A DNA stretch of 64,000 bases from Candidatus Latescibacterota bacterium. GTDB taxonomy: Bacteria > Latescibacterota > UBA2968. Shown piece by piece: positions 1 through 64,000 of this stretch. Below the pieces are notes generated by a model, which was not told where the DNA came from, did not search any database, and saw nothing but the letters and a program-made list of their open reading frames with translations. The stretch spans positions 5,568,001 through 5,632,000 of the forward strand of contig OZ240241.1 in NCBI GenBank assembly GCA_965198115.1, read 5' to 3'. A program made the translations under genes and the position numbers. Positions within the stretch are counted from its first letter, which is position 1. Every line of letters begins with the position of its first letter.

Positions 1-483
1 ATTCTGGACGATCGCTTCATCCGTATTCGGGTCGGGTGTCAGCACATAGATCGCGTTCTGGAAAAGAAAGGGATCGGCTGCGTCGACGCCCCTCCACTCG
101 GAACCCGCCATAGGATGGCCACCCACGAAATCCACGCCATCGCTGCCATGTTCCCGGGCAATTTCACAGATCGCCTGCTTCGTGCTGCCCACATCCGTCA
201 CCACGCACCCGGGCGACACGGCTTCCAGGGTATCCGGAAGCAGCTCCAGAATCCGCGAAATGGGCGTCGACAGAAAAACGAAATCCGCTTCCCCGACCCC
301 CTCCTTAAGTGCATCATACGGCACACCCGAATCGATCGCCCCGGTCGCGACCGCACGGTCGATCGTCTCCGGACGGCTGACGCCGACCACCCGGGACGCG
401 ACGCCCGAGGCCTTGAGCGCCAGCCCGAGCGAACCGCCGATCAGCCCGACACCCACGATCGCGACGGAGGCGCCGTCGCTCAC
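1..483 (-). CDS. tyrA: Prephenate/arogenate dehydrogenase (5' part; runs off the window start)
   Basis: Not in the ORF track. Manual minus-strand translation from GTG at 483 gives MSDGASVAIVGVGLIGGSLGLAL (GxGxxG) and FVGGHPMAGSEWRGVDAADPFLF; lies directly downstream of the DAHP synthase gene. Confidence 0.9.
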   Translation of the reverse strand, partial: MSDGASVAIVGVGLIGGSLGLALKASGVASRVVGVSRPETIDRAVATGAIDSGVPYDALKEGVGEADFVFLSTPISRILELLPDTLEAVSPGCVVTDVGSTKQAICEIAREHGSDGVDFVGGHPMAGSEWRGVDAADPFLFQNAIYVLTPDPNTDEAIVQN

Positions 484-495
484 GGTCGGGCCGCG

Positions 496-1524
496 CTAAA
501 CACGTTCCGCCAGCTCCTTCACGAAAACGTCCGTCGCGTCCCAGCCCAAACAGGGATCGGTAATCGACTTTCCGTAAACCCCTTCCTCGACCGACTGCGA
601 CCCCTCGATCAGATAACTTTCGACCATCAGCCCACGGATGATTTCACGAAGGAGATCGGAGCCGGAGCGGCTTCGCATCACCTCCATCACAATCCGTGGC
701 TGTTCGGCAAACTGCTTGTCCGAGTTGTTGTGGTTCGCATCGACGACGAGGGTCGGGTTTTCGAGGTCCCGCTCCAGATACGCTTCGGCGATGTGCTGCA
801 AGTCCTCATAGTGGTAGTTGGGGTAGCTCCGGCCGCTCGAGTTGACCCATCCCCGCAGAATCGCGTGAGCCAGGGGGTTGCCGGCGGTTCGCGCCACCCA
901 ACGGTTGTAGTTCATCTCGTGCGGAATCTGCGCCGCATAAACGGCATTCAGCATCACGCCGATGTCGCCACCGGTCGGATTCTTCATGCCCACGGGCACA
1001 TCCACGCCGCTCGCCGTAAGACGGTGTTGCTGGTTCTCTGTCGACCGTGCCCCGACGGCGACGTAGCTCAGAATGTCCTCGACGTATGGGAAATTGCCGG
1101 GGTAGAGCATCTCATCGGCCGCGCTCAAATGCGACTCGGAAAAAGCACGGATGTGCATCTTCCGAATCGACATCAGTCCTTCGACGATGTCCGGATCCTT
1201 TTCCGGATCCGGCTGATGGGCCATGCCTTTGTAGCCTTCCCCCGTCGTCCGTGGCTTGTTCGTGTAGATTCGGGGGACCAGGATCAGTTTCTCCTCCACT
1301 GCTTCCTGCAGTTTGGCCAGACGTCCGACGTACTCGCACACGGCGTCCTCGTTGTCCGCCGAACAAGGCCCGATGATCAGCATCATCTTGCCATTCTTGC
1401 GCTCGAAAATATCCTTCAACTCAGCGTCCCGCCTCGCCTTGACCTTCGCCAGGTCGGGGTCGACGGGAAACTGCTCCCGGATGTCTTCCGGAAGGGGCGT
1501 TTCACCGATCAGTTTGAATGCCAT
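496..1524 (-). CDS. aroF: DAHP synthase, class I-alpha
   Basis: IIGPCS, KPRTTG..YKG, VGARSTE, GMKNPT, HAILRG, DANHNNS, SITDPCLGW motifs. Confidence 0.93.
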   Translation of the reverse strand: MAFKLIGETPLPEDIREQFPVDPDLAKVKARRDAELKDIFERKNGKMMLIIGPCSADNEDAVCEYVGRLAKLQEAVEEKLILVPRIYTNKPRTTGEGYKGMAHQPDPEKDPDIVEGLMSIRKMHIRAFSESHLSAADEMLYPGNFPYVEDILSYVAVGARSTENQQHRLTASGVDVPVGMKNPTGGDIGVMLNAVYAAQIPHEMNYNRWVARTAGNPLAHAILRGWVNSSGRSYPNYHYEDLQHIAEAYLERDLENPTLVVDANHNNSDKQFAEQPRIVMEVMRSRSGSDLLREIIRGLMVESYLIEGSQSVEEGVYGKSITDPCLGWDATDVFVKELAERV

Positions 1525-1539
1525 GATATCGCTCCGAGT

Positions 1540-1818
1540 TTACTTCGATTCGTCTTCTCCGTATTCCTGCTCGAGCCGGCGCGCTTCGTCGATGATCTGC
1601 CGAAAAATGCGCTCCACGGCCTTGTTGCTGAGGGGACCTCTGTTCAGCGATTCCAACTGTCGCAGCACCGCCGTTTCTCGCTCGGGTGCGTAAATCGGCT
1701 GATCGTTCGCTCGCTTGATCTTGCCGACCTCCAACGCGCACCGTGCGCGTTCGCTCAGCAGCTCGAGCAGCTCGCTGTTGATGGCGTCGATTTTCTGTCG
1801 CCAGTCCTCGATATCCAT
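1540..1818 (-). CDS. Monofunctional chorismate mutase (AroQ/CM_2)
   Basis: WRQKIDAIN..LL.LLSERA..ALEVGKIK, PERE..VL, IFRQII pattern; 92 aa; aromatic operon context. Confidence 0.9.
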   Translation of the reverse strand: MDIEDWRQKIDAINSELLELLSERARCALEVGKIKRANDQPIYAPERETAVLRQLESLNRGPLSNKAVERIFRQIIDEARRLEQEYGEDESK

Positions 1819-1821
1819 GAA

Positions 1822-2619
1822 CTATCCTTTGAGCGGGCGAACCAGATCGGCCGCAAAGTCCCCGATCTGGGTGACCAGACCGGGATCCTCTCCTTTTTCA
1901 CCAATGCGGCGAACGATCGCGCTCCCCACGACGACCGCGTCAGCCAGCCGCCCGACCTCGGCCGCGTGGTCCGGCGTCGAGATGCCGAAACCCACCGCGA
2001 GTGGCAGCGTCGTATGCGAGCGAATCTGTTCCACCATCGGCCCGAGTGAATCAGACAACGTCTGCTGTTCACCCGTGACCCCTGCTCGAGATACGTAGTA
2101 GACAAAACCCGTCGACGCTTCGGCGATCGTCTTGATTCGGCCCTCCCGGCTGGTCGGCGCCAGCAGAAAGACGGTATCCAACCCCGCGGCGTGCATCAGC
2201 TCACGGTAGGTCGATGCCTCTTCGGGTGGAAGATCCGAAATGATCGTGCCGTCGACACCCACGTCGGCGCAGCGCTTCACGAAATCTCCCAGACCATACC
2301 GATAGACCGGGTTGCAATACGTCATGAGGATCATCGGAATAGCCGAGCGCTTTCGGATGGCGATCACCGTGTCGAAAATGTCGACGACGGTCGTTCCGTT
2401 CTTCAAAGCGCGTTGGCCGGCCGCCTGAATCGTAGGGCCGTCCGCCAGCGGATCCGAGAAAGGTACGCCTAGTTCAACCACGTCGGACCCCGCCTCCTCG
2501 AGTGCGCAAACCAGGTCTACCGTCGCCTCGAGGCTCGGATCTCCCACCATGATGTAGGGAATGAAGCCCGTATGGCCGACTTCGTTCAGCTGTCTGAACG
2601 TGTCCCCCAAGCGCCCCAC
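1822..2619 (-). CDS. trpA: Tryptophan synthase alpha subunit
   Basis: ELGVPFSDPLADGPTIQ, YVSRAGVTG, VGFGIS, VVGSAIV. Confidence 0.97.
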   Translation of the reverse strand: MGRLGDTFRQLNEVGHTGFIPYIMVGDPSLEATVDLVCALEEAGSDVVELGVPFSDPLADGPTIQAAGQRALKNGTTVVDIFDTVIAIRKRSAIPMILMTYCNPVYRYGLGDFVKRCADVGVDGTIISDLPPEEASTYRELMHAAGLDTVFLLAPTSREGRIKTIAEASTGFVYYVSRAGVTGEQQTLSDSLGPMVEQIRSHTTLPLAVGFGISTPDHAAEVGRLADAVVVGSAIVRRIGEKGEDPGLVTQIGDFAADLVRPLKG

Positions 2620-2621
2620 CG

Positions 2622-3821
2622 TCAGTCCAACCCCTCGATCATGTCCGCCGCCTGCGTGACGTCTTTGTCTCCTCTCCCGGACAGATTCACGAGGACGATC
2701 TCGTCTCGATCCATCGACGGCGCTCGTTTGACGACCTCCGCGATCGCGTGCGCGCTCTCGAGCGCGGGAGTGATTCCCTCGACGCGGCTCAACAGCTGGA
2801 ACGCCTCGAGAGCCTCATCGTCCGTGGCATAGGTGTATTCGATTCGGTCGTGATCCCGCAAATAGCAATGCTCCGGCCCGACGCCCGAATAGTCCAACCC
2901 GGCCGAGACCGAATGCGTCAAAGCGATCTGGCCGTCGTCGTCCTGCAATACATAGATCTGCGATCCGTGAAGCACGCCCAGACGACCCCCGCAGAATCGT
3001 GCCGCGTGCTCGCCCGACTCGATCCCCCGTCCCCCCGCTTCGACACCCACCATCCGGACGTCGTCGTCCAAAAACCGGTGAAACAACCCGATCGAATTGC
3101 TTCCACCACCGACACAGGCCACGAGACAATCCGGCAGACGACCTTCCACCTCCAGCATCTGATCGCGCGCCTCGACGCCGATGACACGTTGGAAATCCCG
3201 GACGATCATCGGATACGGATGCGGACCCAGAACGGACCCGAAAATGTAGAACGTCGAATCGACGTTCGTCACCCAGTCCCGAATCGCCTCGTTGATCGCA
3301 TCCTTCAACGTCCGGCTGCCCGACTCCACGCCCGTCACCGTTGCCCCGAGCAGCTGCATTCGGAACACGTTGAGCGCCTGGCGGGCCATGTCTTCGGTGC
3401 CCATGTAGATCTCGCAATCGAGACCGAACATCGCCGCCACCGTCGCCGTCGCCACGCCGTGCTGGCCCGCACCCGTCTCCGCGATGATGCGTGTCTTGCC
3501 CATGCGACGCGCCAGCAGAATCTGACCCATCGAATTGTTGATCTTGTGCGCGCCCGTGTGCGCCAGATCCTCTCGCTTCAGGTAGATCTTCGCACCACCC
3601 AACCGTTCCGTCAGACGTTCGGCGAAGTAGATGGGCGTCGGTCTGCCCACGAAGTTCCGCAGGTAGTGACCGAGCTCGTTCTGAAACGCTTCGCTCTCCC
3701 TGGCTTCACGGTAGGCCGCCTCCAGATCGTCGAGGAGGGCCATCAGGGTTTCCGGCACGTATCGTCCCCCGTATGTGCCGAAGCGACCTCTTTCATCGGG
3801 TAGCGTATCTGATTTGGTCAC
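2622..3821 (-). CDS. trpB: Tryptophan synthase beta subunit
   Basis: [46 protein letters not shown]; start placed at GTG 3821 after a GGGGAG SD. Confidence 0.97.
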
Positions 3822-3836
3822 ACCACTCCCCTTCAA

Positions 3837-5411
3837 TTATGAACCACCTGGAACAACGTGTTCGGCAATCGTCCGAAACAATACCCGTCGGTGGGACGCA
3901 CCGTCCTCGCCCCCGGAGAATCGGTGCAGGGCAATCACGATGGCGTTCGCGGGATCGACGCGAAAACTCGACCCGGTCACACCGTCACGCCCGTAACTCC
4001 CCGTCCCCAGACCTTCTCCAGGCTTTGGAACGATGCCGATGCCGCGCACGCCGCGCACGCCTGTCATAGCCTGAGCGGTTTCCGGCTCGATAAACAGGAA
4101 ATCCCCGTAGGACCCGCCGTTCAACAAGAGCTGACCCAACTTCGCCAGGTCCAGTGGTACACTCCACGCGTCATCGTGCGTCCCGAAAACCTCGGTGTCG
4201 TCACACGCGAGTGGACTCAGAAGATGATCGCGATAGAACGCGTCGAGTGCTTCGCCGCTGACGGCCTCGATCACCTTCCCCACGAGCGCCATCCCACTGC
4301 TCGACGCTCCACCACCCCCCACCTCGACATCATCCGCCACGCCCGCCACGCGCTCCTCCAGATCGTTGATGTCGTCACGCCACCCGTCCGCGATTCCACT
4401 CGTGTGCGTGACCAGATGACGCACCGTCATCGCCGGGTCGAGCGCCGTGCCGCGGAGCGGAACGAGATACTTCGCCACGGGCGCATCCAGTTCGACGCGC
4501 TTCTGGTCGACCAACGTCATCAACGCGAGCCCCGCGAGCACCTCCGTCACCTCGGCCAGCGGGGTCTGCGTCGCGAGCGTCATCGGCCTGGACCCGATCC
4601 CACCGACCGCACGGTAGTAGAAGACTACGCCCTTCCTCGCCACACAGAGAGACAGAGGCTCGTCTGACTGCCAGGCCGCAAGTACCGAATCCAGGGCGGC
4701 CGTCACCGTCTCCCGCATACCTGCTTCGGACGGCGAGCCGAACGTCAGCTCAGTCGAGCGCCCCCGATAGACCGCGGTGGGACAGTCGAACGCTTCGGCC
4801 GGTTCGAGATCGTAGAGCCGCCGCTTGAGACCGACCCACCACGTTCGATCCCTCGCCTGGCTTGCCCGTATGCCACCGGTACCCGGCACGAGCTCGTGCA
4901 GCCCCGCGAAAAGCGCGCCCGCCTGCTCGTCGTCCGTCAACCCCCGCACGACCTGTCGGATCACAAAAGCCGAAAGTGCAGCGCCCTGTTCGACGATCAC
5001 GATCGGGTCGATCGCCATTTCGTAGGGCAAATCGACGAGCGGGACCGTCGTGGACGGGTCCCATACAACCGGAGCCACGTGACGATAGAGCGTCTTGAAT
5101 CGTCGATACGTCCGCCCCGAGGAGGCCCGCACGGTCACGACCGCACCGTATCGGCCGGCTTCCGTCGGCGCCGTAACTCGACGGTAGTTCCGATCGTAAA
5201 AGTCGACCTCGATCGTATACGGTCCGATTCTCCGTCTGGCCAGCAGCGAATCGGCAAAGTCGCACGGAGGAAACGTCTCTCCCGAAAACACGTGAGGCGC
5301 GAACACCATCGGCTGCCGGGCGAACGCCGTGGCCACCGACTCTACAGATTGGCCCGACACGACGCCCGTGCAGATCCAGACCAGGAGTGCGAGCCACGAC
5401 GGCCATCTCAT
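3837..5411 (-). CDS. Exported beta-lactamase/serine-hydrolase-fold protein with degenerate catalytic motifs
   Basis: Signal-peptide-like MRWPSWLALLVWIC; C-terminal half has LDAPVAKYL, TVRHLVTHTSG, DLAKLGQLLLNGG; SxxK and YxN positions read LAEVTE and ASSSG. Confidence 0.7.
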   Translation of the reverse strand: MRWPSWLALLVWICTGVVSGQSVESVATAFARQPMVFAPHVFSGETFPPCDFADSLLARRRIGPYTIEVDFYDRNYRRVTAPTEAGRYGAVVTVRASSGRTYRRFKTLYRHVAPVVWDPSTTVPLVDLPYEMAIDPIVIVEQGAALSAFVIRQVVRGLTDDEQAGALFAGLHELVPGTGGIRASQARDRTWWVGLKRRLYDLEPAEAFDCPTAVYRGRSTELTFGSPSEAGMRETVTAALDSVLAAWQSDEPLSLCVARKGVVFYYRAVGGIGSRPMTLATQTPLAEVTEVLAGLALMTLVDQKRVELDAPVAKYLVPLRGTALDPAMTVRHLVTHTSGIADGWRDDINDLEERVAGVADDVEVGGGGASSSGMALVGKVIEAVSGEALDAFYRDHLLSPLACDDTEVFGTHDDAWSVPLDLAKLGQLLLNGGSYGDFLFIEPETAQAMTGVRGVRGIGIVPKPGEGLGTGSYGRDGVTGSSFRVDPANAIVIALHRFSGGEDGASHRRVLFRTIAEHVVPGGS

Positions 5412-5415
5412 GACC

Positions 5416-6669
5416 CTATCGGTCCCACCGCACCAGGAAGTAATTCCGCTTCCCACGTCGCATCACGAGGAATTTCCCGCACAACGCGTCGCTCGGAGCC
5501 AGGGTCTTTTCCAGCGTGTCACACCGCTCCCCGTTGATGTAAATGGCCCCACTGCTGATGTCTTCGCGCGCCTGCCGCTTCGACTTGGAAATACTGGCGT
5601 CGACCAGGAGATCGATCAGCCCGATTTCCGTGCCGCCCAACGAATGTGAGGGGACGTCGCTGAATCCCTCCTCGACCTCCTGCTCTGACAGACTCCCGAG
5701 GTCATCGCTGAAAAGGGCTTCCGATATGTGGACCGCGCGATGCATCGCCTCCTCGCCGTGAACGAGCTTCGTCACCTCCTCGGCCAGGACACGTTGGGCC
5801 TCCCGTTTCTCCGGTGCCCTTTCCACCTCGCGCGACAGAGCTTCGATCGCCTCGCACGACAGGAACGTGAACATCATCAAAAAAGACACGGCATCGGCAT
5901 CGGGCACGTTCACGAACCACTGGTAAAACTGATAGGGCGACGTCAACTCCGCGTCGAGCCAGATCGCCGAGCCTTCCGATTTGCTGAACTTCTTGCCATC
6001 CGACCGCTCCAGGAGGGGGTTTGTCAGCCCGAAGGCCTGCTCTCCGAGTTCCCGCCGAATCAGTTCGGCGCCGGCCGTGATGTTACCCCACTGGTCGCTC
6101 CCGCCGATCTGGAGCTCACAATCGTAGACCCTCCGCAACTCGAGGAAATCATAGGCCTGCAAGACCATATAACTGAACTCGGTGTAGGAGATCCCTGCCT
6201 CCATCCGTGAGGAAACCGACTCCTTGGCCAGCATGTAGCCGAGCGAGAAGTGTTTGCCGACGTCCCTCAACAGATCGATGGCGCGCAGTTCCGAAAGCCA
6301 CGTGTAGTTGGACACGATCCGCGCTGGGTTCGACTTGACCTCGAAGTCCAGGTATCGCTCGAGTTGGCCCCGCATCCTGTTCGTCCACGCATCGACGACC
6401 TCCGTCGTGTTCAGCTTCCGCTCCTCGTCCCGCCCGCTCGGATCGCCGATCAGACCCGTACCGCCACCAACCAAACCGATCGGGTGGTGACCGGCCAGCT
6501 GAAACCGCCTCAACACGAGAGCCGGGATCAGATTTCCGATCGTCAAACTCTCCGCCGTCGGGTCGAAACCCGAGTAGAGCGTGACCGGTCCTCGCTGCAA
6601 CCGTTCTTCCAGCCCTTCCGTCTGCTGAAACACGAGACCCCGGTAGGTCAGATCTTCCAAAATATCCAC
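5416..6669 (-). CDS. tyrS: Tyrosyl-tRNA synthetase
   Basis: YSGFDPTA, TIGN (HIGH-like), QIGGSDQWGNI, KFSKS (KMSKS-like), C-terminal S4 domain; start GTG 6669 (alternative TTG 6684). Confidence 0.96.
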   Translation of the reverse strand: MDILEDLTYRGLVFQQTEGLEERLQRGPVTLYSGFDPTAESLTIGNLIPALVLRRFQLAGHHPIGLVGGGTGLIGDPSGRDEERKLNTTEVVDAWTNRMRGQLERYLDFEVKSNPARIVSNYTWLSELRAIDLLRDVGKHFSLGYMLAKESVSSRMEAGISYTEFSYMVLQAYDFLELRRVYDCELQIGGSDQWGNITAGAELIRRELGEQAFGLTNPLLERSDGKKFSKSEGSAIWLDAELTSPYQFYQWFVNVPDADAVSFLMMFTFLSCEAIEALSREVERAPEKREAQRVLAEEVTKLVHGEEAMHRAVHISEALFSDDLGSLSEQEVEEGFSDVPSHSLGGTEIGLIDLLVDASISKSKRQAREDISSGAIYINGERCDTLEKTLAPSDALCGKFLVMRRGKRNYFLVRWDR

Positions 6670-6684
6670 GAACGCCCTCTCCAA

Positions 6685-7305
6685 TCAGATGCCGCGCACG
6701 GCGCGGATGAATGCGCGCACCTTCTCGTGATCTTTCTTGCCCGGCTCCACTTCCACACCGCTGCCCGTGTCGACGGCATAAGGCTCCACGGTCCGAATGC
6801 CCTCGATCACGTTTTCAGGGTCCATCCCGCCCGACAGCACGACACGACCCTCGTCCTTAACGGCGAGGGCGGCGCCCCAATCGAACGTCTCTCCCGTTCC
6901 GCCGTAAAACCCCTCCTTCGCCGCATCCAGCAGAAACGTCGACACGCCAGAACGGGCATAGGGTGTGAGCGACCCGGCATCGAACCCCTTCCCGACTTGA
7001 ACCGCGCGAATCACCGCCCCATCGACCGCCGCACACGTCTCTGGAGATTCATCGCCGTGAAGCTGGGCGCATTGAAGACCTGTCTCACGCAGCGTGGACG
7101 AAACGCGCTCAGACGGCACATTCACGAACACCCCGACGGGGGTCACGAACGGTGGCAAATCCTTCACGATACTCGTCACTGTCTCGAGCGACACGTAGCG
7201 GGGGCTCTTCGGATAGAAGATGAAGCCCAGCGCATCCGCGCCCGCATCGACGGCGCACGCGGCGTCGTCGGCATTCGTGATGCCGCAGATCTTGATGCGA
7301 ACCAT
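6685..7305 (-). CDS. trpF: Phosphoribosylanthranilate isomerase
   Basis: KICGIT, GFIF..SPRYV, QLHGDES, GGTGETFDW, VDTGSGVE. Confidence 0.96.
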   Translation of the reverse strand: MVRIKICGITNADDAACAVDAGADALGFIFYPKSPRYVSLETVTSIVKDLPPFVTPVGVFVNVPSERVSSTLRETGLQCAQLHGDESPETCAAVDGAVIRAVQVGKGFDAGSLTPYARSGVSTFLLDAAKEGFYGGTGETFDWGAALAVKDEGRVVLSGGMDPENVIEGIRTVEPYAVDTGSGVEVEPGKKDHEKVRAFIRAVRGI

Positions 7306-7344
7306 CCCGGCGTCACCTGCCCATCTGCTTCACGACGACGGGAC

Positions 7345-8142
7345 TCACGCTTCCTCTCCCAAAAGCTCCCGCAACTTGAGTCCGATGTCTGTCTCCCGCA
7401 TCAGACTCTCGCCCACGAGGACCGCGTCGGCGCCCGCATCTCTGACCCGTATCACGTCGGCCCGTGTCCCGATTCCGCTCTCGCTCACGATCAACGTGTC
7501 CTCGGGCAGCAACCGGGCCACACGCTCGGTCGTCTCGAGCGTCGTATCGAAGGTGTGGAGATCGCGGTTGTTGATCCCGACAATCTCGGCCCCCGCGTCA
7601 ACGGCTCGTCTTCCCTCGCTCTCCGTATGGACCTCCACGACGGCATCCAGATCCAACCCTCGCGACACCTCCAAAAACTGCCGAAGCAACGCATCTTCCA
7701 GCGCCGCCACGATCAGCAGGACGGCCGACGCACCGATCGCGCGCGCCTCGTAGATCTGGTAGCCGTCTACCGTAAAGTCTTTGCGCAGGAGCGGTAGCCT
7801 CACGGCCTCGTGCACCGCCGTCAGGAAGTCCGCCGACCCCTGAAAATACTTCTCGTCCGTCAACAGGGAGATGGCGGATGCTCCGTGTGCTTCGTACGTC
7901 ACCCCGATCGTGACCGGGTCGAAATCCTCGCGAATCAATCCCTTAGAGGGCGAAGCTTTCTTGATCTCCGCGATCACCGCAATGTCGTCACCCGACGTCA
8001 GTGCCTCGAACAGAGAGGCCGGCTGCGCCGCCGAGTCGGCGCATGCCCGAACCGTCTCCTCGGGAACCCGTCCCCTCGCGTCGGCCACCACGCCCCGCTT
8101 GTAAGCGACGATCTCATCCAGAATGCTCGACACGGCGTTCAT
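7345..8142 (-). CDS. trpC: Indole-3-glycerol phosphate synthase
   Basis: [37 protein letters not shown]; ATG 8142 overlaps the trpD stop (ATGA). Confidence 0.96.
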
Positions 8143-9155
8143 CCCCGACTCGCCTCGATCAGCCCATCCAACTTCTCTCTTGCCGCGCCGGAATCGATCG
8201 TCTCCGCCGCCAGGGCCGCGCCCGTCTTCAGATCCTCGGCGACCCCGCCTGCAACGAGCGCGAACGCGGCGTTCAGCAGGACGATGTCTCTCCGCGGGCC
8301 CGTCTGGCCATCGAGGACGTCTCGCAGCAGCTTCGCATTCTCGTCGGGATCGCCCCCACTCAGATCTTCGCCCCGGGCGGCTTCGATACCCAGATCCTCG
8401 GGCGACACCTCGTAGGTCGTCACCGTGCCGTCCTTCAGCTCGCTCACACGCGTCGGGCCGGTCGTCGTCGCTTCGTCCAGTCCGTCGGACCCGTGCACGA
8501 CGAAGGCGTGTTCGGCGCCAAGCCCGCCCAGCACTTTCGCCAGGGGCTCCGTCAGATCGGGGCTGTAAACTCCGATGACCTGCCGCGTCGCCCCCGCCGG
8601 ATTCGTCAGCGGCCCGAGGGCGTTGAAAATCGTGCGCGCCCCGAGTTCGCGACGGGGGCCGATCGCGTGCTTCATCGCCCCGTGTAACGAGATCGCGAAA
8701 AGAAACCCGATCCCCACATCGTCCAGACAGCGACCGACCGTTTCCGGGTCGGCCTCGACGTCCACACCCAGCGCACTCAACACATCCGCGCTCCCGCACT
8801 GGCTCGACGCGGCTCGATTCCCGTGTTTGGCCACACAGAGTCCCGCCCCGGCGACGACGAACGCGCACGTCGTCGAGATGTTGAACGTACCCGAATGGTC
8901 CCCGCCGGTTCCGCACGTGTCGACGACGGGACGTCGATCGGTCTGTATCCGCGTCGCCTTGTCCCTCATCACCTCCGCGGCACCCGCGATCTCATCGACC
9001 GTCTCTCCCTTGATCCGCAACCCAACCAGGAAGCCACCGATCTGGGCGTCGGTCGCCTCACCCGACATGATCGCGTTCATCACCTCGACCATTTCGTCGC
9101 GCATCAGATCACGCCCCTCGATCACACGGGCGATCGCTCCTTGTATCGTCATCAT
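8139..9155 (-). CDS. trpD: Anthranilate phosphoribosyltransferase
   Basis: [39 protein letters not shown]. Confidence 0.97.
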
Positions 9156-9185
9156 CGGTCCTCGTCGTTCACGGAATCGCCGTCC

Positions 9186-9749
9186 TCACGCATCCAGGAA
9201 GTTCTGCAGCAAATCGTGGCCGGTCTTCGTCAGAATCGACTCAGGATGAAACTGAACCCCCTCCACGGGCATCGTCTTGTGTCTCAGACCCATGATCGTC
9301 CCATCGTCCGTCTCCGCCGAAACCTCCAGGCAGTCTGGCAGGCTCTCCCGTTCGACCATCAACGAGTGATAGCGCGTGGCCGTGAACGGCTGCGGTAACC
9401 CTTCGAACAGGGTCCTGCCGTCGTGCGAGATCTCCGACGTCTTACCGTGCATAATGGTCGGCGCGCCGACCACTATGCCTCCGAAGGCCTGACCGACCGA
9501 TTGATGTCCCAAACAGACACCCAGGATCGGGAGCTTCCCCGCGAACGCCTCGATCAGCGAGACCGAGATCCCCGCCTCGTTCGGCGTACACGGTCCCGGC
9601 GAAACGACGATGCGATCGGCCTCCAGCTCTTCGATCTCCTCGAGCGTCACACGATCGTTGCGTTTCACCTCCAGCGTCGCACCCAGTTCACCCAGATACT
9701 GTACGAGGTTGTAGGTAAACGAATCGTAGTTGTCGATCACCAGAATCAC
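9186..9749 (-). CDS. trpG: Anthranilate synthase component II (glutamine amidotransferase)
   Basis: [30 protein letters not shown]; GTG 9749 overlaps the trpE stop. Confidence 0.95.
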
Positions 9750-11236
9750 GACGACGCCCCTGCCGCAAACGCACCTCGTTCGGCCATCTCGACTGCGCGG
9801 AACTGGGCACGCGCCTTGTTTTCCGTTTCGGTGAACTCGTACTCGGGCTCCGAATCGAAAACGATCCCCCCACCCGCTTGAACGTAGGCCTTGTCGTTCT
9901 TGAGCACCATCGTCCGGATCGCAATGCACGTATCCATGTTGCCCGAGAAGTCGATGTAGCCTACGGCACCCGCGTAGGGGCCCCGTCGCGTGGGTTCGAG
10001 CTCGTCGATGATCTCCATCGCCCGAATCTTGGGCGCACCGGAGACCGTGCCCGCGGGGTAGCAGGCGAAAAGCGCATCGAGTGCGTCCACGTCGTCTCTT
10101 AACCGTCCTTCGACGTTCGAAACGATGTGCATCACGTGGGAATAGCGCTCGACGTTCATCTGCTCCGTCACCCGGACCGTATCGAAGGACGAAACCCGCC
10201 CGACGTCATTTCGGCCCAGGTCGACCAGCATGATGTGCTCGGCGCATTCCTTCTCGTCCCCCAGCAGTTCTTCGCCAAGCTCTCGATCCTCTTCATCGGT
10301 CCGTCCACGCCATCGTGTTCCTGCGATCGGCCTCACCTGCACCTTACGATCCTCGACACGAACCAGAAGCTCGGGAGAAGCTCCAACGAGCCTGCAGTCC
10401 CCCAGATCGACGTGGAACATGTAGGGCGAGGGATTGACGGTCCTGAGCATCCGGTAGATCGCGCTCGAATCGACCGTCACATCGGTCTCGAACCGTTGCG
10501 ACAGCACGACCTGAAAGATGTCCCCCGCCACGATGTAGTCGCGACACCGCTCCACCTTCTTCAAATAGTCGGCCTTTTCGGTGTTCGAACGAACGGCACA
10601 CGCGCTCGTGCCTCCACTCAATTGCGCTTGCAGTGGTTGGGCGAGCGCCTCCTCCAGGGTCGCGATCTTGTCCTTCGCAGCCTCGTACCCGTCCGAAACA
10701 CTCTCGCCTGTATGTACGTTGGTGATCAGGTGGATCACGTGCTCGACGTTGTCGAACGCGAGCAACGTGTCGAAAAACATCAGAACGATGTCGTCGAGTT
10801 TCAGATCGTCGGCCGTGTCGTCCGGGATGTCCTCCATCAGACGAATCGCGTCGTAGCCCACGTATCCGACGGCGCCGCCCGTGAATCGGGGCATCCCCTC
10901 CACGTGGGCCGAGCGATACGTTCCGAGCAATCTGCGCAGGGCCTCGATCGGATCCCCCTCGATCTCCGACCTCTCGCCCTTCCGAAGATCCTCGGTGCGG
11001 ATCCGCGTGCCGCGGCTGCGAAACACGAGAAAGGGCTCGACCCCCAGGAAGGAGTAACGACCGACCTTCTCACCACCCTCGACGCTCTCGAACAGGAACG
11101 AATGGGGCGCACGGGTCCGAATCTTCAGGTAGGCCGACAGGGGGGTTTCGAGATCGCCCAGGATGGTGCGGGAGACCGGGACCAGATCCGCCGTCGCTGC
11201 GAGGGTCTGGACCTCGTCGAGGGAGGGCTCAATCAC
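9746..11236 (-). CDS. trpE: Anthranilate synthase component I
   Basis: [56 protein letters not shown]; start uncertain (11236 or 11266). Confidence 0.95.
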
Positions 11237-11340
11237 GCTGAACTTCGCTTTCCGTTTGGTGGCCAAAAGCTTTGTAATATGCTGTTTATCAGGTATTTGT
11301 CAAGGTTGACCCGGGCACTGGACAGGGCGCTTTTCGGCAC

Positions 11341-11370
11341 AAAAAAAGCTGTGAGCCGAAGCCCACAGCC
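11341..11370 (-). terminator. Intrinsic terminator of the trp/aromatic attenuator
   Basis: Minus strand GCTGTGGGC-TTCG-GCTCACAGC-TTTTTTT: 9-bp stem (one G-U), UUCG loop, U7 tail, upstream of trpE. Confidence 0.85.
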
Positions 11371-11396
11371 TAAGAATCCTGTTTTGATCGATCGAC

Positions 11397-11489
11397 TCAG
11401 ACGAATGGGCACACGGAGAGCGGAATCGCGAACCAATAGAAGGCGCGGCGGGAAAAATACCGGTCGTATCGTGTGTTCTGAGTCTTCAT
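11397..11489 (-). CDS. Aromatic leader peptide MKTQNTRYDRYFSRRAFYWFAIPLSVCPFV (30 aa)
   Basis: Manual translation from ATG 11489 to TGA 11397; 8 aromatic codons including consecutive TTC TAT TGG TTC; lies between promoter and terminator. Confidence 0.8.
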   Translation of the reverse strand: MKTQNTRYDRYFSRRAFYWFAIPLSVCPFV

Positions 11490-11515
11490 AGGGTCATCGT
11501 CCTGCGACGGCGAAA

Positions 11516-11544
11516 ACAGTAGCAAAACGGGCACGTCGTGTCAA
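11516..11544 (-). promoter_or_regulatory. Sigma70-type promoter for the leader/trp supraoperon
   Basis: TTGACA (11544-11539), 17 nt, TACTGT (11521-11516), with an extended -10 TG. Confidence 0.7.
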
Positions 11545-11549
11545 GTCGA

Positions 11550-12278
11550 TTACTCAGCGTGCCCGTCGATCGTGCCGACCTCGATCTTCAGGTCCTCGCG
11601 ATTGATGATCCGGTCGACCTGGCCATCCCGAACCCAAACCACGCGGTCGGACACGGACAGCATTTTGTGGTCGTGTGTCGCCGATATGACGGTCACACCC
11701 GATTCCTTGTTCATCAACCTCAGGAGCTCGATGATCTCCGTTCCCGTGTTCAGATCCAGGTTGCCCGTCGGCTCGTCCGCGAGAATGATCGCCGGATCGT
11801 TCGCAAAGGCCCGTGCAACGGCCACGCGCTGCTGCTGCCCACCCGAAAGCTCATACGGCTTGTGCGAGATCCGCTCGGCCAGACCGACCTTCGTCAACAG
11901 GTCGACCCCCTTGTCCCGCGCCTCGTCGCTCGTCAGACCTGCGAAAACCATGGGGAGCGTCACGTTCTCTAGCGCGGTCATAACGGGGATCAGGTTGAAC
12001 GACTGAAAGATGTAGCCGATCTTCCGACACCGCAGCCAGGCCAGTTCGTAGGCGTCCAGTTGCGCAACGTCGACATCGTCGATGTAGACCTTGCCCTCAG
12101 TAGGCTTGTCGAGCCCGCCGATCATGTTGAACAGCGTGCTCTTCCCCGACCCCGACGGCCCCATGATCGAGAGATACTCTCCCTGTTCGACTTCCAGATC
12201 CACGCCCTTGAGGGCCTGGAGACTGAAATCGCCCATCTCGTAAACCTTCTTGACCTGCTGCGTGCGGACGACCGCCAT
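11550..12278 (-). CDS. ABC transporter ATP-binding protein (LolD/MacB family)
   Basis: GPSGSGKS, IGYIFQSFNL, LSGGQQQRVA, ILADEPTGNLD, ATHD. Confidence 0.93.
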   Translation of the reverse strand: MAVVRTQQVKKVYEMGDFSLQALKGVDLEVEQGEYLSIMGPSGSGKSTLFNMIGGLDKPTEGKVYIDDVDVAQLDAYELAWLRCRKIGYIFQSFNLIPVMTALENVTLPMVFAGLTSDEARDKGVDLLTKVGLAERISHKPYELSGGQQQRVAVARAFANDPAIILADEPTGNLDLNTGTEIIELLRLMNKESGVTVISATHDHKMLSVSDRVVWVRDGQVDRIINREDLKIEVGTIDGHAE

Positions 12279-12335
12279 ACGGGTTCTCTCCTCGATGACG
12301 AAAAATGTCAGCGTTTTCAGATCAGACGAACGACG

Positions 12336-13019
12336 TCACACTTCCAGTCGCATTGCGTCAACGGGTTCCATCTTGGCTGCGCGGTAGGCCGGAATGATTC
12401 CACCGAGCAGCGACAGGATCGACCCGATCACGATGGCCAGAACCGAGCTCTCCAGGACCGAACTCCACGGCATGTGGGTCAAGGTGGCCGTTCCAAAGCT
12501 GATCATCGTCAACAGAATCGTCAGCGCCAGCCCGATCAGGGTGCCCAGAATCGTGCCCGCCGTCCCCATGAACGAAGACTCCAGGAGGAAGAGCTTGATG
12601 ATGAACCCGTCGAGGGCGCCCATACACTTCATCGTGCCGATTTCGCGAAACCGCTCCGTGACCGACATGAGCATCGCGTTCGTAATGCCTACCAGACACA
12701 CGAGCAGGGACAACACCACCAGCCACGCATTCTTGGACGCTTCCTGCACGGAAGCCGCGCTGTCGGGGTCCGTATCGATGCCTTTTTGCTGAAGGATCAG
12801 GTCCAGCTCGGGGTCGCCGGCCAACTTGATCCCGTTGATGATGTCGGAGTTGACCCAGATCGACATCAGAAAGGCGATAGCCAGTACGATACCGCTCACC
12901 GTGATCAGCGATCGGCCGAATCGGATCTTCACACTGTTGAAGCTGATCTCGACTGCCTTGGACAGCGGCAGGTTGACCTGGGTACCGATGCTGCGGGACC
13001 CATCCTGGTGTTCTGCCAT
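12336..13019 (-). CDS. Short FtsX-like ABC permease
   Basis: GITNAMLMSVTERFREIGTMKCMGA and PAYRAAKMEPVDAMR; 4 hydrophobic segments. Confidence 0.88.
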   Translation of the reverse strand: MAEHQDGSRSIGTQVNLPLSKAVEISFNSVKIRFGRSLITVSGIVLAIAFLMSIWVNSDIINGIKLAGDPELDLILQQKGIDTDPDSAASVQEASKNAWLVVLSLLVCLVGITNAMLMSVTERFREIGTMKCMGALDGFIIKLFLLESSFMGTAGTILGTLIGLALTILLTMISFGTATLTHMPWSSVLESSVLAIVIGSILSLLGGIIPAYRAAKMEPVDAMRLEV

Positions 13020-13050
13020 TCCACCTCCAAATTAGTGGCTCGGTGTCGGG

Positions 13051-14691
13051 CTATCGGACGTTCTCGAACACACGATCCCCATCGGTCGCCCGACGTCGAG
13101 ACCCATGGAAAGCCCTACTGTCCAGAAGAGCAAGCGCTTTATCGAACAGGGTAACCGACCTCTGAATCACGGGGTCGTCTTCCACGGCGACGCGTCCGGC
13201 CGCCGCCGTCCCCCATCGGATCTGAGCAATCTGACGCCGCAACCGACGTTTCACGAAATCGGCGTGCTTCTTGAGCGCCTGGGACTCGTCGGTCCCGAAC
13301 TCCGAATCCTGCGCCTGGAGGAACTTTCGAAACTTGGACAGCTCCCTGCGACCGGGCGTGAAACCGTCGAAGTAGCTGTCGAAATCCACGTGGGACCTCG
13401 TCAGTTCCTGTCCGTGGTTCTTGGCGAACGTCAGGACCATCGATTCGGCGATCAGGTGACGCTCGAACGCACTCAGCGAATCGGGTCTGAGCTGGACGTC
13501 GGGCGTGATGCCACCGCTCCCGTAGACCTCGCGCGCGAGAATCTCCGTGTAGTAAATCGGCTTCTGGATCGTCCCGTCTGCGTTCGGGTCGTAGTCATCG
13601 TGCGCGGCCTCGAGGTAGGCCAGTCGATCGTCCGAATAGGGGCGCTGGATCGGCCGGCCGCTCGGCGTAAAATAACTCGCCACGGTCAGCAGGACGGCTC
13701 CGCCGTTCTGAAGTCCGTACTGCTTCTGCACCAGGCCCTTCCCGAACGTCGTGTGGCCGACGATCAGACCTCGATCGTAGTCCTGCACGGCCCCTGCCAC
13801 GATCTCCGACGCGCTCGCACTCCGGCTGTTCACCAGAACGATGATCGGAATCGCCTCGGCGACGATGGGCTCGGTCCTCGAAAAGTGGTCTTCGCGTGAT
13901 CCACGCCGACGGCCTTCCGTATAGACCACCAACCTGCCCGGGTCCAGCAACTGATCCGAAACGGCCACCGCCTGCTCGAGGTAGCCGCCCCCGTTGTTCT
14001 GGAGGTCGAAGATCAGTTTCTCCATTCCCTGCGTGCCCAGGTTTTCCAACGCAGCCTTCAGTTCGTTGCTCGTACGCCCCGAGAAGCGGTCGATCTTCAC
14101 GTAGCCGATGGTCTTGGAGATCATGAAAGCATACCGGACGCTCGGGACGCGGATCTTGTCCCGCTCGATATCGAATTCGAGAAGGACATCGACCCCTTCC
14201 CGCTGGACCGACACGTGAACCGTCGTGCCTTTGGGGCCTTTCAACCGACCTTCGACCTCTGCGATCTTGATCCCGACGGACGATTTCCCGTCGATCTTGA
14301 TGATGCGATCTCCCGGCAACAACCCGACCTCCGAAGCGGGAGACCCCTCGATCGGCGAGAGAACGGTCAGGAAACCTTCGATGATCTCGAAATAGATTCC
14401 GATCCCCTCGAACGCCCCCTCCAGACGCTCCTGCATCTGGCGAAAGTCCTCGGCGCTGATGTAGGTTGAATGCGGGTCCAGACGTGACAGATATCCCTCG
14501 ATCGCCCCGTCGTAGAGCTTCGTCTGGTCCACGTCCTGGTAGTAGTAGCGGCGGACGAGGTCGTTCAGTTCTCCAAAAGCCTGGGCCTGATCGACGATCG
14601 TCGGACGGCGAGCGTCCTGAGCGTCGCCCCGTGACGGAGCGCAGATCAGAATCGCCAAAAGCCATAGAAAATGTGGGAAGAAACGTCGCAT
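13051..14691 (-). CDS. S41 family C-terminal processing peptidase with PDZ domain
   Basis: LDPHSTY, FEGIGI, DLQNNGGG, SASASEIVAGA, TFGKGLVQ, GGITPD; signal peptide from MRRFFPHF. Confidence 0.92.
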   Translation of the reverse strand: MRRFFPHFLWLLAILICAPSRGDAQDARRPTIVDQAQAFGELNDLVRRYYYQDVDQTKLYDGAIEGYLSRLDPHSTYISAEDFRQMQERLEGAFEGIGIYFEIIEGFLTVLSPIEGSPASEVGLLPGDRIIKIDGKSSVGIKIAEVEGRLKGPKGTTVHVSVQREGVDVLLEFDIERDKIRVPSVRYAFMISKTIGYVKIDRFSGRTSNELKAALENLGTQGMEKLIFDLQNNGGGYLEQAVAVSDQLLDPGRLVVYTEGRRRGSREDHFSRTEPIVAEAIPIIVLVNSRSASASEIVAGAVQDYDRGLIVGHTTFGKGLVQKQYGLQNGGAVLLTVASYFTPSGRPIQRPYSDDRLAYLEAAHDDYDPNADGTIQKPIYYTEILAREVYGSGGITPDVQLRPDSLSAFERHLIAESMVLTFAKNHGQELTRSHVDFDSYFDGFTPGRRELSKFRKFLQAQDSEFGTDESQALKKHADFVKRRLRRQIAQIRWGTAAAGRVAVEDDPVIQRSVTLFDKALALLDSRAFHGSRRRATDGDRVFENVR

Positions 14692-14756
14692 CTTTGAACC
14701 TGAAAAATCGTGTAAGTGGCTGAATCGTTGAAACTTAACGGGGCTCTTCATTCCTG

Positions 14757-15653
14757 TCAAGCACCGTGATTCTGAGTGCGCACGTCCTGCCGGAAGGCCT
14801 CGAGATTCTGACGAAACGACTGTCGGCCAAGGCTCAGCAGTGCCTCGATCCGGTCCGTCCGCAACCCCGCCCTCAAGGGCCGCCGGGCCTTCTGCCCCAG
14901 CTCGGCGCTCGTCACCGACTCGACACGGTCTACGCCGAGCCCGAAGACCTCGCACAGCGATTCGACCATCTTAAACCGTGTCAAGTAGTCGCTCCCGGCG
15001 ACGTGGTAAATGCCGCTGGCTCGCTCGTCGATCAGTCCCCTGATCGACGTCACCAGCTCCGGGAGATACGTCGGGTTCGACCATTCATCCGTCACGACCC
15101 GAATCGTCTCACCGGCCTCGAGAGCCGCCAACGCCCACGTCACGAAGTTGGGTCGGGCGTGTGGGTGATAGCCGTAGAGCACGGCTGTCCTGACGACACA
15201 CGCATCGGACACCGACAGCGCCCGTTCTTCCCCCTCCAGCTTCGTCCGGCCGTAGACGCTCAGCGGGTTGGCGGCATCCTCCTCGCCGTAGGGACCCTCT
15301 TCTCCGTCGAAAACGTAGTTGGTCGACAGCTGAATCAGACGGATGGCTCGATCGCCGCACGCGCGTGCAAGTTCCTCGACGGCATCGACGTGCACGCGTC
15401 GAGCGGCCTCGGGATCCGATTCGCACCCGTCGACACTCGTCACTGCGGCCGCGTTGACCACCCAGTCGGGCTGCGTCCGGTCGAGGGTGTGCGCCAAACG
15501 CGCCGTGTCCTCCAGATCCAGCTGGATCCAACCTTCTTCGGCCGGCGGATGCCGGGCGGCGGGCAACATCTCTTCCCCGGAGTCGACCAGACCTCGCCCG
15601 AGAAAGCCCGTCGCTCCGATCACCAAAACACGAGGTCGCTCAGTCGGCGTCAC
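14757..15653 (-). CDS. dTDP-4-dehydrorhamnose reductase (RfbD/RmlD)-family oxidoreductase
   Basis: GATGFLG, NAAAVTSVDGCE, STNYVFDG, YGRTK; GTG 15653 overlaps the upstream stop. Confidence 0.85.
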   Translation of the reverse strand: MTPTERPRVLVIGATGFLGRGLVDSGEEMLPAARHPPAEEGWIQLDLEDTARLAHTLDRTQPDWVVNAAAVTSVDGCESDPEAARRVHVDAVEELARACGDRAIRLIQLSTNYVFDGEEGPYGEEDAANPLSVYGRTKLEGEERALSVSDACVVRTAVLYGYHPHARPNFVTWALAALEAGETIRVVTDEWSNPTYLPELVTSIRGLIDERASGIYHVAGSDYLTRFKMVESLCEVFGLGVDRVESVTSAELGQKARRPLRAGLRTDRIEALLSLGRQSFRQNLEAFRQDVRTQNHGA

Positions 15654-17137
15654 GGCCCTGTCTCGACATACTTCAAAAGGGCACGGCCGAGTGTTCCGGC
15701 ACCCGCTGCCTGCGAATAGGTTCGCGGGATCCACCTGGCCAGAATCTGCTTCGCCCGATTCCGATGAACGTCTTTGCCCGTCAGAACCCCGAGCCGCACG
15801 AAGACCTCGGCCAGGACGGCAATCGCACCTGGCTCGTGACGGTCAATCGCGGTCTGGTCGTCCTGAACTCGAACTTCGCCCTCCGATTTCGACATCGGTG
15901 CCACGAAAACCTCCCACGCACGACTCGCGATACGTTCGGAAGCGGCCAGATGGCCGGCCGACGACTCCAAATCGTGAGCGTCGAGCAGCGCTCGTGCCGT
16001 CAATGCCGCGTCGGCCAGACGATCCTCCCTCCCGATCGGAGCGCCCCTGTCATCGTAGAGTCCCATCAGACGATCTAGGATCGAGCGCCATCGGTCCGAT
16101 ACACGCACGCCGACCCGGCGGGCAGCGATCGCCGCCGAGACCGCCTGGGCATTCCAACGAGCGATCCAGCGGGCGTCGAGGGGGCGTGTGCCGTCGCCAT
16201 AGAGAGCAGGAGCGAACAGACTATCCGGCGTCACGAAACCGGCCAATCCGGCCGCGTAAAACGGTCCTTCGTCATCCTCCACGCCCAGCGTCGCATCCAG
16301 ACCGTCGGCGAGCCGTTGGGCGTGGCCGCGCCAGACGTCATCGCCCGTTTCCATGGCCAGACCCGCTGCCGCCCCGAGCAGACCGGCGTTGTGCGACAGG
16401 GTGACCTCCTCATCCCGCAGGTTGCCATCGGACGTGAGCCGAGCGTGAACGAACAGGCCATCCGGATTCTGCAGAACCCCGTCGAACAGGCGCACGATCG
16501 CCAAACTGTCCAGACGCCCTGCGTCGGACAACAGGAGCAGCGCCTCCGCCGACAGGCCCTGAGTCGTCTGCCCGGCGACGCTGTCGACAAAAGCCTCGAG
16601 CGACACGCTCCCCGGCGTCTCGAACCCCTCGGGTTCCACCTTTCTGCGCGCGTCGAGACGCACGCGGTTGCGTTCCACGTCGTCCAGACGCCCGGGTATG
16701 TCGTAAATCGTGTGCACCCGTCGCATCAGACGCTCGAGATCGTCGGCCTCGATGTAGCGAGTACCGGTCAGCCATCCCTTTTGCGGATCGATCACGCTCA
16801 GGCTCGGCCACCCCCCCAGACCGTAGCGTTCGAAAAGATCGGGCCGGGTGTCGGATTCGACCGCGACGGGAAAGACGACGCGCGCAATCTCGCGCACGAT
16901 CAGGGGGTCTTCCAACACCCTACGGGCAAACCGCTGGCACCAATAGGACCGCCGGTTGTAGTGATACAGCAGGATCGGTTTGCCCGACGCGTCGCCCCGT
17001 TCGTCCCAACGGCGCCAGGCCACGGACCCCAGGGGGAGGACATCCAGGCGAACCCGATCGACCTTCGGAGCGGGGGGTTCCCCACAGAAAGACAGCGCCC
17101 ACACAAGCCCACATCCCACGATCAGACGGGGGGCCAT
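15650..17137 (-). CDS. Exported YyaL/DUF255-like thioredoxin-domain protein
   Basis: KPILL...SYWCQ, DTRPDL..RY..GGWPS; C-terminal helical repeats (ARWNAQAVSA, LADAALTARALLDAH); N-terminal signal. Confidence 0.65.
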   Translation of the reverse strand: MAPRLIVGCGLVWALSFCGEPPAPKVDRVRLDVLPLGSVAWRRWDERGDASGKPILLYHYNRRSYWCQRFARRVLEDPLIVREIARVVFPVAVESDTRPDLFERYGLGGWPSLSVIDPQKGWLTGTRYIEADDLERLMRRVHTIYDIPGRLDDVERNRVRLDARRKVEPEGFETPGSVSLEAFVDSVAGQTTQGLSAEALLLLSDAGRLDSLAIVRLFDGVLQNPDGLFVHARLTSDGNLRDEEVTLSHNAGLLGAAAGLAMETGDDVWRGHAQRLADGLDATLGVEDDEGPFYAAGLAGFVTPDSLFAPALYGDGTRPLDARWIARWNAQAVSAAIAARRVGVRVSDRWRSILDRLMGLYDDRGAPIGREDRLADAALTARALLDAHDLESSAGHLAASERIASRAWEVFVAPMSKSEGEVRVQDDQTAIDRHEPGAIAVLAEVFVRLGVLTGKDVHRNRAKQILARWIPRTYSQAAGAGTLGRALLKYVETGP

Positions 17138-17361
17138 TTTTCGAAAGTACGCGAAAACGGCCGCCGGTGGTCTGAACCGAATCCGGCGGCCGATGGAACG
17201 ACGCTCGAACGGTGGAACCTGTAGGCCGCAGCGTCGTTTACAACCTATGGCCTGTTTCGGGAGGGGGGGTCTCCAGACCCCGATTTCCCAGAAAAATCTT
17301 GACACTTATTTACCCGGGGTCATACATTTTTTGCTGTTTGACCGGCAGGTTTTGCCGATGG

Positions 17362-17628
17362 TTAGGACGACGGGGTGATTCCGTCTAACGATATGGCTTC
17401 GTCGATGAGCATGATGGGGATTTCGTCCTCGATCGGGTAAAGATACTTCCCGTCTTCGCGGATCAGACCCCCGTCGATTTTCTTCTCAACGGCGTTTCCA
17501 GCCCGGTTTTGAAGCGATCCGGCCTCGATTCTCCGGTTGATCTCCTCGATCACGCTGGCGTCAGCCAGTTTGACGGGCGTTTTGTCCTCCGGACAGGCCA
17601 GAATGTCGAGTAGTTCCTGGTCGATCAT
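17362..17628 (-). CDS. Trm112-like small protein
   Basis: MIDQELLDILACPEDK ... YPIEDEIPIMLIDEA. Confidence 0.85.
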   Translation of the reverse strand: MIDQELLDILACPEDKTPVKLADASVIEEINRRIEAGSLQNRAGNAVEKKIDGGLIREDGKYLYPIEDEIPIMLIDEAISLDGITPSS

Positions 17629-17890
17629 CGGTTCGAACCCCTGTTGGAACGGCGTTTGCGTAGTCTTCGAGCACGTCGATCGCAGCAAATATAGCACAAG
17701 ACGGTTCCACCGGACAACATCCGTTCCTCACCTCTAAAGGACAGCGCCTATCGTCACTCGCTAACGGGTTTGGCTTCATCGTTTCATAAGACGTTCGGAA
17801 GTTTAGCCGGATTCACCTTTGCGTTTCGGGGCGCACCATCACTGTGGGCCCGTCCCGGCTGAACGATCGCACAGCCAGAACCTTAGGGAG

Positions 17891-17940
17891 TGTAGGTGGC
17901 TTCCCCACAGATCCTCCGGGCTGTAGGGTGACCCCACACA
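17891..17940. promoter_or_regulatory. Two imperfect TGTAGG-N7-CCTACA-like dyads upstream of the porV operon
   Basis: TGTAGG-TGGCTTC-CCCACA (17891) and TGTAGG-GTGACCC-CACACA (17922). Confidence 0.5.
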
Positions 17941-18072
17941 GTCGGAAACTCGCGGTTTCATCGCGCTCTAGCCAAACCACCTCTGGTTCATCGGTTCTGC
18001 ATCGTCATCCAAGTCGAGCTTAAACTACGGCATCGCTCAATGCCGTCGTGATTCATTTGGAGGAGTAGAGCT

Positions 18073-19125
18073 ATGTGGATGAGTTTCTACAACCGGACAG
18101 CCATCGTGGCGCTTGCCTTGGCCTGCGTCCTCGGATTCGGGGTCGGCCGAGTCGATGCGACGCCCGAGAGCCGCGCAGCGGCAAACTTCCTGCTCTACCA
18201 GCCGAGTGCCCGTTCGGCCGGTCTGGGTGATGCGTATGTGGCGATCGCCGACGATGCCAACGCCACGTTCTTCAACCCCGCCGCCCTGGCCGACGACCAG
18301 GGGCGCTCGCTGAGCACGACCTTCTACAAACCGGTTCCTTCCCTCGCCAACGACATCTTCACCTCCTTCGGATCCTATACGCAGCCGATGAGGGGCGTGG
18401 GCAACTTCGGAATCAGCCTCATCTACACGTCACTCGGCACGCAGTTTCGCACGGGCGAACAGGGTGAGGAACTCGGCGAGTTCACGAGTTTCGGAATCGC
18501 GTTCGGCATCTCCTACGGCGCCCACATCACCAAAAACATCTCGCTCGGAATCACGACCAAGCTGATCCACGAGAACCTGGCGGCGCAGGGCGCGGGTGAC
18601 GAGGCCGGGAGCGGAACGGGCACATCCTTCGCCGGCGACATCGGCTTTTTGTGGAAGCCCGGCGACCGCTTCTCCCTCGGGTGGGCTCTGCGGAACGTCG
18701 GCCCGAACATGACGTTCATCGACGCCGACCAGTCCGACCCGCTGCCACAGAACTTTACGATCGGATTCGGCTACAAGGTCCTGCAGCGCAAGAGATATAC
18801 GTTGCTGTTCACGACCGACGTCTACAAGCCCCTCGCAGACGAAGGGTTCGAGTCTTTCATCAGCGGATGGTCCGACGGAGGGGGCTCCGAGGAGATCAAG
18901 GACATCGATTACCACGCTGGAATGGAATGGGCCTATAATCTTTCGGAGTTGTCGGCTTTCGCCCTGAGGGCGGGCTATTCGCACGACGAAGATGGAAACC
19001 GAAAGACCCCGACCTTCGGACTGGGTCTTAAATACGACTGGGCTACGTTCGACCTCTCCTACTTCGCGAACTCGAACGCTGCGGTCCGAAACGTGTTCCG
19101 ATTCAGCGGCGGTTTTACCTTCTAA
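18073..19125 (+). CDS. PorV/PorQ-family outer-membrane beta-barrel
   Basis: Signal peptide; PSARSAGLGDAYVAIADDANATFFNPAAL; C-terminal FSGGFTF; AGGAG SD. Confidence 0.85.
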   Translation: MWMSFYNRTAIVALALACVLGFGVGRVDATPESRAAANFLLYQPSARSAGLGDAYVAIADDANATFFNPAALADDQGRSLSTTFYKPVPSLANDIFTSFGSYTQPMRGVGNFGISLIYTSLGTQFRTGEQGEELGEFTSFGIAFGISYGAHITKNISLGITTKLIHENLAAQGAGDEAGSGTGTSFAGDIGFLWKPGDRFSLGWALRNVGPNMTFIDADQSDPLPQNFTIGFGYKVLQRKRYTLLFTTDVYKPLADEGFESFISGWSDGGGSEEIKDIDYHAGMEWAYNLSELSAFALRAGYSHDEDGNRKTPTFGLGLKYDWATFDLSYFANSNAAVRNVFRFSGGFTF

Positions 19126-19143
19126 GGAACCCTACGGGAATCG

Positions 19144-22100
19144 ATGCAGGTCTCTCGTCCTACAGAGCGTCCGGCCGTTCCACGCATCGGCCGGGCGCTT
19201 TTCTATGTTCTGGGCACCCTGTTCTGTGTGGGTTTCGCGACGCCGACGAGCGTGTTTGCCCAGATCGAGCCCGTCATCGGTAGCCGACGCATCCTGGCCA
19301 TTCGAGTTTCCTTCCCCATCGAAGTCCCCGACGACGAGACCACGAGCGGTGACGGCACGTTCGAACTCCGGTCTTCCGGGGCGGTTTCCGACGACTATCG
19401 ATTTCCCTTCGATCTTCCCCCTCACGATCGCACCTACTTCGAAGCACACCTCAAGGCACTCGCCAACTACTACCGAACCGTCTCGCGGGGCAGCCTCGAA
19501 CTGACCTTCGAAGTCTTTCCTCGTCAGAACGACGCCAGCTACGAGATGGACCAAGCCTTGATCGATTTCGGAAACGGAAGAACCCGACAGGAGATCAACG
19601 AGCGGATCACACGTCTGTTTCGGGACGCCCTCCTCACGGCCGATGCCTCGGACCCCGACATCGATTTCGGGGCGTTCGATCACGTCATCGTGTTCCACGC
19701 CGGCCTGGGGGGAGAATCCTCGAACGCGTTGAACGACGTGCTCTCCGCCTTCATCAACCTCCAGGACCTTGAGACCTACGCCGATGGCGCGCTCGACCTC
19801 GACGGCGCGACCGTCTCTGGCGGTATGCTCTTGCCAGAGGCCGGAAGCGCCGATGGCCGCGGGGGTCTCAACGGGTTGGTCGCCCGATTTTATGCCAACC
19901 AACTCGGTCTGCCGCGACTCGACAATCCCGAGGACGGGTTGACGGCCGTCGGGGACTGGAGCCTGATGGACACGGGCAACATCACCGTGGCTTCATCAGC
20001 GCAACTCGGGCTGTCCAGCCTCACGGGGTCTCCCGCCGACACGATTCTCGTGGGATTCATTCCCAGTCGTCTTCTGGCCTGGTCACGATCCGCCCTCGGG
20101 TGGCTCGACATCCCCGTCGTCGCGCGCGATGACACGCTCAGCATCGCGGCACCCCACGTCGGCGACGGCACGCCTCAGGCCATCCGCGTCCCTATCAGCG
20201 CCGACGAATACTTCCTGGTCGAGAATCGCCTGTCTCGCCTTGCCGTCGAAGGACGTCGGCCCGAGGTCACCCTCTCGACCCCCAACGGCGTGTGGACCGC
20301 CGTCGACGATTACGACGCTCTCATTCCCGGGAGCGGCATCCTCATCTGGCACGTCGACGATGCCGTCATCCGCGCCAGCTCGCCCTTGCATCCGGTCAAC
20401 AGCCACCCCGATTTCCGAGTCCATTTCGACGGATTCGCCGGCACCTACCGCAAGGGCATTGCTCTGGAAGAAGCGGACGGCCTCGAAGACATCGGCAACA
20501 CCTCATCCAGTCGCGTCATCACCGCCGGTGTCATTTCCTTCGCCAACATCAGCGGAAACGCCGTCGATCCCTACTACGTGGGAAACGCCACCCGCTTCGG
20601 GCAAGACACGACACCCTCGAGCGACAGCAACCTCGGCTACTCGACGGGGGTCGAAATCGAAGTCCTGAGCCCTCCGGGCGAGGTGATGGACGTCGCCATC
20701 CGGTTCGGACGACAGCCTGGCGCGTGGCCGGTCACCGGTCTGCAACCCGACGAGCAGGCCTTCCCACGCCTGCTCAAAGGGGATGACGGCCCTGCCATTC
20801 TGCGAGGCAGCCAGACGGGCCCGACCGCGTGGGGATCGAACGGAGAAACCGCACCGATCGATTTCTCCACGGGGCAGTCGGTGGCCGTCGGGACACTCGC
20901 TGCGACGTCGAGCGAAAGTTTCATCTATGCAACGACCGATGGCTCCGGACGCTGGAGCGGCGGTCAAACCCAGACAGTCAGCGGCGCACCCTCATCGATC
21001 CCACCGATCATCGCCCCCTTTCCGATCGATCGGACCGACATCTGGGGACTCGTCGACGGAGCGGTCGAATGGGGCCGATTCTCAGGAGCGATCGGGCGTG
21101 CCGATCTGTCTTCCGAGCCGATCGCCGGTCTGGCGATCGGTGATTTCGAGCCCGACCCCGACCTGGAACTGGCGGCACTGGATGCTTCAGGCCGTCTGTT
21201 CATCGTCGACGGCGATCGCGACGCCCGAGAGCTCGCGGCATTTCCCGTGGCGGTCAGCGGACCTGTCGCCGCCGACCTCGATACCGACGGCAACGAGGAC
21301 ATCGTCGTCCTCTCGACCGACGGCGTCGTTTTCACCGCCCAATTCGATGGAACGCTGACCGAAGGTCGTCCAGTGCCCGGCGGCGCGCAGTCACCACCCG
21401 TCGTGGCGGACATCGATCGGGACGGCTTCGTCGAGGTTCTGTTCGGGGGTCGCGATCGAATCTGGGTCATACGGTTCAACGGCGTCCTCCAGCAGAACGC
21501 CCCCATCGGTCTCCCCCTCAAAGACAGAGTCGGATCGATTACCGCCCCACCCGTCGTCGTCGACGCCGACGGAGACGGAAGCCTGGACATCCTCGTCGCG
21601 ACCGGTCTTGGCTTCATCTACGGTCTCGACGCAAGGGGGAACGCCCTCCCCGGCTTTCCCGTGGCTGCCCACGGCCCGATCGCTACGTCGCCGCTCGTCG
21701 ACGACCTCGAGGGCGACGGCACCCTCGAGCTCGTGGCCTACACCGTTACCGGTGACATTCACCTCTGGCACCTCGAATCCATCGACCCCGCCCTCGTGGG
21801 CAACGAAGTCGTCTGGGGTCAGCAGGGCGGCGGCCCCGGCAACGCCGGCCGTCTCTCGCAGATCATCGCCCCATCCGAACCGGCGGATGTCACCGCGCTC
21901 CTGCCTGCCGATCGCGTTTACTGTTATCCGAATCCTATCCGAACCAGCGAAGCCTTTTTCCGGTTCTACCTGACCCAGGCAGCCGACGTGAGCGTCACCG
22001 TCATCAACCCCCGCGGCGAGGTCGTCGAACGCCTGGCCGCCGACCGAGCCTTCGCACTCACCGACAACGAGATTCGCTGGGATACCTCCGACTACGGCAG

Positions 22101-22182
22101 CGGCTTCTACATCTGCCGCGTCGAGGCCGTTTCCGGTTCTCAGTCCGAGGTTCGGCTCGTCAAGGTCGCCGTCGTCCGATGA
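19144..22182 (+). CDS. M6/immune-inhibitor-A-like domain + FG-GAP repeats + T9SS type-A C-terminal domain
   Basis: IVFHAG, LGLP, WSLMDTG, EYFLVENR, GILIWHVDD, LEEADG; DLDTDGNEDIV-type repeats; YCYPNP...WD...GSGFYICRV...KVAVVR. Confidence 0.75.
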   Translation: MQVSRPTERPAVPRIGRALFYVLGTLFCVGFATPTSVFAQIEPVIGSRRILAIRVSFPIEVPDDETTSGDGTFELRSSGAVSDDYRFPFDLPPHDRTYFEAHLKALANYYRTVSRGSLELTFEVFPRQNDASYEMDQALIDFGNGRTRQEINERITRLFRDALLTADASDPDIDFGAFDHVIVFHAGLGGESSNALNDVLSAFINLQDLETYADGALDLDGATVSGGMLLPEAGSADGRGGLNGLVARFYANQLGLPRLDNPEDGLTAVGDWSLMDTGNITVASSAQLGLSSLTGSPADTILVGFIPSRLLAWSRSALGWLDIPVVARDDTLSIAAPHVGDGTPQAIRVPISADEYFLVENRLSRLAVEGRRPEVTLSTPNGVWTAVDDYDALIPGSGILIWHVDDAVIRASSPLHPVNSHPDFRVHFDGFAGTYRKGIALEEADGLEDIGNTSSSRVITAGVISFANISGNAVDPYYVGNATRFGQDTTPSSDSNLGYSTGVEIEVLSPPGEVMDVAIRFGRQPGAWPVTGLQPDEQAFPRLLKGDDGPAILRGSQTGPTAWGSNGETAPIDFSTGQSVAVGTLAATSSESFIYATTDGSGRWSGGQTQTVSGAPSSIPPIIAPFPIDRTDIWGLVDGAVEWGRFSGAIGRADLSSEPIAGLAIGDFEPDPDLELAALDASGRLFIVDGDRDARELAAFPVAVSGPVAADLDTDGNEDIVVLSTDGVVFTAQFDGTLTEGRPVPGGAQSPPVVADIDRDGFVEVLFGGRDRIWVIRFNGVLQQNAPIGLPLKDRVGSITAPPVVVDADGDGSLDILVATGLGFIYGLDARGNALPGFPVAAHGPIATSPLVDDLEGDGTLELVAYTVTGDIHLWHLESIDPALVGNEVVWGQQGGGPGNAGRLSQIIAPSEPADVTALLPADRVYCYPNPIRTSEAFFRFYLTQAADVSVTVINPRGEVVERLAADRAFALTDNEIRWDTSDYGSGFYICRVEAVSGSQSEVRLVKVAVVR

Positions 22183-22192
22183 CACGTAAGCC

Positions 22193-25100
22193 ATGACCAA
22201 GCTGAACCAAACTCACACCCTTCTGCTTCTGCTCGTCCTCCTGCTTCCCACGGATGTGCGGGCTCAGTTCTTCAGCGACATCAACCACCCGGAGCTCGAG
22301 TGGTTCGAGATCGAGACGGAGCACTTCCTGATCACCCACCACGCCGGCGCGGAATCCTTCGCACGGCGGGTCGCTCTCATCGCCGAGGAAGTCTACGGTC
22401 CCATCACCCGACTCTACGAGTACGAACCCGCGCACAAGCCCCGTGTCCTCGTCCGGGACATCGACGACGCGAACCGAAGCGCCTACTACCCGGGGACGAA
22501 CACGATCGACTTCTGGGCAACCGGACTCACCCACGACTTTGAACTGCGTGGGGCCAAAACAGACTGGGTGCGGAATGTCTTCACGCACGAGTTTACACAT
22601 CTGATCTCGACCCAGGTCGCCCGCAAGGCCTCTTCCCGTGTGCAGGGCGTCTACCTGCAGACCTTCTTCTACCAGGCCGAAAACCGGCGCGAAGACGTAT
22701 CCGTCACCGGGCTCCCGAACGTCATCACCTCGGTCCTCCTCCCTTCCGAAACTCTCCCACCTTGGTTCACCGAGGGAACGGCGCAGTATATGGCGCAGGG
22801 TGCTCAGCACGACACGTGGGACTCTCACCGCGATATGATCCTGCGACAGGCCACGCTCAACGATCGACTCCTGATGTATGACCAGATGGGTGTCTTCGGG
22901 GCCAAATCGGGGCTCGGTTTCGAGCAGGTCTACGATCACGGTTACGCGCTCACCCTCTACATCGTGAATCGCTTCGGCGAGGACGCCCTCCGCCGTCTCT
23001 ACAGGGCGATGAGCCGTAAATGGAGATACGATTTCAACGGCGCCGTCCACGAGGCCCTGGGCATCTCCGACCGCGCGCTCTACGACGGCTGGAAAGCCAC
23101 GCTCCAGGAGCGATACGCCGTCCAAATGCAGACCGTCTCCGCCGATTCGGCCGTCGGCGAGCTCCGCTATAAAAAGGGCTACGTGAACCTCCACCCCCGG
23201 TGGTCCCCCGACGGCGAAACCCTCGCCTTCGTCAGCAACGCCGGCAGCGACTATGGCCTTACGAACCTGCTCCGCCTGGCCGGCGACGACACGACCGCCA
23301 AACTCGTCGCAGGGGGGGCTCGGACGGCGATCGACTGGTCTCCCGACGGATCCCGCATCGTTTACGCCCGTCGCAGCAAAAGAGACAAACGCGGCTCGGT
23401 CTTTTGGGACCTTTACACGGCCGATCCCTCCGACTCGTCCGGAGTCGGTCTCTGGCGCACCGCAAAGGGCCTGATCGGATTCGACGGTGGATTGCCACCC
23501 GGCCGGTCCCGCCTGACCGAAGGCGCACGGGGCATCCATCCGAACTACTCCCCCGACGGGACCGCCATCGCTTTCGTTCAGAACAGCGACGGTCGCAACC
23601 ACCTGGCTCTGCTCGACGTCGGTGCGGGCACGACGCGCCGGCTGGCCGCATTCGATGACGGCTCCCAATTACACACTCCCGTCTGGTCCCCCGACGGCCG
23701 ACGAATCGCCTTCTCGCTCTTCGGCCCGAGCGGCGACCGCAGCATCGCCGTCATTCCCGCATCGGGCGGCCGCCACCAGCTTCTCGTTCGATCCGACGCG
23801 ACCGACCGGGACCCGTGTTGGACGCCCGACGGAAACCTCGTCTTCGCCTCCGATCGTGACGGCATTTTCAACCTGTATCATCTGAACCTTCAAACGGCCG
23901 CCGTCCATCGCATCACGCGGGTCCCGGGTGGAGCCCTCCATCCCGACGTCCATCCAGACGACGGACGAATCGCCTTCTCCCACTATGGCGACGAAGGCTT
24001 CGAAATTCGAACCATCCAGGGTCAGGGACTGTGGCAACCCGTCGACCCCGGCGTCTTCGCCGTCAGCGTGCAGGCCGACCCGGTCGTCGCGGAGAACACG
24101 TCGGCGACGCCCGCGTCCAAACCCTACGAAACGGACCTCATCGGCCTTCTCGTTTCCCCGCGCCTCGCCATCGACGTCGGCAAACTGAAGCTCGGATTCT
24201 ATGCGTTTTCAACCGAGGCGCTTGGTAAGCAGACACTCTTCGTCCAGGGCCTGATCTCTCACGACCGGGATCTCGAACTGTTCGCCACCTACGAATACAA
24301 GGGATGGAAACCTACCTTCTACCTCACAGGGTTTCGGGTCACCCACCACGTCGAAGAGGACATCGTCGACCGCGACCGGGACGGTAGGGTCTTCAACCGT
24401 ACATTCGCCCTGAATGGCCTCCTGTTTGGCCTCCGCCACCGTCTGCGGAACGGCGGTCAGCTCGACACGCACTTCGAATACAACCGGTTCGGGAACTCCG
24501 TCGACCAGTCGCAGTTCAATGGTCAGAACCGCGCCGTCATCGGGGCTACGTTCCTCAACGCCCTCGATCTCGGTCTGTCCTACCACTATCGGAACGTAAC
24601 GCCCGCGATCGACTCGGAGATCAGCCCCAGCGCGGGTCGGAACGTCTTTTTCCGATACGACCGGAATTTCGATTTCTTTCTAAAGGGATTCGAACCGAAC
24701 TCCACGATCGTCATCGAGCAGTTTCAGAATTTCTTCTACGATCAGCTCGTCGTCGACTGGAGTGAGTATTTTGGCGGTCCGGGCGACAGTTCGATCGGCA
24801 TTCGAGCGTATGGCGGATGGATGGGGGACGTCGTCAACGAGGACGAAGCCGACGGCTACTTCGACTTCCGGTTGGGTGGCCTGCCTTACATGAAAGGATA
24901 TACTTTCTTCAGCATCGAGGGCCGAAAGGCCGCCCTCCTCCGGGGGGCGTGGCGCTTCCCGTTGTGGCGACAGATCGACCGTCAGACCGGCCCTCTCTAC
25001 TCCAGCCACCTCTACGGTTCGGTCTACGCCGGCATCGGACGCGCCTGGGACGGCACTCCCGACGACGATCTTTTCCTCCGGAGCTGGAAGAAGGACGCCG

Positions 25101-25282
25101 GCATCCAGCTACGCTACGAAGGGACCACATTCTACGAATACCCACTCGCCGTCAGCCTGGATGTCGCCTATGGTTTCGACGATGTCCCACTCCAGAAAAT
25201 CACCGACCCCGTCAACCGGAGTGGGCTAAAGCTCTATTTTACCGTTCTGTTCGGATTCTTGCAGAACGTCGGCCTGAATTGA
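22193..25282 (+). CDS. MA-clan peptidase-like domain + PD40/TolB propeller + C-terminal beta-barrel outer-membrane protein
   Basis: THEFTH...PPWFTEG; multiple WSPDG repeats; aromatic-rich amphipathic C-terminus; signal peptide. Confidence 0.75.
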   Translation: MTKLNQTHTLLLLLVLLLPTDVRAQFFSDINHPELEWFEIETEHFLITHHAGAESFARRVALIAEEVYGPITRLYEYEPAHKPRVLVRDIDDANRSAYYPGTNTIDFWATGLTHDFELRGAKTDWVRNVFTHEFTHLISTQVARKASSRVQGVYLQTFFYQAENRREDVSVTGLPNVITSVLLPSETLPPWFTEGTAQYMAQGAQHDTWDSHRDMILRQATLNDRLLMYDQMGVFGAKSGLGFEQVYDHGYALTLYIVNRFGEDALRRLYRAMSRKWRYDFNGAVHEALGISDRALYDGWKATLQERYAVQMQTVSADSAVGELRYKKGYVNLHPRWSPDGETLAFVSNAGSDYGLTNLLRLAGDDTTAKLVAGGARTAIDWSPDGSRIVYARRSKRDKRGSVFWDLYTADPSDSSGVGLWRTAKGLIGFDGGLPPGRSRLTEGARGIHPNYSPDGTAIAFVQNSDGRNHLALLDVGAGTTRRLAAFDDGSQLHTPVWSPDGRRIAFSLFGPSGDRSIAVIPASGGRHQLLVRSDATDRDPCWTPDGNLVFASDRDGIFNLYHLNLQTAAVHRITRVPGGALHPDVHPDDGRIAFSHYGDEGFEIRTIQGQGLWQPVDPGVFAVSVQADPVVAENTSATPASKPYETDLIGLLVSPRLAIDVGKLKLGFYAFSTEALGKQTLFVQGLISHDRDLELFATYEYKGWKPTFYLTGFRVTHHVEEDIVDRDRDGRVFNRTFALNGLLFGLRHRLRNGGQLDTHFEYNRFGNSVDQSQFNGQNRAVIGATFLNALDLGLSYHYRNVTPAIDSEISPSAGRNVFFRYDRNFDFFLKGFEPNSTIVIEQFQNFFYDQLVVDWSEYFGGPGDSSIGIRAYGGWMGDVVNEDEADGYFDFRLGGLPYMKGYTFFSIEGRKAALLRGAWRFPLWRQIDRQTGPLYSSHLYGSVYAGIGRAWDGTPDDDLFLRSWKKDAGIQLRYEGTTFYEYPLAVSLDVAYGFDDVPLQKITDPVNRSGLKLYFTVLFGFLQNVGLN

Positions 25283-25292
25283 GAGGCAACCC

Positions 25293-26048
25293 ATGAAAAC
25301 CCTTGTCACCTCTTTAGCGTGTCTGGCCCTGTCCTCGTCGCCCGTCGTGGCCGGGCCCTTCGGCACACCGTTGACACCGCGCTCGGACCGGCCCGTCCTT
25401 GCCTACGATTCCGCGTCGGACGAAAAGTCCCCCAAGAAGGCGTTCTTCCTCTCGCTGCTCCTGCCAGGACTGGGCGAGTTCTACGCGGGCGCGAAGGTTC
25501 GGGCCGCCGGTTTTATGGTGGCCGAAGCCCTGACGTGGGTGGCGTATTCCCACTGGAGGAGCAAAGGCACCGATCTGCGGGATGAATTCAGGGCCTATGC
25601 CGACCTCAACTGGAACTTCGCACGCTACCAGGAGTGGCAAGCCTTCAACGCGTCGCTACCGGCCGGCCGGCAGTATATCGAAACCGAAACGCTTCCCTCC
25701 AAGCAGGAGGATGAGCAGCAATACTACGAGCTGATCGGAAAATACGATCAGTTCATCTACGGCTGGTCCGACGTCGCCGGTGAGCCCCTCAGCGCCAACA
25801 ACCAGGGCATCGATTCACCGCTCCAGGCACAGTATGAGATCCTGCGGAACGACAGCAATCAACCCCTCAAGCGAGCATCGGTCGTCATCGGACTCACGGT
25901 CGTGAATAGAATCATCAGTGCCATCCACGCATCGTCCTACACGAGGCTCCGAAACGACTGGACGGAAAAGCGACTCCGTTTCGAGCTCAAGCCCTTCACA
26001 CCGACCGGCCGTCACGGCGTCACCGCCACGATGACCGCGGGCTTCTGA
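25293..26048 (+). CDS. Exported/membrane protein with KSP..A..LSLLLPGLGE.Y motif (DUF5683/TM2-like)
   Basis: KSPKKAFFLSLLLPGLGEFYAG; C-terminal F. Confidence 0.6.
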   Translation: MKTLVTSLACLALSSSPVVAGPFGTPLTPRSDRPVLAYDSASDEKSPKKAFFLSLLLPGLGEFYAGAKVRAAGFMVAEALTWVAYSHWRSKGTDLRDEFRAYADLNWNFARYQEWQAFNASLPAGRQYIETETLPSKQEDEQQYYELIGKYDQFIYGWSDVAGEPLSANNQGIDSPLQAQYEILRNDSNQPLKRASVVIGLTVVNRIISAIHASSYTRLRNDWTEKRLRFELKPFTPTGRHGVTATMTAGF

Positions 26049-26680
26049 TGCGCGTCGGCGCTTTCATCCTCTCCCTCGTCCTGGCGTTCGGTGGATCCGC
26101 ACACGCTCAGAAAGATCCCAAGAACCCGAAGGCGGCCGCATTGCTCTCGCTTCTCATACCCGGCCTGGGAGAAATCTACGCGGGTGGACATCGGTCCAGC
26201 CGGTTCTTCCTGTTCACCGAAGCCACTTTCTGGACCACCCTGGCCACGTTCAAACACCTCGAATCCTCCCGCGAAGACAACTTCAGAGCCTTCGCGGCCG
26301 AGTACGCCGGACTCGACACAGCCGACAAATCGGACTCCTTCATCGATGACGTCGCGATCTACAACAGCATCTATGCCCGAAACACCCGCGAGCGGTTCGT
26401 CGCCGGAGACCTCGCCGAATTCATCGACGAGACCCCCGAGAACATCTGGGAATGGGATTCCGACACCTCGCGCCGGCAGTTTCGACAACTCCGCAGCAAG
26501 GCCACTTCCGCACGCCAAAAGAGTATGCTCTTCGTCGGCGCGCTCCTCTTCAATCGATTCGCCAGTTCGATCAACGCCGCCCACATCGCCAGAAAAACGC
26601 AACCCCGATCCGTCCAGGTCGGAGCTGCCCCCGACCTGCGATCGGGCGGCGCCTACGGCTACGTCAGAGCCAGTTTCTGA
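26048..26680 (+). CDS. Paralogue of the preceding DUF5683/TM2-like protein
   Basis: KNPKAAALLSLLIPGLGEIYAG; TGATG coupling; C-terminal F. Confidence 0.6.
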   Translation: MRVGAFILSLVLAFGGSAHAQKDPKNPKAAALLSLLIPGLGEIYAGGHRSSRFFLFTEATFWTTLATFKHLESSREDNFRAFAAEYAGLDTADKSDSFIDDVAIYNSIYARNTRERFVAGDLAEFIDETPENIWEWDSDTSRRQFRQLRSKATSARQKSMLFVGALLFNRFASSINAAHIARKTQPRSVQVGAAPDLRSGGAYGYVRASF

Positions 26681-26685
26681 CCGCA

Positions 26686-28179
26686 ATGCCCCGACGCGTC
26701 ACCGTCTGGCTTCTCATCGGGCTGCTCTGCTCCGTCTCCTCATACGCCGACCCCTTGCGGCGCGTCTCGGGCACCCACCTGATCCCCCGATCCTCTTCAA
26801 TGCCGGCTCTCCAGAAAAGACAGATTGTGCAAGCCTTCCAGGTGGGAGACCCACTCACCGTATCCGCTTTCAGTTTCCAGCTCATCGGCGGTGGACGCTA
26901 CCAGACCACCACCACCTGTCGTTTCGTCGGGTCGCACAGCTACGTTTTCGTCGAAGACGTCGTGTGGGGTTCCTCTCGCGTGACCCAGCTCGCGCTCAAC
27001 GCCCTGGCGGACGCGTTCGACAACGCGAGCGCCATTGATCCTGCCCGGGGCATTTACGACATCACCACGACCGTATTCGGCCCGGCACCCGACGTCGACG
27101 GCGACCCGAGGATCATCATCGTCCTTCTCGACATCCTCGACTCGCCGTTCACGGGGACGACCATCGTGGGCTACTTCGACGTCGAGAACCAGAGTCCTCC
27201 GGTCAGTCGGGAGATCGTCTATGTCGACGTCGACCCCCTCGACATCGAAAGCGCGCTCGCGCGGGCCACGCTCGCGCACGAATTCCAGCATATGCTGCAC
27301 TGGGCAGCTGACCCCGACGAAGACAAGTGGCTGGACGAAGGGTGTTCCGAATACGCCGAGCTCGCGTGCGGATACAAAGACACGACCGAAGCCGTCGCGA
27401 ACGCTTTCCTCGACGTACCCAACACCAGCCTGACGCAGTGGGAAGACCTGCCGTTCGACTTCGATCAATCGTTCCTCTATATGACCTATTTCGCGCAACG
27501 GTTCGGAGACGAAGCGGTTCGGGCCCTCGTGGCCGAACCGATCAACGGAGCCGAAAGCGTCGACATCGTGCTGTCCGATCTGGGTGAGCCCGATCGCTTC
27601 AAGGACATCTTCGCAGAATGGGCCACGGCCATCTATCTCGACGCCGATGGTGCTCACGGATTGTCCCTCATCGACGTCAGGTTTCCGGCCACCACAGCAC
27701 TGTTGCTGCCGACCTCTAACGTCAATCGCAAAGCCCGACTCTGGGGAACCGACTACCTGGATCTCGAAGGCAGCTTCGATGGGCTCTCGCTCAGTCTCGG
27801 TAGTCCGGGTGACAACCCCCTGATGACCGTCCTCATCGGGCCCGACGGCGGTGCCTTCACAGAAATCGCGGCGGGTGATGCGACAACGGTGAACGTTTAT
27901 CGCTCCGACCTCCGGGCCATCGCGCTCGTAACGACGGGTGGCACGTCCGAAGACTACGCCCTGACGGTCGCTTCGACCCACGGCGGGCTGGTCCTCGAAG
28001 CGTCCGATTTCAACGATGACGGTACGATCGACTTCGCCGACTTCCTGCTGTTCGCGACTGCCTTCGGCAAAACCGGGTTCAGCGGGGGCTACGATCCGTC
28101 CTTCGATCTCGACGGAAACTTCGCCATCGACTTCACCGACTTCCTCACGTTCGCCTCGCATTTCTCCGCGTCCGAATAG
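26686..28179 (+). CDS. Secreted zinc metallopeptidase (M30-like) with C-terminal dockerin/EF-hand-like domain
   Basis: PDVDGDPRIII, LAHEFQHM, WLDEGCSEYA; SDFNDDGTIDFADFLLF...DLDGNFAIDFTDFLTF; start ATG 26686. Confidence 0.8.
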   Translation: MPRRVTVWLLIGLLCSVSSYADPLRRVSGTHLIPRSSSMPALQKRQIVQAFQVGDPLTVSAFSFQLIGGGRYQTTTTCRFVGSHSYVFVEDVVWGSSRVTQLALNALADAFDNASAIDPARGIYDITTTVFGPAPDVDGDPRIIIVLLDILDSPFTGTTIVGYFDVENQSPPVSREIVYVDVDPLDIESALARATLAHEFQHMLHWAADPDEDKWLDEGCSEYAELACGYKDTTEAVANAFLDVPNTSLTQWEDLPFDFDQSFLYMTYFAQRFGDEAVRALVAEPINGAESVDIVLSDLGEPDRFKDIFAEWATAIYLDADGAHGLSLIDVRFPATTALLLPTSNVNRKARLWGTDYLDLEGSFDGLSLSLGSPGDNPLMTVLIGPDGGAFTEIAAGDATTVNVYRSDLRAIALVTTGGTSEDYALTVASTHGGLVLEASDFNDDGTIDFADFLLFATAFGKTGFSGGYDPSFDLDGNFAIDFTDFLTFASHFSASE

Positions 28180-28283
28180 CAGCCCACAGCGTTGAGCCGA
28201 TGACATCGATCGCGGTGGACACGATCTGCCCCCCCGAGGGACCGGGTCTCTCTCGCCCACTCCACTCCTGGAGGTAGACATCC

Positions 28284-28309
28284 TAAAAGTGGCCCCGGGG
28301 CCATTTTTA
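28284..28309. terminator. Bidirectional terminator-like hairpin between convergent genes
   Basis: TAAAAGTGGCCCC/GGGGCCATTTTTA near-perfect palindrome with A/T tails. Confidence 0.6.
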
Positions 28310-28354
28310 AACAAGACTCCCATAAATTGTTTATAAACAAACTATTGTAGGCTC

Positions 28355-28436
28355 TGTAATCCCAGCGGTGTGTCGAGCCATCTTGACTTTCGCGAAGATC
28401 AAATGGGCCCCGACTCAAAACCCTACCGGGGTGACA
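28355..28436. repeat. REP/MITE-like palindromic element, copy 1
   Basis: Ends TGTAATCCCAG...CCGGGGTGACA; core CCATCTTGACTTTCGCGAAGATCAAATGG shared with 62921-63033. Confidence 0.7.
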
Positions 28437-28439
28437 ACC

Positions 28440-29309
28440 CTATCCCGATGCGGGAGGGACCACAACGGTCAGCGCCCCTGGCAGCACGCTGATTGTCGCT
28501 GGAACGGTGGCCACGAGCTCGCCATCCGCGACAATCGGTTGACCTGCCGGGGCGTCCACGTAGGCCGACCGGGACCGGCTCAAACGCACGGCGGCGTGTT
28601 CGTGGTGGCGGCCGGTCTCGACGTGTCGCAACAGACCGAGTGCGGTCAGACGTCCCACGGGCGCAATCTCACACACGTCGATCCATCCATCGTCGATCTC
28701 TGCTTCCGGCGCGATGGCCAATCCGCCACCGTAGAAGGCGCCATTCGCGAACGCCGCCAGCAGAACCGTCTCGGTGGTCTCGTCTTTACGTACCTCCAAC
28801 GTGACGTCCAGTCCCTTCAGAATTTCCACGACGGCCCCGAAACGGTAGGCCCACCGACTTCGCCACCATCCGGACCGCATCCGCATCGCAACGCGGGCAT
28901 CCAGTCCCGCGCAGGCCACAGTCAGGAAACGCGTCGAGCCCACAAGCCCCACATCGACCTGTCGCCGACGAGCCTGGCCGATCCATCGGCCGATCTCCCT
29001 GGCATCCCGCAGAAGCCCGAGCATCCTCGCGAAATCATTCCCACGCCCCGACGGAATGACACCCAGCGTCAATCGTTGTAGATCGACCGCGTTGACCACC
29101 TCGTGCAGCGTCCCATCGCCCCCGCAGACAGCGACCCCCTCATCCCGATCGGCCGCCTTTCTGGCTAGCTCGCCAGCGTGACCCGGTCCGAGGGTCGGGC
29201 ACACGCTCGCCCGGACCCCTGTCTGCTCGATCTCTTCCACGACGCATCCGGCAAGACGGGTTGCGCGACCTCGACCGCTCGCTGGGTTGGCGATCACGAT
29301 CCAATTCAA
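28440..29309 (-). CDS. Diacylglycerol/lipid kinase family (YegS/DAGK-like)
   Basis: NPASG, GGDGTLHEVVN, IPSGRGNDFA, NGAFYGGG, ADGE. Confidence 0.9.
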   Translation of the reverse strand: MNWIVIANPASGRGRATRLAGCVVEEIEQTGVRASVCPTLGPGHAGELARKAADRDEGVAVCGGDGTLHEVVNAVDLQRLTLGVIPSGRGNDFARMLGLLRDAREIGRWIGQARRRQVDVGLVGSTRFLTVACAGLDARVAMRMRSGWWRSRWAYRFGAVVEILKGLDVTLEVRKDETTETVLLAAFANGAFYGGGLAIAPEAEIDDGWIDVCEIAPVGRLTALGLLRHVETGRHHEHAAVRLSRSRSAYVDAPAGQPIVADGELVATVPATISVLPGALTVVVPPASG

Positions 29310-29389
29310 CGTTTCGGCCTATTCTCTGAAACAACCACACCGACCCTCGCATCAGATCCAGTAGGCAGACAGAAAGAAGTAATATATTT

Positions 29390-29418
29390 ATCTAACGAGA
29401 AATACAAACATCTAACGA
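29390..29418. promoter_or_regulatory. Direct repeat ATCTAACGA x2 (20-bp period), candidate ArsR operator
   Basis: AT-rich divergent intergenic region; copies at 29390-29398 and 29410-29418. Confidence 0.45.
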
Positions 29419-29500
29419 ATTTGCATTGCATCTTACTCTGGACTGGCTATATTCGGGCTATCGTCGACCCCAGGCACACCTAACCAACGAGGACGTCACG

Positions 29501-30700
29501 GTGCCAGTCGCGCTCGAAGACACCAACGAAGACCTCAAACACAAGTTTCAATTCACGCACGGCATTCGATTCGAGATTTTCTACGCTCTGATGGCTGTGG
29601 CCGACAGGGAACACGGGATTCACATTCCCTGGCAGCGGGAAGCCCTATCGCGGCTCCCGAGCGGATTCATCGACCAGATGGGTCAGGTCGGCGGTTCTCC
29701 CTACTTCTGGCCCGTGATGGCCGATGTTCTCGAGGCCAGCCCCCCTGAACTCACCTACACCGAGATCCGTGAGCGGATTTTGGCTCTGCCCCCCGAACGC
29801 TTTCAAACCGCCATCCTGGAAGGCGGTCTTCACGAAGTGTCGCTCGTAACCGACCTGATCGCCGGGAGACGGAGCCTGGCCGAAGTCGCCGAGGATCTGT
29901 CCGAAAGAGAGGAAAGGTGGTTCGGGTTCCTTGGGTTATATCCGTTCGACCCATCCAGCCCGACCCCCGCCGCCCTCAAGCGCCTGATCGAAGACCCGGA
30001 TGCGCTGCGGGCGGACCTCGTGGACCTGCTCGATACGTTCTGGTCACGCGTGTTCGAGGACACGTGGTCGGCTATCGAGCCCAGGGTTCAGCTCTCGGTT
30101 GCGGAGAAGCGCCGGCTCTTCGACGTGCTGCCGCCTTCGGAGTTCGCCAGGCAGGTACTCATTCGAGTTGAGATCGACGATGACTCGTTCGAAATCTCCT
30201 GCTCGTGTATGGGCACCGTGCCACTCAACAGAGTGGCGCAGATCTATGTCATGCCATCGGTCTTCAACGAAAACCGTCTCTGGTCGATCTATGCGGACAA
30301 GTCGATGCTCACAATGTGCATTCCCTACTTCGACCCGGCCATCTCGGTCGTCCTCGATCGGCCCGCGGCTGCCATCGAGCCCAACCTGAGTCCTCCGCAA
30401 GTTTTCAAGGCGCTCGGAGAACCGACACGCTACGAAATGGCACGTCTGATCGCCCAGAAACCGCGCACATCCGCAGATCTCGCCCGCTTGCTCAAGGTCT
30501 CGAAGCCAACGGTCTCCCACCACGTGCAGCTCCTCCGAGGCGCGGGCCTCATCGGGGAAGAAACAGGCGGTACGGGCGTTCGTCTGTCGCTTCGGAAGGA
30601 GATCATCGCCCAACTCTCCGATGCCGCCCTGAACGACCTTACCTTCGCAGAAACAAAAAAGGCCCCCGCCACGTCAATCAGCGGGAGCCCGAAAATCTGA
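29501..30700 (+). CDS. ArsR/SmtB-family regulator with long N-terminal domain (DUF5937-like)
   Basis: C-terminal FKALGEPTRYEMARLI...DLARLL..SKPTVSHHVQLLRGAGLI; GAGG SD before GTG 29501. Confidence 0.8.
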   Translation: MPVALEDTNEDLKHKFQFTHGIRFEIFYALMAVADREHGIHIPWQREALSRLPSGFIDQMGQVGGSPYFWPVMADVLEASPPELTYTEIRERILALPPERFQTAILEGGLHEVSLVTDLIAGRRSLAEVAEDLSEREERWFGFLGLYPFDPSSPTPAALKRLIEDPDALRADLVDLLDTFWSRVFEDTWSAIEPRVQLSVAEKRRLFDVLPPSEFARQVLIRVEIDDDSFEISCSCMGTVPLNRVAQIYVMPSVFNENRLWSIYADKSMLTMCIPYFDPAISVVLDRPAAAIEPNLSPPQVFKALGEPTRYEMARLIAQKPRTSADLARLLKVSKPTVSHHVQLLRGAGLIGEETGGTGVRLSLRKEIIAQLSDAALNDLTFAETKKAPATSISGSPKI

Positions 30701-30864
30701 CTTTATAGAGGTGCCCTGGCCGACGCCGCTTGGCCCTGGAAAAGCTCGTGCGGCGGTTGGCCACCCACAGGATGGACCGGTCGAAATCGGGGGCACCGTG
30801 CCCCAAATATACGCATTCGACCGGTCACATCAACTCATAACCCGCCCGAAAGGAGGGTGCAGTC

Positions 30865-31563
30865 ATGAACCGGTCGTTTCTGTTAACCGTTCTACTTTTG
30901 GTCGCGCTCGGCGCGTGTTCAGGTCTCGACCCCGTCGGTCCCCAGTCCGACACGACGAACACCGACGTTCCCTTTTCCGCCGAGCGTCACGTTCTCGGAG
31001 CGCTGGCGTCCCACTACGGCGTTACGGTCTCGAAACCGGCCGCTGTCCTGGGATCGTCAACTTTCCAGACCACGTTCGTGCCACAAGCCGACTACGTGGA
31101 AATGTCGCGCGATGTCTTGCCCTCGGGCGACATCGTGGTGCGTGGCCAATACCTGTTCTTCTATTCCGACTGGGGGCCACGACACGGAACACTCGAGTCG
31201 ATCTTCAGTCCGGCCGACGGGCTGTGGCAACACACGACATCGGTCGTATCCGAGGGCCCGGTCGATGCGATTCCCCTTACCGTCCGAATCCGGCAAGCCG
31301 AATCCGACACACCGCTGAACGACGTCGAAGTCGTGGCGCGACGCCAGGGCTCCGCCATCCTCTCTTCTCAATCGCTCAGAACCGATCTGAACGGAGAGGC
31401 TCAGCTCGAGGTCTTCCGGGGCGTGTTCGATCTCGAAGCGCTGTCCGAACAGCTGGGGTCGGTGGCGACTGCCGAACTCATCGTCAGCGAGCCGGGCACG
31501 CACGACATTCCGATCGATGCCAAATTCAATCGGATCGGCAAGCGGCCCCCAATCCAGCCTTAA
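30865..31563 (+). CDS. Lipoprotein of unknown function (C-terminal carboxypeptidase-regulatory-like beta-sandwich)
   Basis: Lipobox LGAC; PLNDVEV...RTDLNGEA..L; GGAGG SD. Confidence 0.65.
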   Translation: MNRSFLLTVLLLVALGACSGLDPVGPQSDTTNTDVPFSAERHVLGALASHYGVTVSKPAAVLGSSTFQTTFVPQADYVEMSRDVLPSGDIVVRGQYLFFYSDWGPRHGTLESIFSPADGLWQHTTSVVSEGPVDAIPLTVRIRQAESDTPLNDVEVVARRQGSAILSSQSLRTDLNGEAQLEVFRGVFDLEALSEQLGSVATAELIVSEPGTHDIPIDAKFNRIGKRPPIQP

Positions 31564-31578
31564 GGGGCGGATAAACCG

Positions 31579-31613
31579 AAGCGGGGGTGTCGAAACACTC
31601 GACACCCCCGCTT
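31579..31613. terminator. Strong hairpin between convergent genes
   Basis: AAGCGGGGGTGTCGA-AACAC-TCGACACCCCCGCTT, perfect 15-bp stem. Confidence 0.8.
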
Positions 31614-31636
31614 GAAAACAACTCCAATGAGCGAAC

Positions 31637-32718
31637 TCAGAATCCTACATTCACCGTCAACCAGTGGTTGTCGTCGAAGAATTCTGTTCGTCCAAAGGCG
31701 TAGTCCACCTGGAACTTGTAGTCGCTAACGGGTACCCTCAGACCGAATCCTGCCGTCGGGCCAAGGATGTATTCCTTTTTGAACCCTGACGGTTGGACAC
31801 CGCCTTCGGGTGCCATCACATAGCCACCACGAACCAGAAAGGTCTCCCTGTATTCGACCTCGACACCAGCCTGATACTCGTCGGCGACAGGTTGTTGTTC
31901 CGGAAAGTTGCGTGGAACGTACCGGTACCCTGCTGACCCGTGTACATCTCGTAGGCCAAGCCCAATTCGATCGACGTCGGCAGCTCGGCCGGTGCGAGCG
32001 ACGTGCGGAAGTTTCGCGCTCCGGCCGAGCTCTCGGCTTCAGTCAGTGCATCGCCGAGGACAACCGGAACGTCCAGATCCGCCCCATCGAACTTCATGTC
32101 CGACCCGAGATTCCGAATCGCGATCCCGAGTGAAAGACCCTTCAGACCCGTGTAATACTGGAAGCCGAAGTCGAAAGCCATGCCCGTCGCGGATACGCGA
32201 CGTACGCCTTCGTGAATGAACTTGCCCGTCGCTCCAAACGACACGCGATCCGTGAATTGCCGAGAGTAGGTAAACCCGATGACCGAGAAGTTGGGCGTTA
32301 TGACTTCACCCGTCCCCTCGGGACTCGATTCAGTGGTCACGATAATGTCGCCGACCGACAAAATCTTGGCGCTGATCCCGATCGTCGAGGATTCACCGAT
32401 CTTCGTCGTAACGCCGATATAACTCATCGACATATCAGCAATATAATCGAGGTAAGAGAACGTAAACTCGCGGGGCGTGTCACCCAGGGCAACGCCCGCG
32501 GGATTCCAGTAAAGCGCTTCCGCACCCGACACGCTCGCCATAATGGCACCGCCCATGGCGGTCCCACGAGAGCCGACGGGTATCCGGAGTTCCTGTGCTG
32601 CCGCCAGCCCGATACGCTCGGTGTTGGCCGCCTGAACGAGCGACGGCATCAACAAGGCGGCGAAGAGCAAAGCGCCCAGGAAGCGCCCGGCCCGTTTTGA
32701 TCTGCATACGAATGCCAT
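31637..32718 (-). pseudogene. PorV/PorQ-family beta-barrel, frameshifted near 31885
   Basis: IPVGSRGTAMGGA...ALYWNPAG; after NNNL the protein continues in the -1 frame as ADEYQAGVEVEY..VRGGY..DYAF..TVNVGF. Confidence 0.8.
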
Positions 32719-32741
32719 TTTGTCTTCCTCCATTCGCCGGC

Positions 32742-35700
32742 TTAGAAGGAGCCGAGCGTTTCGGCTTCCATGAATACGGCAAGCTTCAGGATCTTCGTGC
32801 CGATGTCGCCAGCATCGATATGGGCGATGTAGATGCCGCTCGCAAGGAGCACACCCTGATCGGTTTTCAGGTCCCATTCCTCCGTCGGCAACCCGTTGTC
32901 GTGCATGATCGTCCGCACCAGGTCGCCAGCCATCGTAAACAACCGGATCGTCGCCACGCCTGGCAGGTTCGTGAAGCGAACCTTCCGTGCCAGCGACGAA
33001 GACTCGAAAGCCGACCGTCCCAGATAGGGGTTCGGCACGGCCAGCACCTTGTTCAAGTCCACAATGGCCAGGTCCTGATCCCCGACGATGCCGGGCGTCG
33101 TGTCGAACGAGAAAACATCGCCCGGGACATTTACGTGGTTGGCAATCATGAGGAAACTGTCCCCGTCCTCCGGGAACCGTGCATCCTGACGGCGGTTGGC
33201 GAAGACCATCCACATAACAGGCATCACCGGGTCGTCCGGAATCAGCCCGTTCGTTGTCAGGACCTCGTGACTCGCCTCACCCGCATTCGGATCCGTGTAG
33301 GGCAGGTCGAGCACGAAGAGCCATTCACGTGCATCGAACGTGCTACCTACGTCCCCATTGTAGGGGGGGCCCCACGCCCCGTTCACCAGACCCGCTGCCC
33401 GGTTGTTCTCCAGAAACCCGACTTCGAGACGTCGGGGCGGGCTGGCTTCGACATCCCAGGCGGACACCATGATCGGGTTCCGTTCCTGGAAAATGTATAC
33501 GCCGGCCCCGTCAGTATTGATGATGTAGCTGCTCCAATCGTAGGGGACCCTGGACGTCGTCAGATCTGCCGGGGCGGGGGGGTCCGCTCCGGCCGAGCGC
33601 AGATAGCGATATCCGTAGGACACGTTCTCGTTGCTCAGATCCAGCGGCTTGTAGAGGTTCTCGCCGTCCGTCTGGTCAACGCTCGTGAATCTGAGCTCAA
33701 CCGTTCGAAGGTCGGCAGGTGTCGTCGACACCCAGTTCGAACTGAACCAGAACGAATTCGGATCACCCGTGATCGCGCCGTTGAAGCCTTCGGCCTCGAA
33801 TCCGTCGGCACTAGCCCAGGTGATCCACCGCGAGCCGGTCGGAATATCCCAGTCCTTCATACCTTTCGGCGGACCCAGCACCTTAACGAGCACACCGTCC
33901 GCAATCGGGTTGGCAGCGGCCTAGGCGTCCGTCGCAGCCTGCGGCAACCCCTCGAGGAGGGTCGCGCCGGTCGCGCTGTTGATCAGATCCCAAACGACCT
34001 CACCTGCGACATCCCGGAAAACAACCTCGTAGGAGTTACCCGTTACCCGCGAGGGATCGACCAGGGTAATACCCACGGAGCCATCGCTGTTACCCGATGT
34101 GTGAGCAGCCATTGTGTCGGCACGAACCGGGTCATACGTCGTTCCCGCGAGAGGCGGTAACGGCATGATGCCCAGGGCATCTTCGGTCTCCGTCGACAAC
34201 GCTACCTGACGCCCGTCCTTCAGGACGTTGATCGACGTCTCCAGCGTCGTCGGGTTCGCGGTCAGGTCGACGCCGTAGGCCGTCACCGCATAGTAGTAAA
34301 CGCGGTTCGGACGAGACGTCCACCCAGCAGAGCGTCATCGGTTAGCTCGACATAGTGCTGGACGCCGCCGTCGGTTCCGAATTGTGCCGGCCGCGAAATG
34401 ACGATCCCGGACGACTCATCGAACTGATCATCGAAGATCACTTTCTGACCGTTGTCGATGTCGTAGGTGGCGATTCGCATCCAGGGACCGGCCGGAGTCG
34501 ACCCTTGATACACGTTGTAACCCTCGAACGGGTAGGATCCCGAGCTATTCTCGGAATCCGTACCCCACGTGAGGATGACTTGACCGTTGCCCTGCCTATC
34601 ACCCAGAGAGGAAATTGCAACCTTCGGTGCGGCCGGGGGCTCCGGAGCCTGAAAGTCGTTGTCGAACGTCTGTTGCGCCGCCGAATCGAAAAACCGCAGC
34701 GCGGTGATACTCGACAGACGATCCTGACCCTGCGCGGCGATGATGGCGGCCACGACCTCCTGCGAATCGCCTGGTGCAAACGTGAAAGGCCCCGACGACA
34801 ACATGAACCGGCGGTCGGCCGGGTTGGTATCGACCCATCCCGACCCCGTCACCGGGTCTCCAGAGAGAACGAAGGCCGTCACAGCGCCCGTTGTCGGGTC
34901 CGTGTGGTCCGTCGTCTCGCCGTCGGGATCGATTCCCCTCATGTAGTTGTAGGTCTCGCTCGGCGTGTGCGGGTCGGTTCCGTTGATGTACTTGTTGAAC
35001 GACGTCATCGGGAGCTCTTCGCCGTCGTCACCGATCGGACCCTTGAAGAAATCATAGCCGACCGCAGGCGGCGTGTTGCCGTAAACCTGGTCGTTGTTCG
35101 TCGCATTGAAGCAGAATCCGAGACTCGTCTCCACATCGCACCCGACCAGGTCATTATCGAACTGACCCAGATCCGGATCGGACCACAGCGAAATGTAGGT
35201 GCTGTCGATCTGGTTCCCGCCCTTGTTGATCAGCAGGAACTTGATGAACACGATGTTCCCAAGTGGGCCGCTTCGGTTGAACGCGAACGTTGTCTGCTGG
35301 ACTTCGATCCCCAGCGGATCCGTCTGTCCCGCGTCGTTCGTGTGCTTCGTCGGGTTCGCGTCGTTGTAAACGGTCCAGATCGTCTGGTACCATCGGATCG
35401 CCGTTCGCATCGACCGGCGCGCCGTCCTGCGACGGCCAGTTCGCCCAGTCCGGGTTCTCCGGGCCATCGCCACGATTGATCTTGTAGACGCGATACTGCT
35501 CCGCATCCGGATCGGCCGGTGTGCCGTCGGCCAGCATCGGCCCCGGCTGGTACTCGTGGCTGTACTCGGCGACTACGATACGGGTCTCGCCGTTCACCTT
35601 ACCGCCCACCCACAGACCTGAGGCAAAGACCGCCGTCCGTCCCGACCCCTTCAGGAACTCGAAACCCGAATTACCCGTCGGGATATCCCAGGCGAACGAG

Positions 35701-35864
35701 CCCTGGTTCGTGACGAACATGGAGATGTTGTTCACATCGATCGAGATATTGTTCACGAGCTTGGCGGCACGCGGCCGGAAGCCGGGGTTTCGGCCTTCGG
35801 CTGGCCCCGCGTGGGCGAAAACCAGGGCCGCCATCATCGATATCAGTATTGCACCACGTTTCAT
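32742..35864 (-). pseudogene. Large secreted T9SS-CTD protein with FN3-like segment; two frameshifts and an in-frame TAG
   Basis: Four track ORFs join into one protein: signal MKRGAIL; shift near 35390; shift near 34310 (PNRVYYYAVTAY); TAG 33921-33923; CTD AVPNPY...WDL...ASGIYIAHI...KLAV. Confidence 0.8.
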
Positions 35865-35882
35865 CCTGTTATCCCTCGTTGG

Positions 35883-38776
35883 TTAGAAGCTGAGTGCAAA
35901 GCCGAGGCGAACCTGGCGTGGTGTTGAGAAGTTGCGAGGATTCTTTTCCTTCAACTCATAAAGATTCCTGCCCTGCTGACCGTGCGTCGCGATAAAGTCG
36001 GCACCATCGGGCGTCGACAGCCAACCGGTCGTGAGTGGGCTTCCCGTCGCCGAGTAGACCTGCGACTCGAACCCGCGGCTGTCCGAGTCCCGAGCAGCCA
36101 CGTTCGCTCGGTCGAGCAGGTTGATCGCCCAGATGTAGAAATCTACGCTGTAGCGGCCGATCACGAACGCCTTGTTGGCCTTGGCGTCGATCCTGAACTG
36201 CCACGGGCCGTTTGCAGAGTTCAGCGGCCCCGTCGGACGCTCCGTCACGTTCGCCAACGTGATCTGATTGAAGAACACCGTCGGCGTGTAGGGGAACCCG
36301 CTACCGGCACGAACAAGGACATTCAGGCCAGCGTTTGCGAGCGGGTAGCCGCCCATGAAGTGAGGGCCGTCATCTGCCGTGAATCGATAGTCGACCGACC
36401 CCGTGATCTTGTGACGCTGATCGTAATCGAGCGGCGCGGTCGACTTCGGAGGCTCGGTTACACCGGCCTGGAAGGTCCACGCGATGTTCCGCTGCGTTTG
36501 CGGGCCCGATCCGGTTCCCGAGGCGTAGCCCAGACTGTAGCCAAGCCGAAGCGTCATCCGGTCGGAGCGACGCATCTGCGCGGTCACGTCCACCCCCTTG
36601 ATCGTTCCGAAGTCTCGATTGCGGAACGAGGTGAAAGAAGACGGATTCGATGGAATCTGCGTGACCTCGACGAGGTTTTTCACCGACTTGTAATACGCCG
36701 TCACTCCCACGCTTGCTCGGTCGCCAACCTGCTGGTTGATCCCAACCTCATACGCCGTCGTCTCCTCGGGCTTCAGGTTGGGATTCCCGAAAGCGTAGTA
36801 GTAGCCACCCGTCGGAGCCTTGTGCTCCAGGTAGGCGAGTCCCACGTAGAGGTCCTCCAGGTTTGGCTGCTGGAAGAACTTGCCATAGTGCACGTGGAAC
36901 ATCGTCTTCGTCGTGACGGGAAAGCCCAATCCGACGCGGGGGCTCAGCTTGTGATGGATCTCGTTGCCGGCCAGATCGCCAGAATCGAGCGTGTCATCGC
37001 CACCCAGGGGCGTTCCCTCGTCGCGGAGCACGTCGGTCTTCGCGTTCAGGTAGTCGTAACGAAGACCCAGATTCACGACAAGGCCTTCGTACTCGATCTT
37101 GTCCTGGAGATAGACGGACCCCAGAATCGGCTTCTTCCGATCGTCACGACCCGAATTAAGGGGAACGAGTTCCCGGTTGGTATAATCGAAGATGTAGCCA
37201 TATCGATCGACATCCAGAAAGCCGCCGGGATGATCGGCGTCCCCGTAGCCACCCCGCCAGGTCTGCACGGGGAAGAGATGCCTGTAATACCGGAGATAGT
37301 GATACTGCAGGTCGAACCCGGCCTTGATCTGGTGGTTGGGGTCGACCTGGCTTGTGATGTCGAAGTCGATCGGCGTCACGTAGGTCGACCGGCTCTGCTC
37401 GTAGTCGTCCCGAACATAGCCTTCGTCACCTGTCACGAATCCATCGGCGTCCAACCCAAGCGGCGTGGACGCGTCGTCTCCCAGGCGGAACAGAACCGTA
37501 TCATCGAACAGCGGGTTCCCGCTTGGCCGGCCATAGGCGAACAGGTCGTCGAAATGTGTCCCGTCTCCCTGCTTTCTCAGGCTGCTGAATCCGTTGCCCT
37601 GGACCGTGAAGAACGTCCGCGGGTTCAGCGTCCACGTCAGCTTTCCGAACAACGAGATCGTTCGGTCCTCGGTCGTGGCGGAGTGGTCCAGATCGAAGCG
37701 GTAGCTGTGAATGTAGCTCTGCCAATCGTCGGACGTCATAATGCCACCGACCTTGAAGTCCGCCCGGTCGTTCAGCCGATAGGTCAACTTGGCCTGACCC
37801 GTCCATCCTTTGAGTTCGTGGTGGGGCAGGAGCCCGTCACGAAGGAGGTTGAACTCCTCACCAGACAGCATGTCGCGCTCGAAGTCGTGCGCCTCGACGC
37901 CCCAGCGGGGTCGTCTGTCGGTCTGGTCGCGACGCTCCGCGGACACGAAGAACGTCATCTGATCGGACCCCGGCAGCAGCGGGCCGCCCAGTGCACCATC
38001 GATGTTGGAGTGAAGACTGGGCTGGTGCGCCTTCCTATGGCTACAACTTCGTCTGTGATGTATTCGACGGAACCCGAGTAATCGCGGCCACCCTCTTTCG
38101 TCACCACGTTCACGATACCGGACATCACACGCCCATACTCGGCGTCGAAGCCGCCAACAGTCACAACGACCTGGTCGATCGCGTTGCTGTTCAGCGACGT
38201 GGTGGACCGACCAGACTGCAGGTCCTTCTGGGACACGCCGTCCACGTAGAAATCGACTTCGGCAAGTCGCCCACCACGGATATAGAGGTTGCCGTCGTGG
38301 TTCGTCACGCCTGCCTGCAGGCTCGCTACACCAGCGAATCCCCTGAGCGGCAGCGCTTCGATCTCTTCGGCTACGACAATACGGGTCGAAGACGTCTGAT
38401 CCTTCTGGACCAGGGGCGCCTCTGCCGTCACGACCATTGCCTCGACTTCCAGCGTCATCGTGGGGAGGACGAAGTCCTGCTTCGTCGTGAAGTCAGGCGT
38501 GATCCGAACATTCTGGACTACGACGTCCTGATGCCCGATGAACGTGGCCTTGAGCCTATACGTGCCACCCAACACGTTCAGAATGAAGTACTCGCCGTTC
38601 GAATCCGTGGTCGCACCGATCACGGCCGGGCCGTCGGTGATGACCACGTTGGCCCCGGGCAGCGTCTCTCCCGAATCGGAGGTCACTTTACCCGAGATCT
38701 TCCCGGTCGTCCCCGCATCGGCGAGCGACGGCAGGACGAACAGGAGTGCGAGAATCAAAGAAAACCTTCTCATCAT
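35883..38776 (-). pseudogene. TonB-dependent receptor, split at about 38000-38050 by an inversion plus a 1-nt shift
   Basis: AGTTGKISGKV...LPGANV, IRGGR, GGFDAEYG..SGIVNVVTK (plug); QDKIE, SPRVG, GNPNLKPE, PRQVRLGFALSF. Confidence 0.85.
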
Positions 38777-38856
38777 CGCGTTCCTTTCGTTGTGGAATAC
38801 CGATTGGTACAACTCTTGCAATGAATTTCCGGCTGAAAGCAACAGCGGATCTTCAA
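38773..38856 (-). CDS. Candidate Cys-rich small ORF MKIRCCFQPEIHCKSCTNRYSTTKGTR
   Basis: AGAGGAG SD 7 nt before TTG 38856; TGA overlaps the TonB-receptor ATG. Confidence 0.35.
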   Translation of the reverse strand: MKIRCCFQPEIHCKSCTNRYSTTKGTR

Positions 38857-39171
38857 ATGGGTTCTCCTCTTTTGGTGTGGACGGTCACGATGTGACCGAG
38901 TAGAAACCTCGGACGTCCTCTTAGTTTGATCTCACCTGTTCACCAAAACGGGTGTGAAGGGCGGCCTGTCGGGGGGCCTGGAAACCTACCAACAGGTCGT
39001 CGTCTTTTTCGTTAGGCTTTTGGCTAACGTAGTATACATCACGGCGCGCCATTTTACGCATGTAGGACTAGTCTCACTTTTCCGTAGTACTTTCCGGCCC
39101 GTGCTAACCCTGACGTGAGTAGAGAAAAGACCGGATAATCAACGAAATTCGCTCTCCTTTCTCTCAATTTA

Positions 39172-39213
39172 CGTAGGAATAATACCTTCATTCTTGTAGG
39201 ACCAACCCTCACG
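39172..39213. promoter_or_regulatory. Tandem YGTAGG-N7-CCTACA-like dyads upstream of the TonB-receptor operon
   Basis: CGTAGG-AATAATA-CCTTCA (39172) and TGTAGG-ACCAACC-CTCACG (39195); extra half-site TGTAGGAC at 39061. Confidence 0.5.
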
Positions 39214-39220
39214 AAATCGG

Positions 39221-39850
39221 TTAAGCGACGATCTCGTTCCGAATCGCGTAGTGTGTGATCTCCACGTTGTTCTTCAGCTTCATCTTGTCCAGCACCCGTG
39301 AACGATAGGTGCTCACCGTCTTGACGCTCAGGGCGAGCTCGTCGGCCAGCTCGCTCACGGACTTCCCGGAAGCAATCCCGCAAAAGACCTGATACTCCCG
39401 ATCGGAAAGCGATTCGTGGGGCGGCCCATCGTGAATCTCGAGCTCGAACGCCAGCTTCTCCGCCAGCGATTCGCTGATGTATTTGCGCCCGTCCGCCACG
39501 TTCCGCACCGCCTTCACCAATTCCTCGGGCGAACTCTCCTTCATAAGATACCCAGACGCCCCGGCCTTGAGCGCCCGAATCGCATACTGCGATTCGGGAT
39601 AGATGGTAAGGATCAGAACGGGCAGGCGAGGGGCTTCCCGCTTGATCTGCTTCAGAACCTCCAGCCCCGTTGCGCGTGGCATCGAGATGTCCAACAGGAC
39701 GACATCGAACGGTTCATCTCGAATTTTCTCGATGACCTGATGCCCGTCGGCGGCCTCCCCGATCGGCAAAATGTCGCTCGTCTCGGCGAGGATCTGCTTA
39801 AGACCTTCTCGGACGATGACGTGATCGTCCGCAATCAAGACCCTGATCAT
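39221..39850 (-). CDS. NarL/LuxR-family response regulator
   Basis: IADDH, LLDISMP, GASGY..K; LSDREYQV...LALSVKTVSTYR HTH. Confidence 0.95.
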   Translation of the reverse strand: MIRVLIADDHVIVREGLKQILAETSDILPIGEAADGHQVIEKIRDEPFDVVLLDISMPRATGLEVLKQIKREAPRLPVLILTIYPESQYAIRALKAGASGYLMKESSPEELVKAVRNVADGRKYISESLAEKLAFELEIHDGPPHESLSDREYQVFCGIASGKSVSELADELALSVKTVSTYRSRVLDKMKLKNNVEITHYAIRNEIVA

Positions 39851-41888
39851 ACCCGGCTCCTCGGCGCCTCGAGAGGCACCGTCACTTCAATACGCGTCCC
39901 CTTACCGGAAAATCCGGTAATGTCGATCTGTCCCCCGATCGCACGAACACGCTCCTTCATCCCGACGATCCCGAAGGCACTGGGATCCTTCATCCGATCC
40001 TGTGAGATCCCGATTCCGTCGTCCTCCAGCGTCAGTTCCAGCCGGTCATCCGTGGCCTGCAGCGACACTTCGAGGGCCTTTGCCTCGGCGTGACGAAGGA
40101 CGTTGGTCACGGCTTCCTGGAACACGCGGAACACGGCCGTACCCGTCTCCGGATTGACGTCGATCTCCTCGGGCGAAAAAACGACGCGGCTCTGAATGCT
40201 CGAGCGGCTCCCGAGGTCGTCGAGCAGCCATTCCATCGCCGCCGACAGCCCGAGGTTGTCGAGCACGGCGGGTCTCAGCTCCGAGCAAATCCTGCGCACC
40301 GATAGGATCGTTTCATCCACGAGACCCGTCATACCGAGCAGACGGTCCTGAATCGCCCGATCGGGCTCGCCCAGACGGCGTCCCACGAGCGACAGATCCA
40401 GACGGAGAGCGGTCAGGTTCTGGCCCAGCTCGTCGTGAATCTCTCTGGCGATCCGTGTTCGATCGGTTTCGCGAACCGATTCGAGGTGGGTCGACAGATT
40501 TCGTAGCTGTTCTCGCGACGCCAGGAGCTGTGCCTCGACCTCCCGTCGCTCCTCGACTTCCTTCCTCAGCTCTCCGACGACGCCTTCGAGCTGGAGCGTC
40601 CTGCTGTGGACTCTCTCCTCGAGCTCGGCATTCAACCGCCTGATGCGGGCCTCGGCCTTTCGCTGCTCGGAAATGTCACGGATGATGCCCTCGACGCTGA
40701 CGACCGTGCCGTTCTCGTCGACCACCGGCACCTCCAGGACTTCGATCAGCCGTGTTTCGCCATCGGCGTGCAGGACCTCCACCTCGTGAACGGGTGGCGA
40801 GCCCCCCTCGAGCGCCTCTCGATCGAATCGATCCACGTCCAGGTTGGTCGGACTGTCCGCCAGGGTGGCCCTGAACGACCGCCCCTGCATGTCCTCCGGG
40901 TGGTAGCCGAGAACCTGCGTCACCGACGGGCTGGCGTAGGTCACGGTCCCGTCAGCGTCGTGCGTGTAGAAGAAGTATTCGTTCTCCAGGCCTTCGACCA
41001 GACGACGATACTTCTCCTCGCTCTGCCGGAGCGCTTCTTCGGTCCGCTTTCGAGCTGTGATGTCCACGAACACGGCCATCAGGACGCGCTGATCGCCCAG
41101 GTCGATGGCCGTCAGAAACGTCTCCGACACGTATTCGGAACCGTCGAACCTGCGGCTGGTCCATTCGAATTGATTGCTGCCCCGTTCGTAGGCTTCGGCC
41201 ATGTAGCGCTCGGCCAGCTCCCAGGACGGGGATCCGTCCGGCTGCGAGGGTGGCGACAGTTCTGCGGGGTGTTTGGACAGCAGATCCGCCTTGTCCCGAG
41301 CCCCGTAGACCCGAACAGCCTCCTGATTGCAATCGATGAACCGTCCATCCTCCTGTCGCTGGACCGTCACGCCGCACATCACGCCGTCATACAACGCGTA
41401 GAGCACGGCCTCCGTCGGCTTCATCTGATCGGGTGAAAGCGGACGGGGGTCGGCGCGACCGATCATCCGCATCAGTTTCTGTTCCGCGATCAGCCGGGCA
41501 TCGATCTGAGCCCGGGTGTGTCGCGCCCGCCGAACGACCGTCGGAAGACTCGACAACCCACCCGAGTCGGTCGTCACGACGTCCACGACACCCTCACGAA
41601 GCCACGCATCGAACGATCGGTCGTCTCCCGGGGCGACCAGCATCACCACCGGGAGCGCAGGCGAAAGGTGCCCCCCCTGCCTGATTTCTTCGAATATCTC
41701 CGGTGACGTAAACACCGCTTCGGGCGCAGAAAACAGCCCGGCCTGAGCTTCCTCGGGGTCGAAGCCTCGTGGACGTCGTGGCATCCCAAAGTCGGATCGC
41801 CAGTCAGTCCATCCCTGACCCTTTCACGAACATCCACCGTCGTGTGACAAACGAGCACGTGCCCCTCGCGAACCCTGATATGGTTCAT
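39847..41888 (-). CDS. Sensor histidine kinase (degenerate REC, 2 PAS, HisKA_3, HATPase); apparent frameshift at 41755-41758
   Basis: REIHDELGQ, QEAVTNVLRH, DDGIG, GIVGMKERV; one extra C joins MNHIRV...HEAST to PEEAQA...LPVVML. Confidence 0.85.
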
Positions 41889-41952
41889 TCTTCCGTTCCT
41901 TTGAAGATATTCCCGTCGGAATCGGCCGAAATAGGAGAAGTGTGAAATCTTG

Positions 41953-41971
41953 TGTAGGACTACACCCTACA
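41953..41971. promoter_or_regulatory. Perfect TGTAGG-N7-CCTACA dyad upstream of the kinase gene
   Basis: TGTAGG-ACTACAC-CCTACA; a weaker dyad CGTCAG-N6-CCGACG starts 23 bp further on. Confidence 0.6.
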
Positions 41972-42065
41972 TTCGCGTCAGCTCAGTCCGACGCCTTCTC
42001 TAAAGTACGCAAAAATGGGAAGGTCTGTTGCCAACGACCTCCCCGGTCAAACCGCGTCTTGATGC

Positions 42066-42893
42066 TCAATCCTCGTCGTTTTCCTGCGCCTCCATCGCGC
42101 CCGAGACCAGACGGTCCACGACGTCCGGGCTCAACAGGTTGAGCCAGGGCAACACACGGAGTTTCCACGGCACCACCAGCTCGCGTTTCCGTTGGGACAC
42201 GGCATCCAGAATCGCCCGGCTGCACGCTTCGAGCGAGATCGATTCTTTGCTGTGACCGCGTCGGCCCTCACCCACGGTCCCACCGTCCTTCGCGAAGGCG
42301 TTAGCCCGCAAGTGGGTACCACGCAACCAGTGTGGCATCACGGTCATCACGTGGACACCCGACCCCTTGAGCTCTTGCCGCAGCGTCGAGAGGAAGCCCA
42401 CCACGGCGTGCTTCGAGGCGACATAGCCGGAATGAAGCGGAACACCGATCTTACCCTGGATCGACGACACGGCCACGATGCTGCCCCTCGCCGTTTTCAC
42501 GTGGGGCAGCGCATAGTGGAGGGGGTAGACGACGCCGAGGTAGTTCGTCTCCATCAGCCGTGCGTAAATGGCAGGGTCCTCGACCTCGTCGAACCTCGCC
42601 CACATGCTGACCCCCGCATTGGCGATGAACAGGTCGATCCCCGACCCGTCGGCTGTCGCGACCTCGACCAGCCGCCGACAGTCGTCCAGCGACGTCACAT
42701 CGCCCACGACGACCTGCGCCTCCCCGCCCGCCTGCCTGCATCGCGCCGCCACGTCCTCCAGCTGAGCGCTCCGTCTGGCGAACAGGGTCGACTTCGCACC
42801 CTGTGCCGCCAGGGCGGCAGCCAGGGCGGCTCCCAACCCCGAAGAGGCGCCCGTGATGACGACACGCCGGGCCCTGGTCGGCTCAGTGGTCAC
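42066..42893 (-). CDS. SDR oxidoreductase, candidate acyl/alkyl-DHAP reductase (DHRS7/7B-like)
   Basis: TGASSGLG, ARR, NAGVS, SSIQG, YVASKHA; GTG overlaps the AGPS stop. Confidence 0.8.
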   Translation of the reverse strand: MTTEPTRARRVVITGASSGLGAALAAALAAQGAKSTLFARRSAQLEDVAARCRQAGGEAQVVVGDVTSLDDCRRLVEVATADGSGIDLFIANAGVSMWARFDEVEDPAIYARLMETNYLGVVYPLHYALPHVKTARGSIVAVSSIQGKIGVPLHSGYVASKHAVVGFLSTLRQELKGSGVHVMTVMPHWLRGTHLRANAFAKDGGTVGEGRRGHSKESISLEACSRAILDAVSQRKRELVVPWKLRVLPWLNLLSPDVVDRLVSGAMEAQENDED

Positions 42894-44665
42894 GACGATG
42901 GATCTTCACCAAAAGCCCCGTTTCGCGCCCCGAAGACGTTTCCCGGATCGACGGCGCGCTTGGTTTCGCGCAACATCCGCAGCCCGGCCTCCGTCTGGAC
43001 CTGCGGAAGAAACCCCTTCCGGATCTTGCCGACCCCGTGGTGATGGGACAGAGACCCTCCACGATCCATGATCGCCTGGCGTAGCGCGTGTTCGATCCGG
43101 TGATATACGTCGGCCGGGTCATCCAGGCCGCGCCCGCTGAACGCCAGAGTGAAGTAAATGCACACACCCGTGTGGTAGGTCTGGGTCACGCGATACGTCA
43201 GATACGGCCGGCCTTCCACATCGTGTGCAGCGAGCTGGCGGTCGAGCTCCTCCCGCACGCCGTCGCACACCTCGTGAATGCGATCCCACGGAACGGACGT
43301 CTCGAACGTCTCGCCCAGAATCCCGAACTGCGTCACGAAATCCCGGATATACGCGATCCCGAACGTCAGCGAATACCCACGTTTTCCGTTGCTCGCCCCC
43401 GCGCTCAACCCCCCGAACCGTTTGGCCAGACCGAAAATGACCTTCTCCTGCGTGCGTACCTCTTCGCGGGTGCCCTCCATCACGATCGTACAGCCGACCA
43501 TCTTGTCCGCGTCGAACTTCTTCACCTTGAACAGCGCGAAGTTCTGAATCTTCGACTTGAGCTTCTCTCCGCCCTCGGGCGCGGGCTTGAGCGCCTGACC
43601 CATTCGGAGTTCGAGATTGTTCACGAGCCGGATGCTGGCCGGAAGCGTCCCCGTGCGCCGAAGCGCCTTCAGGAAGTCGACGCCCTGAGCGAAGTCGGCA
43701 AACAGCAAGGCACCATACTCACGCGCCTCGGGCAACGGGTGGATCTTCATCATCGCCTTCGTGATGATCCCGTAGTTCCCTTCGCTCCCGAAGAGCAGGC
43801 TGCGCGGCTGAACACCCGTGGAATTGCGCGGCGTCACCGAACGGGTTTCCACGTCGCCACCGGGTGTCAGGAGCGTCGCCTCCAGAACGATGTCTTCGAT
43901 GTTCCCATACCGGTTCTTTTTCATGCCGCTCGCATTCGTGGAAATCCATCCTCCCAGCGTCGAAAACTCGATGCTGTCCGGATCGTGTCCGGTCGTGTAT
44001 CCCTTCTCTCCCAGGTCGAGTTCCATCTGCTTACCCGAGATGCCCGCTTCGATGCACGCCAGTTGGTTAGCTTCGTCGATCCACAGAATGCGATTCATCC
44101 GGCGCACATCCACCGAAGCGATCAATCGGGTCTCGTCCGGTGGGCAGGCCAGGGCGCCGCTCACGTTCGTCCCACCACCGAATGGAATCAGACAGACGTC
44201 GTGCTCGGACGCCAGTTCGACCACGCGTCTCACATCCTCCTCGTGAAGCGGGTAAATCACCACATCCACGACCCGGTCCAGCTTGCCGCCATTCAGCAAC
44301 CTGAAGATCTCGTCCACACTCAGCTGACCGTGGCTGTGACTCAGTCGGGCCTTCGCGTCCTGACTCACCTGATCGTCCGAAAGCGCTTCTCGCACGCCGC
44401 TGACGAACGCCTCGTTGGCCACCGGATCGGGGAGCGAGTAGTCGACTTCCTCATCAGCCAGGTGGTCTTCGGTGAACGGCACCTTCAGGACACCCTCCAC
44501 GAACGGAATCAGATAGGGCATACTGAACCCCGAGATCGGGTAGCGGTCCCCCGTCACTCGAACGCTCTGGGGTCCATCGAATTCGAACCGTGTGTCGGTA
44601 TATCCCCACTTGTGCAGATACCGCTCCCCCTCGCGAGGGTCGTAGTAGGTTTCGAGCTCCTTCAC
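42890..44665 (-). CDS. Alkyldihydroxyacetone-phosphate synthase (AGPS), FAD-dependent
   Basis: KWGY, PFGGGTNV, GHDPDSIEFSTLGGWISTNASGMKKNRYGNIED, IAYIRD, FETSVPWD, RVTQTY..GVCIYF, SHHHGVGK; GTG 44665 overlaps the upstream stop. Confidence 0.9.
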   Translation of the reverse strand: MKELETYYDPREGERYLHKWGYTDTRFEFDGPQSVRVTGDRYPISGFSMPYLIPFVEGVLKVPFTEDHLADEEVDYSLPDPVANEAFVSGVREALSDDQVSQDAKARLSHSHGQLSVDEIFRLLNGGKLDRVVDVVIYPLHEEDVRRVVELASEHDVCLIPFGGGTNVSGALACPPDETRLIASVDVRRMNRILWIDEANQLACIEAGISGKQMELDLGEKGYTTGHDPDSIEFSTLGGWISTNASGMKKNRYGNIEDIVLEATLLTPGGDVETRSVTPRNSTGVQPRSLLFGSEGNYGIITKAMMKIHPLPEAREYGALLFADFAQGVDFLKALRRTGTLPASIRLVNNLELRMGQALKPAPEGGEKLKSKIQNFALFKVKKFDADKMVGCTIVMEGTREEVRTQEKVIFGLAKRFGGLSAGASNGKRGYSLTFGIAYIRDFVTQFGILGETFETSVPWDRIHEVCDGVREELDRQLAAHDVEGRPYLTYRVTQTYHTGVCIYFTLAFSGRGLDDPADVYHRIEHALRQAIMDRGGSLSHHHGVGKIRKGFLPQVQTEAGLRMLRETKRAVDPGNVFGARNGAFGEDPSS

Positions 44666-46611
44666 GCTGGCGTCCCTCCCGATCCCGAGTCGAACAAAGT
44701 CGTGATGTGGACGGCCTGCAGCAGGGCGGCCGCTTCGGCCTGCACACGTAGCGATCGACGTCTGGGCAAAAGGGTCGTCTCTCCCACGATCGGGGGCGAA
44801 ACGTAAACCTCGACTTTGCCCGGGCTCAAATCCGTGTTGCCCATCGGGCACCGCGGCCAGAGCGCATAGATGCCTCGGTAAGCAAAGGGCACGATGATTG
44901 CGTCCTGTGGGATCAGGGCAAACATTCCGTGTTGGAGCGGAAGACTCTGCAGCCCGAAAGCCGACGTCGTGCCCATCGCGTAGATCACGCCCGGCCGCGA
45001 CCGCATGGCCGTCGTCATCTCCCGTGTCGTATGGCGACCAAGTCCGGTTCGATCGAGCATCACGTAGCCGTCTACTTCCTTCTGGTAGCGATCGAACGTC
45101 TCGGTCGACATCCCGAACATGTTGACCGACCGGCCTCCCAACCGAATCCCCGGAATCAGTCCCGTCTTCGATAAGATCGAACACGGCCGTGAATGCTCCC
45201 AACCCATCGCCGATAGCAGGGCCGGGTGTTGGAGAACGTGATAGAAAACCAGATGGTCGAGCAGATTGCGGTGGGTGGGAGAAAACAGGATGGGTACCCC
45301 GTCGGGGCCGAGGTCCAGATGCCGCGCAACGCGTTCGAATGAAGGGTCGACGGTCACATCGACGTGAATACCCAGCGTCTCGAGCGCGTCGTTGGCGTAG
45401 TCGATCCAATACGCCCACGCGCGTGCGTGACGCGTCTGAAGATCCGGATCCGCTTCCTCGGCCAGTTTCTTCTTGACCCGACCGTAGCGGAGCGACCGCC
45501 AGACCCACGCCCCCAGACGACGCTTACTCGTCCGCGATCGATCTTGATGTTTTCCGACGTGCGCGTATTCCGTGAACGCCCCCTGTGCCCGGTTCGTGAT
45601 GAGCGGGGGGACGGGAATCCTTTTCTCATCCGGCAGATACCGATCGATCAATCGGTTGACCGTCCGGGCGAGTCGCACACTGCCGTCGATCATTTCGCGC
45701 GTCAAATAGCTGTACTCCGACCCATACCAGTAGTTCTGAGGCTTGATACGGCTCGGGTCCTCCTGGTGAGCCTGGACCCACTCGATCATCACCGCCCGAG
45801 CCCGCGGAAAGGCGGTTCGGATCTTTCGAACCAGGATACGCGCCTTTCCCCGATCCTCGAGTCTGGCGAGCTGCAACTCGGCTTCCAAAAATACACGCCA
45901 GACACAGCACCCGAACCACGAGAAGTTGGTGTAGACGTTATAACGTGTCGCCACGAGGCCGCCGGCGGCCACGTAGTCCAACGTCGCACCAGCCACCTGC
46001 GTAAGGGCCTCGCGCAGCGTATGTTCCTCTCTCCCGATCCTGAATCGCAGGTCCCAGATTGGCTCTTCGACCGTGGCCACCACCGCCAGGGCTTCGGCAA
46101 CGGCCTGCGCGTGTGACAGAGGGACGTGTGTGACACCGACACCACTGAGCGCTGCCTCTCCTACGTCGGGTGAAAACAGGTCACCTTTGGCCAACGCTTC
46201 CAGGTAGAGGGACTGATACATCTCGAGCAGCGTGGCCGCCGACCCGTGCCCACCTGACTCGAACTGGTCCTTGACCTGGAGGTAGAGCTCGGACCCTACG
46301 TAGTAGGCGTCCGCGAGACGATCGAAGTTCACCTGTGCTTCGCGTAGACGTTCCTCACGGCGTCCGGGCACTCCGCTTTCGAGAGCCTGAACCAACCGAA
46401 CGCGTCGTTCGAGCTGAAGCACCGGTAGTGGGCTCCCGTCAGCAGGGGTCGCCGGCCATCGAATATCGTCGTCGTCCCACCCTTCGTAATGGCCTTCCCG
46501 CCGACCCACCTCGAGGAAGGCCTGCGCGTGTTCATCGTATGTCCGAATGAGCGCTGCAGGATCGTCGAGCAGTCGTTCGTGGAGAGGACGTGAGTCCGGA
46601 TCGGGCGACAT
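44662..46611 (-). CDS. PlsC/GPAT-superfamily acyltransferase with a large unknown N-terminal domain (candidate DHAP acyltransferase)
   Basis: PTHRNLLD (HX4D), LDR, VIYAMGTT, IIVPF in the C-terminal part. Confidence 0.7.
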   Translation of the reverse strand: MSPDPDSRPLHERLLDDPAALIRTYDEHAQAFLEVGRREGHYEGWDDDDIRWPATPADGSPLPVLQLERRVRLVQALESGVPGRREERLREAQVNFDRLADAYYVGSELYLQVKDQFESGGHGSAATLLEMYQSLYLEALAKGDLFSPDVGEAALSGVGVTHVPLSHAQAVAEALAVVATVEEPIWDLRFRIGREEHTLREALTQVAGATLDYVAAGGLVATRYNVYTNFSWFGCCVWRVFLEAELQLARLEDRGKARILVRKIRTAFPRARAVMIEWVQAHQEDPSRIKPQNYWYGSEYSYLTREMIDGSVRLARTVNRLIDRYLPDEKRIPVPPLITNRAQGAFTEYAHVGKHQDRSRTSKRRLGAWVWRSLRYGRVKKKLAEEADPDLQTRHARAWAYWIDYANDALETLGIHVDVTVDPSFERVARHLDLGPDGVPILFSPTHRNLLDHLVFYHVLQHPALLSAMGWEHSRPCSILSKTGLIPGIRLGGRSVNMFGMSTETFDRYQKEVDGYVMLDRTGLGRHTTREMTTAMRSRPGVIYAMGTTSAFGLQSLPLQHGMFALIPQDAIIVPFAYRGIYALWPRCPMGNTDLSPGKVEVYVSPPIVGETTLLPRRRSLRVQAEAAALLQAVHITTLFDSGSGGTPA

Positions 46612-46632
46612 CGATTCTTCCTCCGGACGCGA

Positions 46633-48273
46633 TCAGGACCGGGGCTCGACGGCCTCGGCTTCGGCGTTCCCATACTTCAGCACGTGACGGCGGAGTCCGG
46701 GAATGTGAATTTCCTGCACGTACTCACGCCAGTCGATCCGGCTCACGTCTGTGTTGAAGCGGTGTTTGTCATCATCCGCGAGCTGGTCGAACACACGCTG
46801 AATGTTGCCCGTTTCGAACAGACAGTTCAGCGTGATGTAAGGGCCGTAGATCTCGCTCAGTGAAACCACACGTTCGACGGTAGCCTCCAGGCGAGAGAGC
46901 TTTCGGCTCCAGCGGTTGATTCTGTGCGTGGCCGGGAGATGATCGAGCATCCATCGACCGAGTGCGAGCGGCAGCTGGTAGCGAAGCTTGAGGCCCCGGC
47001 GAAACGCGCCCTGGCTCGGAAATCGCCAGCGTTGCACCGGAATCGCCCTGCCGTCGCGGTCGATTTCCGGGTTGTCCCTGAAGTATTCGTACACGTAGTC
47101 GAACATCGTCCCCAGGTGGATTGGGTTCCGGGATCCAGTCGCGACGTGATAGATCTTCACGTCCTCCTCCTCGTGCAGGTGGGGCAAAATGGACAACGTC
47201 GCGTTGGCCACCACATCCACGGGGATCACGTCCAGTACGACGTCCGGATCAGCGGGAAAATCGGCGAGGCGCCCCTTGCTGAAGTGGGCAATAAGCGGAT
47301 CGGCAACCTTTAGACCGTCGAGCCATCCGGGCTCAGGGTCACGAAGACTACTCTCGATGATCGAGGGCCTCACGATCGCCGTCGGCACGTTTCCTCGCTC
47401 GCGTACGATCAGTTGCTCGCCCATCGCTTTCGTCATCGTGTAGCTGTCGTGCCAGCCGTGACGCCGCCCACGACGGGTCCCCTCGTCGACGAGCTGTTTC
47501 CAGATCCAGCGCTGCTTCAGGGCCTCGATCTGGTGGCCCAACCGATGCGGTGTGACTCGCTTTCCGCGGTTCTGCCGGGCGAGGATCCGTTCGAACACGA
47601 CGCGTTGCTCCGAGGACTCGGCCTCCTCACGGACCGAGCGACCGACGGCACGTATCGCCTCGATCTCTTCATTCAGGTCGTAGGTCGGAGCCCGCCCGTC
47701 GAAAAGACGTTTTGCGATCGTTTCATTCGGAGTGAAAGGTCGTTCTGGAATCTCACCGGTCATCTGGCCGTTGACGTAGGCCGTCGAAAGGTAGACGAAC
47801 ACCGCGTCGTTGCAGCTCTTTGCGAAGCTCAAGACCCTCCCCGCTCCGAGCGTGTTCTGTTCGAGCGCCAGGTCGATCGGTTCGTCGAAGACCACCGTCG
47901 CTGCGCTGCTGATGACCACATCGACCTCTCCGCGCAGCGCGTCGACGACCGACGGGTCCATCCCCAGGTTCTCGTAGGTGAGCCCCTTCCACTCGATGGC
48001 GTGCAGTTTCTCACTGACCCGACTCGAGAATTCGTCCTGCCACAGCCGGCGAAGACCGTCGAACGCACTCGATTCGATCACCTCTTTCTGGACGCGTTCC
48101 TGAACCGAAATCACGACGCCGTTCGACAGTCGCCGAGGACGGGTGGGCAGGTAGATGCGTCTCACGTCGGGCGCGTGGCGAAGGATCTGGACGATCACCC
48201 CTTTGGCCACGAAACCGGTCGTGCCGGTAACGAACAGGGTCTTGTCGAGAAGAAATTCGGTGATCTTTTGCAT
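46633..48273 (-). CDS. Fatty acyl-CoA/ACP reductase (alcohol-forming FAR; NAD_binding_4 + Sterile domain)
   Basis: TGTTGFVAK, STAYVNG, YTMTKAMGE, IVRPSII, PGWLDG, DVIPVDVVAN, IDWREY...HIPGL. Confidence 0.9.
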   Translation of the reverse strand: MQKITEFLLDKTLFVTGTTGFVAKGVIVQILRHAPDVRRIYLPTRPRRLSNGVVISVQERVQKEVIESSAFDGLRRLWQDEFSSRVSEKLHAIEWKGLTYENLGMDPSVVDALRGEVDVVISSAATVVFDEPIDLALEQNTLGAGRVLSFAKSCNDAVFVYLSTAYVNGQMTGEIPERPFTPNETIAKRLFDGRAPTYDLNEEIEAIRAVGRSVREEAESSEQRVVFERILARQNRGKRVTPHRLGHQIEALKQRWIWKQLVDEGTRRGRRHGWHDSYTMTKAMGEQLIVRERGNVPTAIVRPSIIESSLRDPEPGWLDGLKVADPLIAHFSKGRLADFPADPDVVLDVIPVDVVANATLSILPHLHEEEDVKIYHVATGSRNPIHLGTMFDYVYEYFRDNPEIDRDGRAIPVQRWRFPSQGAFRRGLKLRYQLPLALGRWMLDHLPATHRINRWSRKLSRLEATVERVVSLSEIYGPYITLNCLFETGNIQRVFDQLADDDKHRFNTDVSRIDWREYVQEIHIPGLRRHVLKYGNAEAEAVEPRS

Positions 48274-48333
48274 GGAGTCGGGAACGGAGGGGGCGGAGAC
48301 CCTTGGGAAGGGAGCCCGGAACGGAAGCGTTGA

Positions 48334-48364
48334 AAATTAAGGCACCCCACGACGGGGGTGTCAA
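48334..48364 (-). promoter_or_regulatory. Candidate promoter of the FAR-AT-AGPS-SDR operon
   Basis: TTGACA (48364-48359) with TTAATT or TAATTT at an 18/19-nt spacer; the spacer holds a dyad. Confidence 0.45.
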
Positions 48365-48411
48365 CCGATTTCTCATTTTGTCAGAGCCCAGGGCCTTTGG
48401 GGACTTTCGTA

Positions 48412-48440
48412 TTGACACAAAATAGGGCAACTTTTAACTT
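48412..48440 (+). promoter_or_regulatory. Sigma70-type promoter for ndk-yceD-rpmF
   Basis: TTGACA-17 nt-TAACTT. Confidence 0.6.
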
Positions 48441-48530
48441 CTTCATCTTCAGTCTGATACGACCACCGCCCGCTCGCACGCACCGCTCGAGCGGGCGTCT
48501 CAACTCTACCGCAGGAGGGGTGGAGATCCT

Positions 48531-48929
48531 ATGGACCGAACACTCATGATCATCAAGCCCGACGCCGTCCAGAAAAACGCGATCGGGGACATCATCAAAA
48601 GGGTCGAAGAGAAGGGTTTCGTCGTACGCGACATCAGGATGCTCACGCAAACCCCCGAACAGGCGGGTGAGTTCTACGAAGTCCATAGGGAGCGTCCGTT
48701 CTACGGCGATCTGGTCGACTTCATGACCTCGGGGCCGTGCGTGCCGATGGTCCTGGAACGCGACGACGCGGTCCCCTTCCTTCGCGAAGTGGTCGGTTCG
48801 ACCAACCCCGAAGAGGCCGCAAGCGGCACGATCAGGAAGGCGCACGGCGGCAACGTGCAGAACAACGCCGTCCACGCGTCCGACTCCCCCGAAAATGCCG
48901 CCACAGAGATCGCCTTTTATTTCGGGTAA
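48531..48929 (+). CDS. ndk: Nucleoside diphosphate kinase
   Basis: IIKPDAV, HRERPF, SGP, GTIR, NAVHASDS. Confidence 0.96.
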   Translation: MDRTLMIIKPDAVQKNAIGDIIKRVEEKGFVVRDIRMLTQTPEQAGEFYEVHRERPFYGDLVDFMTSGPCVPMVLERDDAVPFLREVVGSTNPEEAASGTIRKAHGGNVQNNAVHASDSPENAATEIAFYFG

Positions 48930-48933
48930 CCCC

Positions 48934-49452
48934 TTGAGTACGCTGATCATCGACCTTAAAGAGCTCGAAGAGGGTGAATCCACTTTCACGTGGGAGAGCA
49001 CGCCCGCAGACCTCGATCTGGCCGAGGCCGAGGTCGGGTTCGTGGGACCGATACAGACGGTCGCGCGTGTTCACAAGTTGGCCGATACGCTCTCTGCAGA
49101 GGGAGAGGCTCGGTATACGGTCGGCGCGAGTTGCGCCCGGTGTGACGAACCCATCCAGCTTCCGTTCGACACGAGCTTTCATTTCGTCTTTCAAAAAGGC
49201 AAGCCGCGGGGTGTGGAGGGCGACGAGGACGAGACCCTCATCTGGCTGGACGATGAATCGGATGAGGTCGATCTCGGAAACGAAGTTCGGGACTACGTGT
49301 TGCTCGAGATCCCCATCAACCCCGTGTGCAAGGAATACGAGTCCGGGACCTGCCCGAACCTCATCGAGGTCGAAAAAGCCGAGGCCGAAGCAAGCGATCG
49401 GGGGAAGAGCGACCCGCGCTGGGACGCCCTCAAAGCGCTCAAAAAGTCGTGA
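48934..49452 (+). CDS. yceD: YceD/DUF177 protein
   Basis: CARC, P..PVC...C, DPRWDALK; upstream of rpmF. Confidence 0.85.
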   Translation: MSTLIIDLKELEEGESTFTWESTPADLDLAEAEVGFVGPIQTVARVHKLADTLSAEGEARYTVGASCARCDEPIQLPFDTSFHFVFQKGKPRGVEGDEDETLIWLDDESDEVDLGNEVRDYVLLEIPINPVCKEYESGTCPNLIEVEKAEAEASDRGKSDPRWDALKALKKS

Positions 49453-49476
49453 GACGATCCTGACCAGGAGGACCCA

Positions 49477-49659
49477 ATGGCCCATCCGAAACGACGTAGT
49501 TCAAACTCTCGAACGGGGAAAAGACGCGCCAACTGGAAACTTCGCGCCGTCAACGCTTCGCCTTGCCCGAACTGCGGTGCCAGTCGACTCTCCCACCGAG
49601 TCTGCGGCAACTGTGGCTACTACAATGGCCGAGAGGTGACCGAAGGCGAGGGGCTGTAG
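49477..49659 (+). CDS. rpmF: 50S ribosomal protein L32
   Basis: MAHPKRRSS...CPNCG...HRVCGNCGYY. Confidence 0.96.
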   Translation: MAHPKRRSSNSRTGKRRANWKLRAVNASPCPNCGASRLSHRVCGNCGYYNGREVTEGEGL

Positions 49660-49677
49660 CAACACCCCCTTAGCGGA

Positions 49678-49702
49678 GCCTGCCCTGAGCGCAGTCGAAG
49701 GG
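49678..49702. repeat. Short REP-like repeat (CCTGAGC..GTCGAAGG class)
   Basis: GCCTGCCCTGAGCGCAGTCGAAGGG; near copy at 62946-62969. Confidence 0.6.
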
Positions 49703-49781
49703 TCTCCCCGACTCTCCCTCCAGTTTCCTTGGCTTCACACGAATTGCCTATATTCTGTCGGAATTTCTGGACAGACCCGCC

Positions 49782-50774
49782 ATGCCAAGACTACACGCCG
49801 CTATTACAGGGGTTGCGACCTACCTCCCCGAGCGCCGGCTGACCAACGCCGACCTCGAGAAGTTGGTCAAAACCTCCGATGAATGGATCCAGTCCCACGT
49901 CGGTATCCGCGAACGGCGCGTGCTCGATGAAGGACTGGGCACCTCGTTCATGGGCACAAAAGCGGTGCAGCACCTCCTCGAAGAGAAGGGCCTCGACCCC
50001 AAAGAAATCGACCTCATCGTCTGCGCGACCATCACGCCCGACATGATTTATCCTGCGACGGCGTGCCTCATCCAGGATGATATCGGAGCAGTCAACGCGT
50101 GGGGGTTCGACCTCGCTGCAGCGTGCGCCGGGTTCGTCTTCGCCCTGATCGTCGGGGCCCAGTTCATCTCGTCGGGCGCCCACAAGAAAGTCGTCGTCGT
50201 CGGTGCCGACAAAATGAGCGCCGTCGTCGACTACACCGACCGGAATACCTGTATTCTATTTGGAGATGGCGCGGGCGCTGTCCTGCTCGAGCCGGCCGAA
50301 GAGGGCTACGGCATCCAGGACTTCATCTTTCACGCCGACGGCAGCGGCCGCGACTGCTTGTGCCAGCCCGGCGGCGGCAGCCTGCATCCGGCGTCTCACG
50401 AAACCGTCGACAAAGGCATGCACTTCGTCCATCAGGAGGGACAGGCCGTCTTCAAGTTTGCCAGCAGTCAGATGGCCGAGGTTTCCGCCCGCATCCTCGA
50501 ACGCAACGGGTTGACCGGAGACGACGTGCAGCTGCTCATCCCTCACCAGGCGAACAAGCGTATCATCGCAGCCTGCGCGCGTCGCATGAAAATGCCCGCC
50601 GACAAGGTCCTCATCAACATCGACAAATACGGCAACACCACGGACGCGACCGTACCCATCGGCATCTGGGAGGCGGTCGACACGAACCGCGTCAGCCGGG
50701 GCGACTACGTCGTGCTCGCCACGGCGGGCGGCGGCTATGCCTGGGGAAGCGCCCTTCTCAAGTGGGCCTATTGA
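49782..50774 (+). CDS. fabH: 3-oxoacyl-ACP synthase III
   Basis: AACAGF, FGDGAGA, PHQAN, GNT, GGGY.WG. Confidence 0.95.
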   Translation: MPRLHAAITGVATYLPERRLTNADLEKLVKTSDEWIQSHVGIRERRVLDEGLGTSFMGTKAVQHLLEEKGLDPKEIDLIVCATITPDMIYPATACLIQDDIGAVNAWGFDLAAACAGFVFALIVGAQFISSGAHKKVVVVGADKMSAVVDYTDRNTCILFGDGAGAVLLEPAEEGYGIQDFIFHADGSGRDCLCQPGGGSLHPASHETVDKGMHFVHQEGQAVFKFASSQMAEVSARILERNGLTGDDVQLLIPHQANKRIIAACARRMKMPADKVLINIDKYGNTTDATVPIGIWEAVDTNRVSRGDYVVLATAGGGYAWGSALLKWAY

Positions 50775-50777
50775 CCC

Positions 50778-51701
50778 GTGGCGACCGCTTTTCTCTTCCC
50801 GGGGCAGGCTTCTCAGTACGTGGGCATGGGCAAGGACCTCCACGACGCCGAGGCGGAAGCGAAGACCGTCTTCAATCTGGCCGATCGAACCCTCGACGTT
50901 CCGCTCAAAACGTTCTGCTTCAACGGCCCCGAAGAGTCGCTGCGTCAGACCGCCGTCACCCAACCGGCTGTCTTCGCCCACAGCGTTGCCGCGCTCAGAA
51001 TCCTCGAGCAACACGGGCAAGAGCCCGACTTCGCGGCCGGTCACAGCGTGGGTGAGCTGGCCGCGCTCGTCGCGGCTGGCGCCCTCGACCTGGAAGACGG
51101 CCTGCGACTCGTCGGCGCCCGTGCCCAGGCCATGTCGGCGGCGGGCAAGACACGCCCCGGGGCCATGGCAGCCGTCATCGGGCTCGACGACGACGCGGTC
51201 GTCGCGTTTTGCGAAGAGGCGTCGGCCGATGGTGTCGTCACACCCGCGAACTACAACTGCCCCGGGCAGGTCGCGATTTCGGGTGATGAACGGGCCGTGA
51301 AGAAGGCTATGGTGCTCGCCACCGACCGGGGCGCAAAGCGGGTCGTCGAGCTCGCCATCAGCTGTGCTTTCCACAGCTCGCTCATGGGGCCCGCCGTCGA
51401 TGCGGTCAGGGCCGCACTCGATACCATATCGTTTTCCACGCCCAGGATTCCGGTCGTACCCAACGTGACGGCCGAGCCGACCGAGGACCCTGACAGACTG
51501 AAGCAGCTGCTCGTCGAGCAGGTCATCGCACCCGTTCGTTGGACCCAGAGCATACAGGCCCTGGCTGCCTCGGGTGTCGACGAGGCGATCGAAGTCGGAC
51601 CGGGCAACACCCTGAAAGGGCTCGTTCGCCGCATCGACCGAAACATCGCCGTCAAGACGTGCGGCGTCCTCGACGAAGTCCACGCGCTGGTGGGCGGCTG
51701 A
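50778..51701 (+). CDS. fabD: Malonyl-CoA:ACP transacylase
   Basis: FPGQAS, TQPA, GHSVGE, AFHS, EVGPG. Confidence 0.96.
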   Translation: MATAFLFPGQASQYVGMGKDLHDAEAEAKTVFNLADRTLDVPLKTFCFNGPEESLRQTAVTQPAVFAHSVAALRILEQHGQEPDFAAGHSVGELAALVAAGALDLEDGLRLVGARAQAMSAAGKTRPGAMAAVIGLDDDAVVAFCEEASADGVVTPANYNCPGQVAISGDERAVKKAMVLATDRGAKRVVELAISCAFHSSLMGPAVDAVRAALDTISFSTPRIPVVPNVTAEPTEDPDRLKQLLVEQVIAPVRWTQSIQALAASGVDEAIEVGPGNTLKGLVRRIDRNIAVKTCGVLDEVHALVGG

Positions 51702-51702
51702 C

Positions 51703-52446
51703 GTGTCCCTCGACGGCAAGACCGCGCTGGTCACGGGCGGATCGCGGGGCATCGGGGCAGCCATCGCCCGCGATCTGGCTGAAAGAGGCGCCAATGTCGC
51801 CGTGTGCGCCAGCCGCAGCCTCGATGCGGCGAAGTCCGTCGTGAGCGCGATCGAATCCAGCGGAAAAAAGGGACTGGCGCTCCAGACCGACGTATCCGAC
51901 GCCTCGGCCGTCGACGCCCTCTTCAAACAGATCGGCGACGAGCTCGGGCCCGTCGGTATCCTTGTCAACAACGCCGGCATCAACCGGGATGCCCTGACCG
52001 TGCGAATGAAACCCGAAGAGTGGGACGCTGTCCTCGACGTCAACCTCAAGGGCGCCTATCTCTGCACTCGCGCGGCTGCACGCCCTATGATGAAAGCCCG
52101 GACGGGACGCATCATCAACATTTCCTCCGTCGTGGGCCTGCGGGGAAACGCCGGACAAGCCAACTATGCGGCTTCCAAAGCGGGTCTGATCGGTCTGACC
52201 AAATCGACCGCTCGGGAATTCGCTTCGCGTGGCATCACGGTCAACGCCGTGTGTCCGGGTTACATCCCGACCGACATGACCGAAGGCATCCCCGACGACG
52301 CACGGGACGCCCTGCTCGCTCAGATTCCTCTGGGCCGGATGGGAACGCCCGAGGAAGTCGCCGCCGCCGTCGGGTTCCTGGCTTCCGACGACGCGGCCTA
52401 CATTACCGGGCAGGCGCTCGTCATCGACGGTGGCATGGTGATGTAA
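51703..52446 (+). CDS. fabG: 3-oxoacyl-ACP reductase
   Basis: TGGSRGIG, NNAGI, GNAGQANYAASK, IDGGM. Confidence 0.96.
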   Translation: MSLDGKTALVTGGSRGIGAAIARDLAERGANVAVCASRSLDAAKSVVSAIESSGKKGLALQTDVSDASAVDALFKQIGDELGPVGILVNNAGINRDALTVRMKPEEWDAVLDVNLKGAYLCTRAAARPMMKARTGRIINISSVVGLRGNAGQANYAASKAGLIGLTKSTAREFASRGITVNAVCPGYIPTDMTEGIPDDARDALLAQIPLGRMGTPEEVAAAVGFLASDDAAYITGQALVIDGGMVM

Positions 52447-52510
52447 GGACACGGCCTCCCGATGAAGAGGCCGCAACCGGCCGAACAGTCGGCCACACAC
52501 GGAGGATCGC

Positions 52511-52753
52511 ATGGCGGAAGATATTCAGCAGAAGGTGATCGACCTCATCGTCGACCAACTTGGTGTGGACGCCGACAATGTTGACCCGTCCAAGCACTTC
52601 ATCGACGACCTGGGCGCGGACTCTCTCGACACGGTCGAGCTCGTGATGGCATTCGAGGAGGAGTTCGAGATCGAAATTCCCGACGAAGACGCCGAAAAGC
52701 TCGAAACCGTCGGGAACGCCATCGAATACCTGAACAAGAAACTTGATGACTAG
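52511..52753 (+). CDS. acpP: Acyl carrier protein
   Basis: [20 protein letters not shown]. Confidence 0.97.
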
Positions 52754-52774
52754 TCGCCGCAGGAGGAACATTGC

Positions 52775-54025
52775 GTGAAACGTGACCGCCGCATCGTCGT
52801 CACGGGGCTCGGCGCGCTCGCGCCGAATGGCTCGACGACGGAGGACTACTGGGACGCCCTCGTCAACGGCCGAACCGGGATCGGCCCGATCCAGCGATTC
52901 GACACCACGGATTTCCGTGTCCGAATCGGTGGCGAAGTCAAAGACTTCGACCCCGAACGATACGGTATGGACCGCAAGTTCGTCCGAAGGGCCGACCTCT
53001 ACACCCAGTACACGATTGCCTCCGCCCGAATGGCCATCGATGATGCCAATCTCGACACGTCGGCCGAAGACCCCGAACGCGTCGGTGTCGTCTACGGATC
53101 GGGCATCGGTGGAATCGAAACGTTCGAAACGCAGCACACCGCCCTGATGAAAGGCGGGCCCAAACGCATCAGTCCCTTCTTCATTCCCATGATGATCGCC
53201 GACATCGGAACCGGTCAGGCCTCCATCGTGTTCGGAGCTAAAGGTCCCAACTATGCGACCGTCACCGCGTGCGCCTCGGCCACGCACGCGATCGGAAACG
53301 CGTGTCGCGAAATATGGGATGACGAAGCCGATGTCATGATCACCGGCGGGGCGGAGGCCGCCATCACTCCCATGTCTCTCGGTGGATTCGCCTCCCTTCA
53401 CGCACTCTCGACCCGAAACGAAGAACCCGAAAAAGCGAGTCGCCCGTTCGATGCGGAACGGGATGGGTTCGTCCTGGGCGAGGGCGCCGGCGGACTGATC
53501 GTCGAAGAACTGGAACACGCACGATCCCGGGGAGCGAAGATCTACGCCGAAATCGTCGGCGCCGGCTACACCGGCGATGCCTATCACATCACCGACATGG
53601 CACCCGGTGGTGAGGGCGGTGCACGCGCCGTCCGCAGAGCCCTGAAGCAGGCCGACCTCGAACCGTCCGACGTCGATTACATCAACGCCCACGGCACGTC
53701 GACACCCGTCGGCGACAAAAACGAGTCCGCCGCCATCCACACGGTATTCGGCGACCACGTAAAAAAGCTGGCGGTCAGCTCGACCAAATCGATGACGGGC
53801 CACCTCCTCGGCGCATCCGGCGCCATCGAATCGATTGCGTCGATCCTCGCCATCCATCACGGCGTGCTCCCTCCTACGATCAACTACGAAAATCCCGACC
53901 CCGAGTGCGATCTCGACTACGTACCGAACGAAGCTCGGAAGGCCGATGTTTCTGTTGCCGTCAACAACTCATTCGGATTCGGAGGTCACAACGCGGTCCT
54001 CGTCATCAAAAAGGTCACGGACTAA
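52775..54025 (+). CDS. fabF: 3-oxoacyl-ACP synthase II
   Basis: TACAS, NAHGTST, KSMTGHLLGA, NSFGFGG. Confidence 0.96.
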   Translation: MKRDRRIVVTGLGALAPNGSTTEDYWDALVNGRTGIGPIQRFDTTDFRVRIGGEVKDFDPERYGMDRKFVRRADLYTQYTIASARMAIDDANLDTSAEDPERVGVVYGSGIGGIETFETQHTALMKGGPKRISPFFIPMMIADIGTGQASIVFGAKGPNYATVTACASATHAIGNACREIWDDEADVMITGGAEAAITPMSLGGFASLHALSTRNEEPEKASRPFDAERDGFVLGEGAGGLIVEELEHARSRGAKIYAEIVGAGYTGDAYHITDMAPGGEGGARAVRRALKQADLEPSDVDYINAHGTSTPVGDKNESAAIHTVFGDHVKKLAVSSTKSMTGHLLGASGAIESIASILAIHHGVLPPTINYENPDPECDLDYVPNEARKADVSVAVNNSFGFGGHNAVLVIKKVTD

Positions 54026-54039
54026 TCGGAAGGGGATCG

Positions 54040-54780
54040 GTGATCGGCATCTTCGGGAAACTGCGCAGATGGGTCGGAAGCGACGAGACGACCGAACTGC
54101 ACGCACTCCAAACGCAGATCGATTACGCGTTCAACAATCCGGCTCTGCTCGATCAGGCTCTCAAGCATCGTTCTCATGTCTACGCCGTCGACGAAGAAGG
54201 CATCGCGTCCAACGAACGACTGGAATTTCTGGGCGACGCGGTCCTCGACCTCATCGTGACCGAGTATCTCTACCGACGCCATCCAGACCACCACGAAGGC
54301 GAGCTGACACAAGTCAAGTCGCTGCTCGTCAGCAAGACCATCCTCGCCGACAAGGCACGCATCATCCGAATCGGTGAGTTCATGCACCTGAGCAAGGAAG
54401 AATCCCACGCCGGAGGCAGGGCACGCACGTCGATCCTCGGCGATGCCTTCGAAGCGATTCTCGGTGCGGTCTACCTCGACGGCGGGCTGGCAGCGGCAGA
54501 AGGCTTTGTTCGGCGCCACTTGCTGTCGAACCTCGACGCGATCACCTCCGACGGAGACCACCTCAACTTCAAGAGCACGCTCCTCGAGCACACGCAAAGT
54601 GAGGGACGGGGCCATCCCCGCTACCTCGTCAACGCCGAGGAGGGACCGGACCATCGCAAAACGTTTACCGTCGAAGTCCTCGTCGGAGGCGATCGAATGG
54701 GATTGGGACGGGGGCGAAGCAAGAAAGAGGCGCAGCAGATGGCGGCCCGCGAAGCCCTGCAAAAGCTGGGGGTCTCATAA
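54040..54780 (+). CDS. rnc: Ribonuclease III
   Basis: NERLEFLGDAVL, DAFEA; dsRBD GRSKKEAQQ.AA. Confidence 0.96.
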   Translation: MIGIFGKLRRWVGSDETTELHALQTQIDYAFNNPALLDQALKHRSHVYAVDEEGIASNERLEFLGDAVLDLIVTEYLYRRHPDHHEGELTQVKSLLVSKTILADKARIIRIGEFMHLSKEESHAGGRARTSILGDAFEAILGAVYLDGGLAAAEGFVRRHLLSNLDAITSDGDHLNFKSTLLEHTQSEGRGHPRYLVNAEEGPDHRKTFTVEVLVGGDRMGLGRGRSKKEAQQMAAREALQKLGVS

Positions 54781-54781
54781 C

Positions 54782-55654
54782 GTGACTGTCGGACAGGCTC
54801 CCCGCCGATGGCGTTTCCTGAACACCGGGTTCGGAAACGCCTTTTTCAATATGGCCCTCGACGAAGTCCTCGCCCGTGCGGTGAGCTCGGGCGACGCCGA
54901 TCCGACGATCCGCGTGTTCGGATGGCAACCTCCCGCAGTGTCATTCGGCTACGCCCAGCGCGTGAGCCGGGACATCGATGCACAGGCCTGTCGCAGAAGC
55001 GGCGTCGACATCGTGCGACGCCCGACCGGGGGGCGCGCCGTCCTCCACTCTAACGAGCTCACCTACAGCGTCGTTTGTGGCGAAAACGACCCTGTCATCG
55101 GCGCCACGATCCAGGACGCCTACCGGACGATCAGCCGATGCCTCGTGGCCGGAGTGCGCGCCCTCGGTGTCGAGGCCCGATTCGAACCGGGCCGTCGGCC
55201 TGCACCGTCGCCCCTGGCCAAAGACCTCGCCGCGCCCTGCTTTTCGAGCACCTCGCAATACGAAGTCATCGTCGACGGAAAGAAGCTCGTCGGCAGCGCT
55301 CAGCGTCGATTCGGGGGGGCCACGCTGCAGCACGGGTCTCTCCTGATCGGCCCCGAGCACAAGGGCATCGTCGATCTGTTGCCAGAAAACCACGATCGAC
55401 TTCGGAAAGTGTTTTCCGAACAGCTCGAAGCGCACACCATCAGTCTGGCCGAAGCCGGCCACCCGCACATCCAATTTGCGCACATCGCCCGGGCACTCCG
55501 AATCGCCTTCGCTGACGAACTCGACACAGAACTCGTCGAGGGCCCGCTTCAACCCGAAGAACGACAAGCGGCCGAGGATCTCGCTCGGCGCAGGTATGCG
55601 ACCGACGAATGGAACTACCGAGATCGTGAGCGCCTCGCCGGGGAAATCGTCTGA
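54782..55654 (+). CDS. Lipoate-protein ligase/octanoyltransferase (LipM/LplA family)
   Basis: NMALDE, RRPTGGRAVLH, CF, KLVGSAQ, LQHGS. Confidence 0.9.
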   Translation: MTVGQAPRRWRFLNTGFGNAFFNMALDEVLARAVSSGDADPTIRVFGWQPPAVSFGYAQRVSRDIDAQACRRSGVDIVRRPTGGRAVLHSNELTYSVVCGENDPVIGATIQDAYRTISRCLVAGVRALGVEARFEPGRRPAPSPLAKDLAAPCFSSTSQYEVIVDGKKLVGSAQRRFGGATLQHGSLLIGPEHKGIVDLLPENHDRLRKVFSEQLEAHTISLAEAGHPHIQFAHIARALRIAFADELDTELVEGPLQPEERQAAEDLARRRYATDEWNYRDRERLAGEIV

Positions 55655-55750
55655 TATCTCCAAGGAAAGCGGTCACGAGGTCGTAGCCGGCCTTTGGCGC
55701 TTCGTTCGAGACCAAACCCGAGAAAACCGTTGATTCCGGGGCACTAAAGC

Positions 55751-56104
55751 GTGAACATTGGCTGGTCCCGACTACGCGCGTTCCTTGCCCGTCTCCAGGT
55801 CGGCGCATCGCACGCCTTTGCCATCGACCCACCCGAAGATGCGATCACGCCCGAAGAGGACGACCTCGCAGAACGGTTCGCACGCTTCATCGTCAACCGG
55901 GACCTGACGGCCCCCGCCACCGCCGCACTGGAAGCGAGTCGTCCTTACAATTTTCTCGGGAGTCAGTTTCTGACATTCATGTCTCCGTTCGTCCACACCG
56001 TTTTCAAGGGCCACGACTACGATCGATTCGTGAGGTTTCTCGAAAAGCGACGAAGTGTCGATCGTCTGATCGACGCGCTCGCGAAGGTCCAGGATGAGCG
56101 CTGA
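55751..56104 (+). CDS. Hypothetical protein
   Basis: 117 aa; LEASRPYNFLGSQFL..PF...FLEKR; overlaps the start of the GlmL-like gene. Confidence 0.6.
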   Translation: MNIGWSRLRAFLARLQVGASHAFAIDPPEDAITPEEDDLAERFARFIVNRDLTAPATAALEASRPYNFLGSQFLTFMSPFVHTVFKGHDYDRFVRFLEKRRSVDRLIDALAKVQDER

Positions 56105-57911
56105 TCTCGACGTCGTCATCGCCACGGATTGCGGCAGCACGACGACCAAGGCGATTCTGATCGAGAAAGTGGGCGACGTCTATCGTCAGACGTTCCGGGG
56201 CGAAGCCCCAACCACGGTCGAAGCCCCGATCGAAGACGTCACCAGAGGGGTCCTGAACGCCATCGAGGAGATCGAGGAACTTTCAGGGCGAAGAATCCTC
56301 GATGGCGAAAAGATCGTCACCCCCGCTTCTGCCGAGGCGGGTGTCGATCTCTACATCTCCACCAGCAGCGCCGGTGGGGGTTTACAGATGATGGTCGCTG
56401 GCGTCGTCACTTCCATGACGGGCGAAAGCGCCCAGCGTGCGGCGCTCGGCGCCGGAGCCATCGTCATGGACGTCCTGGCCTCGAACGACGGACGCCAGCC
56501 CCACCAGAAGATCGAACGCATCCGACACCTGCGTCCCGACATGATCCTCCTCTCCGGCGGCACCGACGGGGGCACGGTCAGCCACGTCGTCGAGCTCGCC
56601 GAATTCATCGGTGCTGCCGATCCTCGACCTCGGTTCGGCTCCGAGTTTCGGTTGCCCGTCATCTTTGCCGGGAACCAGGACGCCAGCCCGGAGATTGAAA
56701 AGACGTTGGGCCCAAAAACAGCCCTGACCGTGACCGAAAACATTCGCCCCGTACTCGAACAGGAAAACCTGGGTCCCGCTCGTCAGGTCATCCACGACCT
56801 GTTTCTCGAACACGTCATGGCTCAGGCCCCGGGGTATCCGAAGCTGATAGACTGGGCGGGAGCGCCCATCATGCCGACGCCGGGCGCCGTCGGTCTGATG
56901 ATGCAGAGCGTCGCCAGACAGCAAGGCATCAACATCGTCGGTGTCGACATCGGCGGCGCCACGACCGACGTCTTCAGCGTATTCGATCACACGTTCAACA
57001 GGAGTGTGAGCGCCAACCTCGGAATGTCCTACAGCGTGTCGAACGTCCTGGCCGAGGCCGGTCTGGACAACGTCCTTCGGTGGGTGCCGTTCGAGATCGA
57101 AGAGACCGACCTGAAGGACCGGATCAAGAACAAGATGATCCGTCCGACGACCGTTCCTCAAACGCTCGACGAGCTGCAGATCGAGCAGGCCATCGCTCGC
57201 GAAGCTCTGAGACTGGCGTTCGAGCAGCACCGGTCCCTCGCGGTGGGCCTCAAAGGGGTTCAAACCGAACGCAGTCTGTCCGACGTGTTCGAGCAGTCGG
57301 CCACGGGCGAGAGCCTCATTCAGATGATGGACCTCGACCTCCTCATCGCGAGTGGCGGGGTTCTCTCACACGCTCCGTTGCGACAGCAGACAACGGCCAT
57401 GTTGATCGACGCCTTCCAGCCCGAAGGCGTCACCCGACTGGCCGTCGACAGCATTTTTATGATGCCCCACCTGGGTGTGCTGTCATCCGTCGACGAGCGA
57501 GCCGCGGCCGATGTCTTCGAACGCGACTGTCTCGTCGACCTGGGTACGTGTGTCGCACCGGTTGCGAGAGGCCGGGCCGAAGAATCGTGTTTGACCTACG
57601 AGCTCACAACCAATGGCAACGTGTCAACAGGCAAGCTCAAACGAGGCGAGCTCCAACGGGTTCCGTTGACCGAATCAGGACAACTCACGCTCACCCCCGG
57701 GAAAGGGTGGGATGTCGGAACCGGCCCGGGACAACCCTTCTCAAGGGACGTAATTGGAGGCGCGGTCGGTCTCGTGATGGACGGTCGCAACCGGCCAATC
57801 GAATTCCCACGCGAAGCTGATGCCCGAAACGAACTGAGCGCCGCCTGGGCGGCCGCACTCGAACTTTATCCCCCGCAAGAGTCGAATAGCAGCTCGGCTA
57901 CTACAGCCTGA
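56094..57911 (+). CDS. GlmL/MutL (glutamate mutase reactivase)-like actin-fold ATPase
   Basis: DCGSTTTK, SSAGGGL, LSGGTDGG, MPTP, VDIGGATTDV, SGGVLSH. Confidence 0.8.
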   Translation: MSADLDVVIATDCGSTTTKAILIEKVGDVYRQTFRGEAPTTVEAPIEDVTRGVLNAIEEIEELSGRRILDGEKIVTPASAEAGVDLYISTSSAGGGLQMMVAGVVTSMTGESAQRAALGAGAIVMDVLASNDGRQPHQKIERIRHLRPDMILLSGGTDGGTVSHVVELAEFIGAADPRPRFGSEFRLPVIFAGNQDASPEIEKTLGPKTALTVTENIRPVLEQENLGPARQVIHDLFLEHVMAQAPGYPKLIDWAGAPIMPTPGAVGLMMQSVARQQGINIVGVDIGGATTDVFSVFDHTFNRSVSANLGMSYSVSNVLAEAGLDNVLRWVPFEIEETDLKDRIKNKMIRPTTVPQTLDELQIEQAIAREALRLAFEQHRSLAVGLKGVQTERSLSDVFEQSATGESLIQMMDLDLLIASGGVLSHAPLRQQTTAMLIDAFQPEGVTRLAVDSIFMMPHLGVLSSVDERAAADVFERDCLVDLGTCVAPVARGRAEESCLTYELTTNGNVSTGKLKRGELQRVPLTESGQLTLTPGKGWDVGTGPGQPFSRDVIGGAVGLVMDGRNRPIEFPREADARNELSAAWAAALELYPPQESNSSSATTA

Positions 57912-57933
57912 AGAAACCCCAAGGAGGGGCACC

Positions 57934-59769
57934 ATGCTCCGAAGACTTGTCTCGCTCTCACTTTCGATAGTCGTCCTCGCAGGTCAAGCGCGATCACAAG
58001 AACCCGCGGATTGGAAGAAGGTAGAGGACATACTCATCACGACGCAGGACGTCGTCGTTCTCGACGGAATAGAAAAGGCTCCAACACGACGTCCTGCCGA
58101 CAATCCGGTCTTTGGGGATTGGCTTGTTCGGCATCAGCTCTCGGACCCGTCGAACTTGAATCCCTACACTTCCTCCGACGCGGCGTCGTCCGATGTGACA
58201 TTCTCGAACATCCACGAGACGATGCTCCATCCCGTGCTGGACCCACCGTTCGAACTCGAGGGTAAGCTCGCGGAGGGATACCCCGAAATCTCTGAAGACA
58301 AACTGCGCTACACCTTCACGCTGAGGAAAGACGCGAATTTCTCCGACGGGAAACCGGTCTCAGCCGACGACGTGCACTTCAGCATGAAGGCGATCCTGAA
58401 CCCGAAAGTGCTCGCCCCGGCTCGACGGAACTACTTTGCGTCGGTCCAGGACGTTATCCAGCACGACAAACACCGCATCACCTTCGTGCTGAAGGAGCCC
58501 TACTTCAGGAATGACGTCTCTCTGGGCTTGATGGAAGTCATCCCTCGGCACTTCTACGATCCAGACGGGCTCATGGACAACGTCACCGTCAAAGAGTTGA
58601 AGGACGGTTCGTGGGAAACAAGTCCGAACGCCGAGGTGGTGAATCGGTTCGCCGATCAGTTCAATCAAAATTTCGGCCGAGCCGCGATGGGGTCCGGACC
58701 CTATGCGCTCGTGAATCCCGACGAGGACTTCGTGACCGGGCAGAAGTGCGTCATCACACGCAACACCGACTACTGGGGCCTGGGCAAGACGACAAGAGGA
58801 CCCGGCTACGTGGACAAAGTGCTGTTCAAAACGATCAACAACCAGGATGCCGCCTTCATCGAACTGACCAACGGAAACCTGGACTATCACGAACTCAAGC
58901 CCCTGGAGTTCAGAGAGAAGAGCTGGTCACCCGAATTCGTCGAGCGTTTCTACAAGGCCGTCGAATACCAGGGCAGCTATTACTACATCGGCTGGGACAA
59001 CAAGCATCCGATTTTCAGGGACAAACGTATCCGCAAGGCCATGACTCTGATGACTGACCGTGAGGGCCTCGTCCGCAACCTCCTGTTCGGGCTGGGAGAG
59101 ATCATCGTGGGGCCCGTCCATCGAACACGACCTGAATATAACAACGACATCGAGCCGCTGCCCTACAACCCGGACGCCGCACTCGATCTGATCGACGAAG
59201 CAGGATGGGAGGACACCGACAGCGATGGTCTTCTCGACAAGGAGATCGACGGAACGCGGATCCCGTTCAAGTTCACGATCCTCGTCAACTCGGGGAACCA
59301 GGTCCGGAAAGACGTCGCTCTGACCCTGCAGGCCGAACTGGCCGACGTGGGAATCGAAATGAACGTTCGCGAACTCGATTGGTCCGTCTTCCTGGAGGAA
59401 GTCAAAAGTCAGCGTGCAGAGGCTTTCGTGCTCGGCTGGCGTTACAGCCTTACCTACTATCCGGACCCTTACCAGATCTGGCACTCATCGCAGTCGGAGG
59501 ACGGCGGATCGAACAGCATCTCATTCATCAACGAAGAGGTGGATGAGATCCTCGAAACCTACCGGAAGACGTTCGACTTCGAGAAGCGGAAGCAGATGCT
59601 TCGCCGCTTCCAGGAGATCGTCCACGAGGAACAACCCTACACTTTCTTGTGGAATCCCCGCGTAACGAGTGCTTATAGCCGAAGATTCCAGAACGTCATC
59701 TGGTATTCTGCAGGCGGCGACACGCGCGACTGGTTCGTTAAACCAGAGGCACGGCTTTACGCGGACTGA
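57934..59769 (+). CDS. Peptide/nickel ABC transporter substrate-binding protein (SBP family 5)
   Basis: YTFTLRKDA.FSDG.PVSADDV, GSGPY, F.DKRIRKA, YNPD.A, HEEQPY. Confidence 0.9.
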   Translation: MLRRLVSLSLSIVVLAGQARSQEPADWKKVEDILITTQDVVVLDGIEKAPTRRPADNPVFGDWLVRHQLSDPSNLNPYTSSDAASSDVTFSNIHETMLHPVLDPPFELEGKLAEGYPEISEDKLRYTFTLRKDANFSDGKPVSADDVHFSMKAILNPKVLAPARRNYFASVQDVIQHDKHRITFVLKEPYFRNDVSLGLMEVIPRHFYDPDGLMDNVTVKELKDGSWETSPNAEVVNRFADQFNQNFGRAAMGSGPYALVNPDEDFVTGQKCVITRNTDYWGLGKTTRGPGYVDKVLFKTINNQDAAFIELTNGNLDYHELKPLEFREKSWSPEFVERFYKAVEYQGSYYYIGWDNKHPIFRDKRIRKAMTLMTDREGLVRNLLFGLGEIIVGPVHRTRPEYNNDIEPLPYNPDAALDLIDEAGWEDTDSDGLLDKEIDGTRIPFKFTILVNSGNQVRKDVALTLQAELADVGIEMNVRELDWSVFLEEVKSQRAEAFVLGWRYSLTYYPDPYQIWHSSQSEDGGSNSISFINEEVDEILETYRKTFDFEKRKQMLRRFQEIVHEEQPYTFLWNPRVTSAYSRRFQNVIWYSAGGDTRDWFVKPEARLYAD

Positions 59770-59789
59770 GCGCCCTTCGTCAGAACTCG

Positions 59790-61091
59790 ATGCTCAACTA
59801 CATCATCCAACGCGTCCTGCTGTTCGTCCCAACGCTGATCGGTATCACGATCGTGACGTTCAGCATCATGCACATCGCCCCTGGAGATCCCGTCGACCTG
59901 TTCGTGGGTGGGCTGGCCGGCGGCGACGGGATCAACACCGACGAGCAGAGCGACCTGGAAAAGACCCGCCAGGATCTGCGTAAGCAGCTCGGACTCGATC
60001 AACCCCTCTATGTTCAGTACTTCAGCTGGCTGGCCAATCTGGTGTGCCGCATCGAGACGATCACCCCCTTCGAGCGGTCCGCCATGATCACCGACAGCGT
60101 GTTGCGCAATCTCACGCCGGCCGAGCGAAAACAACTCGGCGAACTCGAGAACGCGGATCGTAAAGCGTATTTCGTCGATCTGGTCAAGACCCACGCGCCG
60201 AACGACCTGGAACCCCTCACCAGCTCAGGGTTCTGGCTGCTCAAGAGTATCCGACTCGAGCGGAACTACCGCCCGACCACCTCCGGCTTGCTCCTCTACG
60301 AGTCCGAGTTCACCCGGATCGTCACACTCAACTTCGGACGATCCTTTAAAGACCAGCAGGCCGTCATCGAGAGAATCCTGGAGCGTATTCCGATCACGCT
60401 CGAGATCAACTTGATAGCGCTTCTGATCGCCTACGCCGTCGGTGTGCCCCTCGGGATTTACCAATCAATCCGACAGAACAAGCCGGTAGACCGAAACTTG
60501 ACCGCAATGACCTTCGCGCTCTGGTCGATGCCAACGTTCTGGGTCGGCATGCTGCTGATCATTTTCTTATGCAATAAAGAGTTCTTCTACTGGTTTCCCG
60601 CCGCCGGTGTCCAGTCCCTCGACGTGAACGCCTCCTGGTCGTTGTTCGATCGACTGACCGACCACGCACACCACATGGTCCTGCCAATTCTGGCTTCTTC
60701 GTATTCAAGCTTCGCGGGCATCTCTCGATACATGCGGACGAGCATGCTGGAGAACCTTCGACTCGACTACGTCAGGACTGCCCGGGCCAAGGGCCTGCAG
60801 GAAAGGGCCGTGGTTCTCCATCACGTGCTCCGCAACTCGCTCATCCCCATCGTAACCCTGTTCGCCTACCTGCTGCCTGGTTTGATCGCCGGGTCGATTT
60901 TCATCGAAACGATCTTCACGATCCCCGGCATGGGATTTCTGGCTTTCGAATCCGTCCTCATTCGCGACTATCCAATGGTGATGGCCCTCTTCTTCATTGG
61001 ATCGGTCCTCTCACTCGTCAGCATTCTCATCGCGGACATCTTGCTCAAAGTCGTCGATCCTCGCATCGAGTTCTCGAAGGCACCCTCCTGA
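59790..61091 (+). CDS. Peptide ABC permease (OppB/DppB-like) with an inserted soluble segment
   Basis: APGDP, LGLDQPLYVQY, NFGRS, DYVRTARAKGL, IETIF.IPGMG, DPRI. Confidence 0.92.
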   Translation: MLNYIIQRVLLFVPTLIGITIVTFSIMHIAPGDPVDLFVGGLAGGDGINTDEQSDLEKTRQDLRKQLGLDQPLYVQYFSWLANLVCRIETITPFERSAMITDSVLRNLTPAERKQLGELENADRKAYFVDLVKTHAPNDLEPLTSSGFWLLKSIRLERNYRPTTSGLLLYESEFTRIVTLNFGRSFKDQQAVIERILERIPITLEINLIALLIAYAVGVPLGIYQSIRQNKPVDRNLTAMTFALWSMPTFWVGMLLIIFLCNKEFFYWFPAAGVQSLDVNASWSLFDRLTDHAHHMVLPILASSYSSFAGISRYMRTSMLENLRLDYVRTARAKGLQERAVVLHHVLRNSLIPIVTLFAYLLPGLIAGSIFIETIFTIPGMGFLAFESVLIRDYPMVMALFFIGSVLSLVSILIADILLKVVDPRIEFSKAPS

Positions 61092-62200
61092 TGGCGCTCC
61101 CTCGAACGAAGGAAGAGAACGGCATCCTGTCGGAGCAGGAACAGAAGGACGGGGTACCTCCATCGCAGACCTACGGTCAGCTCGTTTGGGGGCAGTTCAG
61201 GAAGAACCGACTTGCCGTCGCTTCACTCTACTGCATCGCAGCGATCGCGGTTTTGGCATTGGCAGCCGACCTGATCGCGGGAAACAAACCCTACCACATG
61301 GTCTACCGCGGAAAGACCTTCTATCCGGCTTTTCGACAGTATGCCGTCTATGTCGGTGACGGGTTTCGAGCGGTCGGATGGCAGAATCCGCCTGATTTCC
61401 TGCGGTGGCCGAAAGAGCTCAGACGCCGGAAAAACTTCAAGAAATACCGCGCCGATTCGTCCATCCTTCCGCTCATCCCCTACGACCCCAAAGAGGTCCG
61501 TCTCCGGAGTAATTACGAGCCCCCAAGCGGCGAACACTGGCTGGGCACCGATCGGCTCGGACGCGACGTCATGTCGGGGCTGGTCCACGGAACACGCTAT
61601 GCCCTCACCATCGGCCTCGTGTCGGTCGGCATCTCCTTGCTCATCGGCATCACACTCGGTGCGTGCGCCGGCTACTTTGGGGGATGGATCGACATCGGAC
61701 TTTCGCGTGTGTTCGAACTCTGGTCCGCCATCCCGACCCTGCTGTTGATCATCACTGCGTCTGCCTTCTTTCCAGCCAGCCTGTTCTTCGTCATGGTCAT
61801 CATCGGCTTGACCGGGTGGGTGAGCATCGCGCGGCTCACACGGTCCCAGTTCTTCCAGGTGCGCGGAAACGAGTACGTGGCCGCCGCGCGGGCACTCGGC
61901 TACTCGGATATACGCATCATGTTCATCCACATCCTCCCCAACGCGATCGCGCCCGTCTTAGTCCCCGCGGCCTTCGGTGTCGCCGGCGCTATTCTCCTGG
62001 AATCCGGGCTCAGCTTTCTCGGCGTGGGCGTGCCCGCCGAATCGATCACGTGGGGAGCCATACTCGCGGGCGCACGAAGCAATACCTCCGCCTGGTGGCT
62101 CGTCGTGGTACCCGGCATCGCCATCTTCCTCACGGTCACGGTCTATAACCTTCTGGGAGACGGTCTCCGGGATGCGCTTGATCCCAAGATGAAGGAGTGA
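61091..62200 (+). CDS. Peptide ABC permease (OppC/DppC-like)
   Basis: HWLGTDRLGRD, EYVAAARALG, HILPN, LSFLGVG, GDGLRDALDPK. Confidence 0.93.
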   Translation: MALPRTKEENGILSEQEQKDGVPPSQTYGQLVWGQFRKNRLAVASLYCIAAIAVLALAADLIAGNKPYHMVYRGKTFYPAFRQYAVYVGDGFRAVGWQNPPDFLRWPKELRRRKNFKKYRADSSILPLIPYDPKEVRLRSNYEPPSGEHWLGTDRLGRDVMSGLVHGTRYALTIGLVSVGISLLIGITLGACAGYFGGWIDIGLSRVFELWSAIPTLLLIITASAFFPASLFFVMVIIGLTGWVSIARLTRSQFFQVRGNEYVAAARALGYSDIRIMFIHILPNAIAPVLVPAAFGVAGAILLESGLSFLGVGVPAESITWGAILAGARSNTSAWWLVVVPGIAIFLTVTVYNLLGDGLRDALDPKMKE

Positions 62201-62248
62201 AACAAAAGAGGACAGAAGGCAGAGGACGGAAGACTGAGTAGCACACCG

Positions 62249-62273
62249 GTGGGAGCAGCCTCCCGGCTGCGAA
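62249..62273 (+). repeat. GTGG-type REP-like hairpin followed by GGTCGGC heptamers
   Basis: GTGGGA-GCAGCC-TCCC-GGCTGC-GAA. Confidence 0.4.
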
Positions 62274-62340
62274 CTGGTCGGCGGTCGGCGGTCGGCGGTC
62301 GACGGAAAACGCTATGATCAAGTCAGGCAAAAGAAGAACG

Positions 62341-62824
62341 ATGATTGCGATACTCGCCACGCTGCTAGTTGCATCGATGTCCTACGCGCAGGATTCCCCG
62401 GCGAAAGTGCCTTGTGATTCGGTTGAACAGCGGCAGTTCGATTTCTGGGTAGGCGACTGGGATCTGTCGTGGGAGGGCGGCAAGGGGGCGAACCGCATCG
62501 CGAAGATCCTTAACGAATGCGTTGTTCAGGAAACCTTCGACGGTGCGCCAATGCTCCGAGGCCTCAGCGTATCGACCTACGACAAAGCCAATAAACTCTG
62601 GCGGCAGACCTGGGTTGATGACGATGGGTCGTATCTCGACTTCACCGGCGGCCTGGTCGACGGCCAAATGACCCTCAGCCGGAGCGCAGAGCGGGAAGGA
62701 AAGACGTTCCTTCAGAGGATGATATGGTACAACGTCTCTCCCGACTCGTTGTGGAGCGCTCGAAGACGATGGCGCAAGCTGGAAGGTCCTCTGGAAGATC
62801 CATTACGAACGCAGTTCCGATTGA
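62341..62824 (+). pseudogene. Secreted DUF1579-like protein, frameshifted near 62750-62762
   Basis: PC...QFDFWVGDW, WRQTWVD; the plausible C-terminus EDDGASWKVLWKIHYERSSD* is in another frame. Confidence 0.65.
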
Positions 62825-62920
62825 GGATGGTCACATTGCGATTCCTGATTCCATAAACCGGCGCGGTCGGAACCAAGTGTCTGGAGTGGTGATACGCAAC
62901 TGAGGGACGAAGAAAATGGT

Positions 62921-63033
62921 TGTCACCCCGGTACGCTTCTTAGCCGCCTGTCCTGAGCCTGTCGAAGGAGGGCCCATTTTGACTTTCGCGAAGATCAAAA
63001 TGGATCCCGGCTCAGAACACCGCCGGGATGACA
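62921..63033. repeat. REP/MITE-like palindromic element, copy 2 (with a nested short REP)
   Basis: TGTCACCCCGG...CCGGGATGACA terminal inverted repeats; core shared with 28355-28436. Confidence 0.75.
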
Positions 63034-63118
63034 GCGTCTTTCGGTTATCTACACACCAATAGGATTTCCTATTCACAATTTCATAATTCCCTGATACCCT
63101 AATTTCACAATTGTCTCA

Positions 63119-64000
63119 ATGGCACAAGCATACACACCAGGTCTCCGAGTCACCCGACACGCGACCCTGATCAAGGAACGCCGGCTCCCTCTTTCCGGCG
63201 ACGTACTCGTTTCCGTAGGGGATCAGGTCGTTCGTGACCAGGAGGTTGCACGCACGGACCTGCCGGGCAACGTCACGTCCCTGAACCTCGTGAACCGTCT
63301 CAGTATCACGCCCGTCGAATTGCCTGGTTACATGCTCAAGCAAGAGGGAGAAACCATCGAGCAGGGCGAACCCATCGCGGAAACGCGTCCCTGGATCAAA
63401 TGGCTGAAGACCACGATCGAGTCACCCATCACCGGAACGATCGAAAGCATATCGACCGTGACGGGCCAGGTCCTCCTGCGTGAGCCACCACGACCGGTTG
63501 TCGTTCATGCCTACGTCGACGGCACCGTCGTCGACATCCACAAGGGGCAGGGTGTGGACGTAGAAACGAGCGGGCCCTATATTCAGGGGATTTTTGGAGT
63601 AGGCGGCGAAACGTGGGGCACGCTCAAGCGCGTGTGCGATCGCCCCGACGAGGACCTCACACCCGCATCGGCTGCCGACGCCGAAGGATCCATCATCCTG
63701 GCCGGGCGCCAGCTGACGCTCGAAGCCATAGAAAAAGCCCGAGACGCCGGCGCCATCGGAGTGATCGGTGGCTGCATCGAAGACAGCGACCTTCGGGCCC
63801 TCCTCGGTTACGACCTGGGCGTCGCCATTACGGGAGCCGAAGCGATCGGGCTGACCGTCATCGTGACCGAAGGGTTCGGATCCATCGCGATGGCTGCCCG
63901 GACCTTCGAAATCCTCAGCGAGAACGACGGCCAGGAATGCTCGATATCGGGTGCAACGCAGATCCGGGCGGGCGTGCAACGTCCCGAGATTATCTTCCCC
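63119..64000 (+). CDS. Conserved hypothetical protein with hybrid-motif-like segments (runs off the window end)
   Basis: Not in the track. Manual translation MAQAYTPGLRV...RRLPLSGDVLV..GD.V...SPITGTIESISTVTGQVLLRE...QGIFGVGGE...TEGFG. Confidence 0.75.
   Translation, partial: MAQAYTPGLRVTRHATLIKERRLPLSGDVLVSVGDQVVRDQEVARTDLPGNVTSLNLVNRLSITPVELPGYMLKQEGETIEQGEPIAETRPWIKWLKTTIESPITGTIESISTVTGQVLLREPPRPVVVHAYVDGTVVDIHKGQGVDVETSGPYIQGIFGVGGETWGTLKRVCDRPDEDLTPASAADAEGSIILAGRQLTLEAIEKARDAGAIGVIGGCIEDSDLRALLGYDLGVAITGAEAIGLTVIVTEGFGSIAMAARTFEILSENDGQECSISGATQIRAGVQRPEIIFP

Follow-up and report, generated by a model that had tools for sequence, protein, structure and literature searches.

How does a bacterium begin membrane phospholipid synthesis when the usual enzymes for that step cannot be found in its genome? 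Phospholipid synthesis in bacteria is held to start when glycerol-3-phosphate (G3P) is acylated by PlsX/PlsY or PlsB. The window analyzed here (64,000 nucleotides of contig OZ240241.1, Candidatus Latescibacterota) carries four genes, all on the minus strand, in the order FAR, a 649-aa orphan, AGPS, and SDR. Judging from sequence, we think it probable, though well short of certain, that this conserved operon makes 1-O-alkyl-glycerol-3-phosphate from DHAP and is the main entry to membrane phospholipids.

A 21-bp gap separates FAR from the orphan, and two GTGA overlaps join the orphan to AGPS and AGPS to the SDR. Re-reading the coordinates, gap, and overlaps bore out the preliminary description of four co-oriented, tightly coupled genes, and its gene identities held as well, by Pfam for FAR, AGPS, and SDR and by fold for the acyltransferase. 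Co-occurrence in relatives, which it had named as a check, was also found, both by locus and in the class-wide gene counts given below. We surveyed the 80 top-scoring AGPS loci among species-level genomes, mostly of Candidatus Latescibacterota. The complete set lay adjacent and in the same order at 29 of the 80 loci, hence the arrangement is not due to chance; at one further locus, FAR-orphan-AGPS reached the contig end. AGPS-SDR occurred without the orphan nearby at 38 loci and AGPS without either at 12. Divergent from the operon is ndk-yceD-rpmF-fabH, the start of a fatty-acid cluster (48531..50774, plus strand; Pfam matches for ndk, yceD, and fabH), in which the frame at 49477-49659 is presumably rpmF by its L32 zinc ribbon. 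The rpmF-fabH interval is a frequent site of plsX; here, fabH starts at 49782, and only 122 bp, which we translated, lie between. ndk was within the flank in 18 of 30 orphan-bearing loci, placing the operon beside fab genes there.

The FAR (46633..48273, minus strand; 546 aa) is a fatty acyl reductase of the FAR1/male-sterility type with both the NAD_binding_4 and the Sterile domain (PF07993, 2e-54; PF03015, 3e-14), a glycine-rich TGTTGF motif, and Y278-x3-K. It shares 38% identity with the reductase part of ElbD-like proteins and, on sequence grounds, is a stand-alone homolog of the ElbD N-terminal reductase domain. A FAR match was found in 62 genomes of the sister order; in 45 of these it falls inside an open frame of >1000 aa, and the two such frames that we scanned were ElbD-like, each with its own acyltransferase domain. 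These fusions provide a second candidate for DHAP acylation and so count against the role proposed below for the orphan.

The alkyl-DHAP synthase (AGPS/ADPS) homolog (42890..44665, minus strand; 591 aa, GTG start; PF01565 and PF02913) matched mammalian ADPS (4bby) over residues 18-582 with 530 bits (6.3e-158) and 2uuu with 302 bits (8.5e-89). Glycolate and lactate oxidases, against which the preliminary description had proposed checking this protein, scored ≤81 bits (glycolate oxidase, 7.9e-22). We therefore rejected a glycolate/lactate oxidase; the protein is ADPS-like and keeps the active-site residues. ADPS H300, R419, Y578, and H615-H617 align with H227, R346, Y504, and H541-H543; we take H300, R419, Y578, and H615 to have active-site roles, and mutant chains 4bc7 and 4bca flag the R419 and Y578 sites. 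The equivalent positions are conserved in 119-120 of 120 AGPS homologs. H616/H617 have been named as the active site of ADPS (PMC13019191), and a published table places a near-identical relative in PANTHER PTHR46568. The window protein would thus catalyze the acyl-to-alkyl exchange. Since ADPS acts on acyl-DHAP, some enzyme must acylate DHAP.

The last gene encodes a classical SDR (42066..42893, minus strand; 275 aa), a predicted acyl/alkyl-DHAP reductase that matched PF00106 (1e-45) and, above cut-off, NCBIfam PRK06181. Catalytic S144, Y157, and K161 are kept in 120 of 120 homologs, whose names are generic; the 31 PDB matches listed include many 11-beta-HSD1 chains and no entry named DHRS7B or Ayr1. 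In Dictyostelium, the top DHRS7B match was not the active enzyme (PMC13256971). The SDR is confined to genomes with AGPS (104 of 104 SDR-positive genomes), and in one genome (G107), the gene after a divergent AGPS encodes another SDR (32% identity). We count this linkage in favor of the SDR as the reductase of the route.

The orphan (44662..46611, minus strand), a two-domain protein and predicted DHAP sn-1 acyltransferase, matched nothing in Pfam or NCBIfam at 1e-3. We found 69 family members and obtained a structure model of the whole protein with a pLDDT of 89.3. Residues 357-641 (44689..45543, minus strand) of the model match Thermotoga PlsC 5kym (Z 16.0, rmsd 3.0, 223 aligned residues; Foldseek 2.7e-5) and human GPAT1 (Z 9.6); tafazzin-type and plant GPAT chains also match, and the domain has language-model neighbors in PF01553. 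In the catalytic HX4[D/E] motif (H447-x4-D452), H447 is present in 68 of 68 family sequences, and position 452 is occupied by D (56 sequences) or E (12). On the model, the C-terminal half is a PlsC/GPAT superfamily acyltransferase domain; the earlier call of an HX4D acyltransferase is thus upheld by fold, even though sequence libraries miss it.

Other features are less typical of the superfamily. The usual motif III of acyltransferases is FPEGTR; its Glu is absent from the orphan, which has YPMGTT at that place, and across the family (68 sequences), column 546 (assigned by eye) holds M, A, or another residue, with E not among the five commonest. The N-terminal helical domain (residues 1-349; 45565..46611, minus strand; pLDDT 84.5) has invariant polar residues (E152, R223, N225, N229, H282, E284, Y300, R305, and D309 in 68 sequences) and matched no solved fold at Z>=8 or Foldseek E<=0.001. 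The missing Glu and the unmatched N-terminal half both count against the orphan as a DHAP acyltransferase. Membership of the GNPAT/PlsB family proper was ruled out: the best PF01553 E value among 68 members was 0.002, the window protein scored 13.2 bits against a cut-off of 23, and PF19277 was absent (0 of 151 genomes). The orphan may nevertheless work like GNPAT; the GNPAT table of PMC13012113 has no Latescibacterota row. In two other phyla (L077 and L078), FAR is fused to a conventional PF01553 domain that takes the orphan's slot before AGPS, which we counted in favor of the orphan as an acyltransferase. That it acylates DHAP is predicted from two observations, its linkage to AGPS and the loss of GpsA. 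Counting against such a route, six not obviously truncated genomes (G003, G100, G102, G108, G127, and G136) carry the orphan without AGPS, and in the sister order, all 15 loci read with ~6-kb flanks have neither FAR nor AGPS next to the orphan.

To place the operon in its genomic context, we sampled 151 genomes, 115 from the class of the window genome and 36 from outside it. The window genome itself, one contig and 100% complete, yielded no PlsX, PlsY, PlsB, or GpsA. In the 115 class genomes, no PlsY, GpsA, or PlsB-type protein was found, and one PlsX scored above cut-off; the orphan was found in 113, FAR in 113, AGPS in 107, and SDR in 104. The 36 outside genomes had PlsX (33), PlsY (29), GpsA (29), the orphan (2), and AGPS (1). 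Two near-complete outside genomes lack all three canonical genes: G003 has FAR and the orphan, and G015 has an ElbD-like FAR-acyltransferase fusion. G020 has both gene sets, and G126 has a PlsX. Because PlsX, PlsY, PlsB, and GpsA are missing in this genome and in nearly all of the sampled class, the operon becomes a candidate main entry rather than an accessory one; the class amounts in effect to one or few evolutionary events, and the gene counts are therefore not independent. The preliminary description had proposed a self-contained route; its gene set stands, and the class-wide loss was overlooked. We found neither the orphan family nor this loss in print.

The orphan could instead be a PlsB analog acting on G3P from glycerol kinase or an unrecognized dehydrogenase, with a mostly diacyl membrane and FAR-AGPS-SDR as an ether side stream. 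We regard this as unlikely. The fold cannot tell DHAP from G3P, and the orphan persists without AGPS in the six genomes above. Glycerol kinase is present in every relative of the family (29 of 29) and, split in two, in the window genome. PgsA-like genes are present and need G3P, implying a pool of it; yet glycerol kinase was found in only 65 of 115 class genomes and GlpD/GlpA in 0 of 5 genomes examined, so some unrecognized G3P source may exist. However, the substrate that AGPS requires is acyl-DHAP, and besides the orphan, the genome encodes just one PF01553 enzyme, a 204-aa PlsC-like protein; in 50 of the 115 class genomes, GpsA and any glycerol kinase match are both missing; and the loss of GpsA coincides with that of PlsX/PlsY.

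We therefore favor entry through DHAP, in five steps. The orphan, given its fold and HX4D motif, would acylate DHAP at sn-1, with acyl-ACP or acyl-CoA as the donor. FAR, by its family, would reduce an acyl thioester to fatty alcohol, and AGPS, by homology and active-site residues, would swap the acyl group for the alcohol to give alkyl-DHAP. The SDR, from its AGPS linkage, would reduce the sn-2 ketone and may also reduce acyl-DHAP to ordinary lyso-phosphatidic acid. The single PlsC-like enzyme, CdsA, and CDP-alcohol transferases, all encoded in the genome, could then complete alkyl-acyl phospholipids. The predicted product is of the same type as that of canonical entry (GpsA with PlsX/PlsY or PlsB, then PlsC), a lyso-phosphatidic acid on which the retained PlsC and CdsA would act; the order would be reversed, with DHAP acylated first and reduced later, and the sn-1 link is likely an ether.

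The peroxisomal route of animals and protists (FAR1 or FARAT, GNPAT, AGPS, and DHRS7B/Ayr1) has the same four chemical steps as predicted here. AGPS and FAR are clear homologs of its enzymes and its reductase is likewise an SDR, whereas the window acyltransferase, with no PF19277 or PF01553 match above threshold, is not recognizable as GNPAT. PEDS1/CarF was not found, in a search whose control was silent. Nor is a bacterial operon with this logic new. In M. xanthus, MXAN_1676-1675-1674 encode AGPS, a fusion of FAR with a GNPAT-like acyltransferase, and an NAD-dependent epimerase/dehydratase, so that AGPS and FAR are likewise brought together with an acyltransferase and an NAD(P)-dependent oxidoreductase. 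Identity to mammalian AGPS is 42% for M. xanthus and 44% for the window (~249 of 565 columns, counted by hand). Unlike the MXAN operon, the window has no FAR-GNPAT fusion (FARAT), FAR being separate with its stop 21 bp before the orphan; its last gene is a classical SDR rather than an extended-SDR epimerase; and its acyltransferase has an extra 350-residue domain and belongs to a family missed by Pfam, NCBIfam, and the published GNPAT survey. The preliminary description had AGPS-type genes in bacteria discussed mainly for myxobacteria, but homologs are published far more widely, including in 67 of 92 Latescibacterota MAGs, and a published supplement holds close Latescibacterota relatives of the window FAR and AGPS. 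The pathway logic, and Latescibacterota FAR and AGPS, are thus already in print.

The M. xanthus AGPS route supplies a minor share of ether lipid, which counts against main entry here, although no canonical entry enzymes were found in the window genome. By analogy with that accessory operon, the window genes might make an accessory ether lipid while the bulk backbone came by another route, for example archaeal-type isoprenoid ethers made by GGGP synthase and an enzyme resembling DGGGP synthase, an acyltransferase that escaped detection, or the scavenging of lipids. In the genome, one protein passes the TIGR01769 cut-off as a GGGP synthase, and a UbiA protein resembles DGGGP synthase but scores below cut-off. 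However, GGGP synthase is common within and outside the class (108 of 115 and 31 of 36) and does not track PlsX/PlsY/GpsA loss; the single query used brought up no G1P-dehydrogenase-like gene in this genome; and PlsC, CdsA, and the fab cluster have been retained, with the operon often next to fab genes. We give this explanation a slim chance.

The M. xanthus elb cluster comprises ElbD (FAR-ACS-ACP-acyltransferase) and ElbB (HAD) and has no AGPS. A single-chain ElbD in the window genome was rejected, as only the reductase part matches strongly. The preliminary description had called the route distinct from ElbD, PlsA/R, and Ger; no PlsA/Ger domain was found in the genome, but ElbD-like fusions in sister-order genomes have a homolog of the FAR as their N-terminal domain, and the FAR is therefore not wholly distinct from ElbD. 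In one genus with elbD homologs, no ether lipids were seen, which counts against an ether product.

Two Chloroflexota AGPS homologs (53% identity; L079 and L080) come immediately after a gene for a fatty-acid oxidation complex, and several relatives come from sponge-type datasets according to the literature, raising the idea that the operon runs in reverse or in salvage to break down or remodel environmental or host ether lipids to acyl-CoA and DHAP. We find this very hard to credit: FAR1-type reductases are known to run toward the alcohol, genes for beta-oxidation or uptake are not linked to the operon, its neighbors are fatty-acid synthesis genes, and the missing PlsX/PlsY/PlsB/GpsA would go unexplained.

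If entry via acyl-DHAP is correct, a class without PlsX/PlsY/PlsB/GpsA but with AGPS is a lineage of bacteria in which basic synthesis of the membrane takes that path, and the orphan is a nameable candidate enzyme missed by a GTDB-wide GNPAT survey. These bacteria would be a candidate source of C14-C18 monoalkyl glycerol ethers that occur, without an assigned producer, in sponges and marine waters, and the family bears on the eukaryotic origin of the pathway because the published phylogeny omitted this acyltransferase. In seven genomes, a HAD protein, a Zn-dehydrogenase, and a LarA-like (Lar_N) protein stand in place of AGPS-SDR. As a tentative and rather doubtful extension, the whole class may have given up GpsA-PlsX/PlsY/PlsB for a largely ether-linked membrane built via DHAP in the peroxisomal manner with a new acyltransferase family, the LarA-like protein being a second, flavin-free ether-forming enzyme and possibly the missing step of elb-type pathways.

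The four-gene operon is real and conserved. On the minus strand of the window, a fatty acyl reductase (FAR; 48273-46633, 546 aa) is followed by a predicted DHAP sn-1 acyltransferase (46611-44662, 649 aa; hereafter the orphan), an alkyl-DHAP synthase (AGPS; 44665-42890, 591 aa), and an SDR, the predicted acyl/alkyl-DHAP reductase (42893-42066, 275 aa). The preliminary description of four co-oriented, coupled genes holds for coordinates, strand, and junctions alike, namely one 21-bp gap and two GTGA overlaps. Divergently from the operon run ndk-yceD-rpmF-fabH and the rest of a fatty-acid cluster; plsX is absent from the 122-bp interval between fabH and the gene that we take to be rpmF. A promoter and terminator scan returned no signal exceeding shuffled sequences. 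The SDR gene is followed, after 281 bp and in the same orientation, by a PAS/HisKA_3 sensor kinase with a LuxR-type response regulator (39221-41784), a pair that was not seen among the conserved neighbors at related loci. A TonB-dependent receptor gene and its neighbor (34283-38842) are both split, likely by assembly indel errors.

Three of the four proteins were identified from sequence. FAR has both FAR1-type Pfam domains. Residues 18-582 of AGPS match mammalian ADPS at 530 bits (~249 identities over 565 columns, counted by hand in the printed alignment) and the protein matches the 2uuu ADPS at 302 bits, versus at most 81 bits for glycolate/lactate oxidases. The proposed AGPS-type identity is thereby upheld. 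An assignment as glycolate/D-lactate oxidase is ruled out by the far higher ADPS scores and by the GlcD model, on which it scored 149 bits where the cut-off is 568. By alignment, H227, R346, Y504, and H541-543 correspond to ADPS H300, R419, Y578, and H615-617, and among the 120 homologs listed, 119 or 120 retain these active-site-equivalent residues. A hydrophobic N-terminal stretch, which may be a membrane anchor, occurs in 82 of the same 120 homologs (P0070-P0189) and is missing from the window AGPS. The SDR is of the classical type with an intact S-Y-K triad. The eukaryotic reductase is also an SDR, and PMC13256971 indicates that the top-scoring homolog can be the wrong enzyme.

The orphan gave no family match at 1e-3 and no PDB match by sequence, and a weak PF01553 signal appeared in 20 of 68 family members. 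When its profile was run against 1.84 billion representatives, there were 68 matches (seven near full length, the others shorter pieces) and no distant family was reached. In the structure model (pLDDT 89.3), residues 357-641 superimpose on Thermotoga PlsC (Z 16.0, rmsd 3.0, 223 aligned), with human GPAT1 next. By this predicted fold, the orphan belongs to the GPAT/PlsC superfamily, outside GNPAT/PlsB proper. The earlier acyltransferase call, made from an HX4D motif, agrees with the modeled fold. H447 is invariant across the 68 sequences, of which 56 have D and 12 have E at position 452. The usual motif III Glu is absent. Residues 1-349 are modeled as a well-predicted helical domain with numerous invariant polar residues. 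This domain had no atlas or Foldseek match, and its top fold was a designed helical filament (Z 7.5), which does not show that the fold is new.

Linkage was counted at the best 80 of 541 AGPS loci. The proposed co-occurrence in relatives was found: 29 of the 80 carry all four genes in order, and one more carries FAR-orphan-AGPS up to a contig end. Another 38 have AGPS-SDR with no orphan nearby, and 12 have neither nearby; the SDR is present at 61 of the 68 AGPS loci with 2.5 kb of downstream sequence. A Trueperaceae (Deinococcota) genome has the whole operon, orphan included, with a fatty-acid desaturase gene behind it (L068:4328-12129), which looks like horizontal transfer. At two other loci a fusion of FAR with an ordinary PF01553 acyltransferase domain occupies the position held by FAR and the orphan in the window, followed by AGPS and the same SDR in a Puniceicoccaceae MAG (L077:5358-10642) and by AGPS in a Trueperaceae MAG (L078:3-3523). 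A quick FAR tree of 23 rows clustered 11 orphan-linked FARs with the long-branched L077 fusion (SH-aLRT 90), a possible grouping too weak to lean on. A sister order (family f3) has the parts dispersed. All 15 orphan loci read there, with ~6 kb flanks, show the orphan by itself. Of the 62 genomes with a FAR match, 45 have it inside an open frame of >1000 aa, and both long frames scanned resemble ElbD, the Myxococcus xanthus FAR-ACS-ACP-acyltransferase fusion. Directly after this FAR/ElbD-like gene is lgt (prolipoprotein diacylglyceryl transferase) in 9 of 9 loci (L118-L124, L126, and L127), perhaps an Lgt adapted to ether lipids. Ahead of AGPS in a Gammaproteobacteria MAG (L041:6084-9752) lie genes for an HMG-CoA-reductase family member and a PlsC-type acyltransferase; the former could replace FAR, presumably by the same thioester-to-alcohol chemistry. 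A Planctomycetota MAG (L072:7896-17605) has, behind AGPS, the gene for a 2601-aa AMP-ligase/PKS/terminal-reductase protein, a possible source of fatty alcohol.

Gene presence was scored in one sample of 151 phylum genomes, 115 from the window's class (own genome included) and 36 from outside. The orphan is present in 113/115 class genomes versus 2/36 outside, FAR in 113/115 versus 3/36, AGPS in 107/115 versus 1/36, and the SDR in 104/115 versus 0/36. The standard enzymes show the reverse: PlsX is over cut-off in 1/115 (one more below) versus 33/36, and PlsY and GpsA were each found in 0/115 and in 29/36. These class counts reflect one or a few events rather than 115, as kin are not independent. 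A PlsB-type C-terminal region was found in 0/115 and 0/36, with the control positive only in E. coli. A CarF/PEDS1 search gave no match, its control being silent too. Completeness is 75 and 78% for the two class genomes lacking an orphan match. The sole class PlsX over cut-off (L129:8016-9053) comes from genome G126, a bin with a 7% contamination rating and no PlsY or GpsA anywhere in it; the gene sits on a contig of its own (154 kb) and may be contamination. Of the two near-complete genomes outside the class without PlsX, PlsY, and GpsA, G003 has FAR and the orphan and G015 has an ElbD-like fusion. G020 carries canonical and orphan gene sets together. The window's own genome is one contig of 8.4 Mb with a completeness rating of 100%. 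It contains one gene with PF01553, encoding a PlsC-like protein of 204 aa, as well as CdsA and five CDP-alcohol transferase matches, and searches of it found no PlsA/Ger domain and no ElbD.

We suggest that the operon probably encodes a DHAP route. The orphan would form acyl-DHAP (both acceptor and acyl donor being predicted), FAR would supply fatty alcohol, AGPS would exchange the two into alkyl-DHAP, the SDR would reduce it, and PlsC and CdsA would carry the product onward; orphan and SDR might also yield ordinary lyso-phosphatidic acid. We infer that this route carries the bulk phospholipid flux, in an apparent class-wide replacement of the standard phospholipid entry. Rather unlikely is that the orphan acts as a PlsB analog fed by an unrecognized glycerol-3-phosphate source, a reading favored by the PgsA-like genes present, since PgsA-like enzymes require glycerol-3-phosphate, and by glycerol kinase in 65/115 class genomes, including 29/29 family relatives and the own genome. 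There, glpK is in two overlapping frames (L142:6463-8051), likely an assembly indel error; GlpD and GlpA were found in 0/5 genomes searched. We consider it unlikely that an isoprenoid or other bulk route builds the membrane. The own genome encodes a GGGP synthase that scores over cut-off and, at an unlinked locus, a UbiA protein resembling DGGGP synthase that scores below it (L140:7468-8217 and L148:1411-2265), but GGGP synthase occurs in 139/151 genomes, inside and outside the class, and one query found no G1P-dehydrogenase-like gene in the own genome. GGGP synthase as the specific substitute was rejected, since its distribution does not follow PlsX/PlsY/GpsA loss. It is highly improbable that the operon is catabolic. 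AGPS homologs of two Chloroflexota loci (L079:4290-9758 and L080:4241-9755) sit behind a fatty-acid oxidation complex gene, with what we take to be a thiolase-like gene also there, possibly a catabolic context.

The chemistry of the DHAP route and a myxobacterial operon are already known. bioRxiv 10.1101/2025.10.10.681575 and PMC9131029 describe an M. xanthus three-gene operon of AGPS, a FAR-GNPAT fusion, and an NAD-dependent enzyme, in which AGPS deletion lowers ether lipids only slightly; the window, in contrast, has separate FAR and orphan genes. Other sources report agps homologs in 67/92 Black Sea Latescibacterota MAGs (PMC11868695) and agps plus elbD in sponge Latescibacterota (bioRxiv 10.64898/2026.06.23.733905). 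The supplements of PMC13012113 contain 39 FAR and 32 AGPS mentions for Latescibacterota, and genes 110 and 108 of one UBA2968 contig there are plainly close relatives of the window FAR and AGPS. These relatives suggest that class UBA2968 includes the window's organism. None of the other files among its 15, the GNPAT table included, lists the intervening gene 109 or names the class UBA2968. The absence of gene 109 from that table, with 110 and 108 tabulated, suggests that the survey missed the acyltransferase. A literature search, mostly of titles and abstracts outside subscription papers, returned nothing on the operon, the orphan, or class-wide PlsX/PlsY/GpsA loss. Neither the orphan family nor the apparent class-wide replacement is described in the papers searched.

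Some genomes have another gene set where AGPS-SDR would be. HAD, Zn-dehydrogenase, and Lar_N genes lie behind FAR-orphan or ElbD in G003, G102, and G015. The 538-aa Lar_N protein has matches at 1e-80 in 7/151 genomes (G015, G102, G003, G100, G108, G127, and G136; loci L125, L104, L100, and L150-L155), which span four genera and all lack AGPS and SDR. The order HAD, Zn-dehydrogenase, Lar_N is kept in 6 of 7 loci examined. Three further class genomes have no AGPS match; their completeness is 75-91%, and one of them has an AGPS gene truncated at a contig end (L086). Judged from gene content, the two modules look interchangeable, and HAD/Zn-dehydrogenase/Lar_N is a candidate second ether-forming module. 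Substitution of the SDR for GpsA is disfavored, since these seven genomes without GpsA also lack the SDR; their Zn-dehydrogenase could take the GpsA role instead.
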